Assembly (NCBI GenBank): GCA_046581755.1
Contig: JAYGFR010000131.1
Span: forward strand, 1 to 47,527
Direction of reading: 5' to 3'
DNA from: Nitrospinota bacterium
GTDB taxonomy: Bacteria > UBA8248
Length of the DNA stretch: 47,527 bases
The stretch's first letter is position 1, and the number at the start of each line of letters is the position of its first letter. The notes under the pieces were generated by a model that was not told the origin of the DNA, made no database searches, and saw nothing but the letters and a program-made list of their open reading frames with translations. Positions 1 through 47,527 of this stretch are shown piece after piece. Both the position numbers and the translations under genes were made by a program.

Positions 1-19
1 GCGCGGAGTGGATTACGGG

Positions 20-625
20 CTAGCTTTTTGGGCCGCTCTTTTTCTCGGCGAGCAGAGCCTCGATGAGGCGGATGGCTTCGGGGCTCTCCCAGTTCCGGTA
101 GCCGAGGCTTCCGCCGATGACGTAGCCCGAGCGGTTCACCAGGAAATTGGTGGGCGTGTAGCGGGCGTTAAACATGGGATAGACCTTGCCGAAAGGATCC
201 AGAAGGTTGGGGAAGGTCAGGCCGTACCTTTTCACATACGGCTTCACCAGGGATGTATTCCTGTCCATCGAAATCGCAACGACGACAAATCCAGCGCCGC
301 GGTATTTTTTGTACATATTTTCGAGAGCGGCCCGCTCCCTGGTGCAGTAGGGTCAATACGTCGTCCAGAAATTGATGAGAATGACCTTGCCGACCTGGTC
401 CTTAATCTTAAAGGGTTGATCGAAAACGTCGGGCAGGGTGAACGCCGGAAGGGGTACAGGCTTGAGGGCCTGGACCCTCATGTCGCTCATGAGGGAGGGC
501 ATGGTGGCGGCCTTGAGCCCGTCGGCGTGCTTGGCGGAGGCGGTCTCCCGGCCCCCGATCAGGGTTAAAGCAACAAGGAAGGACAACGCGGATATTATAT
601 TGATAAATAACGATTTATATCTCAC
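20..625 (-). CDS. TlpA/ResA-family thioredoxin-like redoxin, probable selenoprotein (UxxC) with N-terminal membrane anchor or signal
   Basis: ORFs 353..730 and 20..316 are in the same frame, separated only by TGA at 355-353. Readthrough gives GKVILINFWTTY-U-PYCTRERAALENMYKKYRGAGFVVVAISMD...YTPTNFLVNRSG. Start at GTG 625 is an estimate, placed just before the hydrophobic stretch. Confidence 0.85.
323..339 (-). promoter_or_regulatory. Candidate bacterial SECIS hairpin for the redoxin UGA
   Basis: GGGAGCG-GGC-CGCUCUC stem-loop starting 13 nt after the UGA, with G in the apical loop. Confidence 0.55.
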
Positions 626-760
626 ATAAATATCCACAAGACACCTTGGTCGGCCCGGAAAAATCCCACCCTTTAACCGCGGCGGCGTCAAATAATTCCC
701 TTCGTTATCCATCCTTGAAACGGCCGGCATCCTCGAAACGGTTGCCGATGGCCTTTCCGG

Positions 761-1981
761 TTAGCGTTTCCCGCCGGATTTCCGCACCCTCACCCCGAGG
801 CGAAGCGCATTCAGCCGGATGAACCCTTCGGCATCCTTTTGGGAGTAAACCGAATCCTCCTCGAAGGTCGCCAGTTCGGGCCGGTAGAGATTGTTTTCGG
901 AAGGCGCCTTCCGGCCCACCACCTGACAGGAGCCCTTGTAGAGTTTCACCCGGGCCACCCCCGTCACCGCCTTCATCGCCTCGTCGATGGCGCACTGCAA
1001 AAACGCACGCTCGGGCGCGAACCAGAACCCATTGTAGACCAGTTCGGCATATTTGGGGATGAGCGAATCGCGCAGATGAAGCACCTCGCGGTCCAGGGTG
1101 AGCGATTCCACTGCCCGCCGGGCGCAGTGGAGAACGGTCCCCGCCGGGGTTTCGTAGACGCCCCTGCTCTTCATGCCCACGAACCGGTTTTCCACCAGAT
1201 CGGCGCGCCCCACCCCATTCTCGCCCGCGACGGCGTTCAGGCGCTCCATCAGAAACCGGGGGCCGAGAAAGTCTCCGTCGAGGGACACCGGGTCCCCCGC
1301 CTCGAATCCGATTTCGACATAAGCGGGTGAATCTGGGGCTTTTTCCGGCGAGACCGTCAGCCGGAACATATCCTCGGGCGGCTCCGTCCACGGATCCTCG
1401 AGGACCCCTCCCTCGAAGCTGATATGGAGGAGATTCCGGTCCATCGAGTAGGGCTTCTCGGCCGTTACCGGAACCGGGATGCCCTGGGCCTCCGCATAGG
1501 CGATGAGCTGGGTCCGCCCGCCGAAATCCCACTCGCGCCAGGGCGCGATGATCCGGATATCGGGGTCGATGGCATTGTAGGTCAGCTCGAATCGGACCTG
1601 ATCGTTGCCCTTTCCAGTGGCCCCGTGGGCGACGGCGTCCGCCCCGGTTTTGCGAACGATGTCCATCTGCCCCTTGGCGATGATGGGCCGCGCGATGGAG
1701 GTTCCGAGAAGATAGCTGCCCTCATAGACCGCCCCGGCCCGGAGCATCGGGAAAATATAATCGCTCGCGAATTCATCCTGCAGGTCGATGACATAGCACT
1801 CGTCCGCGCCGGTGGCGAGCGCCTTCTCTTCGAGGCCCTCGAGTTCCTCGTTCCCCTGGCCGACGTTGGCGGCGTACGCCACGATGGCGCACCCATATTT
1901 CTCCTTGATCCATCGAAGCATCACCGAGGTGTCCAGCCCTCCGGAGTAGGCCACGACGATTTTTTTGGGATTAGGCGCCAT
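761..1981 (-). CDS. argG: Argininosuccinate synthase
   Basis: [24 protein letters not shown] and KSRGVYETP motifs. Confidence 0.98.
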
Positions 1982-2909
1982 TGTTATCTCCGACGAGAAT
2001 TTCCAGGAGGATCTTCAGGGCGTGGAGCCGGTTTCCCGCCTGCTGAAAAACGACGCTCCTGGCCCCGTCGATTATATCGGATTCCACCTCCTCGCCCCGG
2101 TGGGCCGGAAGACAGTGCATGAATACGGCCTCGGGGTCCGCGTTCCGGAATACCTCCCCGGTCACCCGGTAGGGGGCGAGCGCCTTCTTTCTCCGGTTGG
2201 CCTCGTTTTCCTGGCCCATCGAGACCCAGACGTCCGTATAGACGGTGTGGGCGTCGGCGCAGGCCTCCTCGACCTCGCTCGTGATGTGCACCGAAGCCCC
2301 CGAGGCGGCCGCGAGTTCCCGCGCCTTCGAGACGACGCCCTCGTCGGGCTCGAATCCCGGTGCGCATGCCGCGCTGGTGTTCACCCCGATCAGAGCGCCC
2401 ACGAGGAGAAGGGAGTGGAGCACGTTGTTCCCGTCTCCCAGGTAGGCGACCTTGAGCCCGCGGATCGTTCCGAAGCGCTCTCGCAGCGTAAGGAAGTCGG
2501 CCAGCGCCTGGCAGGGATGGTGCAGGTCCGTGAGGCCGTTGATGACGGGGATCGAGGCGTTTTCCGCCAGCCCGGCCACGCGGTCGTGCCCGAAGGTGCG
2601 GACGATGAGGCCGTCCAGGTACTCGCTCAGCACCCTGGCGGTGTCGGCGATGGTTTCCCCCCGGCTGATCTGGGTGTCGTTGGGGGAGAGAAATATGCTG
2701 GTCCCGCCGAGCTGGGCGACGCCCACCTGGAAGGACACCCGCGTCCGGGTGGAGGATTTTTCGAAGAGCAGGGCGAAGTTTTTCCCGGCGAGGCTGGTAT
2801 GGCGCTTTCCGGCCTCGGTCTCCCGCTTCTGGATCAATGCCCGCTCGATCAGGTCCAGCGTCTCCCCGGCGGATAGTTCGAGGCCGGAAAGATAATCCCG
2901 CTTCGTCAT
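1971..2909 (-). CDS. argF: Ornithine carbamoyltransferase
   Basis: [17 protein letters not shown] and [10 protein letters not shown] motifs. ATG at 2909 overlaps the argD stop. Confidence 0.97.
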
Positions 2910-4099
2910 GCCGCCAGTTCCTTGAGGGCGCCGTCGAGAAAATCGAGCAGTTTTTCGATCATTTCCTTTTCCACCGTGAGGGGCGGGATCAGCCGGATGA
3001 CACTGCCCACGGCCACGATCAGCAAAAAGCCCGCCTCGAGCGCCTTGGGGACGATGGAGGCGACGTCCCGGTCCAGCTCGCAGCCCACGATGAGCCCCTT
3101 GCCCCGGACATCCTTGACGATCGAATGCCGGGTGGCCAGGTCCCGGAGGCCGGCCTGGGCGAATTCCCCCATCTCGGTCACACGGTCCAGAAAGCCGGGG
3201 GCCAGGATCGCGTCCATCGCGGCGCACCCCGCCGCCGTGGCGAGATAGTTTCCGCCGAATGTGGCGGCGTGATCGCCCGGCTCGAACGCCATGGCCTCAT
3301 CGGAGGCCACGATGGCTCCGATGGCGGTCCCGGCCCCGAGCGCCTTGGCCAAAGCCATGACGTCGGGCTGGACATCGAAGTGCTCGTGCGCCCAGAGCTT
3401 GCCGGTCCGGCCCATTCCCACCTGGACCTCATCGAACATCAGGAGCAAATCGTTGGCGTCGCAGATTTCCCGAAGTCCCCGGAGGTAGCCTTCCGAGGGA
3501 ATCCGGATGCCGCCTTCCCCCTGGATGGGCTCGACCAGGATGGCGCAGGTTTTGTCCGATACGGCGGAGGCGGCGGATTCCACGTCGTCGAACGGCAGAT
3601 GCCGGAAGCCGGGGAGAAGGGGAGAAAAGCCCTTGTGGAATTTCTCCTGGCCCGTGGCCGAAAGCGAGGCCATGGTCCTCCCGTGAAAGCTCATGTCGAA
3701 GGCGAGAATTTCATGGCGCCCCTCGCCGTGTTTTTTATACGAATACTTCCGGGCCAGCTTGATGGCGGCTTCGACGGCCTCGGTTCCACTGTTGCAGAAA
3801 AAGGTCTTGTCGCCGAAAGAGTTTTCGGCGAGCCGCTGGGCCAGCCGGATCTGGGGCTCGATGTGGTAGAGGTTCGAGACGTGGACGAGCTCGCCCGCCT
3901 GCTTGCGCATGGCTTCGGTCACGGCGGGGTGGCAGTGACCCAGGTTGCAGACGGCGATGCCCGAAACAAAGTCCAGGTATTCCTTGCCGTCGGCGTCCCA
4001 CACGCGGCAGCCCTCGCCCCGGACCAGAGCCACCGGATAGCGGCCGTAGGTGGCCGCGACGTATTTCTCCGCAAGGGCGATCAGGTCTGCGTTCGACAT
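2906..4099 (-). CDS. argD: Acetylornithine aminotransferase
   Basis: YLDFVSGIAV, FFCNSGTEA, SFHGRT, DEVQVGMGRTG and LAKALG (PLP lysine) motifs, in arg operon context. Confidence 0.95.
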   Translation of the reverse strand: MSNADLIALAEKYVAATYGRYPVALVRGEGCRVWDADGKEYLDFVSGIAVCNLGHCHPAVTEAMRKQAGELVHVSNLYHIEPQIRLAQRLAENSFGDKTFFCNSGTEAVEAAIKLARKYSYKKHGEGRHEILAFDMSFHGRTMASLSATGQEKFHKGFSPLLPGFRHLPFDDVESAASAVSDKTCAILVEPIQGEGGIRIPSEGYLRGLREICDANDLLLMFDEVQVGMGRTGKLWAHEHFDVQPDVMALAKALGAGTAIGAIVASDEAMAFEPGDHAATFGGNYLATAAGCAAMDAILAPGFLDRVTEMGEFAQAGLRDLATRHSIVKDVRGKGLIVGCELDRDVASIVPKALEAGFLLIVAVGSVIRLIPPLTVEKEMIEKLLDFLDGALKELAA

Positions 4100-4124
4100 C
4101 TCGTTTCCTCTCTCAGTGGCGGAA

Positions 4125-5000
4125 TCAGGCGACGATTTCGGTGCCGATTCCCTCGTCGGTGAAAATTTCGAGTAAGACGGCGTGGGGAGTCCGCCCGTCG
4201 ATGATGTGGGCCTTGTTGACGCCACTGGAAAGGGCGTCGAGGCAGGCGTCCACCTTGGGGACCATTCCCCCCTGGATCACGCCCGAATTCTTGAGGGCGC
4301 TGACATCGGCCCGGTTCAGCGTGCTTTTGAGCTTTCCCCCCTCATCGAGGATTCCGGGAACATCGGTCAGGAGGATGAATTTTTCCGCCTTCAGAGCGCC
4401 CGCTATGGCCCCCGCGGCCGAGTCGGCGTTGATGTTGTACACCTTTCCGTCATCTCCGACCCCGAGCGGGGCGATGACAGGGATGAAACCGCCGCCGGCC
4501 AGGTGGTGGATGATATCGGGGTTGATCCGCTTCACCTGGCCGACCTGGCCAATGTCGTAGGCCTCTTCTTCGCCGTCCTCGCCTTTCCGGGTCAGGGTCA
4601 GCTTGGCGGCCGAGGTCAGCCCGGCGTCCGAGCCCGAGAGGCCGACGGCTTTTCCGCCGTGTAGGTTGATGAGGCGGACGATGCCCTTGTTGGTCGAGCC
4701 GGCGAGCACCATCTCGACGACGCCGACGGTCTCCTCGTCGGTGACACGGAGGCCCTCGACGAACTCGGTGTGTTTCCCGAGCCTCTGGAGGGTCTCGCCG
4801 ATCTGGGGGCCGCCGCCGTGGACGACGACGACGTTGATGCCGACATATTGGAGCAAAATGATGTCCTGGGCGAAGGGCGCCTGAAGGTCTATTTGCACCT
4901 GGGCAGCGCCGCCGAATTTGACGACGACGGTCTTGCCGGCGAAGCGCTGCATATAGGGCAGGGCCTCGACGAGGGTGGCCGCCCGCTCCCTGGAGTTCAT
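4125..5000 (-). CDS. argB: Acetylglutamate kinase
   Basis: EALPY, VVKFGG, VVHGGGPQI, GLRVTD, NINAD and GGMVPK motifs. Confidence 0.97.
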   Translation of the reverse strand: MNSRERAATLVEALPYMQRFAGKTVVVKFGGAAQVQIDLQAPFAQDIILLQYVGINVVVVHGGGPQIGETLQRLGKHTEFVEGLRVTDEETVGVVEMVLAGSTNKGIVRLINLHGGKAVGLSGSDAGLTSAAKLTLTRKGEDGEEEAYDIGQVGQVKRINPDIIHHLAGGGFIPVIAPLGVGDDGKVYNINADSAAGAIAGALKAEKFILLTDVPGILDEGGKLKSTLNRADVSALKNSGVIQGGMVPKVDACLDALSSGVNKAHIIDGRTPHAVLLEIFTDEGIGTEIVA

Positions 5001-5134
5001 TCGGTATCCCTTCATTCGCTCGGCGGCCCCCAAGGGGGGGACGCGCGCCTGGGTCAAGAGAGGGGAATATACACTGGGCGATCTCCATGTCCAAGAGGAA
5101 AAAGCCTGTGGGCAGGGGATGGAAAAGGTTTTGA

Positions 5135-5147
5135 AATCAAAGGGTTA
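5135..5147 (+). promoter_or_regulatory. Candidate IHF binding site
   Basis: AATCAAAGGGTTA is an exact match to WATCAANNNNTTR, in the divergent argB/TPR intergenic region. Confidence 0.4.
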
Positions 5148-5208
5148 GAGATAGTTTCGGGGCGGGGGGGATGAGCGGAACAGGGTAATGCGTTAAAAAA
5201 CAATAGAT

Positions 5209-5329
5209 TGTCAGTCAATGCCGGGGCCCTCCGTCCACTTTCAGCAGGCGCCGGGGGCGTTCCGCCCGCTGTCCGTCAACGCCAGGGCGTTCCGCCTGGT
5301 GTCCCTCAAAGCCGGGGCGTTCCGCCCGG
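5209..5329. repeat. Four imperfect 30/31-nt tandem repeats with a palindromic core
   Basis: Units at 5209-5238, 5239-5269, 5270-5299 and 5300-5329. Core GGCG-TTC-CGCC in units 2-4, degenerate in unit 1. Confidence 0.85.
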
Positions 5330-5538
5330 AGGGGGGGGGCAGAGGGAATTTTGGATTTGCCGGAAGGTGCGGTGGCTTTCAGGTAGGAACGTACGGGTGG
5401 CCGAGGCGCCGCGATCCGAGGGGAAGTATGGACGTACCGGCGAGGGCGGGCGCCCGATCCACTGCCTTCTTTTTTCGCGCCGCCTTCATATTTTATTTCC
5501 CTGGGTCCACTTTCGCCGGTTTTCCAGAAGAGAATCGC

Positions 5539-6324
5539 GCCATGCGTCATGCCTTAAAGCCGTTCCTGCTTTTCCTTCTCTCCATATTCTTTCTCGCCAT
5601 CTATTTTTTCTTCCCCTCATTTCCCTCCCCTCCGGCATCGCTCGAAGAAGCCAAGCGCCTCGAAGCCCGGGTGCTGACCCTGATCAGGGCCCGCCGCTAC
5701 GCCGAGGCGCTCCCCCTGGCGAAGCGCGCCCTCAAAACTCGGGAGAAGGTGCTGGGGGCGGAGCACCCGAAATTCGTTTTATTTCTCAACCGTCTGGCGT
5801 TTATCTACACTACACAAAAGAACTTAAAGGAAGCCGGCGTACTTCGGGCTCGCTCGAAGGCGATTCAAAAAAGGCTGGCCGCGCAGCGGAGGGCGATACA
5901 AAAGAGGGCGCGCGAAGCAAAGAGGCTGGCCTGGGAAAAAAAGAGGGATGCAAGAGATTTATACGCGGATGGAGATCGCCTCCAGAAGGCGGGCAAACAC
6001 GCGGAGGTGATTCCACTATTTGTGCGCGCCCTGGCGCTCTTTGAGAAAGAACTCGGCCCCGCTCACGTCGGCGTGGGCACGGTCCTTCAAAGCCTGGGCA
6101 ATTCACACCTGTCTCTGAATCAATACGAAAAAGCCGAGCCTTATCTCCGGAAGGTCCTGGGAATCTTTGAGAAGGGTCTCGGTCCCTCCCACCCCGCCGT
6201 GGACCGGACCCTGGCCAGGCTGGCGGCGCTCTACGAAAAGAACGGCAAAAAGAAAGAGGCCACTGCTATCAGGGCCCGCGCCAGGGCAATCCGGAAAGAG
6301 GTGGAGAGAAATATCGCCAAATAG
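5539..6324 (+). CDS. Tetratricopeptide repeat protein (kinesin-light-chain-like 42-aa repeats) with N-terminal membrane segment; first fragment of the TPR locus
   Basis: ATG 5539 MRHALKPFLLFLLSIFFLAIYFFF, then repeats such as ALKTREKVLGAEHP and ALALFEKELGPAH. Confidence 0.8.
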   Translation, partial: AMRHALKPFLLFLLSIFFLAIYFFFPSFPSPPASLEEAKRLEARVLTLIRARRYAEALPLAKRALKTREKVLGAEHPKFVLFLNRLAFIYTTQKNLKEAGVLRARSKAIQKRLAAQRRAIQKRAREAKRLAWEKKRDARDLYADGDRLQKAGKHAEVIPLFVRALALFEKELGPAHVGVGTVLQSLGNSHLSLNQYEKAEPYLRKVLGIFEKGLGPSHPAVDRTLARLAALYEKNGKKKEATAIRARARAIRKEVERNIAK

Positions 6325-6390
6325 AGAGAGGCCGCCGCGCTTGGGGAGGGGGGGACGATTTCGGAAGTAAAGCGGCTCCACGCTCAAGCG

Positions 6391-7595
6391 ATGCGCCTTT
6401 TCCAAGCCGGGCTCTACAGGGAATCCGAACTGCTGTACTTACGTGCCCTGACTATCTCCAAGAAATCCCTTGGCCGCGACCATCCCCGTGTCGCACCAAT
6501 TCTCGGCAACTTGGCTGCGCTCTATTCTCACATGAACCGTCTGAGAGAGGCGGAGTCCCTAATCCGACGTGCCCTGGAAATCGAAAAAAAATCCCGTGGA
6601 CCCAAACATCGCAATGTGGCCATTGTTCTCAATATGCTGGGTGGGATCTACATCGACCAGAGACGCTACAACGAAGCCGAGCCTATAATTCTTCGTGCGC
6701 TGGTCATCATAGAGAATTCCTTTGGACCCGACCATATTCGTACGGCAGATGTTCTCCGCACCCTGGGTGGACTCTACCGTGTCCAGGCCCGCTACAAGGA
6801 TGCCGAGCCGCTCCTCCGGCGGTCCCTGGCCATCTTTGAGAAGGCCTCGGGGCCTGGAAATCCTCATGTGGCCGAGAGCCTCCACAACCTGGCCGAACTC
6901 TACCGTGCCCAGGGCCGGTACACGAAAGCCCTGCCGCTATTCCAGAGGGCGCTGGCAATCCGGGAAAAAGAAATGGGTCACAGGCATCCAGAAGTGGCCC
7001 GGAGTCTCGATAGACTGCCACGCTCTATGAGAATCAGGGCCGTTACAAGAAGGCCAAGCCGCTCTTCCGGCGCTCCCTGGCAATCCGCGAGGAAACATTG
7101 AGGCCCAGCCTTCCAGATGTAGCCGCGGGTCTTAACAATTTGGCTGAAAACCAAAGGCTACAGGGCCGCTACAACGACGCCGAGCCGCTGTTTAGGCGCG
7201 CACTGGCCATCGCGGAAAAATATCCAGGTCCCGACGAGCATCCCCAGGTGGCCACAATCCTCTAAAATCTGGCCCATCTCTTTCACAACCAGGGCCGCTA
7301 CAAAGAAGCCGAGCCGCTCTACCTACGCTCCCTGGCAATCCGCGAGAAAGCCCTCGGGCCCGGCCATCCCGATGTGGCTCAGAGCCTGGGCAACCTGGCT
7401 GCGCGCTACAAGGCCCAGGGCCGCTACAAGGAAGCCGAGCCGTTTTTCCGGAGGGCACTGACCATCTATGAGAAAAAGTTAAGACCAGACCACCCGGATA
7501 TTGCGACTACTCTAAATGACATGGCCGGGTTCTACGAGAAGATGGGCAAGAAGAAGGAGGCCGCCGCGCTTAGGGCGAGGGGGGACGTTTTCTGA
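6391..7595 (+). pseudogene. TPR repeat protein segment interrupted by a frameshift (~7016) and an in-frame TAA (7263-7265)
   Basis: QGRYxEAEPLxxRxLAIxEKxLGPxHP repeats continue across ctg(g)cc at ~7016 and through atc ctc TAA aat ctg gcc. Confidence 0.75.
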
Positions 7596-8220
7596 AGTAA
7601 AGCGGCTCAACGAAAAGGCGAGCCGCCTCTACCGGGCCGGGTGCTACAAGGAGGCAGAACCGCTCCTCCGGCGCTCTCTCGTCTTCTATGAGAAAACCTT
7701 CGGGCCGGGACATTCCCAGGTGGCCACGGGCCTCAACAACCTGGCGACGCTCTACTTAAAACAGGGCCGCTATAAGAAGGCCGAGCCGCTCTACAAACGC
7801 TCCCTGGCCATCCGCGAGAAAACATTGGGGCCCGGCTATCCCGACGTAGCCCAGAGCCTGGGCAACCTGGCCGTGCTCTACCATGCCCAGGGCCGCTACA
7901 AGGATGATGCCGAGCCGCTCCTCCTCCGTTCCCTCACCACCAAAGAGAAAACCCTCGGGCCCGGACATCCTCAGGTGGCAATGAGCCTCAACAACCTGGC
8001 CGGGCTCTACATGGACCAGGGCCGCCACAAGGATGCCGAGTTGCTCTTCCGCCGCTCCCTCGCCATCTTCGAGAAAAGTGCGGGGCCGGACCACCCGAAT
8101 TTCGTGAAGACTCTGATTAACATGGCCGGGGTCTACGAGGAATTGGGCAAGAAGAAAGAGGCGGCGGGGTTTTTAAAGCGTGCCGAAGCGATGAAGAAAC
8201 GGCTGCGGAGGCGGAAGTGA
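7516..8220 (+). CDS. TPR repeat protein, last fragment of the locus (true start unclear)
   Basis: Several LNNLAxLYxxQGRYKxAEPL repeats. Coding signal in this frame begins near 7580. Confidence 0.7.
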   Translation: MTWPGSTRRWARRRRPPRLGRGGTFSEVKRLNEKASRLYRAGCYKEAEPLLRRSLVFYEKTFGPGHSQVATGLNNLATLYLKQGRYKKAEPLYKRSLAIREKTLGPGYPDVAQSLGNLAVLYHAQGRYKDDAEPLLLRSLTTKEKTLGPGHPQVAMSLNNLAGLYMDQGRHKDAELLFRRSLAIFEKSAGPDHPNFVKTLINMAGVYEELGKKKEAAGFLKRAEAMKKRLRRRK

Positions 8221-8467
8221 CGCGAGCGTTCGATTTGTAGCGTACGGTCCCGCCTCTATCCCAGGCGGCCCGGTATCGGGCCGCTTTGCCCCCGCGCTCC
8301 CCGGTTAGTGTGTTTTCTCCAGGCAAAATCGCTCGGTCCTTTCCGAAAAGGCCGTCGCCCGGAGGCGGGAGATCCCCGTTCAAATGGTTAATTGGGTTTG
8401 GATTTGCCGAGAGGCGCGGCGAAATGTCGGGAGATGCGTGAAGCGGCGGGAGGTGCGATTACCTGCG

Positions 8468-8830
8468 GCGGGCGCGGATTCGCGGTTCTTGGTGCATTTG
8501 CTCGAAAATTCTCCCGGTCGGGCCGGAAACGGCGCTGGGAGCAGATACGCGGTTCTCGGCGCATTTGGTTGAAAATTCTCCCGGGCAGGATGAAAACGGG
8601 GACTGGCGAATCTGCCTCCCGGGGGGAGAGGGGGTCGGTATAGGGGAAATATGCGGGCGCGGATACGCGGTTCTCCCTCACCCAGCCCTCTCCCGGCGAG
8701 AGAGGGCGTTTCTCAATGGTTCTCCCCGCAATTGCCCGAAAATTCTCCCGGAACGCCCCGAAAAGGGGACTGGCGAATCTGCGCGCGCCTTGGCGCATTT
8801 GCCCGAAATTCCCGGCGGATTGGGCGAAAG
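8468..8830. repeat. Four imperfect 67-nt-period repeats arranged as two pairs
   Basis: Core gcaWttgnnngaaa(a)tt(ct)cccgg starts at 8494, 8561, 8728 and 8795, with spacing 67 within each pair. ggggactggcgaatctgc is shared by copies 2 and 3. Confidence 0.8.
8615..8706. repeat. Inverted pair of REP-like palindromes (ccctcaccc..ccctctccc...gagaggg type)
   Basis: cctcccggggggagagggggtcggtatagggg (8615-8646) and ccctcacccagccctctcccggcgagagaggg (8675-8706). Confidence 0.6.
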
Positions 8831-8876
8831 CGTTTCGAAATATTCGCCCTGGGGGGGGTCTTCCCGGGCCCGGCCC

Positions 8877-10235
8877 CTAGAGGATGTAGCGGCTGAGATC
8901 GAGGTCCGCGGCGATGTCCTTGAGGCGACCGCGGACGTATCCGGCGTCGATGGTGATCTCCTCACCCGCCATCTCGGGCGCGTTGAAGGAGATCTCCTCG
9001 AACACCCGCTCCATGATGGTGTAAAGCCGCCGGGCGCCGATGTTTTCCGTCTTCTCGTTGATGTCGGCGGCGAACGAGGCCACCTCCCGTATCGCATCGT
9101 CCGTGAAGGTGACCTTCAGGCCCTCGGTCTTCAGGAGTGCGGGGTATTGGATGACGAGGGCGTTCTCGGGCTCTTGGAGTATCCGGACGAAATCCTCGAG
9201 TCCCAGGGAATGGAGCTCGACCCGTATGGGAAAGCGCCCCTGGAGCTCGGGAAGGAGGTCCGAGGGTTTCGCCATATGGAAGGCGCCGGCCGCGATGAAG
9301 AGGATATGGTCTGTCCGGACGGGGCCGTGTTTGGTCTGGACGGTGCAGCCCTCGACGATGGGGAGAAGATCGCGCTGGACCCCTTCCCTGGATACGTCCG
9401 GACCGTGGTTGCCGCCCGAGGTGGAGGCGATTTTGTCGATTTCATCGAGAAAAACGATGCCCGATTGCTCGGTGCGCTCAATGGCCTCGGCATTCACCTT
9501 CTCGGGGTCGATGATTTTATCGCCCTCCTCCTGGGTGAGGAGCTTGAAGGCCTCGGGCACTTTCATCCGCCGGGTGCGTGTTTGGGCCGGGAACATCCCG
9601 CCGAGCATGTCCTTGAAATTGATCCCCATCTGCTCCATGTCCATCCCGCCCATGAGGTGAATTTCAGGGCCTTTGTCGGTTGCCTCGAATTCGACCTCCC
9701 GGTCATCCAATTTCCCCTCGACGAGCATTTGGCGGAATTTCTCGCGCGTTCGGCTGTAGTGCTCCTCGCCGAGCGGATCGTTCGATTGGCCCTGATCGTC
9801 AATGGCGGCGAAGCCGGGCGGGGTGGGCAGCAGGAGGTCAAGAAGGCGCGCCATAGCTAGATCTTCTGCCTTGGCGGTGTTGGCCTGACGGTATTCCTCC
9901 TGAACCATATTCTGGGCGAGTTCGGTGAGGTCTCGAATCATGCTCTCGACGTCGCGCCCCACATAGCCGACCTCGGTGAATTTGCTCGCCTCGACTTTAA
10001 TGAACGGGCTATTGGCGAGACGGGCCAGCCGGCGAGCGATTTCCGTCTTTCCGACCCCAGTCGGCCCGATCATGACGATGTTTTTGGGCGCCACCTCATC
10101 GCGCATCTCTTCGGGAAGCTGCTGCCGTCGCCAGCGGTTTCGCAGAGCAATGGCGACAGCGCGCTTGGCATCGCCCTGGCCAATCACATACCGGTCGAGT
10201 TCTTTGACAATTTGAACGGGGGTGAGATCTTCCAT
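8877..10235 (-). CDS. hslU: ATP-dependent protease ATPase subunit HslU
   Basis: [31 protein letters not shown] and [10 protein letters not shown] motifs. ATG overlaps the hslV stop. Confidence 0.98.
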
Positions 10236-10780
10236 CAGAGCACTTCGACCGAGATGTGATCGTTGGTGTAGATGCATATTTCGGATGTAATTTTGAGTGC
10301 CTGACGCACTATCTCTCCTGCTGTCAGATCGGGTTCGAGGCTGAGAATCCCTTTTGCCGCAGCGGTGGCGATGGGACCGCCGCTGCCGATTCCGAGCACG
10401 CCATCGTCTGGTTCGATGATGTCCCCGGTTCCAGAAAGAATGAGGCTCGAATCCTTGTCGGCAACAGCGAGTATGGCTTCCAGACGGCGAAGAATGCGGT
10501 CCGTCCGCCAGTCTTTTCCCATCTCCACCGCTGCCCGCATGAGGTTGTCGTGGTACTCATCGAGTTTTCCCTCGAACCGCTCGAATAGAGCGATGGCGTC
10601 CGAAGCGGAACCGGCAAATCCGGCAAGAATTTTTTCTCCTCCGAGGCGGCGAATTTTCACGGCGCCGTGCTTGACAGCCGTGTTGCCCATCGTGACCTGA
10701 CCGTCTCCGCCCAGGGCTGTCTGCCCCTTGTAGCGGACGCCGAGTATGGTCGTTGAGCGAATGGTGATTCCTGACGTCAT
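10235..10780 (-). CDS. hslV: ATP-dependent protease peptidase subunit HslV
   Basis: [31 protein letters not shown] and ICIYTN motifs. Confidence 0.98.
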
Positions 10781-11754
10781 CGGGACTCCTTCGCGGGGTG
10801 CGCGGCCTTTTTCACCCTCGCCCTGGGATGACTGTCATCGTACACCGCCTGGAGATGAGCGAAATTGACCTGCGTGTAGCGCTGGGTAGTGGATAGGCTT
10901 GAATGCCCCAAAAGCTCTTGGATGGAGCGGAGGTCGGCGCCATCTTCCAAAAGATGCGTCGCTGCGCTGTGGCGGAGGGCATGTGGGGTGAAATGAAACG
11001 AGAATCCTCCCTTTTTTTCATAACTGCGAAGCATCCTCCGTACGCCGTCGGTAGTCATTCGCCGGCCGCGGGAGTTCTGGAACAGAGGAGACGGATCCCC
11101 ACTCGGCCTTTTCGCGTCGGCGGGAGATGGCCCAGGCATCAATGAGAGGTATGACTCGGTGGCTTTCGCGGCTCGTTTTGTGATCGGGATAATTCTTTCT
11201 TTTTTGCCTTTCCCTTTTACGCGTATGAGGCGCTGGGACAGATCGATGTCCGGATTGTCCAGGGCCGTGAGTTCTCCCACCCGGAGGCCAGAGCCGTAAA
11301 GAATTTCGAGTATGGCTTTGTCCCTGGCTCCCTCGGTCGTAGCAGAATCGGGAAGCTCCATGAGCCTTGCCGCATCATCCACCGAAAGGTAGGTAGGCAA
11401 CGGGCGCGGGGTGTTCAAAGAGGGCATCTCACCCGCTGGATCTCCGTCGGATTTTCCCTCCCGGCGAAGAAATCGGTAAAGACTTCTAATGCTTGAAAGA
11501 CGGCGGTTGACGGTCGTCGATTGAAGCCCTCTTCGGTAGAGGTCGCCCAGATAAGAACGCACAGCCACCGCGTCCACTTTTTCCGGCGGCACCGGCTCTC
11601 CGGCCCACTCGGTGAGGAAGGCGTCGAAATCCTCCAGGTCGCGGCCATAGGCGCGAACGGTATGTTCCGATGTGCCGCGCTCGTTGCACAGATAATTTTC
11701 GAATAACTCCCGGCAGGAACTCAACCCGCCGTAGATTTCACGCTCTCTCGCCAT
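10777..11754 (-). CDS. xerC: Tyrosine recombinase XerC
   Basis: GLRVGEL, GKGKKER, HALRHS, QELLGH and TTQRYT motifs, located between trmFO and hslV. Confidence 0.9.
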   Translation of the reverse strand: MAREREIYGGLSSCRELFENYLCNERGTSEHTVRAYGRDLEDFDAFLTEWAGEPVPPEKVDAVAVRSYLGDLYRRGLQSTTVNRRLSSIRSLYRFLRREGKSDGDPAGEMPSLNTPRPLPTYLSVDDAARLMELPDSATTEGARDKAILEILYGSGLRVGELTALDNPDIDLSQRLIRVKGKGKKERIIPITKRAAKATESYLSLMPGPSPADAKRPSGDPSPLFQNSRGRRMTTDGVRRMLRSYEKKGGFSFHFTPHALRHSAATHLLEDGADLRSIQELLGHSSLSTTQRYTQVNFAHLQAVYDDSHPRARVKKAAHPAKESR

Positions 11755-13055
11755 GGCTCCAAGTCCTTTAAGGCGCGTTCCCCGATTCGCATTTTTCGCT
11801 CGCTTTTGGGGGCGTGTTTCTCCAGAGGCGGAAACAAGCCGAAATTGATGTTCATGGGCTGGAAATTTTTCGAGGGAGCCCGCGTGATGTATTGGGTGAG
11901 GGCGCCTAGCGATGAGGTGGCGGGCGCTTCGCGGACGGGTTCACCGTTTACCATGGCGGATGCATATATTCCCGCGAGGAGGCCGGTTGCGGCCGATTCC
12001 AAATAGCCTTCCACTCCAGTGAGTTGTCCGGCAATGAAAAAATTGGGATAGCGCTTGAGTTGAAACGATTTTCGAATCAGGCGCGGTGAATTAATGTAAG
12101 TATTGCGGTGGAGGCTTCCGTAGCGGAGGAATTTGGCGTCCCGAAGAGCAGGCAGTTTTTGAAAAATTCGTTTTTGCTCCGGATAGCGGAGTCGGGTCTG
12201 GAAACCTACCATCGAAAAATATTCGCCCGTCAAGTCCTCTTTTCGGAGTTGAACAACCGCATGATAGGTTTCGCCCGATTCGGGATGTTCAATCCCCACG
12301 GGCTTCATCGGACCGTATGCAAGGGTGTCCTTACCTCGTGAAGCCATTTCCTCCAGCGGAAGGCATCCCTCGAAATAAATGGCTTTTTCGAAGTCCCGCA
12401 TAGGAATTTTTTCTCCCTTGAGCAGATCTTCGTGAAAATTTTGGTATTCACGGTCGCTGAGCCCAATATTGATGTAGTCGCCCTCGCTTCCTTCATCCAT
12501 TCCTTTCCCGTAGCGCGACCCCATGAATGCAGTGGACATATCAATACTGTCGCCGTAAAGGATCGGCGAGATGGCATCGTAAAAGTATAGATACTTCCCT
12601 TGGGTCAGCCGTGCCATTTCGGCCGAAAGGGCGGAACTCGTCAGTGGCCCGGTGGCGATAATCGTTGCCAGATTGTCATCGAGGGAGGTGACTTCTTCGC
12701 GCCGGACTTCGATGCGAGGGTGGTTTTCGACCATCTCCGTCACTTTCCGGCTGAATGCTTCCCGATCCACGGCCAAGGCAATGCCGGCGGGCACGCGCGT
12801 TGCGTCGGCGCACTGGACGATGAGCGAATCGAGACGCCGCATTTCCTCCTTGAGAAGTCCGGAGGCGTTTTCGAGGGAATTGGATCGGAGGGAGTTCGAG
12901 CAGACAAGCTCGGCCAGGTATTCGGTCTGATGTGCCGGAGTGGACACATGTGGACGCATTTCGAACAGTTCGATCTCGACTCCACGGTTTGCCGCCTGCC
13001 AGGCGGCTTCGGAGCCGGCGAGCCCGCCTCCAATGACTCTGATCTTATTTTTCAA
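11721..13055 (-). CDS. trmFO: FAD-dependent tRNA (uracil-5-)-methyltransferase TrmFO/Gid
   Basis: VIGGGLAGSEAAWQ, LAELVCSNS, GVEGYLESAA and FQPMNINFG motifs. TTG start overlaps the topA stop. Confidence 0.96.
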   Translation of the reverse strand: MKNKIRVIGGGLAGSEAAWQAANRGVEIELFEMRPHVSTPAHQTEYLAELVCSNSLRSNSLENASGLLKEEMRRLDSLIVQCADATRVPAGIALAVDREAFSRKVTEMVENHPRIEVRREEVTSLDDNLATIIATGPLTSSALSAEMARLTQGKYLYFYDAISPILYGDSIDMSTAFMGSRYGKGMDEGSEGDYINIGLSDREYQNFHEDLLKGEKIPMRDFEKAIYFEGCLPLEEMASRGKDTLAYGPMKPVGIEHPESGETYHAVVQLRKEDLTGEYFSMVGFQTRLRYPEQKRIFQKLPALRDAKFLRYGSLHRNTYINSPRLIRKSFQLKRYPNFFIAGQLTGVEGYLESAATGLLAGIYASAMVNGEPVREAPATSSLGALTQYITRAPSKNFQPMNINFGLFPPLEKHAPKSERKMRIGERALKDLEPWRESVKSTAG

Positions 13056-15598
13056 GGGGATTCCTCTGCGTTCTTGTTGGCTGCGGGGCCATTTTCGTGG
13101 CCCACCTGGACGGCTATCGCGGGAGGTGCTTTTTCCTTGTAGTCGCATGAATTCACAGGACAAACAAGGTGAGTGCCGTTTTTCTTGGTGGTTTTGAGGG
13201 TGACATGGGGATGATCGCATGTCGGACATGAACGGTTTACGGGGAGGTCCCAGACGACGTATTTGCATTTCGGAAACTGGTTGCATCCATAGAAAATTTT
13301 GCCGGTTCGGCGGGAGCGGCGCGATACGAGCTCGCCATCGCAGTCCTTGCGGGCGCAACTGATTCCAGTCGAAACGGGTTTCTCAACCGGTTCTCCGGCG
13401 GAATTCAACTTCCGGGTTTTATGTTCCTTCGGTTGAGCCGAGCAGCAAAGAAACAATCCATAGGGTCCTCGCTTGACCCGCATCGGCTCACCACATTCCT
13501 CACAGGGAGGCGCTTTTTCCTCGATTTGAGCGAGTTCATCGTCCGTCTCGGCTTCTTCTCCCTCTTCGACGATGCTCTCGGAATGCTTGCAGTCTGGATA
13601 CTTGGAGCAAGAAATAAACCAGCCATTCCGGCTGAATTTTTTTACCAGCGTACTCCCGCATTCCGGGCAATCGCGGCCAATCGGTTCAGTCTTGGTTTTT
13701 AGGTTGGGAAGCGTTTTTTTCGCCGCTTGAATTTTTTTATCAAACTGGTCATAAAAATTCCGGAGCATCGGCAGCCAAGGGATCTCTCCATTTTCGATGT
13801 CGTCGAGAGCGCTTTCGATTTTCGCAGTAAACTTGACGTCAATCTCTTCGGGGAACCCCTGGATCAGCAAATTGTTGACTTCGTTTCCCAGTGATGTCGG
13901 GGTGAACTGACGTTTTTTTCTCTCCATGACGACATATTTTCGTTTTTCCAATGTATCCAGGATAGTGGCGTAGGTGCTAGGCCGGCCCACCCCGTCCTCT
14001 TCCAGCTCTTTGACGAGCGCCGCTTCGGTGTATCTGGGTGGAGGCTGGGTGAAGTGCTGCTCGGGCAGGACACCTGTCGGTGTGGCCTCAGAGGCGAGCG
14101 GGAATACCGGATCGTCTTTCTCTAAATTCGGAAGAAGGCGGTCACTGCCCGATGCCGAGGTAGAGTTTTCGGTGTCGATAAATTCCCCGGATTTTTCTTG
14201 ATACACTTCAAGGAATCCGGAAAATTTCATGACCGATCCCGTGGCGCGAAGGGTGAGGGGCCCGGCCGCGATATCGACGCTGGTTTGATCGAATACGGCT
14301 GGAGTCATTTGGCTGGCTAAATAACGGCGCCAGATGAGCGTGTAAATGGCCAATTGCTCTGGTTTTATCCGGTCCTTGATTTCATCGGGTGTTAGAGCGG
14401 CATCGGTTGGCCGGATGGCTTCATGCGCATCCTGGATATTATCCTTACTTTTGTATGTTGGCGGGCTTTCGGGCAGGTGGCCGCTACTGTAATTTTTACC
14501 GATATAAGTGCGCGCCATCGATACAGCTTCGGGAGCGAGCCGAACCGAATCCGTCCGCATATAGGTGATCAGGCCGACGTTTCCCTGTCCTTGCCCGAGA
14601 TTGACCCCTTCGTAGAGGGATTGTGCGATGGACATGGTCCGTTTGGCGCCGTAGCGGAGCTTTGTGGAGCACTCCTGTTGAAGGGTGCTCGTGATAAACG
14701 GGGCGGGGGGCCGCCGCCGGCGCTCTCGGCGTTCGACCTTGGCCACTTTCAGGGCAGCTCCTTCGATGGTGGCCGCAAGCTCGCGGGCACGCTCTTCGTT
14801 GGGAATTTCGGGCTCCTCACCCTCGATTCGGTGTAGTTTGGCCTCGAAGGGGGGATCGACACCCGGCTTTTCGAGCGATGAGGCAATCGTCCAATATTCT
14901 ATTGGTTCAAACGCGATAACTTCTGCCTCGCGCTCGCTGATTAGCCGAAGGGCGACGGATTGGACCCTTCCTGCACTGAGGCCGAAGGCCACCTTATTCC
15001 ACAGAATTTCTCCAGAGAGTTTGAAGCCGACGATTCGATCTAGTTTGCGGCGCGTCTCCTGGGCATCGACTTTTTCCTGATCGATTCGTCCGGGATTTTC
15101 CAGAGATTCTCGGACAGCGCGTGGAGTAATTTCATTGAACGAAACCCGAAATATCTGGCCGTGTTTTCCATCGTTGCGGAGGATTTCCTGAATGTGCCAG
15201 GCGATGGCCTCGCCTTCCCGGTCCGGATCCGGCGCCAGATAGATTTCATCGGCGGTGCTCGCGGCCCGGCGCAATTCGCTGATGGCTTTTTTCTTTGTTG
15301 GTATTTCTCCGTACTCTCCCTGGAAATCTCCGTAAACGTCGATTCCCATTTTGCGCTCACCGGTTTTCAGGAGGTCTCGAACGTGGCCTCTGGAGGCGAC
15401 GATATTGAAATCGGATCCCAGGAATTTTTTAATCGTGCGAACTTTTGCCGGAGATTCAACGATCAAAAGCTTCGTCGCTGATGAGTTTTTCGAGGGCGAG
15501 GAGCCGGCCTTTTTTCCGGAAGGCGAATTTTCCCGTGGGGTTTTCGCCTTGGCTCTTGACGTACTTTTTGATTTTTTCCGCAGTGTTTTTTGGGCCAT
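13052..15598 (-). CDS. topA: DNA topoisomerase I
   Basis: LLIVESPAK, PDPDREGEAI, SAGRVQS and ITYMRTDS motifs, with C-terminal zinc ribbons. Confidence 0.98.
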   Translation of the reverse strand: MAQKTLRKKSKSTSRAKAKTPRENSPSGKKAGSSPSKNSSATKLLIVESPAKVRTIKKFLGSDFNIVASRGHVRDLLKTGERKMGIDVYGDFQGEYGEIPTKKKAISELRRAASTADEIYLAPDPDREGEAIAWHIQEILRNDGKHGQIFRVSFNEITPRAVRESLENPGRIDQEKVDAQETRRKLDRIVGFKLSGEILWNKVAFGLSAGRVQSVALRLISEREAEVIAFEPIEYWTIASSLEKPGVDPPFEAKLHRIEGEEPEIPNEERARELAATIEGAALKVAKVERRERRRRPPAPFITSTLQQECSTKLRYGAKRTMSIAQSLYEGVNLGQGQGNVGLITYMRTDSVRLAPEAVSMARTYIGKNYSSGHLPESPPTYKSKDNIQDAHEAIRPTDAALTPDEIKDRIKPEQLAIYTLIWRRYLASQMTPAVFDQTSVDIAAGPLTLRATGSVMKFSGFLEVYQEKSGEFIDTENSTSASGSDRLLPNLEKDDPVFPLASEATPTGVLPEQHFTQPPPRYTEAALVKELEEDGVGRPSTYATILDTLEKRKYVVMERKKRQFTPTSLGNEVNNLLIQGFPEEIDVKFTAKIESALDDIENGEIPWLPMLRNFYDQFDKKIQAAKKTLPNLKTKTEPIGRDCPECGSTLVKKFSRNGWFISCSKYPDCKHSESIVEEGEEAETDDELAQIEEKAPPCEECGEPMRVKRGPYGLFLCCSAQPKEHKTRKLNSAGEPVEKPVSTGISCARKDCDGELVSRRSRRTGKIFYGCNQFPKCKYVVWDLPVNRSCPTCDHPHVTLKTTKKNGTHLVCPVNSCDYKEKAPPAIAVQVGHENGPAANKNAEESP

Positions 15599-15603
15599 TT
15601 TTC

Positions 15604-16083
15604 TCAGGTAGTTGGGGGAAAATTCTTAATTTCTAAAATATCGAGAACGCTGTCGCTCAGTGCATCCCGGCGTTCTTTCAGGAGAATCAAGAGTGTCATT
15701 GTTTTTACTTCTTCAAGGCCGATTTCGTCCGATGCCAGGTCGATACATCTTTGGATGATCTCTTCGCGAAGAATCTCATCGATGGCGCCGGCGGTGTAGA
15801 GTTGATGAATTAATCCGTGGGCGGCTGGTGAAAAAGCAAGACGTTCCTCGGGGTGCAGGACGCGAACGGTTCGCCCACGGCTGTCAGTGCTCAGTCCTTG
15901 GTTATAATCTTCGGGGTCTCCATGAATGTGGTGAACCCATGAAAGCACCTCGAATATTTCCTCCGGCTGGAATCCCCGGTTTTCAAGGGTTGCTGTCAAT
16001 TCGCGGTCGTCGAACAAGATATTGCTCCCCCTGAAAGACTCTTCAACGAGAATCTGCATCATTTCGTACATTCTTTCACGCAA
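15604..16083 (-). CDS. smg: Smg / DUF494 family protein
   Basis: LENRGFxxEEI..LSW, RVLHPEE and REEIIQR pattern between dprA and topA. GAGGTG lies upstream of TTG 16083. Confidence 0.75.
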   Translation of the reverse strand: MRERMYEMMQILVEESFRGSNILFDDRELTATLENRGFQPEEIFEVLSWVHHIHGDPEDYNQGLSTDSRGRTVRVLHPEERLAFSPAAHGLIHQLYTAGAIDEILREEIIQRCIDLASDEIGLEEVKTMTLLILLKERRDALSDSVLDILEIKNFPPTT

Positions 16084-16148
16084 ACTATTCACCTCTACAT
16101 CGTTTTCGCCCGCGATTCCGTAAACAACATCATGGGCGGATACGCCAA

Positions 16149-17329
16149 TCAAATTATTTCGTATATACCACCCTCGATTTGGCGCAAAGCTCCCTGCAAC
16201 TCGAGCGTCAACAATATGCTCGATACGGTTTCCGGGCGGAGGGAGGTCAATTTCGTTACGCCCTCGGTGGTGTTCGGCCCCTCTTCGAGACAATTGAATA
16301 TGATGCTTTCCTCCGCATTAAGCGCACATTGGCGCTTGGTGCGGGGAGCGGCCGGATTATTTCCCATCGTTTTTTGACCGGATTTCATCTTCCTGGATGG
16401 GATCGTCAGCGCCTCCTGGACATACGCAGGAAGGACAGCGATTATATCTTTGGCCAGTTCGACCAAATGAGCCCCTTCTTTCAGTATCCGGTGGCAGCCG
16501 GCGCTACGGTGCGATTCTACCGGCCCGGGAACAGCCATCAACTCGCGTCCCTGCTCAAGGGCAAGCCGAGCCGTCAACAAAGCCCCGCTACGGTGGGCGG
16601 CCTCGACCACGACGGTTGCCAGGGCAAGGCCGCTAATTAAACGATTGCGCCTCGGAAAATTTTCAGCCCGGGGCGGATAATTCCAGTTGAGTTCCGTCAC
16701 AACGGCGCCCTGGCCTGAAATTCGGCGCCTCAATTCTTCATGACCCGCGGGATAGTTGACGTTCAGACCGCAACCCAGCACGCCAATTGTACGCCCGCCC
16801 GCATCCATGGCTGCTTGGTGCGCCTCGGCGTCGATTCCGCGGACAAGGCCGCTAATGACCGTGATGCCCTGCTCTGCCAGGGCAGCGGCCAATTTTTGTG
16901 TCATGCGGCGCCCATAGGCCGAAGGGTTCCGCATCCCGACAATGGCCACCCCCAAGGAATCGCTCTTTCGAATATCTCCCTGAACGAACAATGCTCCGGA
17001 GGTGCATATATATTTTTTAGAAGATCGGGGAAATCCGGGTCACTCATGCACAAAATGCTTATGCCCTGGTTTTGGGCCTCCAGGCGAAACTGACGGGCAA
17101 GATCGGCTGGGGAATCGTGTTTGAGGTTCTCCGCCGCTTTTTTGCCGGCGATGCGGGCAAATTCTTCGCTCGGATACAGAAGGGCCTTAATCGGGTTCCC
17201 GTAGGTCTCTACCAAGCGGTGGAGGCGTTCGGGCGTCATCCCTTGAAGCGTTTGAAGCACTAGCCAGGCATCAGAGATTTCGGGAACTTCCTTGCCCCAT
17301 GTGCTCATTTTGTCAGCCAACCCCTGCAT
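16149..17329 (-). pseudogene. dprA: DNA-processing protein DprA with an apparent 1-nt deletion near 16997
   Basis: The N-terminal frame (...FPDLLKNIYAPP) joins the C-terminal frame (ALFVQG, AIVGMR, ISGLVRGID, NFPRRNRLISG) if one G is added to CCGGA. Confidence 0.88.
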
Positions 17330-17512
17330 CGCGTCATCACCTCGAACCGCCGTTTCGAATATTCGGTGGCACCATCCCCTCTTCGGCGGGGGGTACTTGC
17401 CTTCAAATACCATAAGAGATGCGCTCTATGTCAAGGAGAAAATTTTCAGGAAGGCTTTCGGCAGCCAAAATTCGAGCCCCCTGGCTTGCCCAAAAGGGAG
17501 GGGTGGCGCTGG

Positions 17513-18364
17513 TTATCTGGGTTTTCTCCTTCCTGCGAGATGGAGGGACTGGAGCTGTTTCCGGGCTTTTTTCGTGAGATGATGACGAGAAAAATTTTCG
17601 ATCAGTTTCTCGAATTCCAGAGCCGCCCGGCGGTGGTCTCTAATTCGGAGAAAGGTCAATCCTCTTTTATAATAGGCATCGGGGACTTTCCGGCTCTTGG
17701 GGTAACGTTTGATTACTTTCTGGAATTCCTCCAAGGAGGCCGGAAATTCCTTGAGGTCGTAGTAGCTCTCCCCCAGCCAATATTGCGCATTCGCGGCCAG
17801 CCGATTTCTTGGAAAACGCCGCAAAAAATTGCGGAAAAGGAGGATGGCTTCCTCCCCCCTTCTTGCCCGGATGGCCCGGTAGGCGACATTGTAGGCTTCC
17901 CTCGAGGTGCGTGGGAGCTTTTTCCGTGCCCGCCTCCGGGGTGGGCGTTTGGCCCGTTTCAGGACGGCCGGCGGTGGACGAGGGGCTCGAAAGACGGTTT
18001 TCGGGGTGGGCCGCCGCCGGGCCTGTTTTTTTGGAGAAAAATATCTTCTGGATACTGGCCGTGGCCGGGAAGTGGCCGCAGCCGGTTTAGGGCGGCGGCC
18101 CTGGCGCTCTAGCCGGGCCTCCAAGCTGCTTTGCCGCTGGGTCAGCCTTCGCACCAATTGGCCCAGGACTCCGAGTTGTTTTTCGAATTCCGAAATACGG
18201 ACTTCCATCCGGGCGCTTTGCTCCTGGGCCGCCACCGCCTGACGGCTGAGGAGGGTTTCGGATTTCGGGCCAGACGAGGTCGCGAGGATTTCTTCTTCTT
18301 GGGGGGCCGCCGCGCAAGCGCTCAATGCCCACAAAATAAGCATGAGAGCGGTTACATTCCGCAT
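17513..18364 (-). CDS. cpoB: Tol-Pal system protein YbgF/CpoB-like lipoprotein
   Basis: Lipobox LSAC, coiled coil, then TPRs with NAQYWLGESYY and YPKSRKVPDA. Confidence 0.85.
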   Translation of the reverse strand: MRNVTALMLILWALSACAAAPQEEEILATSSGPKSETLLSRQAVAAQEQSARMEVRISEFEKQLGVLGQLVRRLTQRQSSLEARLERQGRRPKPAAATSRPRPVSRRYFSPKKQARRRPTPKTVFRAPRPPPAVLKRAKRPPRRRARKKLPRTSREAYNVAYRAIRARRGEEAILLFRNFLRRFPRNRLAANAQYWLGESYYDLKEFPASLEEFQKVIKRYPKSRKVPDAYYKRGLTFLRIRDHRRAALEFEKLIENFSRHHLTKKARKQLQSLHLAGRRKPR

Positions 18365-18440
18365 GTTCGAGAACCTCGGGTCGAATGAAGGCGGAAGAAA
18401 CGGTGGAGGCGTTCTTTTTTGATTCTACACGAAAAGCGGA

Positions 18441-20021
18441 TTAAATGGCGATAACCTCAAAGCCTTCGATATGAAGCTCGGGGTCTGCCTTGATGACGAG
18501 TTGGAGATTCAGATAATTCTCCAGTTCCTCGACATGATGTCTTTCTTCTTCGAGCAGGCGATCGGCGACGTCTGGATGTACGTTAATCAGGAATTTCCTG
18601 CTGTCCTTGGAGTGGACCCTTACCCGACGCACTTCCCGAAGGGTCTCGTAACTCACCGTGGACGGGCTCTTGACCCTGCCTCTTCCCTCGCAATACGGGC
18701 AAGTATCCGTGAGGACGTGCTCAAGACTTTCCCGAACGCGCTTTCGGGTCATCTCCACGAGGCCGAGGTCGCTGATTTTCGATATTTTCGTCCTTGACCG
18801 GTCCTTAGCCAACTCCTCCTTGAAGGCCTTGATGAGTTTATTCCTGTTTTCCTCGCGCTCCATATCGATGTAATCGACAATGACTATGCCGCCCAGATCG
18901 CGCAGCCTGAGTTGGGCGACGATTTCGCGGACCGCTTCGAGATTTGTCTGGGTGATCGTTTCCTCTGGGTTTCGCTTCCCCACAAAACGGCCTGTATTGA
19001 CATCGATAGTGGTCAGTGCCTCGGTCTGGTCGATGACGATGTAGCCCCCGCTTTTTAGCCAGACGCACTGGCCCAAGGCCCGCTCGATTTCGAGTTCAAC
19101 GCCGTAGTAGTCGAAAATCGGCTCATCGCCCTGATAGTGCTCCAGCTTCGGTACTAGGTGGGGGTAGTAGGTGTTCAGAAATTCCCGGCATCGCTCATAG
19201 GCCTTTTTCGAATCGATGACCATTCTATCCACGTCGGAACCGAACAAATCACGGACCACGCGCTGGATGAGGCTCAGATTGGCGTGAATCAACTCGGGGG
19301 CGGAGGTCGTATTGTTCTTCTCGAAAATATCGTCCCACAGTGCATGGAGAAAAGTCATGTTGGTTTCGATGTCATCGACGTTCATGCCTTCGCTTGCCGT
19401 CCGGACGATGTAGCCCGCACCAGGCTGGCGGTTTTTTTCCACTAGTTTTTTCAGGCGCCGACGCTCGTTTTCATCGTCTATTCGCCGGCTGATACCGATC
19501 TGGTTGATCGTGGGCATGTAAACGACATACCTGCCCGGAAGCGTGATGTAGCTCGTCAGGCGGGAACCCTTGGTGCCCAAAGGCTCCTTGCTGACCTGGA
19601 CGAGAACTTCCTGGCCGTCCTTAAGCAATTCCTCGATACTTTTATTGTTCTCCCCCCGCCAATGTCGCTGGCCCCATCCATTCGGACGTGAAAATCCGTT
19701 TGCATCGTCTTCATCTGCCGGGCCGTCAAAATCGAGATCGGTGTCCTCTTCCAACTCTTCGGCGGCGAACTTCCTGTAATTTTCGATGGACTCGATAGTA
19801 TCGACGTCGTTGACGGAGAGAAAGCCGGCTTTTTCCAACCCGATATCGATGAAGGCCGCCTGCATTCCGGGCAGTACTTTCGTGACCCGTCCTTTATAGA
19901 TATTCCCGACAATCCCTTGTTCGCTTTCCCGTTCCGTGTATAGCTCCGCCGCTACTCCGTTTTCCAGAAGCGCGACGCGGGTTTCGAAGGATTCTGCGTT
20001 GACAATTATTTCAGACGACAT
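18441..20021 (-). CDS. rng: Ribonuclease G (Rne/Rng family)
   Basis: GNIYKGRVTKVLPGMQAAFIDIG, IDVNTG and QLRLRDLGGIVIVD motifs. Confidence 0.95.
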   Translation of the reverse strand: MSSEIIVNAESFETRVALLENGVAAELYTERESEQGIVGNIYKGRVTKVLPGMQAAFIDIGLEKAGFLSVNDVDTIESIENYRKFAAEELEEDTDLDFDGPADEDDANGFSRPNGWGQRHWRGENNKSIEELLKDGQEVLVQVSKEPLGTKGSRLTSYITLPGRYVVYMPTINQIGISRRIDDENERRRLKKLVEKNRQPGAGYIVRTASEGMNVDDIETNMTFLHALWDDIFEKNNTTSAPELIHANLSLIQRVVRDLFGSDVDRMVIDSKKAYERCREFLNTYYPHLVPKLEHYQGDEPIFDYYGVELEIERALGQCVWLKSGGYIVIDQTEALTTIDVNTGRFVGKRNPEETITQTNLEAVREIVAQLRLRDLGGIVIVDYIDMEREENRNKLIKAFKEELAKDRSRTKISKISDLGLVEMTRKRVRESLEHVLTDTCPYCEGRGRVKSPSTVSYETLREVRRVRVHSKDSRKFLINVHPDVADRLLEEERHHVEELENYLNLQLVIKADPELHIEGFEVIAI

Positions 20022-22812
20022 TTTTCAAAGCGCGGGAATCCCCCGCCTTCCTCCGGATGCCGATCTTGCGGACTTGGATGCGAAGACAATCTTCGGGAGA
20101 AAAACCCAGGCAAGTGGCGAGAATTTCGGAAACCTTCGGCTTGGCACCATCTCCGTACCGTAAAGTAAGATATAGCTGCAGGGTGGCTTTCCCTGCCGTC
20201 CTCAAAACCGTCTTTTTTATTTCGATGTTTAAAATGGCCGGGCGGGCATCGAACCGGATCATTTTGCCTTTGCGAATCCGGCTGATCTCGATGGATTCGG
20301 CGGCAAGCGTACGATAGACGGCGGCTTCGATTTCACTTTCGACGTCCGGCCTGCATTCGAGCCAATCGGGCGAAAAGGATATTTCATAAATAGCCGCCGC
20401 CAAGACGTTCCCGGCGCCCGAAACTCCCGGTTCGAGCTTCCAGACGGCCCATGGGCGGAGCCCTGAGGGCAGCGCATCCTGGATTTTACGGAATACCTCA
20501 AGAATTTTGAACTTTCCGTTTGTCTCAAGCAGCGGAATGTCGATCAGTTCGGCCCGGCTTTCGAAACCAAGCGGGAGGGCGTGCGAGAATACGATTTTTG
20601 GATGCGGATTAAACCCTCGGGTGTGTTCAACGCGCAAGCGCGCTCTTTGGAGGGCCCGGGAGAAGGTGCGCAGAATCTCAAGGTGGCTGAGAAAGCGAAG
20701 GTCGCCTTTTTTCTCGAACATGAGGCGGAATCGGGTTACGGGAGCCTCGGGCTGTGCTGCGGCGATGCCCGGATTGTCCTCCTGGGCGTCTTCGAACCCA
20801 ACGGGGACAGGTCCGGACAATCTGGATGGGCTCCGTAGGCGCTTGGGGCGCCGCCGCGCCGGACCTTTCTCCAGTTTATTCTGCTCCTTGATAATGGCCA
20901 GTTCCACGGGTTCGTGCCCGCTGTGGTCGATGAGGGGGAGCGCCCGCTCCGGAGGAGGGAGGGGCTTGGCGTAATGGTATTTGATACCTTTGTAGTTATC
21001 CAGGATTCCACATTGGCCGCATGATTCATACCGGCAGTCGCCCACCGTGATCTCGCGGAGGGATCGGTTCCATTCGGCCAGTTGATATTCCTTCGTTACC
21101 CCGCAATCGAGATGATCCCACGGAAGAGTTTCGTCCACGGGAATTTCCCTGTAGGCATACCACTCCGGATCCAGGCCATGCGTCTCAAAGGCGTCCATCC
21201 ATTTGCCGAAATCGAAATACTCTCCCCAGCCATCGAACTTGCAGCCCAAATCAACGGCTGTTTCGATGACGTCGGCGAGGCGGCGGTCTCCTTTCGAGAG
21301 GATGGCCTCGAAAAAGCTGCTTTGGGGGTCGGACCACCTCAGGCGAATATGGCGGGCCTTCACTCTGTCGCGGATGAAATTCAGTTTTTCCTTGATAGTT
21401 TCCCGGTGATCCTGAGGGAACCACTGGAAAGGCGTATGGGGTTTGGGAACGAATGTAGAGAGGCTGACATTGATGAACCGGAATTTTTCTCCCGTTTGAT
21501 CTCTCCGCATGTCGGCGCACGTATGAAGCATATCGACTAATTTCTGCAAGTCTTCGGTGGTCTCCGTCGGCAAGCCCAACATAAAATAAAATTTCACGCC
21601 CGGCCACCCGGCGTCGAGAATGTCCTGGAGATTCCGCCTGAGGTCGGCCTCGGTGAGCACTTTATTGATTACGTTTCGCAACCGCTCGCTCCCGGCCTCG
21701 GGGACGAGTGTGAAGCCGGTTTTGCGAACGCGGGCGATCTCGGAGAGCAATTCCGGATTTATGGCGCCCACGCGGAGAGAGGGCAGGGAGATGGAGGTAT
21801 TGATCGGCGCCAGCCGCTCCATCATCCTCGGCACGAGGCCCTTGAGGGGCTGGTAGTCAGCGATGCAAAGAGAAGAAAGGCTGATTTCCTCATAGCCCGT
21901 GTTCAGGAGAGATTCCTCGGCCAAGTCCAGGACTTTCATCGGGTCGCGATCCCGCACAGGCCGGTACACCATGCCGGCATGACAAAACCGGCAACCCCGC
22001 GTGCAGCCGCGCTGCACCTCGAGAGTTACGCGATCATGGACAACCTGCGTATAGGGAATCACGGGTTTCGTCGGGTGGGGAGAGTTGTTGAGGTCTTCGA
22101 GGAGGCGGGAGAGAATTATTTTTTCCCCGCCCGATACGTGGCGAACCTTTCGAATTTCTCCTCCCGTTTCATAGTCGACCTGGTGCCGGGAGGGAATGTA
22201 AATTCCGGGGAGCCGCTCCAGACGCTCCAGAAGCGCTTCCCGCGACTCTCCGGATTCCCGCCAATTTTCGTGAAGGTCCACAATCTCGGGAAACACCTCC
22301 TCCCCGTCCCCCAAAGCCACGGCATCGAAGAACGGGGCCACCGGCTCTACGTTGAAAACGACTGGCCCGCCGGCGACGACGAGGGGGTGGATTCGGCTGC
22401 GGTTTTCCGTTCTCCGGGGTATGCCCGCGAGATCGAGCAAATGAATCACGTTGCTTGCCGACAGTTCATACAAGAGCGATATGCCCAGGATGTGAAATTC
22501 GCGGACAGGTTTTCGGCTTTCAAGGGATGCGAGCGGCGCGCCATGTTTCTTGAGCAGTTCCTCGAAATCCATCCATGGCACGAAAACGCGCTCCGCTGCG
22601 ATGTCCTCCCTCTCATTGAGTAAATGATAAAGGATTCGGATGCCGTTATGAGACATTCCGACTTCGTATGTATCGGGAAAGGCAAGCGCAACATGATTGC
22701 GAACCCGGGTCAGGTCTTTTTTGATGACATTTACTTCGTTTCCCAAATAGCGCGAGGGTTTTTCCACGAATGGGAATATGTCTCGCGCATAATCCAAGGC
22801 TGGTGCAGCCAA
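20011..22812 (-). CDS. B12-binding radical SAM protein fused to a C-terminal radical-SAM-linked domain (TIGR03960/TIGR03936-like)
   Basis: KPSRYLGNE, FPDTYEVGMS, CTRGCRFC and C-terminal LRFLSHLE...GFNPHPK. Usual position between rodA and rng; start estimated. Confidence 0.9.
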   Translation of the reverse strand: MAAPALDYARDIFPFVEKPSRYLGNEVNVIKKDLTRVRNHVALAFPDTYEVGMSHNGIRILYHLLNEREDIAAERVFVPWMDFEELLKKHGAPLASLESRKPVREFHILGISLLYELSASNVIHLLDLAGIPRRTENRSRIHPLVVAGGPVVFNVEPVAPFFDAVALGDGEEVFPEIVDLHENWRESGESREALLERLERLPGIYIPSRHQVDYETGGEIRKVRHVSGGEKIILSRLLEDLNNSPHPTKPVIPYTQVVHDRVTLEVQRGCTRGCRFCHAGMVYRPVRDRDPMKVLDLAEESLLNTGYEEISLSSLCIADYQPLKGLVPRMMERLAPINTSISLPSLRVGAINPELLSEIARVRKTGFTLVPEAGSERLRNVINKVLTEADLRRNLQDILDAGWPGVKFYFMLGLPTETTEDLQKLVDMLHTCADMRRDQTGEKFRFINVSLSTFVPKPHTPFQWFPQDHRETIKEKLNFIRDRVKARHIRLRWSDPQSSFFEAILSKGDRRLADVIETAVDLGCKFDGWGEYFDFGKWMDAFETHGLDPEWYAYREIPVDETLPWDHLDCGVTKEYQLAEWNRSLREITVGDCRYESCGQCGILDNYKGIKYHYAKPLPPPERALPLIDHSGHEPVELAIIKEQNKLEKGPARRRPKRLRSPSRLSGPVPVGFEDAQEDNPGIAAAQPEAPVTRFRLMFEKKGDLRFLSHLEILRTFSRALQRARLRVEHTRGFNPHPKIVFSHALPLGFESRAELIDIPLLETNGKFKILEVFRKIQDALPSGLRPWAVWKLEPGVSGAGNVLAAAIYEISFSPDWLECRPDVESEIEAAVYRTLAAESIEISRIRKGKMIRFDARPAILNIEIKKTVLRTAGKATLQLYLTLRYGDGAKPKVSEILATCLGFSPEDCLRIQVRKIGIRRKAGDSRALKNVV

Positions 22813-22989
22813 GTTATAAACCCCATGCGGTCGCGACCCCACCCCCGCCCAGTGATTTGCCCGGGAAGTTGGGGGTAAGCGCTGGAAAATTCCAACTCAT
22901 TTTATCTTGGCCGAAATCAAGGTTTTTTACAACTCTCCGCGGCATTTCGGAATTGAAGCAACTAAGGGAACCCTTTGATAGAAAATCGG

Positions 22990-24144
22990 CTAGGACGACT
23001 GATGGAATGAGAAGGGACTTCTCCTCCGAATGCGCACGTTGACCACCAATCCGGCCGCGATAAAAGCGGTCAAAGAGGCGCTCCCGCCGTAGCTCACGAA
23101 GGGCAGAGGAATTCCCACGATGGGGATAATTCCAAGCGTCATTCCGATGTTGAGCGTGGTGTATAAAAAGAAGGAGGTTCCCACCCCTGTGGCGATGAGC
23201 ACCCCCTCGCGGTCGGCGGCATTCAGCGCGATGAGGAAGCAGCGCTGGATAAATATCAGAAACAAAAGGAGAAGTAGCGTGCCGCCGACAAAGCCTAGTT
23301 CCTCGCTTAACACGGAGAAGACGAAATCGGTATGTTTTTCGGGAAGAAAATGGAGGCGGCTCTGGGTCCCTTGGAGCAGTCCCTTTCCCCAGAATTCTCC
23401 GCTGCCCACGGCTATTTTGCTCTGCATGCTTTGGTAGCCGGCCCCGAGAAGGTCGGCGTCGGGGTTCATGACCGTGAGGATTCGCCTCTTTTGGTAATCC
23501 TTTAAAAATAACCAGCCAATCGGCATGGCCGCGATGCATGCAGAGGTGAGGTAAGCCAGTACCCGCCTCTCCACGCCCACGACGAGAACCATCACCGTTG
23601 CGATCATCAATATCGTCAAGGCGGTTCCCAGGTCCGGTTGCTTGGCGATGAGCCCGACCGGAATTATCATTAGGACAAAGGGAATCACGAGGTCGCGAAA
23701 CCTGAGCGCATCAGAGGATTCGCGGGTTCCAAAATAGCGGGCCAACACGAGGATCACCGCCAGCTTCGCCAACTCGGACGGCTGCACGCGGATGGGGCCG
23801 AGGACGAGCCACCGTTTGGCTCCGTAGATGACGCGTCCCGCCACCAAAACAATAATAAGCAGTGCCACAACGATGATGAAGAAAAAATACGCCAGGCGGG
23901 AAATGTAGTGGTAGTCGAAAACGAGAATCAGGGCCAGGAGGCAAAGCCCGATGGAGGACCATAGGGCCTGCTTCCAATGAAGGGCATTGGCCAGGAGGTC
24001 GGCATTAGTGTGAATGGCGCTGTAAATCATCAAAACGCCAAATCCGGAGAGGCCGGTGATGGCCACGATTAACAGCCAGTCAATTTGCCCAAGAATCCGC
24101 CGAAAAGGCGAAAGCGGGGTCAGGGAGCTATCGATGCCCCTCAA
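22990..24144 (-). CDS. rodA: Rod shape-determining protein RodA
   Basis: GAKRW, QPSELAK, QPDLGT, LPEKHTDF and LPFVSYGGS motifs. Confidence 0.96.
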   Translation of the reverse strand: MRGIDSSLTPLSPFRRILGQIDWLLIVAITGLSGFGVLMIYSAIHTNADLLANALHWKQALWSSIGLCLLALILVFDYHYISRLAYFFFIIVVALLIIVLVAGRVIYGAKRWLVLGPIRVQPSELAKLAVILVLARYFGTRESSDALRFRDLVIPFVLMIIPVGLIAKQPDLGTALTILMIATVMVLVVGVERRVLAYLTSACIAAMPIGWLFLKDYQKRRILTVMNPDADLLGAGYQSMQSKIAVGSGEFWGKGLLQGTQSRLHFLPEKHTDFVFSVLSEELGFVGGTLLLLLFLIFIQRCFLIALNAADREGVLIATGVGTSFFLYTTLNIGMTLGIIPIVGIPLPFVSYGGSASLTAFIAAGLVVNVRIRRRSPFSFHQSS

Positions 24145-26045
24145 GGGCCCGTCTCCCGTGGCGGCTCCGCCCGGAAAGCGGCCCGGAACGAGGGGAGATC
24201 GTTGGAGGCCAGAACTTTTTGGGATTTCCTCACCTTGAGATAAAAGGCGATGAGTTCTCGGGCGATGGGGGCGAAAAACGAACCGGAGCGGCCCGCATGT
24301 TCGGCCAATATGGCAATGGCGATCTTCGGATTTTTAAAGGGCGCATATGCGACAAACCAGCCATGGTCCCGGAAATTTCGGGGAAGCGATTCGGGTTTTT
24401 TCTTCCGGCCGGTGACTGAGAGGCGAACCGTCTGAGCGGTTCCGGTTTTCCCAGCGACGCCCACGCCCGGGATCGCCGCCTTTTTGGCGGTTCCCCTCGG
24501 GCCGTTGACCACTTCCCATAGCCCTTGTTGCACTTTATTGAAAATTTCCGGTTTGATGGGGATCCTGCGGACTGCGGTTGGCTTGTGCTCGAACGCGATT
24601 TTACCGTCCCGCCCGAAGGCGCGCCTGACGATGTAGGGTTTCCAGAGCGTGCCTCCGTTCGCCGTCGTCGCGATGAGATTCGCCGCCTGTAGCGGGGTCA
24701 TGAGGTTAAACCCTTGCCCGATGGAAACGCTGATGGTCTCTCCCTTGTACCAACTTTCCTTGAAGCGTTTTCGCTTCCAGGCAGCCGAAGGAATCAGGCC
24801 GCCCTTCTCCCGGGGAGCGAAGCCGGTCGGCGAGCCCAGGCCGAACAATCGGGCGACCTTGGCGATGCGTTCGATTTCGAGCAAATTGCCCACGGTGTAG
24901 TAGTACACATCACAACTCTGGGCGAGAGACTGAACTAGACCCATATATCCGTGGCCTCCCCTTTTCCAATCATGGAACACCCGCCCACCGAACCGAAAGC
25001 CTCCGTTGCAAAATATTTTATCCTCGGGCGATTTGACGCCCTCCGATAAGGTGGCGAATGCCATGGCGATTTTAAATATTGAGCCGGGCGGATATTGGCT
25101 GCGTATGGCCCTGTTTTGGAGCGGTTTGAGAGGATTCTCCCTGAGGGCGCGCCAATCTTCGCGCTGAATGCCGCCCGCGAACTTATTCGGATCCAGGGAC
25201 GGTTTGCTGACCATGGCCAGGATGGCGCCATCGTTCGGATCGATCGCCACGATGGCGCCCTCGTATTCCTTGAAGAGGTTTTCCGCTTTTGCCTGTAGTT
25301 CATAGTTCAGGGTGAGCTGGAGGTTGAAACCGTGTTTTTCGACAAAAGGGCGGACCACCCGCAGTTCCCGCCCGTAGGCGTCCACTTCGACCTGCTTGAA
25401 GCCGGATTCTCCCCGCAGAAGATTTTCCATGGAAAATTCGACCCCACGTTTTCCGATCAAATCGCCTTGCCTGTATTTGAGCTTCTTCAACTTGACTAGG
25501 TCACCCGGGGTGACTTCGCCCAGCGTGCCGAGAAGATGGCCTGCATGGTCCCCGTTGGGATAACGGCGAAGCGGGGTCACCTGGATGAACACGCCAGGAA
25601 GTTCGGGGCGGTGTTCTTCGAGAAAAGCCACGGTTCTTCGATCCACATCGGCCTTGATGAGAAACGGGCGGAAAGGACTAGCCCGCCGAACCTTTTTTCG
25701 AAGAGATTCGGTCGGCCGATTGGTGGCCTGGGAGAGGGTGCGGATGGTTTTTGTCAGGTTTTTAACGTCTTCCTTAATGAGAAAAACGTCGAACGAGGGC
25801 CGGTTGTCGGCGAGGATTCGGCCGTCGCTATCGTAGATCACCCCGCGCGGACTTCGCACGATCCGGTAGGCGATCCGGTTGTTTTCCGAAAGAGAGCGGA
25901 ATTTTTCTCCATGAATGACCTGAAGATTCCAGAGCCGGAAAAAGAGGCCGATGAGGATCAAAGCCGACAAAAGCGCCAGAATTCGAACCCTGCGGCGAAG
26001 GGAATCGGGGACTTCAGCATTCTTGCGGAGTGGCGAACTAATCAT
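24141..26045 (-). CDS. mrdA: Penicillin-binding protein 2
   Basis: RGVIYD, YPPGSIFK (SxxK), SCDVYYY and KTGTAQ motifs. Confidence 0.96.
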   Translation of the reverse strand: MISSPLRKNAEVPDSLRRRVRILALLSALILIGLFFRLWNLQVIHGEKFRSLSENNRIAYRIVRSPRGVIYDSDGRILADNRPSFDVFLIKEDVKNLTKTIRTLSQATNRPTESLRKKVRRASPFRPFLIKADVDRRTVAFLEEHRPELPGVFIQVTPLRRYPNGDHAGHLLGTLGEVTPGDLVKLKKLKYRQGDLIGKRGVEFSMENLLRGESGFKQVEVDAYGRELRVVRPFVEKHGFNLQLTLNYELQAKAENLFKEYEGAIVAIDPNDGAILAMVSKPSLDPNKFAGGIQREDWRALRENPLKPLQNRAIRSQYPPGSIFKIAMAFATLSEGVKSPEDKIFCNGGFRFGGRVFHDWKRGGHGYMGLVQSLAQSCDVYYYTVGNLLEIERIAKVARLFGLGSPTGFAPREKGGLIPSAAWKRKRFKESWYKGETISVSIGQGFNLMTPLQAANLIATTANGGTLWKPYIVRRAFGRDGKIAFEHKPTAVRRIPIKPEIFNKVQQGLWEVVNGPRGTAKKAAIPGVGVAGKTGTAQTVRLSVTGRKKKPESLPRNFRDHGWFVAYAPFKNPKIAIAILAEHAGRSGSFFAPIARELIAFYLKVRKSQKVLASNDLPSFRAAFRAEPPRETGP

Positions 26046-26051
26046 GTCTTC

Positions 26052-26573
26052 TCATGGCCGATCGGGGTAGGGAACGCCGAGAGAGGAGGGAACGAGCCGG
26101 CTCTCGATTCTGCCCAAAAGGTGGATGACGAACGGTGCCAATACTGCGTTAAGAACAATGGTTTTGAGCGATGCAAGCCAGTAGCCGGCAGAAATTCCTA
26201 GGTCCGGCTGAAATAGGAGTGATAGCGCGGCCCACAGCAAAACATTGAAGGCGGTAGCGAAAAATACTAGCGCAACCAAGAAAAACCAGTTCCGCCTTGC
26301 GATGTTTCTCACCAGTCCTCCGGTGAGATATCCTGAGAGGCCTTTCGAAAGCGAATTTGCACCCAACAGCCCTCCAGAGAGAATATCCTGTAAAAGTCCA
26401 AGAATAAATCCTGTGATCAGTCCGCCCTCCGATCCCCGCCGCATCCCGATGTACAACGTTACGAGCAACATGGCATCCGGCCGGGCGCTGGTCCATGTAT
26501 GAAAATATTCCGTGATCGAAGTTTGAAAAACAATGGTCCCGGCGGCGGCGAAAAGATAAAAGAGGAATGTCAT
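26052..26573 (-). CDS. mreD: Rod shape-determining protein MreD
   Basis: Hydrophobic protein with RPD and GFILGLLQD, between mreC and mrdA. Confidence 0.9.
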   Translation of the reverse strand: MTFLFYLFAAAGTIVFQTSITEYFHTWTSARPDAMLLVTLYIGMRRGSEGGLITGFILGLLQDILSGGLLGANSLSKGLSGYLTGGLVRNIARRNWFFLVALVFFATAFNVLLWAALSLLFQPDLGISAGYWLASLKTIVLNAVLAPFVIHLLGRIESRLVPSSLGVPYPDRP

Positions 26574-27406
26574 TTCCAGGGAGTTTCCTTTTGACGGACA
26601 AACATAATCAGGACTTCCTCGAGTTTGTTGAAGTCCACGGTAGGCGAAGCCTTCACGGTCCGGAACAGATGCTTGTCTTCTCTCGTCGCGGATACCACGC
26701 GGGCCACGGGGATTCCCTTGGGAAAGATGCCTCCCAGGCCCGAGGAGACGAGCAAGTCCCCCCGTTTGACATCGGCTTCGACAGGCATATAACGAATCTC
26801 TCCCCGGTTTTCCGATGAGATGGAGAACACCCCCTGTGCCCGAGTGCGTTGAACGATGACATCTACCGAACTCCGTGAATCGATGATGGGGAGAACCTGA
26901 CTCACCGATCGCCCCACTCGAAACACCCTTCCGACGATGCCCCGCTGGTGGATGACGGGCATGTTGCGGCGGACACCGCTGATCCTCCCTTGGTCGATGA
27001 TGAATGATTTTCCGAATGGGCTTTGGTCGCGTCCGATGATTTGAGCCAAGCGCACCTGGGTTTTCTTTCCCCGAACGCTTCCAAGCAGCCCCTCCAACCG
27101 GGTGACCTGGGACTCAAGCTCGTGGATGCGGACGGAATCGCTCCGCAGGGAAGCAAGTTCTTTCAACATCCGCTTATTCTCCTCCCGAACCCCGCGGAGG
27201 GCGATATAGTTATCCCAAATATTCTGGGTCCATCGCCTGGGCGCGGTCGCCGTTTCGATGAGCACTCCCGATATGCTCAGCGCCAGTTCCTCGAATACTG
27301 TTGTTCCGCCTCTCCGGCGGGCGCTAAGAGACATGAGGGTGAAGCAAACGAGGAAAAGCGCGGTGAGAAGAGTGGCGCCACGGCGCTCGTAGAGCATCTG
27401 AAGCAT
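26570..27406 (-). CDS. mreC: Rod shape-determining protein MreC
   Basis: N-terminal TM, coiled coil, GIVGRV and SSGLGGIFPKGIPV motifs. Confidence 0.95.
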   Translation of the reverse strand: MLQMLYERRGATLLTALFLVCFTLMSLSARRRGGTTVFEELALSISGVLIETATAPRRWTQNIWDNYIALRGVREENKRMLKELASLRSDSVRIHELESQVTRLEGLLGSVRGKKTQVRLAQIIGRDQSPFGKSFIIDQGRISGVRRNMPVIHQRGIVGRVFRVGRSVSQVLPIIDSRSSVDVIVQRTRAQGVFSISSENRGEIRYMPVEADVKRGDLLVSSGLGGIFPKGIPVARVVSATREDKHLFRTVKASPTVDFNKLEEVLIMFVRQKETPWK

Positions 27407-27476
27407 CTATCCGTTTTCCGGAAGGTGGAGGGAAAGGAGTGACCTTGGATGGATAACAACTGTCACGCGGAATGTA

Positions 27477-28553
<1,077 letters not shown>

Positions 28554-28790
28554 TTATTAACACCCAGGGCCTGAGAAATCAAGTAATAACCAGCATTTAG
28601 CGGAATTGACTTTTTCCTTGAGCCACTGGGAGCGGGTGGACAAAGCTCCGTAAAGGGCCGATACCGACACTTGGATTCATATTTGGCCGTTGCGGCGGGG
28701 GGCTGACTGGGCTACGCTCGCTTTCCGCTGGAAAGCGTGGTCCCAAAAGGTGATTCGCCGTCTTTTGTTGAACAGAGAAGAGGAATCTCG

Positions 28791-30689
28791 ATGCTTCGTT
28801 TTTTACGCGAAAGGGGAAATACGTGGGTGCTGAAAGGGTTTTTGGGGGTGGTAGCCCTGACTTTCGTTTCGTGGGGCGGATATTCCTCCATGACCTCGGG
28901 GAATGCCGTATCAGGCGGACGGGTGGCCGCTTGGGTGAACGAGAATCCCATTTCGGTTCGGGAATTTGAAAGCCGTTATTACCGGCAGGCCGAAAGTATG
29001 CGGCAGCGGCTCGGGGCGGCATTCACGCCGGAACTCGAGCGCCAACTGAATCTGCGGCGGGCCACTTTCCAGCAAATCGTGTCGGAAATGCTCCAATTGA
29101 CAGAGGCCGCCCGCCTGGGAATCGAAGTTTCGGATGCCGAGGTGGCGCTCAGCATCCAGGAAGATTCCGCCTTTCAGATTTCGGGTCGATTCGACTCAGT
29201 TCGCTACAAACAGGTTTTGCGGGAAAATCGCTTGAATGCCCGGCAGTACGAAAAGAGTCAACGGCGCGCCATCGCCACATCGCGCCTGCGCCGCTATCTG
29301 GGTTTGGGTGCCACGATAGTGGAAAGCGAGGTTCGAGATGCCTACCGGTGGCGCAACGAAAAAATTCGTTTGGACATCATTCGGATAATGCCGGAAATGT
29401 TTTCCAAGGAAGTTTCAGTCAAGGACGAAGACCTGAAAGCCTACTTTGCCAAAGACAAAGCCACTTTCCGGACTGGGCCGAAGCGCAAGGCCAAGTGGTG
29501 GTTTCTCCCTTACGCGGCTGTTTCGGCGAGAATGACTTTCAAGGAACACGATTTGATATCCCATTACCAGGATACCCGTTCGCGCTACAAAGTGAAGGAA
29601 TCGGTGACCGTTCACCAGATTCTCCGCAAGGTGCTGCCTGATGCTAAAAAAGAAAAATTCGAGAAGGCCAAGAACCTGCTTGCCGGGATTCGCAAGCAAA
29701 TTGCGGCGGGGAAAAGATTCGCCGAGTTGGCGAAAGCGAATTCCGAGGGTCCGGCCGCATCGAAAGGAGGCAAGCTGGGCGTCTTCGAGCGGGGACAGAT
29801 GCTGCCTGTTTTGGAAAAGATCGTGTTCGCCCTCAAGGCGGGGAAGGTGAGCCAACCCATCCAGACTTCCTTCGGGGTCCATTTGATCCTGGTGAGCAAA
29901 CATACGCGCGGCGGGGTGCTGCCGTTCAGCGAAGTGCGCTCGAAAGTGGAAGCCTCATTGAGGGACCAAAAAGCGCGTGTCGCCGCCAAAAAGATGTTGC
30001 GCCTGGTGCGCTACGATGTGGAGGATAAGAAGCCGGTCCCGAAAACGGCAGGGCTGCAAAGCGGCGGGACAGGATTTTTCGAAAGAGGGAGGCCTCCCGT
30101 TTTGGCTCCTGAGAGGAAGATTATTTCGAGGCTCGTCTTTGAGTTGAAAAAGAAAGGGGACTTATCCACCGAAAGGACGGGCGAGAAGGGCACCATATTT
30201 GTTCGTCTGGTGGATATGAAGCCGTCCGAAGTGCCCCCTCTCAAGTCTGTGGAGAGTCGGGTCCACGCCCAGTATATATTGAAAAAGGCCGGTGAAATTG
30301 CCGACCGCAAATCGGAGACTTGGCTGGCCCAGCTTCAAAAAGGGGAAAAAAAGTTCGACGCCCTGGCGGCGGATTTGAAAGTAAAGATTTCTCAGCCGGA
30401 ACCGTTTTCCCGCCTGGTGGCGCCCGCCGAATTTCGCGAGGGGGCCGGGACGATCGGAAAAATTTTCCAACTCAAAAAAGGAAAATTCGACCGAATCCGG
30501 AACCGCGGATATTTCCTGATGGTCCGGGGGGGTGATTCGCCGTCGGTGGATATGTCGAAGTATCGAGAGCAGAAAAAAAAGTTGAGTGAAGGGCTCCTCG
30601 CCGCAAAAAGCAGAAACATTTTTACCAGGCGAATGGGGGACATTCAAAAGGCGGCAAAAATTCGGTTCGAAGGAGGATTTTCTCTATAA
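28791..30689 (+). CDS. ppiD: PpiD/SurA-family periplasmic chaperone with parvulin PPIase domain
   Basis: N-terminal anchor, SurA-like N domain, parvulin motifs FAELAKANS, GGKLG and PIQTSFGVHLI. Confidence 0.85.
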   Translation: MLRFLRERGNTWVLKGFLGVVALTFVSWGGYSSMTSGNAVSGGRVAAWVNENPISVREFESRYYRQAESMRQRLGAAFTPELERQLNLRRATFQQIVSEMLQLTEAARLGIEVSDAEVALSIQEDSAFQISGRFDSVRYKQVLRENRLNARQYEKSQRRAIATSRLRRYLGLGATIVESEVRDAYRWRNEKIRLDIIRIMPEMFSKEVSVKDEDLKAYFAKDKATFRTGPKRKAKWWFLPYAAVSARMTFKEHDLISHYQDTRSRYKVKESVTVHQILRKVLPDAKKEKFEKAKNLLAGIRKQIAAGKRFAELAKANSEGPAASKGGKLGVFERGQMLPVLEKIVFALKAGKVSQPIQTSFGVHLILVSKHTRGGVLPFSEVRSKVEASLRDQKARVAAKKMLRLVRYDVEDKKPVPKTAGLQSGGTGFFERGRPPVLAPERKIISRLVFELKKKGDLSTERTGEKGTIFVRLVDMKPSEVPPLKSVESRVHAQYILKKAGEIADRKSETWLAQLQKGEKKFDALAADLKVKISQPEPFSRLVAPAEFREGAGTIGKIFQLKKGKFDRIRNRGYFLMVRGGDSPSVDMSKYREQKKKLSEGLLAAKSRNIFTRRMGDIQKAAKIRFEGGFSL

Positions 30690-30712
30690 ATCGGGGGTGA
30701 ATTTTTGCGGGC

Positions 30713-31027
30713 CTACCGCCAGAATTCCTCCCGATCCTCGGGTCGAATTTCGTGTTTTTCCTGCATCCCTTTCTTGAACTGCTCCTCCGCTTCCTTTTTG
30801 CGCACCTTTTGTTGCTCCATCAGTTCTTTCAGGTCCGGAGATTTCTTCTTGGCGGCCTCGGCAAAGGGATCCTTTACATGATGCCGGGCGATGGAAATGA
30901 GTTCTCCCCGAATCTCGATCTTCAACTGATTTCCCGGAACGGCGCCTAGCGCCTTCATGACCTCTTTGGGGAGGCGAATCCGCCCGCCCTCGCCGATGTC
31001 TTGGATATGAATATTTTTATCGCTCAT
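30713..31027 (-). CDS. AbrB/MazE/SpoVT-family DNA-binding protein
   Basis: IGEGGRIRLPKEVMKALGAVPGNQL swapped-hairpin pattern. Confidence 0.7.
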   Translation of the reverse strand: MSDKNIHIQDIGEGGRIRLPKEVMKALGAVPGNQLKIEIRGELISIARHHVKDPFAEAAKKKSPDLKELMEQQKVRKKEAEEQFKKGMQEKHEIRPEDREEFWR

Positions 31028-31045
31028 TTTCGCGCTCCCGGTAAT

Positions 31046-31450
31046 TTATTCCCCTGAGAGGCTGTAGGCGCCCTTTTCCCGGAGCGTCACATTGGGTCCG
31101 GGCGGTGCATAGATGACGATGTATTTTAAAATTTCATCGCCCGTGCTGCTCACCTCGTGCATTTTTCCAGGCGGGACAAAAACCGCGTCGCCTTCTGCAA
31201 CCTCGATGGGCTCGTCTTCGATCCAGATGATCCCGGTTCCGCTGATAATATAAAAGGCATGCTCTTCTTTATCGTGTTTGTGCGCCTTGGATGTCAGGCC
31301 GGGGTCGAACTCGTTGACGAGAAGTGCAAACTGCTTGGCCCCGACGCTTTCCTCGTCCAGCAGGATCCGGAACATGCTTTTTCCGCCCGGAACGGGCAGA
31401 TCGCCCGTGGCGGCCTCGTCCCGGCGGACGCGGTACGGTTTTTCGTTCAT
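31046..31450 (-). CDS. Cupin domain protein
   Basis: HKHDKEEHAFYIISGTG and GDAVFVPPGKMH metal-binding motifs. ATG overlaps the thiD stop. Confidence 0.9.
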   Translation of the reverse strand: MNEKPYRVRRDEAATGDLPVPGGKSMFRILLDEESVGAKQFALLVNEFDPGLTSKAHKHDKEEHAFYIISGTGIIWIEDEPIEVAEGDAVFVPPGKMHEVSSTGDEILKYIVIYAPPGPNVTLREKGAYSLSGE

Positions 31451-32274
31451 GCGCGTTTCTCCGATAGGTGACGGTACATGTGGTTGAGCGGTCCCCGCCC
31501 CTTGCCCAGGGCGAGGGAGTGCTCGATGGCTCCCTGAATGTATTCCTTCGCCGCGCCAACCGCTTCCAGGACCGGTTTTCCCTGTGCCAGTCCGGCGGCG
31601 ATGGCGGAGGAAAGGGTGCATCCGGTTCCATGCGTGTGGGGGGTGTCGATGTGGCGGCCTTCGAATATGACGGGTTCGCCGCCGTCGAAGAAAATATCCA
31701 GCGCTCCCTTGGTGATGTGGCCTCCCTTGAGGAGAACGCATCTGGCACCGAGTTTGTGGAGCATACGGGCCGCCTCTTTCATCTCCTCGATGTCGGCGAT
31801 TCGATCGATGCCCAGCAAATCCAGTGCCTCTTCGATGTTGGGAGTGATGATCTCGGCGAGGGGGAAAAGGAGTTCGAGCAAGGCTTCGATGGCGCCTTCT
31901 GACAGAAGGCGGTCACCGCTTTTCGCCACCATGACCGGGTCAAGGACCAGGTGAGCCAGGCTGTGTTCAGTAGCTTTTTTCGCGACAATTTTGATGACCT
32001 CGGAAGTGCCCAGCATCCCCACCTTGGCCGATGCCACGGGGAAATCGGTGCATACCGAATCGAATTGCAGGGCGATGAAATCGATGGGAACGGCATGAAC
32101 TCCTTGAACGCCCACCGTGTTTTGCGAGGTGAGGGCTGTGATAACGGTCGTTCCGAACACCCCGAAGGCGGAAAATGTTTTAAGGTCCGCCTGGATTCCG
32201 GCTCCGCCGCCCGAATCCGAGCCGGCGATGGTCAAGGCGACCGGAGGCCCATCCTCGCGGGTTGTTTCAGGCAA
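31447..32274 (-). CDS. thiD: Hydroxymethylpyrimidine/phosphomethylpyrimidine kinase
   Basis: [28 protein letters not shown] and THGTGCTLS motifs. Confidence 0.97.
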
Positions 32275-32299
32275 CGGAGCGCCCTCCAGGAAAAATATT

Positions 32300-32324
32300 T
32301 AAACTATTGATTATCAATATTTTG
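32300..32324. promoter_or_regulatory. Two overlapping, oppositely oriented IHF-consensus sites
   Basis: AATCAATAGTTTA on the minus strand (32300-32312) and TATCAATATTTTG on the plus strand (32312-32324) both match WATCAANNNNTTR. Confidence 0.45.
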
Positions 32325-32479
32325 CAAACAATCAATAGGAACCGCTGTGCCCGGAAAGGGCAAAATAAATCTATATTTTCTGAATCTAGCACTTTTCACT
32401 TTTGAGGAAAAACCGCCTCCGGCGTTAGGTAGAGCGGAGATTCCGTTCCTGTAGGCAAGGAGCAGTCATTTGAATAGGA

Positions 32480-32512
32480 ATTCTTGACAAAATAGATTGG
32501 GAATAATAGGGT
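32480..32512 (+). promoter_or_regulatory. Sigma70-type promoter overlapped by a candidate Rrf2-family operator
   Basis: TTGACA at 32484-32489, 17-nt spacer, TAGGGT at 32507-32512. Imperfect 25-bp palindrome ATTCTTGACAAAATAGATTGGGAAT at 32480-32504. Confidence 0.55.
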
Positions 32513-32557
32513 CACGTTTCAAGGGACTCGAACGATTTCGTCTATGGTGAGGTGTGT

Positions 32558-33517
32558 ATGGCGCTTGGAACGAGAGGAAGGCCTTCTCAGGTGCTCAGGG
32601 CGCTCCCCAATGTACTCGGTCATATCGGCGGCACACCGCTGGTTTGCCTTCTCCATTTACCGGATGCTCAAGGGGCCCGGGTCTACGCCAAATTGGAGCA
32701 GTTCAATCCCGGCGGCAGCGTGAAGGATCGAATCGCGCTCAGCATGGTGCTCGACGCCGAACACCGCGGCTTGCTGGGGCCCGGGAAAATAATTGTCGAG
32801 CCCACGAGCGGCAATACGGGAATCGGACTGGCCATGGTGGGGGCGGTGCGCGGCTATAAGGTCAAGATTGTCCTTTGCGAAAGCATGAGCCATGAGCGGA
32901 ACGCCCTGCTTACCTCTTACGGCGCCGAGGTGGTATTGACTGATTGCGACCAGGGGATGAACGGATCGGTGCTCAAGGCGGAAGAGATTGTCGCGGAGAA
33001 TGCGGACTATTTCATGCCCCAGCAATTTAAAAATCCCGCGAATCCCGAAATTCACCGCCGGACGACGGCCCGGGAAATAATCCGCGATATGGGCGCTCAC
33101 GCGGTGGACGCCTTCGTCGCCGGCGTGGGCACCGGAGGGACAATTACGGGTGTGGGCGAAGTGCTGAAGGTAAAGCGGCCCGAGACGATGATTGTTGGTG
33201 TGGAGCCGGCGGCATCTCCGGTGCTGACGGGCGGGGAACCGGGCCCCCATCAGATACAAGGAATCGGCGCCGGGTTCATTCCCAGAGTATTGAACCGTGA
33301 GATTATCGACCGGGTCGAGACGATCTCGGATCAGGATGCATACGACATGGCAAAGGCTTTGAGCCGTGAGGAAGGAATCGCCGCCGGGATTTCGAGTGGC
33401 GCTGCGATTTGCGCGGCCCTCCGGGTGGCGGGAGAGATGTCCCCCGAAGAGAATATCGTCGTTGTCTTGCCAGACGGCGCAGAAAGATATTTCAGTTTGG
33501 AGCAGTATTTTCGTTAA
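32558..33517 (+). CDS. cysK: Cysteine synthase A
   Basis: NPGGSVKDRIA, EPTSGNTGIGLA, GVGTGGT and GPHQIQGIGAG motifs. Confidence 0.93.
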   Translation: MALGTRGRPSQVLRALPNVLGHIGGTPLVCLLHLPDAQGARVYAKLEQFNPGGSVKDRIALSMVLDAEHRGLLGPGKIIVEPTSGNTGIGLAMVGAVRGYKVKIVLCESMSHERNALLTSYGAEVVLTDCDQGMNGSVLKAEEIVAENADYFMPQQFKNPANPEIHRRTTAREIIRDMGAHAVDAFVAGVGTGGTITGVGEVLKVKRPETMIVGVEPAASPVLTGGEPGPHQIQGIGAGFIPRVLNREIIDRVETISDQDAYDMAKALSREEGIAAGISSGAAICAALRVAGEMSPEENIVVVLPDGAERYFSLEQYFR

Positions 33518-33548
33518 GTGTTTTCTTTTACCCCGTATGGAGAGCGCG

Positions 33549-33827
33549 ATGTCTGTAACTGTTCGAATCCCCACGCCGCTTCAGGAGTTCACACAGCAGC
33601 AGGATGCGGTGGAACTCGATGGGAGTACCGTCAAGGAAGTGTTGGGAAACCTGGATGCCCAGTTCGCCGGAATGCGCGAGCGCCTGTACGGCGACGATGG
33701 AAAGCTCCGCCGGTTCGTCAACATTTACGTCAACCAGGAGGACATTCGCTTCCTGAAGGGCGAAGATACGGAAGTGGCGGAGGGCGATGAGTTGTCCATC
33801 GTCCCGGCGATTGCTGGAGGAAGGTAA
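33549..33827 (+). CDS. Ubiquitin-like sulfur carrier protein (CysO/MoaD/ThiS family) ending GG-R
   Basis: VTVRIPTPL, LRRFVNIYVNQEDIR and IVPAIAGGR motifs. Confidence 0.92.
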   Translation: MSVTVRIPTPLQEFTQQQDAVELDGSTVKEVLGNLDAQFAGMRERLYGDDGKLRRFVNIYVNQEDIRFLKGEDTEVAEGDELSIVPAIAGGR

Positions 33828-33833
33828 GGTCCA

Positions 33834-34505
33834 TTGTCTCTGACCGAGGTCCAGGTGCGGCGCTACAGCCGCCATATTCTTTTGCCCCAGGTGGGCGGAA
33901 AAGGGCAGGAGCGCCTGCTTTCCTCCTCGGCCGTTATCGCCTTTGATCGCGAGGGCGAGGGGGCCGCATCGGTGGCGGCCACCTATCTGGCGGCCTCCGG
34001 AGTGGGGCGAATTGGCTGGATGCTCGTAAATGGCGGCAATAGGTGGGTAAACGCCGAGGGTTCTCTATCCCCGCTGGCCGGGATTTATGCCTCGGCTGGG
34101 TTGGAGGAGTCCGCCGCCGCGCTGAATCCAGATGCCGTTCTCGAGGTCATCGATCAGATGCCGGATGCGGTGGATGGCTTCGATCTCCTCATCCTATCGG
34201 GAGATGATCCCACCTTGGGCGATGCCGCTGCCCGTTTTGAGGCAGCCGGCGGGCCGGTTGTCCGCGGGCGCCGGTGTGGATGGGCCGGAGCCGTGACAAG
34301 TGCCGCGAATGATCCGGGTTTTGACGAATTGCTTTCGGATGATTCCGATAGCCGGCTTCCGGCGGCGCCTTCGGAAGGCGTTTTGGGGGCGATGTTGGCC
34401 TCCCGCGCACTTTGCGCGCTCATCAAACAAAAACAAACGGTGGGGTCGACCGTTCTGGCCCGTTATGATCTGTCGTTCGGCTTTTTTAGCGAGGCTGCGC
34501 GATGA
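33834..34505 (+). CDS. Degenerate ThiF/MoeB-family protein, probably non-catalytic
   Basis: Has RRYSRHILLPQVGGKGQERL, YLAASGVGRI and ALNPD. Lacks canonical GxGxxG, SNLxRQ, DxxD and CxxC. Confidence 0.8.
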   Translation: MSLTEVQVRRYSRHILLPQVGGKGQERLLSSSAVIAFDREGEGAASVAATYLAASGVGRIGWMLVNGGNRWVNAEGSLSPLAGIYASAGLEESAAALNPDAVLEVIDQMPDAVDGFDLLILSGDDPTLGDAAARFEAAGGPVVRGRRCGWAGAVTSAANDPGFDELLSDDSDSRLPAAPSEGVLGAMLASRALCALIKQKQTVGSTVLARYDLSFGFFSEAAR

Positions 34506-34592
34506 ATTGGGTCCTGTGTTCCAGGAAAACCGAAGAAGAACACAAATTTGATCCTTGCCATGGGACCCGGTGCAAAGGGGCTTTGGTGGATA

Positions 34593-35519
34593 ATGGTGGA
34601 AATGACTGCGCCAGAGATACGGAAAATCGAGGAATCCTCGGTATTGCAAGAAATTGGCAACACGCCACTGTTGCCAATCAGATTATTTGAAAAGGAATTC
34701 CCCGAGGTTGAGGTATATGCGAAAGCCGAGTGGTTCAACCCCGGGGGGTCGGTAAAAGACCGGCCCGCTCTTTTCATGGTCCGGGACGGGATCGAGCGCG
34801 GGCATCTCAGGCCCGGCATCACCCTCCTCGACTCAACGAGCGGCAACACCGGTATCGCCTACGCCATGATCGGAGCAGCGCTGGGAATTCCAGTCAAGCT
34901 CGTCGTGCCCGAAAACGCCAGCGACGAACGCAAGGCCACACTCCGGGCCTATGGCGCCGAGATCGTTTACTCGGATGCGCTTGAAGGGTCCGATGGGGCC
35001 CAAAGATTGGCCGCGAAACTCTATAACGAAGATCCGGCCTCCTATTTTCTCCCCTGCCAGTACGATAATCCTGCCAACCCGCTGGCGCATGAGGAGACGA
35101 CGGCACCCGAAATATGGGAGCAGACTGGTGGCCGCGTTGAGCATTTCGTGGCCGGATTGGGTACGACGGGAACCCTTGTCGGAACGGGCCGGGGGCTGAA
35201 AAAAAGAAACCCCGATATCATCGTTCATGCGGTGATGCCATCGGATTCGTTCCACGGGCTCGAGGGGATGAAGCACATCCCTACGGCGATTCGGCCCAAG
35301 ATATATGACGAGACCGTTCACGACGAGTTGATCCTAGCGGCGACAGAGGATAGCTACGACCTGGCCGAGCGGCTCACGCGTCAGGAAGGGTTGTTTGTCG
35401 GCCACTCGGCCGGTGCAGCTCTCGTGGGCGTTCGTGAGGTGGCGCGAAAAATCCGCCGCGGCGTGATCGTTACGATTTTCCCCGATAGCGGAGATCGCTA
35501 TCTGAGCGAAAAGCGGTGA
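34593..35519 (+). CDS. cysM: CysM-type PLP-dependent cysteine synthase, probably sulfur-carrier dependent
   Basis: NPGGSVKDRPA, DSTSGNTGIA, GLGTTGT and GLEGMKH motifs; clustered with carrier and JAMM genes. Confidence 0.82.
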   Translation: MVEMTAPEIRKIEESSVLQEIGNTPLLPIRLFEKEFPEVEVYAKAEWFNPGGSVKDRPALFMVRDGIERGHLRPGITLLDSTSGNTGIAYAMIGAALGIPVKLVVPENASDERKATLRAYGAEIVYSDALEGSDGAQRLAAKLYNEDPASYFLPCQYDNPANPLAHEETTAPEIWEQTGGRVEHFVAGLGTTGTLVGTGRGLKKRNPDIIVHAVMPSDSFHGLEGMKHIPTAIRPKIYDETVHDELILAATEDSYDLAERLTRQEGLFVGHSAGAALVGVREVARKIRRGVIVTIFPDSGDRYLSEKR

Positions 35520-35531
35520 AGGAGATTCGGT

Positions 35532-36032
35532 TTGCGTCTAACCCGGGAGCAGGTTGAAGTCATGCATCGGCACGCGGAGGCCGCATACCCGGATGAGTGT
35601 TGCGGCCTGATCCTGGGGCCGCCTGGTTCCGGGGACGGCAGCCGCGGCCGGGAAGAAATGAGCCTATTCCCCGTTCGCAACGTTCAGAACGAGTATCACG
35701 AGCGGGACCCGCAAACCTATGTGCGCACCGCCCGGCGTGCGTTCCTGATCGACCCCTTCGAATTCGAGCAAATCCTCCAAAAGGCGAAGGAGACCCATGA
35801 AGTGCTCCGCGGAATTTTCCACAGCCATCCCGACGAGGACGCCTACTTTTCACAGGAGGACAAGGACGCGGCCGTGCCTTTTGGAGACCTCCCCTCGTTT
35901 CCGGAGGCAGAGCATATCGTCATGAGCGTTCGGGATCGCCGGGTGATCGATTGCAAGATATTTCTCTGGTCGGCAGTGGACAAGGATTTTTCCGAATGCG
36001 AATTCATCGTTGGCAGTGGAGAGGGGCCTTGA
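35532..36032 (+). CDS. JAMM/MPN+ metallopeptidase (Mec-like, M67)
   Basis: YPDECCGL and FHSHPDEDAYFSQED (E...HxH...S..D) motifs. Confidence 0.92.
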   Translation: MRLTREQVEVMHRHAEAAYPDECCGLILGPPGSGDGSRGREEMSLFPVRNVQNEYHERDPQTYVRTARRAFLIDPFEFEQILQKAKETHEVLRGIFHSHPDEDAYFSQEDKDAAVPFGDLPSFPEAEHIVMSVRDRRVIDCKIFLWSAVDKDFSECEFIVGSGEGP

Positions 36033-36805
36033 ATTTCAGGGAGCGGCTCGCCGGGGAGTCGGCCCTCGTCTTGGGGGCCGGGGCCCTTGGCTCTCCCGCC
36101 GCGCTGGCGCTGGCGGCTTCGGGGGTGGGGCGGATCGGTCTGGTCGATGACGACCTGGTGGATCTTTCGAACCTCGCCCGGCAGATTCTCCACAGAACGG
36201 CGGATATTGGCCTCTCCAAGGTGGTCTCGGGTGCGGAGCGTTTATCGCAGCTTGCGCCTTCGGTGAAGGTGGATACCTATCCTATTCGGTTGGGCGCGGA
36301 TAAGGCTTCTGGCATCGTTTCGCGCTATGGGGTCGTGATCGATGGAGGTGATAATTTTCGGACGAAACTGATGTTGAACGATGCCTGCGTGCGAGGGGGG
36401 CGCCCTCTCGTAACGGGCGGAATCCTCCGCTTTAACGGGCAGCTCATGACGGTCGTGCCGGGCTGTACGCCCTGCTACCGGTGCGTATTCGGAGGGCGGG
36501 ATTCCGAGGAGGATGGGCCTTCGTGCGGCGAGGCCGGGGTGTTCGGCGCGGTTGCCGGTTTGATCGGAATGGCGCAGGCGGGAGAGGCCATCCGTATTCT
36601 TTCAGGCCTTCGGCCGGCATGGGCGGGAAGGCTTTTGATGGTGGATTTGTGGCGCGGAAAATTCGACGCAATCGATTTGAATCGCGAGCCGGATTGCCCC
36701 GTATGCCAAAAGGCGGTTTCGGGCCTCGGTCCGGCGGCACGGCCAGATTGCCCGGAGGATTCCGAAACGGCCGGAAACGAATCGATGGCCAGAGGCACGG
36801 TCTGA
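36029..36805 (+). CDS. ThiF/MoeB-family E1-like adenylyltransferase lacking the N-terminal RYSR helix
   Basis: GAGALG, DDDLVDLSNLARQ, DGGDNF, CYRC, SCGEAGV and CPVC motifs. TTG start overlaps the mec stop, with GGAGAGG upstream. Confidence 0.92.
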   Translation: MNFRERLAGESALVLGAGALGSPAALALAASGVGRIGLVDDDLVDLSNLARQILHRTADIGLSKVVSGAERLSQLAPSVKVDTYPIRLGADKASGIVSRYGVVIDGGDNFRTKLMLNDACVRGGRPLVTGGILRFNGQLMTVVPGCTPCYRCVFGGRDSEEDGPSCGEAGVFGAVAGLIGMAQAGEAIRILSGLRPAWAGRLLMVDLWRGKFDAIDLNREPDCPVCQKAVSGLGPAARPDCPEDSETAGNESMARGTV

Positions 36806-36845
36806 GGCGCATGGCGGGACGGCGGATTCCAAGGGAGGGGAGTAG

Positions 36846-37301
36846 ATGAAGATTTCCACGAAGGGGCAGTATGCCGTTATCGCCATGATTGATTTGGCCC
36901 GGCATTCTCAGACGCATCCCATCCCGTTACCGAAAATTGCGAGGCGCCAGAACATCAGCCAGCATTATTTGGAACAACTGTTTGTCAAAATGCGGCGCGC
37001 CGATCTCGTGAAAAGTACGCGGGGGCCGGGCGGAGGATATGTTTTGGCGGTCCCGCCTTCCCAGATAACGATGAAAGCGGTTCTCTCGGCGGTGAACGAG
37101 GAAATCCGTCCGGTGGATTGCGGCGATGAGAATTCTTCTTCTCCTCCTAATCCAGCGGTCAGCGGCAGCCGCAAGCTGTGGCAAAAACTCGAAGCCGCCA
37201 TCGATCGGACCCTGACGGAAACCACGCTGGAGGATTTGAGCGCCGTTCAGGAGACCGGGAGCGGGGAAGTAAAAATCCCCGATTTTCAGATCAGCATTTA
37301 A
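36846..37301 (+). CDS. Rrf2-family transcriptional regulator (CymR/IscR-like)
   Basis: MKISTKGQYA, YLEQLF and STRGPGGGY motifs. Only one Cys. Confidence 0.93.
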   Translation: MKISTKGQYAVIAMIDLARHSQTHPIPLPKIARRQNISQHYLEQLFVKMRRADLVKSTRGPGGGYVLAVPPSQITMKAVLSAVNEEIRPVDCGDENSSSPPNPAVSGSRKLWQKLEAAIDRTLTETTLEDLSAVQETGSGEVKIPDFQISI

Positions 37302-37350
37302 GCTGTCCCATCGTTGCCATTCTTTTGCTGCTTTCTCGAGGGGAAGAGTC

Positions 37351-38463
37351 TTGCGTTTCCATCATTATGTTCTTCAGGCAGTGATCGCCGCCCTTCTTTC
37401 GGCTTGCTCTGCGGTAGCCAGTGGACAGGGCATCCGGTTGGACCGAATTCAGCTTCCTCCGGGTTTTCACATTCAGATATATGCACGTAACATTCCTGGA
37501 GCCCGGTCAATGGCGCTGTCGCCGCGAGGGACGTTGTTCGTCGGGACCCGCCAGACCGGGAGGGTTTATGCCATTCGGGACAAGGATGGCGACGGCAAGG
37601 CGGACGAAGTGACTATTATCGCAGAAGGAATGAATTTTCCGAACGGGGTGGCATATCGGGGAGATTCACTGTATGTGGCAGAAATCGATCGGATCCTGAA
37701 GTATGAAAATATCGAATCCCGCCTCGCTAATCCACCCGCCCCCGCTGTTTTCATCGATAATCTTCCCCGCAATCGCCATCATGGGTGGAAGTTCATTCGC
37801 TTCGGACCGGATGGGCGCCTTTACGTTCCGGTGGGCGCTCCGTGCAATATATGCGAGCCGCCCGCGCCGTACGCATCGATATTGCGCATCCCCCATGGGG
37901 GCGGTTCTTGGGAAGTGTTCGCTCGGGGGGTGCGGAATTCGGTGGGCTTCGATTGGCACCCCGAGACGAAGAAGCTTTGGTTCACCGACAACGGTCGGGA
38001 CATGCTTGGCGACAACAGGCCGCCGGATGAATTGAACCATGCCCCCCGCAAGGGGCTTCACTTCGGGTATCCCTACTGCCACGGCAGGTCGATTCCCGAT
38101 CCGGAGTTTGGCCGCGGGAAGGATTGCCGAAGGTATGCCCCTCCCGCGATGGAGTTGGGACCACATGTGGCATCGCTGGGGATGCGCTTCTATACCGGCC
38201 GGATGTTTCCTCCCAGGTACCGTGGCCAGATTTTCATCGCCGAACACGGCTCGTGGAACCGCAGCATCCCCATCGGCTACCGGGTCCGGCTCGTTCGCCT
38301 CGAAAAAGGGCGCGCGGTCAGCTACGAGGATTTCGCCAAGGGTTGGCTGGTGGGCGGAAGGGCATGGGGGCGTCCGGTGGACATCCAGCTCATGCCCGAT
38401 GGGGCCATCCTCGTTTCCGACGATTATGCGGGAGTGATTTACCGTATTTCCTACCGCGAATAG
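37351..38463 (+). CDS. Exported glucose/L-sorbosone dehydrogenase-family beta-propeller protein
   Basis: Signal peptide, LPPGF, HHGWKFIRFGPDG, GAPCNIC, GVRNSVGFDWHP and HGSWNR motifs. Confidence 0.88.
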   Translation: MRFHHYVLQAVIAALLSACSAVASGQGIRLDRIQLPPGFHIQIYARNIPGARSMALSPRGTLFVGTRQTGRVYAIRDKDGDGKADEVTIIAEGMNFPNGVAYRGDSLYVAEIDRILKYENIESRLANPPAPAVFIDNLPRNRHHGWKFIRFGPDGRLYVPVGAPCNICEPPAPYASILRIPHGGGSWEVFARGVRNSVGFDWHPETKKLWFTDNGRDMLGDNRPPDELNHAPRKGLHFGYPYCHGRSIPDPEFGRGKDCRRYAPPAMELGPHVASLGMRFYTGRMFPPRYRGQIFIAEHGSWNRSIPIGYRVRLVRLEKGRAVSYEDFAKGWLVGGRAWGRPVDIQLMPDGAILVSDDYAGVIYRISYRE

Positions 38464-38746
38464 TCTCGTCGAGACCTCTTTCTACCAAGGCCGGATATAA
38501 GGTAATTCAACCCGTTTGGTGAGAGGTTTTTCAAGGAGATATCCCTGAGATTAAATTGGGGTCGGTGTTCTGGATATTCACATGATATAATATTGAATAT
38601 TCAGGACTAGGAAGGATTTTGATCGGCAAGCGGTATGTTCGAAACTAACAGCGATAAGTAGTTGAGTGATGATGGCCGTTTTCTTTTAATACTTTGGTAA
38701 TTTCCATAACTGGATTTCTCGGTCCACACGTTAAAGGACAGAGAGC

Positions 38747-40266
38747 ATGAATCCGCCTGAGATGACCGGCAGTCCTCCTGTGGCGGTTCCCCTCGCTACC
38801 ATTCCCGACGCAACTCCGGCTTCGGTATTTGCCGCCATCAGCGCGACTGAAAAAAAAATCCTGCAGGAAAAAGATCTCACCTAGGTCTTCAAGGTGATTT
38901 GCGAGGAAGCCTGCCGGATTATCGGGGCGGATCAATCGCATGTGTTCAGAATTCGTCAATCCGCTTCTCTTCAGAGAGAGGTTCCTTACTCACACAACAT
39001 CCCCCAGGATTTCATCGACCTCCTTTTGGCCGACCGGGCCGGGTCGCTGGTGGTTGATGTTTTCAAAACCCAACAGATGGAAATTTTCTCAGAGCCCGAG
39101 GTGAGGCTCAAGAAATTCGCCCCCGACGATGTGCGCCGGTTCGGAATAGGGACCGTATGTGCCATTCCCATCATCGTTGAGGGAAATTCGTATGCGGCGC
39201 TGGTTCTTCATCATTTTGTGGAGAGGGATTATTCAGCTGAGGATCGCCAATTTGCCGAGGCGCTCGGCGACCTCGCGTCCATCGCCGTCGAAAAGGCCCG
39301 GTTGGTGGAATCGCTCGAATCGCGCGTCGCCGAAGGGGAGGGTCTCGTCTCCGCGCTGGGAAAGATCACTTCCGGGAAAGACGTGAACGAGATTATTCAA
39401 GAGGTGCTCGCCGGGAGCAGACCCCTGATGGGAACAGACAGGTGCGCCATCATGTTGCCGGACGAGGCGAGCGGGGTGCTCCGTTTGTTCGCGAGCCGGG
39501 GAATATCTTCCGAATTTGTGGAAATCCTGTCGAAGCTTCTCCGGCCCTTTCCCATAGGCCAGTCCTATTTGTCCAATTCGAGCCTCGATGAGCCCAGCAT
39601 CGTGCCCGATGCGACAGCCAATTTGGAATACGGCCCAGTCCAGGCCCGCGAGGGCCATCGTACAATGGCCGCATTTCCCCTCCGTTTGGAGGAGAAAAAT
39701 ATCGGTGCGCTGTTCTTTTTTTGGACCACTCCGCAAGAATTGGAAGGTCAAAGAATTTCCTTGGGCCGGGCAATTGCGGATCAGGCGGCCATTGTCCTGG
39801 AAATCACCCGTCTCCACAAAGCGACCGAGGAGCGTGCGGCGCGCCTGGAAGTCATCGGGAATATCGCAAAAATCGCGGCCTCCTCGCTTGAACCGGATGA
39901 CATCTTCCGTTCCATCTCGGTCGAAATATGCCGCGCCGTCCCGTGCGATCAATTCGTGATGGCCGAGTTCGATTGGGAAAAGCAGGTGTACAACGAATTC
40001 CACCGAGTATCGAATCAGCCTACAGGCGTTCCTTCGGCCGATAGGGTCTCAATCGGTATATTGGCGGAAACGGTGTACCGGACGAAAAAGCCGCTCTATG
40101 TTCCCGATCTGCTGGATAGCCCTTGGTCCAAGAATCCTCTGGTGGGGTTCGGATTCCGGAGTGTGCTGGTCATCCCGATCCATCAGGACGGCCGGCCGAT
40201 GGTTATATCACCAAGCCAATCGATCCCCTGGCCTTCAGGAGCACCCTCGAGGCGATGTTCCGCTAG
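38747..40266 (+). pseudogene. Decayed multi-GAF sensor with a receiver-domain remnant
   Basis: ATG 38747, in-frame TAG at 38882-38884, three GAF-like domains with the third truncated near 40195, then ADGYITKPIDP...* in another frame. Confidence 0.75.
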
Positions 40267-40432
40267 CTGGCCTCGCCAATCTCCACTCGAAAAACCGGCA
40301 TTGCCCGCCGTGTGGGACCTATAGTGGGGTCCTTTGTGCTTTAGTGATAGAATCCCGCTCCCAATCCAAGTTTGTCCGGGATCTTCGGTTTCGAATGATG
40401 TCCGGATTATTTTTTGTCTTAAGGGGATTTTC

Positions 40433-41467
40433 ATGGCGTTTGAACCTGTGCGTGCCGCCTCCATGGGCCTGGGCCGGTGGGCCAATGTGCTGGCGGATGC
40501 AGCCCTGCGTGGAGGCAAGATTGAGCTTGTTTCTTGTTTCAGCCGAACGCCCGAAAAACGGGCGGAATTCATGAGCCAGTATGGAACTCGTGAGGCTGAA
40601 AATTTCGAGGCGTTCCTGAAAGATGATGAAATCGAAGCCGTTATCCTGACGACGCCTAACTATAGCCATATGGAGCATATTGAGGCCCTCTCGGCCGCGG
40701 GCAAGCATGTTTATTGCGAAAAGCCTATCGCCCACACCATGGAGCATGCCAAAAAAGTCGTCGAAGCGGTCGAGAAGGCCGGGACGCGCCTCGCCATCGG
40801 TCACAGCGCCCGGCGGCTGTCCGTCTCCCGCCATCTCAAGGGGCTAATCGATTCTGGGGAGATGGGACATATTTCCATCAGCGAAAGCAATTTTTGCACG
40901 GAGCGCGGCCTCGAATTGACCCCTGACAAATGGCGTTCCAGCCCGGAGCTCAACCCGACGGGAGTCGCCATTCAGCTATCCATCCATCATATCGACACGT
41001 TCCGCTACCTGTATGGCCCGATTCGTTCCGTGATGGCGCGGATGAAGCGCATGTACGCGACCGCCGAGGTGGAAGACTCGGCAATGATCATCATGGAGCA
41101 TGAAAACGGCATTTTGTCCTATGTCGGCGCGGGTTGGGCCTGTCCGTGGGCATTTCACATGAACGTTCACGGTACGAAGGCCGTGGCGCACTTCCGAATC
41201 ACGGGCCAGCAATGGCGCGATCCCTCGCAGGCGCCCGAGCCCATCCGCCTGCACATCGACCGGGAGCCTCTGGGAGAGAAAACCGTCCTCGATATGCCGG
41301 AGGGAGATATGTTCCGGGACGCGCTAGAGGATTTCGCCGATTGTGTACGCGAGGATCGGAATCCGGAAGTGGATGGGCGGGTCGCGCTCGAAGATCTCGC
41401 CGTCGTATATGCCGCCGCGGAAAGTTCGCGCTTGGGCCGGATGGTTGAATTGAAGGATTTTCTTTAG
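40433..41467 (+). CDS. Gfo/Idh/MocA-family oxidoreductase
   Basis: MGLGRWA, TTPNYSH, GKHVYCEKP and IHHID motifs. Confidence 0.92.
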   Translation: MAFEPVRAASMGLGRWANVLADAALRGGKIELVSCFSRTPEKRAEFMSQYGTREAENFEAFLKDDEIEAVILTTPNYSHMEHIEALSAAGKHVYCEKPIAHTMEHAKKVVEAVEKAGTRLAIGHSARRLSVSRHLKGLIDSGEMGHISISESNFCTERGLELTPDKWRSSPELNPTGVAIQLSIHHIDTFRYLYGPIRSVMARMKRMYATAEVEDSAMIIMEHENGILSYVGAGWACPWAFHMNVHGTKAVAHFRITGQQWRDPSQAPEPIRLHIDREPLGEKTVLDMPEGDMFRDALEDFADCVREDRNPEVDGRVALEDLAVVYAAAESSRLGRMVELKDFL

Positions 41468-41527
41468 TCCGGCGCGGCGGGTCCGGATAGAGGAAAAACG
41501 GAAATCCAGATGGGCTAGGATCAGCGA

Positions 41528-41776
41528 ATGGCCGAACAAGAAACCGATAGAATCGTTCGCGCCTATCTCGAAATTCTCGAAAATGGCGAGGAAGGCCCTC
41601 ATTTCGCGTCCGAAAGTTGGTTGCCCGAAAATCGGGAACTGATTTCCGAGGCCCTGCTATCCGTATTGATCCGCTTGCCCGGTCATTCCGATTGGGAAAG
41701 GTGGAGAGCCGGATTCATCGAGCTAGAGCGGTACCTGAACGAAAGAAGACTGGGGTCTCGTGGAGGAGTTCAGTAA
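41528..41776 (+). CDS. Hypothetical protein
   Basis: 82-aa ORF with protein-like composition and AGGA upstream; no recognised motif. Confidence 0.5.
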   Translation: MAEQETDRIVRAYLEILENGEEGPHFASESWLPENRELISEALLSVLIRLPGHSDWERWRAGFIELERYLNERRLGSRGGVQ

Positions 41777-42267
41777 CAGGGCGGAGGAGGGCCCCGAAGC
41801 CATCCTCGCGATGGACAAAGAGCGAATGCAGGCGGCGAACGGCGTGACGCGTGCTGTGAGCCAGAGAAAGATCGCCCGCATGGAAAAGCTCAACGAATCC
41901 CGTCACGCGGGAGAACATGGAACCCGAAAGGTAATATCCATGCGGTTGTCCCGCCAGCCGCGAGGAGCAGCGGAGGGCGGGGGAACTTGCGGATCGGGAC
42001 CCTGAACCACCGCGCATTTCCTGTTGCACGCATTCCATTAAATCGTTGTATGTATAACCCTCTGGCTGGTGGGTTCGCCAGCGAATGGGGGCAAGCTGCG
42101 CCCCGGCGGAGGTCAATTTCAGGGGTTTGTGGGAGTTTACCGGGAAATTTTAGGCGCGAGTGCGCAGGAGGCAGCCGGATTCGGCTTCGGTTCGCCGCCT
42201 GATCTAGGTTTTCGGATTCCGCGGCGAGGCAAGGGGGCGGAGGAATTCTCACGTACCCCTGAAATCA

Positions 42268-42936
42268 TCAAGCGCCGCCGTGTGCTTTTGACCAGGTTTC
42301 CGGGTCGTCCAGGAATATTTTAATTTCCGAGGATTGCTTCGCGTCAAAATATCCTTTCGCCATGCCGACCTCCAGATTGGTTCTCCAGTCAGTGAGCGCG
42401 TGCAGGGTGATCCCGGCATCGGAGATGATTCGTTCGGCGTTGGGGTAAATTCCGTAGAAGAATACGACGATGGCGTGATCCACCTCGGCGCCGGCCTCCC
42501 GGATAGCATTGCAAAAATTCACCTTGCTCTTCCCGTCGGTGGCCAAATCCTCGACCAGGAGAACCTTTTTGCCGTCTTCGAGCTCCCCCTCGATCTGGCT
42601 CTTGCGGCCGAATCCTTTCTTTTGTTTCCGGACATACACCATGGGCTTGTAGTAGTAATCGGACAGCCAGGCAGCGAATGGGATGCCCGCCGTTTCGCCG
42701 CCCGCCGCCACATCGAACGAATCGCGCCCGATGGCCGTGTCGATTGCCTCGGCGGCGATCTGGATGATCTCCCGTCGCTGACGGGGCATGGAGATGATTT
42801 TCCGGCAGTCCACATATACAGGACTCGCCCATCCGGACGTGAATATAAAGGGCTCATTCAGGTTGCAATGGACCGCGTTGATTTCGAACAGGAGTTCGGA
42901 CACCCGGGATTTGCGCTCGATGAGATGAATGCTCAC
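42268..42936 (-). CDS. pyrE: Orotate phosphoribosyltransferase
   Basis: FTSGWASPVYVDCR, GGETAGIP, YVRKQKKGFG and VLLVEDLATDGKS motifs. Confidence 0.95.
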   Translation of the reverse strand: MSIHLIERKSRVSELLFEINAVHCNLNEPFIFTSGWASPVYVDCRKIISMPRQRREIIQIAAEAIDTAIGRDSFDVAAGGETAGIPFAAWLSDYYYKPMVYVRKQKKGFGRKSQIEGELEDGKKVLLVEDLATDGKSKVNFCNAIREAGAEVDHAIVVFFYGIYPNAERIISDAGITLHALTDWRTNLEVGMAKGYFDAKQSSEIKIFLDDPETWSKAHGGA

Positions 42937-43267
42937 GCCTGTTTACCTCTTTCTCGAAAAATGGAAAAAATGGAAGCTCCGTGGCCTATATTTCATTTCG
43001 GCAAACAGGACCGGGCCTATCGGGGATGCTTCTTTTTGTCGAAAATGGGCGGGCCGCCGGAGCGATCTGGGCAACCATAGATTTTTACCACTGCCGGGCC
43101 GCTTTCACAAAGATTGCCCGGCCATTTCCAGGGTTTGCGCCGGGAACCTTGTAGATTGCCGATTATGGCAGGATCCGGGGGCGGGGCGTTTGCGGGCCCT
43201 CTCGGAAGAGCCGGCGTCTCCCATGGCGGGGCGGATGGCGAGGAGATAACGGAGGAGGTTGGTTCCG

Positions 43268-44603
43268 ATGGATCTTATGAGATGTAGCAATTTCGTGTGT
43301 AAAAAGTTGATTTTCCTGGCCGCCCTTATCGGCGTTATTAGCCGGATATACCTTCCGGGCCCGGCCGCCGCCGAGGAGAGTTCCCCTTCATCGCTTGAGC
43401 GAATAGCCGCCGCCGATTCCGTTCTCGGAACGGCGCTGGAATTAATGGAAATTCCCAGTCCATCGGGCCATGAGAGCCGGATGGCCGCGCTGATTTTGGA
43501 GAAACTGCGAGGGCTGAGCATAATGGCCTGGAAGGATGATTTTGGAAATCTGATGGCCAAAATCCCCGCGAGCCCGGGATTGGAAAAGGTTCCGCCGTTG
43601 CTGCTTGCGGCGCACATGGACATGGTGCCAGGGGATAAGAAAAATCCCCTGAAACCTATCCGCCCCCGCCTTATTCGGTCGGGCGGCGTCGAATGGATCG
43701 CCAGCGACGGAACCACTACACTCGGGGCGGGCGATAAGGCAGGGGTGGCGGCGATCATCGATGTCCTCTCCCGCATCACGGGAAAAGGACCCGGTTTCGC
43801 CGTTCGGCACGGGACCATCGAGGTGGCCATCACCCGCGAGGAGGAAACGACTGTCCAGGGGGCCAAAAATTTAGAAACGGCCCGGATTCCTCGAAATATG
43901 CGCTTATATTGGACGGGGAAAAGGTGTTCGAGGTCGTGTGGGAACTCGCGGGTGCCACCGAAGTGACCATCCGATTGCATGGGGGCCGTGGTGGTCACTC
44001 GGGCATCGATATCCACCGGCCGGACAATGTCAATGCGTTAAAAGTAATGTCCGAACTCGATATGCTCATCCCGCAAGGTGTGGTGAAGCGGAACGAGCGG
44101 GGGGTCGTCACTTCCATTAATGCGGGCCTTGTCGAAGGAGGGGTGGCGATCAACGCCATCGCCCGGAGGCCCGGATTTCCTACCTGGTACGGACCACCGA
44201 GCGGGCGGCGGAGGAAACTCTCCTCCGGGAGATTCGAGCGGCGGTCTCTCGCGTGGAGCGGAAATACCGCCGCCTTCAGAAAAAATTTCGGATCGAAATG
44301 AATGTCAATCATATTCTTCCGCCCTGGTCGGCGAAATCCGAGTCTCCGTTTTTTAGGTGGGTCCAAAAGGCCGGGGAGAGACTTTCCGGGAAAAAAATTT
44401 CTCCTCTTTCCATTCACGCCGGCGCCGAGGCGAACATTTATGCCAATAAAAGAAACGCCAAAGGGGAGTTCATCGAGCCGCTTCTCCTGGGCGTCGCCAA
44501 TCTTCATGCGATTCATACCACGCGGGAGCGAATTGATTGGCGCTCTCTCATTCAGGGCCGGGACTGGGTTCTTGGGATCATCCGCTTGATGGCAGAATTG
44601 TGA
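43268..44603 (+). pseudogene. M20/M25/M40-family metallohydrolase with predicted signal peptide and two apparent 1-nt deletions (~43890 and ~44164)
   Basis: SPSGHE, AHMDMV, GAGDKAG, REEE, LILDG, GGHSG, NAIA and HAIHT motifs spread over three consecutive frames. Confidence 0.82.
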
Positions 44604-44649
44604 ATTGGTCCGTAAATGGGCCGTCAGCGGACCCGCAAAAGGGTGTGAA

Positions 44650-45756
44650 ATGACTATTGCCGCACGGGCCGATGTTGTTGGGAGTCTTCTCCGCCCCCCG
44701 GATCTTCTCAAGGCGCGAAAGGATTTCGAGGCGGGGTTCATTTCCGAGGCGGAATTCCGCGCGGCGGAAGACCGCGCCGTCGATGATGCGATCACCTTGC
44801 AGGAGGAGGCCGGCCTCACGGTCGTTACCGACGGCGAGATGCGCCGGTTATCGTTCCAAAGTCAGATGACAGAGGCCGTCGATGGGTTCGGTGCGTATGA
44901 TCTCGACGCCTTTCTCTGGGGCAATTGGCGCGGAAAGAATGAGGAATGGCGCATCGCGCGTCCCCCGTCGCTGGGAGCCACAGGAAAGCTGAGGCGGCGG
45001 CGCTATCTTTCCAAGGCGGAGTATGAATATCTTTGCCCCCGTACGCGCCAAACGCCCAAAATCACCTTGCCCAGCCCGAGTCTTTGGGTGAACTTTTGGT
45101 CCAGCGAACTCTCCGGTGCGGCCTACCCCACTCTCGACAGTTTCCTGACGGATGTGGTCGATATATTGCGGGACGAGGTGGCTGAGTTGGTCCGCATCGG
45201 GGCCGCCTATATTCAACTAGACGCGCCGCATTACACGGCACTGCTCGATCCCGGGGGCAGCGCTTTTTATGAAAGCCAGGGATGGACGAGGGACAAATGG
45301 CTGAGTCTGGGGATTGAGATGGACAATGCCGTCATGAGCGGATTCGGCGGCGTTACTTTCGGATTCCACCTCTGACGGGGGAACCAGGACAGCCGGTGGC
45401 TGGTAGAGGGCGGATACGACGCCATCGCGAAGTCGGTTTTCAAGGGGATTCGCGCAGAGCGCCTGTTGCTCGAGTACGACGATGCGCGTTCGGGGTCGTT
45501 TGATGCGCTAAGGGACGTTCCTGACGATAAAACGGTCGTCCTCGGTCTCATCACCACAAAAAGCCCCCGTCTGGAAACCCTCGAAGCGCTCAAGCGGCGC
45601 GTAGATGAAGCCGCCCGGTTTATGCCGCTGGAACGGCTGGCGATCTCCCCTCAGTGCGGGTTTTCCACATCCATCGTGGGAAACCGAATTTCCATAGAGG
45701 ATGAAAAGAGAAAGTTGGGGATCCTCGCCGAAGCGGCCGAAGCTATCTGGGGATAA
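44650..45756 (+). CDS. Cobalamin-independent methionine synthase II (MetE C-terminal-like) family protein, probable selenoprotein
   Basis: VVGSLLRP, TDGEMRR, YIQLDAP, GFHL-TGA(45373-45375)-RGN, LLEYDDARSG and SPQCGFS all in one frame. Confidence 0.88.
45390..45402 (+). promoter_or_regulatory. Candidate SECIS hairpin for the MetE-like UGA
   Basis: CAGCC-GGU-GGCUG stem-loop starting 14 nt after the UGA. Confidence 0.5.
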
Positions 45757-45806
45757 GCAAGAGGGCAAGCGCATTCCCCAGAAGCAAAAAACTGCCGCTT
45801 GGAGAA

Positions 45807-46529
45807 TTATTTCTGGGGTTTTCCGTTCCGTATTTCGTTTTGGCGGTGCTGGCGGTAAATGCTGCGGATGAGAGAGTAATAATCGAGGGCATCGCGCTTG
45901 AGTTGATCCAGCGTCTCGATATTGCGCGAGCGGAAATCCACCCCTTCGATTCCCCGAAGACCATATAAATAAATTTCATAATCATTGGCCGAGGCTGCAT
46001 AGGTCAATGGGTTAATAAAAGTGTCCACCGCCTTGCCCGAAGCGGCGCGCACCGTGGATGGCCCCAGAATGGGGAAGACCAAATAGGGGCCTTCTTCGAA
46101 TCCGAAGACGGCGAGTGTCTGGCCAAAGTCCTCGGTGTGGTAGGAATATCCCATGTCGAAAGCCACATCGAATAGGCCCGCTATTCCGAGAGTGGAGTTG
46201 ATCAAAAACCGCATTGTCGTTATATGGGCCCGCTTTCCCTCCCCTTGCAGCAGGTCGTTGGCCAGGATTACGGGCGCCTTTAGGTTCCGAAGAAAATTTC
46301 GCACCGAATCGCGGGCGGGCGCGGGAAGAATCGCCCTGTAGGCCTCGGCCAGGGGCCGGCCGATGATATCGTCCAAAAATAGGTTGAAATCGAATACGGC
46401 GCGGTTCCATGGTTCAATCGGGTCGCTCACCTCATCGCCCGGACCGGGACCCTTGCCATTTCCCGCCTGAGTGGAAGCGCATCCAGCGATTAGCGTGAGA
46501 GCGAGAAGAACCGCCCCCAGCCGTTGCAA
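45807..46529 (-). CDS. mlaA: VacJ/MlaA family lipoprotein
   Basis: Lipobox IAGC, DPIEPWNRAVFDFN, RFLINSTLG, EDFGQTL and PILGPST motifs. Start codon uncertain. Confidence 0.92.
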   Translation of the reverse strand: MQRLGAVLLALTLIAGCASTQAGNGKGPGPGDEVSDPIEPWNRAVFDFNLFLDDIIGRPLAEAYRAILPAPARDSVRNFLRNLKAPVILANDLLQGEGKRAHITTMRFLINSTLGIAGLFDVAFDMGYSYHTEDFGQTLAVFGFEEGPYLVFPILGPSTVRAASGKAVDTFINPLTYAASANDYEIYLYGLRGIEGVDFRSRNIETLDQLKRDALDYYSLIRSIYRQHRQNEIRNGKPQK

Positions 46530-47527
46530 GGGGCGGTAATTCCGCCGGACAAAAATAGATGGCGCCTGAATCAATTTGAAGTCTCCAGTGTCGTTGAATA
46601 CAAACGAGTCGAAATTTCTGCGACATAAACAGAATCTGGTACGGTTCGCCGGCGAAAACCGCTTCTTCTGCAATACATTCGAGCTGCGAATGCTGAGTGA
46701 TCCAATCTTGCCGCGCCGTCGACCCGAAACTGCGGATAGCCTCACCGGCACCGGAACACTAGCACGAAGTCATGACCGAGACCATTCAAGAGCAAATTGT
46801 GCAAAGAGTCAATTTTCCCCTTGGGTGGTTGTACGATCAGGGGCCTCCCGTTGCTCGGATGGGTGTCGATTTCGGGTCGGTGCGAGATATCCTTTCATTT
46901 CGCGCCTCCGGTGGTTCTGTAAAATAACCATTAACGGCTCCTTCCGTATTCGTGATGGGCTGTTGGATTCGTATTTTCACTCCCACCGGGCTCCCCGGAA
47001 TGAATGGTTGCCATTAAAATTTCGGAACTAAAGCAATCCATTTGCAGAGGTTGCCGCGGCAAATAATCCATTCCCTGGATAAATTCCCCGATTTTGGCCG
47101 CTCAGTTCGGAAGGGGGGCGGAACGTATGGATGAAAGAGAATGGCTAATGCACCTCAATATTACAAGCTATTTAATAACAAATACTTACCCACCATTGAC
47201 TTAGTCCCTTGTTGTCTAAATTTAATTATTATCAGAATAATAGTGATTGAAGTCCAATATGGTTGATCGAATTGAAGGTTCATCCGCTGGAGTCAGTTCT
47301 TATGCGCATCCCCTCAGTCGAACCCTCAGCCCGTGCCAACGCCCCAAATAGAGGTAAAATCGAGCCTCAGGCCACCGAGGAGAGGAGGCTCGTCCCTGGT
47401 CCGAAATGCAGGTTTGCGGCAAACTGGATAGTCCGATGGCCGCCGTTCGTCCGGACATCACCTGACTGCTTCAGCGGATTATTAAAATCGCTCTGTGGTC
47501 CAGACGCCGCCATGCATAGACCATGTC

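What the first reader, a model, noticed from the sequence alone, without database searches (positions are those of the whole stretch)
44650..45756. MetE-like enzyme with selenocysteine at the zinc-ligand position
Seen: a single in-frame TGA (45373-45375) falls exactly at the Cys of the family's H-x-C-R-G-N motif. The frame continues 126 codons through the other ligands (LLEYD, SPQCG), with no other lesion and a hairpin 14 nt downstream. Known: this Cys binds the catalytic Zn in MetE-type proteins. Inference: Sec serves as a metal ligand in a non-redox, methyltransferase-fold enzyme. This is an unusual selenoprotein role that standard annotation would call a pseudogene.
Basis: partly seen in the sequence, partly recalled or inferred. 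Interest (0 to 1): 0.75.

Follow-up and report, generated by a model that had tools for sequence, protein, structure and literature searches.

The report
Selenocysteine zinc ligand in MetE-like enzyme
A gene for a small methionine-synthase-like enzyme has a UGA codon exactly where relatives have a zinc-binding cysteine; the same UGA recurs in dozens of other bacteria and is very likely read as selenocysteine, which would make this an uncatalogued selenoprotein family that likely serves selenoneine or ergothioneine metabolism.

Summary
Confirmed. The TGA at 45373-45375 is the only interruption of a 368-codon PF01717 (MetE catalytic domain) gene and sits at the Cys of H-x-C-R-G-N. The genome has selA, selB, selD and tRNA-Sec. 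Contigs from three other DNA studies keep the TGA. The same column is TGA in 26 of 80 genome loci and 9 of 80 metagenome loci, and Cys in all others. A 5-bp/GGU hairpin follows in 35 of 37 TGA forms. Its loop codon is never CGC in TGA forms (0 of 37) but is CGC in 56 of 79 Cys forms. The frame after the TGA is under purifying selection. All other MetE zinc ligands and homocysteine-binding residues are invariant. A 2026 catalogue of 119 prokaryotic selenoprotein families lacks the family. Neighbours in several phyla are egtD, senA, senB, selD and a betaine-type transporter, so I infer a zinc homocysteine methyltransferase tied to histidine-betaine (selenoneine/ergothioneine) metabolism. Sec insertion, zinc binding and substrate are untested. 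This scan reported the same family before on other genomes (four notes). New variant of a known kind; interest 0.7.

The parts
44650..45756 (+). Gene for a 368-aa stand-alone MetE-catalytic-domain protein (PF01717), read through the TGA
   Evidence: model pLDDT 93.1, best fold match 1YPX then MetE
45373..45375 (+). In-frame TGA, codon 242, predicted selenocysteine at the zinc-ligand Cys column
45390..45402 (+). Predicted bacterial SECIS: 5-bp stem CAGCC/GGCTG with GGU loop, loop 19 nt after the UGA
45367..45369 (+). His240, predicted zinc ligand (E. coli MetE His641 equivalent)
   Evidence: invariant in 60 of 60 aligned and 120 of 120 database homologs
45472..45474 (+). Glu275, predicted zinc ligand (Glu665 equivalent)
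45655..45657 (+). Cys336 of SPQCG, predicted zinc ligand (Cys726 equivalent); Cys, not TGA, in every locus whose alignment reached it
44683..44685 (+). Ser12, predicted homocysteine carboxylate binder (Ser433 equivalent)
44836..44838 (+). Glu63, predicted homocysteine amino binder (Glu484 equivalent)
45220..45222 (+). Asp191, predicted homocysteine amino binder (Asp599 equivalent)
44911..44928 (+). Subfamily-specific aromatic motif F88-L-W90-G-x-W93; candidate methyl-donor pocket (inferred)
   Evidence: F88, W90, W93 in 120 of 120 homologs; absent from the 40-53% identical paralogs

Best explanation
The gene has an in-frame UGA at the zinc-ligand column of a stand-alone MetE catalytic domain and very likely encodes a selenoenzyme, predicted to hold zinc with His240, Sec242, Glu275 and Cys336 and to methylate homocysteine, likely with a methyl group taken from a histidine-betaine compound (hercynine, ergothioneine, selenoneine or their S/Se-methylated forms). 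Step by step. Shown: one frame, TGA/Cys pairing at one column across phyla, Sec machinery in the genome, invariant ligand and substrate residues, repeated gene neighbours. Inferred, about 0.95: SelB reads the in-frame hairpin and inserts Sec. Inferred, about 0.9 given Sec: the selenolate replaces one thiolate on the catalytic zinc; by analogy with MetE the zinc activates homocysteine held by Ser12, Glu63 and Asp191. Inferred, about 0.5: the donor is a histidine-betaine compound, bound by invariant aromatic residues in place of folate. Speculative: selenium keeps the metal site from irreversible oxidation or tunes zinc-thiolate reactivity; Cys can substitute, since the two forms swap repeatedly.
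For: TGA at column 242 in 26 of 80 genome loci, in G005 and in 9 of 80 metagenome loci; all remaining loci have TGC/TGT; only one other stop occurred in any of these matches (L069, codon 129). All 9 metagenome TGA forms lie in the 34-locus RGNQxxRW subfamily, 0 of 46 outside it. TGA and Cys forms interleave on the tree: 10-12 changes, 4-5 forced by starred branches. selA over cut-off in 25 of 27 TGA genomes; one of the two misses has selB over cut-off. Loop codon Arg249: third base not C in 28 of 28 TGA vs 21 of 54 Cys forms and, in the held-out metagenome set, 9 of 9 vs 2 of 25. The genome's selD and many other TGA genes use the same 5-bp plus G-loop hairpin; the spacing fits the published bacterial model. 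pN/pS after the TGA 0.13 (66 Poribacteria pairs) and 0.28 (27 pairs with this gene), like before it (0.10, 0.28); the earliest possible restart is 9 or more codons downstream while R-G-N-Q right after the TGA is invariant. 7 of 9 strain differences in the gene are synonymous. Neighbours: egtD, senA and a betaine-type ABC transporter in 5 of 28 TGA loci; selD and senB in 12 of 28 (all Poribacteria); egtD-gene-senA-senB in Cys locus L110; a decayed remnant near senA/senB in G032. G000 has transporter-egtD-senB-senA on contig C118. senA over cut-off in 19 of 27 TGA vs 13 of 53 Cys genomes. HAL-like lyase beside 18 of 54 Cys loci, homocysteine S-methyltransferase beside 13 of 54 Cys and 1 of 28 TGA loci, MttB beside 2 of 82. 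G000 has MetH, so this is not its only methionine synthase.
Against: No biochemical or proteomic evidence; no member of the subfamily has a tested function in the papers I read. The hairpin is not significant alone and is largely dictated by the S-R-W-L codons: 27 of 54 Cys forms can form the same stem. Tree-aware tests found only 4-5 supported independent pairs: never opposite for 'base +21 not C' and the 15:27 pair, sometimes opposite for '+21 G', none significant. selA is also common in Cys genomes (39 of 53; p 0.07). In this genome the gene is not next to any sen/egt gene; its neighbours are a dipeptidase-like gene and mlaA. 11 of 28 TGA loci and 34 of 54 Cys loci show no such neighbour, and 0 of 9 metagenome TGA loci do (many are short). 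Without Poribacteria the senA link is 7 of 15 vs 13 of 53 (p 0.12). In the phylum, 13 of 17 senA-positive genomes, including all 4 of the same genus, gave no match to this subfamily, so it is not needed to make selenoneine. Stripping N-methyls from hercynine beside egtD would be a futile cycle. I had no model coordinates, so the position of the aromatic residues at the active site is unverified.
Confidence: 0.47

Rival explanations
1. Same selenoenzyme and zinc site, but an auxiliary core methionine synthase that takes methyl groups from a corrinoid protein or another donor and recycles the homocysteine left by EgtD, which spends three SAM per hercynine (stoichiometry recalled).
For: Homocysteine-binding triad invariant; characterised core synthases MesA and MesB use methylcobalamin; the related yxjH is co-transcribed with luxS under a methionine T-box; directly adjacent to egtD in L051, L052, L057, L079, L101, L110; MttB directly upstream in L056.
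Against: No B12-binding family among the 79 neighbours scanned (79 of 2,391 ORFs); G000 already has MetH; does not explain the link to selD-senB without egtD in Poribacteria, or to HAL-like lyases.
Confidence: 0.26
2. Selenoenzyme with a zinc site, but the nucleophile is not homocysteine: zinc activates another thiol or selenol (for example selenoneine, ergothioneine, a cysteine-type amino acid or coenzyme M) for alkyl transfer, as in other enzymes of this superfamily.
For: The superfamily includes epoxide:CoM transferase and corrinoid methyltransferases, one of which methylates selenide; strong link to sen genes; S/Se-methylated ergothioneine and selenoneine occur in nature (search listing).
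Against: Ser12, Glu63 and Asp191, which bind homocysteine in MetE, are kept in 120 of 120 homologs.
Confidence: 0.16
3. Sec is inserted but acts as a free nucleophile or redox switch rather than a zinc ligand.
For: Most catalogued selenoproteins are redox enzymes; the two zinc cysteines of T. maritima MetE form a disulfide when zinc is lost.
Against: The full His/Cys/Glu/Cys set is invariant; Sec occurs only at this column; Cys forms are the majority.
Confidence: 0.08
4. The TGA is a true stop (pseudogene or split gene), an assembly error, or the product of another genetic code.
For: The upstream dipeptidase-like gene is frameshifted in this assembly; the four same-genus genomes gave no match; G041, one TGA genome, has neither selA nor selB over cut-off.
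Against: Same codon in 37 loci from many phyla; purifying selection downstream; unchanged in independent assemblies; all 9 Trp of the gene use TGG and homologs have Cys, not Trp; a real relic of this gene (G032) looks different, with residues 1-258 unmatched and a TAG inside.
Confidence: 0.03

Closest known systems
Listeria 'putative vitamin-B12 independent methionine synthase family protein' (PDB 1YPX) and the YxjH-like short PF01717 proteins (NCBIfam PRK06520, PRK06233)
   Same: Best match by sequence (E 1e-43; profile E 1e-69) and fold (TM 0.75); same H-x-C-R-G-N, LEYD and SPQCG motifs; single barrel.
   Different: Below both NCBIfam cut-offs (220 vs 313; 203 vs 576 bits); distinct FLWGxW / RGNQxxRW subfamily; TGA at the ligand column, not seen in 46 more distant loci; sen/egt neighbours.
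MetE, cobalamin-independent methionine synthase (TIGR01371; PDB 1T7L, 1XDJ)
   Same: Zinc ligands and homocysteine-binding residues align; TM 0.73-0.76 to the catalytic barrel.
   Different: Half the length, no N-terminal folate-binding barrel; 47 bits against a cut-off of 930.
Core methionine synthases MesA-MesD (Price et al. 2021, PMC7857596; Deobald et al. 2020, PMC7005905; passages read)
   Same: Stand-alone catalytic domain with the same functional residues; non-folate methyl donor.
   Different: Only 23 bits to the MesD structure 3RPD; the word selenocysteine does not occur in the main text of PMC7857596; their partner genes (CoFeSP, MesX) were not seen among 79 scanned neighbours.
Selenoproteins with Sec as metal ligand: formate dehydrogenase (Mo/W), [NiFeSe] hydrogenase (Ni); predicted SaoB, SaoC, MbdU
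   Same: Sec replaces a metal-binding Cys and is swapped with Cys across genomes.
   Different: Those with a known role are redox enzymes with redox-active metals; here the predicted metal is zinc, a Lewis acid, in a group-transfer enzyme.
Selenoprotein methyltransferases in the 2026 catalogue (arsenite methyltransferase, MduS, HgcA, methylated-DNA-protein-cysteine methyltransferase)
   Same: Methyl-transfer proteins with Sec at a conserved Cys.
   Different: Other domain families; none is PF01717.

Membership tests
Bacterial selenoprotein | In-frame UGA aligned with Cys in homologs, found in several genomes | tested here: met
   37 TGA loci (this gene included), all others TGC/TGT
Bacterial selenoprotein | selA, selB, selC and selD in the genome | tested here: met
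   all over cut-off in G000; tRNA-Sec with TCA anticodon
Bacterial selenoprotein | SECIS: 3-9 nt loop with G in its first two positions, stem of 4 or more pairs, loop 16-37 nt after the UGA | tested here: met
   3-nt GGU loop, 5 pairs, 19 nt; -9.3 kcal/mol for UGA..+45; bSECISearch itself not run; not significant against shuffles
Bacterial selenoprotein | Selenium in the protein | not testable with these tools
   needs 75Se labelling or mass spectrometry
PF01717 Meth_synt_2 (MetE catalytic domain) | Pfam score above gathering threshold and MetE barrel fold | tested here: met
   70 bits vs 21; fold matches
PF01717 Meth_synt_2 (MetE catalytic domain) | Zinc ligands His, Cys, Glu, Cys | tested here: met
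   H240, U242, E275, C336 by alignment; zinc binding itself not measured
Canonical MetE (TIGR01371) | Double barrel with folate-binding N-terminal domain; model score over cut-off | tested here: not met
   368 aa; 46.9 vs 929.95 bits
PRK06520 / PRK06233 short MetE-like families | Score over curated cut-off | tested here: not met
   220.5 vs 313 and 203 vs 576 bits
Core methionine synthases MesA-MesD | Homocysteine-binding Ser, Glu/Gln, Asp | tested here: met
   S12, E63, D191 invariant
Core methionine synthases MesA-MesD | Close similarity to the type proteins (bit-score thresholds in PMC7857596) | tested here: inconclusive
   MesD excluded by 23 bits to 3RPD; the MesA, MesB and MesC type proteins were not searched directly; three NCBIfam 'methionine synthase' equivalogs scored far below cut-off
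Core methionine synthases MesA-MesD | Methionine formation from homocysteine | not testable with these tools
   needs an enzyme assay
Selenoneine biosynthesis (senA, senB, senC) | Component present wherever the pathway is | tested here: not met
   13 of 17 senA-positive genomes of the phylum gave no match to this subfamily; accessory at most

The most novel reading that the evidence does not exclude
An uncatalogued, multi-phylum selenoprotein family in which selenocysteine is a ligand of a catalytic zinc, and which is a missing methyltransferase of selenoneine/ergothioneine metabolism: it returns methyl groups from histidine betaines or their Se/S-methylated forms to homocysteine. It would be a natural Zn-Se enzyme and a genetic link between the selenoprotein and selenium-metabolite branches of selenium biology.
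Probability: 0.4. Interest if true: 0.85.

Novelty: new variant of a known kind. Interest (0 to 1): 0.7.

Why it matters
It adds a family to the prokaryotic selenoproteome that is missing from the 2026 catalogue of 119 families, and at an unusual position: a ligand of a redox-inert catalytic metal in a group-transfer enzyme. Natural Sec and Cys orthologs at 60-70% identity, swapped several times, give a ready test of why cells use selenium outside redox catalysis. The neighbours also give a first substrate hypothesis for a large, functionally unassigned branch of MetE-like proteins. Practically, gene callers that stop at UGA would cut these genes at codon 241.

Tried and rejected
Folding the hairpin alone gave no signal over shuffles. 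Independent-pair tests were underpowered, 4-5 supported pairs. The careful tree did not finish; quick trees were used. selA presence does not separate TGA from Cys genomes well. TGA=Trp rejected. Assembly error rejected. An obligatory role in selenoneine synthesis rejected. RNA-library contigs cover parts of the gene at depth 2-5 but cannot show transcription. The promoter/terminator scan was uninformative. The ESM Atlas search, run with the Cys homolog P0003, returned only PF01717 clusters. No solved structure of this subfamily was found. The structure tool returned no coordinates to my scripts, so ligand geometry was not measured. Two Haft papers on new selenoprotein families (PMC9879109, PMC12013261) were not held; their families were seen only through the review's table. 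No complex prediction was run.

Full report
OBSERVATION. The frame 44650-45756 (+) has 368 codons and one internal stop, TGA 45373-45375, at codon 242 in FGFHL*RGNQ; 126 codons follow. Read through, the protein matches PF01717 (70 bits, cut-off 21), and its best solved relative is Listeria 1YPX (E 1e-43), whose HICRGN aligns with HL*RGN. An AlphaFold2 model with Cys at 242 (60-row alignment) has pLDDT 93.1 and matches 1YPX and the MetE catalytic barrel at TM about 0.75. By alignment H240, codon 242, E275 and C336 are the four zinc ligands of MetE, and S12, E63 and D191 the homocysteine binders (residue roles from passages of PMC7857596, and PMC539065). All seven are invariant in 120 of 120 best database homologs, with Cys at 242.

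NOT AN ERROR. Contigs from three other marine DNA studies span the codon unchanged; a fourth run does not cover it. Contigs of 2 of 4 RNA-library runs also span it unchanged, at low depth. Of 9 base differences these runs show inside the gene, 7 are synonymous.

SEC MACHINERY. G000 (96.5% complete) has selA and selB on contig C136, selD with its own TGA on C268 and tRNA-Sec on C264. A hairpin-based scan listed 106 TGA sites with open flanking frames; I read about 20 as selenoprotein genes from their motifs (UGSC, GFULLTQ, UxxC, CxxU; labels partly recalled, partly from the table), the rest look like chance.

OTHER GENOMES. Among 41 related genomes four others have the close subfamily (68-70% identity): three with TGA and one with TGT at this column; the phylum-wide search of 51 genomes found the same five. 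The GTDB scan confirmed 171 relatives and returned the best 80: 26 TGA, 54 TGC/TGT. Three of the four relatives' hits duplicate loci in that set and were counted once, so my set is 82 loci (28 TGA with this gene and G005). Record titles of TGA loci name Poribacteria (12), Acidobacteria, Chloroflexota, Methylomirabilota, Tectomicrobia, Nitrospinaceae and unclassified bacteria. The metagenome scan (best 80 of 597) gave 9 TGA, all inside the 34 loci with the RGNQxxRW motif, and none in the other 46. With the column masked, TGA and Cys forms need 10 changes on the 82-locus tree and 12 on the 115-row tree (one short locus left out), 5 and 4 of them forced by starred branches; direction cannot be told. 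selA is over cut-off in 25 of 27 other TGA genomes; G046 has selB over cut-off, G041 only a partial selB-like match and a borderline tRNA hit. It is also in 39 of 53 Cys genomes, against 16,621 of 64,762 species in BSepDB (passage); taxon bias may explain that. Selection continues past the TGA: pN/pS 0.13 downstream vs 0.10 upstream in 66 Poribacteria pairs, 0.28 vs 0.28 in 27 pairs with this gene.

SECIS. The consensus fold of all 37 TGA forms is a 5-bp stem at +15..19/+23..27 with a 3-nt loop; 183 of 185 cells pair, with wobble changes and one compensatory C-G to A-U change in two near-identical loci. It fits the published bacterial model (section 5 of PMC13188914) and resembles the genome's selD hairpin. 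Synonymous sites differ by codon type: the middle loop base is never C in TGA forms (28 of 28; held-out 9 of 9) but is C in 33 of 54 and 23 of 25 Cys forms. Against: the stem is largely fixed by the protein sequence, 27 of 54 Cys forms can form it, it is not significant alone, and tree-aware tests had too few pairs.

FUNCTION. G000 has MetH and several other PF01717 matches, so this is unlikely to be the housekeeping methionine synthase. The local neighbours (a frameshifted dipeptidase-like gene and a convergent mlaA) are uninformative. Elsewhere the gene recurs beside histidine-betaine genes in different arrangements: egtD-gene-senA followed by a betaine-type ABC transporter (L051, L057, L079; L052 similar), divergent from transporter-egtD-senA (L047), gene-selD-senB (12 Poribacteria), egtD-gene-senA-senB (Cys locus L110), egtD-gene (L101), and a decayed remnant near senA/senB in G032. 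SenA, SenB, EgtD and SelD calls are over NCBIfam cut-offs; reading the transporter as an ergothioneine (EgtU-type) importer is recalled. G000 carries transporter-egtD-senB-senA on C118. Genome-wide, senA is in 19 of 27 TGA vs 13 of 53 Cys genomes and senB in 16 vs 9; 12 of the 27 are Poribacteria, and without them the senA contrast is not significant. In the phylum 4 of 5 subfamily genomes have senA over cut-off against 13 of 46 others (kin not independent), so the enzyme is accessory. Because both synthesis and breakdown-type genes appear, the common factor is most likely the betaine compound itself. With the homocysteine site intact, the folate barrel missing and invariant aromatics (F88, W90, W93, W250, Y256), I favour methyl transfer from such a compound to homocysteine. 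This step is inference only; a methyl-cycle recycler with a corrinoid donor is the main rival.

WHAT IS KNOWN. The 2026 review PMC13188914 (abstract, section 5, parts 1-2 of 3 of section 7 with all of Table 1, term searches; supplements not opened) lists 119 families and no PF01717 or MetE-like entry. deep-Sep (PMC12013277; term search of text and 4 supplements) and BSepDB (PMC13326102; term search of text and its one supplement, possibly cut at 4 million characters) have no mention. Paper searches (listings only) showed no report of a Sec-containing MetE-like protein or of Sec as a zinc ligand in such an enzyme. NCBIfam June 2026 has no model over cut-off. Most subscription papers, two Haft papers and the BSepDB database itself were not seen. 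PMC7005905, PMC6004538 and PMC10418091 were read as passages; the selenoneine pathway papers as search listings. Sec as a ligand of Mo/W and Ni, and Sec in other methyltransferases, is known. This scan reported the same family on other genomes in four earlier notes; they are not independent evidence and did not set the score.

DATA NOTE. G101 and G102 (Cys loci L103, L104) are flagged unpublished. They contribute 2 of the 54 Cys loci, 2 of the 39 selA-positive Cys genomes, 2 of the 18 HAL-like neighbours and 1 of the 13 homocysteine S-methyltransferase neighbours; no conclusion depends on them, and they may not be published without permission.

VERDICT. Observation confirmed; Sec decoding about 0.95; Sec as zinc ligand about 0.85 overall; full mechanism with a histidine-betaine donor about 0.47. 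New variant of a known kind. Interest 0.7.

Noticed in passing
window 20-730 (-), TGA at 355-353: A second probable selenoprotein in the window: TlpA/ResA-like thiol-disulfide oxidoreductase with FWTTY-U-PY-C and the same type of hairpin; matches a known UxxC kind.
   Followed up: partly
window 43259-44603 (+): M20 dipeptidase-like gene in three frames in this assembly; other runs show single-base indels at 43865, 43886 and 44161, so some breaks may be assembly errors or strain differences.
   Followed up: partly
G000 contig C118 (L123) 880-5905: Betaine-type transporter, egtD, senB and senA cluster: the organism likely makes selenoneine.
   Followed up: partly
G000 contigs C89, C97, C108, C167, C201, C218 and C337 (UGSC/UGGC); C202, C208, C226 and C381 (GFULLTQ); C60, C75, C134, C225, C256, C323, C369: Many further TGA-plus-hairpin genes; the genome is selenoprotein-rich. 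C4 (-) 44903 and C11 (+) 9507 have long open flanks but I could not place their motifs.
   Followed up: no
G068:C1:2860652-2861584 (+): A SenB match over cut-off with one TGA inside; could be a Sec codon or a broken gene.
   Followed up: no
L045, L051, L052, L057, L079 genomes (G041, G045, G046, G050, G063): Four genomes with senA beside the gene had no senB match, and G041 has senB without senA over cut-off; incomplete assemblies or a different selenium donor.
   Followed up: no
L216 (G032:C1) 4294-4620 (-): Decayed C-terminal remnant of this subfamily (residues 259-367, internal TAG) a few kb from senA and senB.
   Followed up: yes
G030:C4, G032:C1:438572-441913, G033:C125: Tandem arrays of two or three Cys-type paralogs about 50% identical to this protein.
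   Followed up: no
L069, codon 129 of the match: One Poribacteria TGA form has a second TGA at query position 129; unexplained.
   Followed up: no
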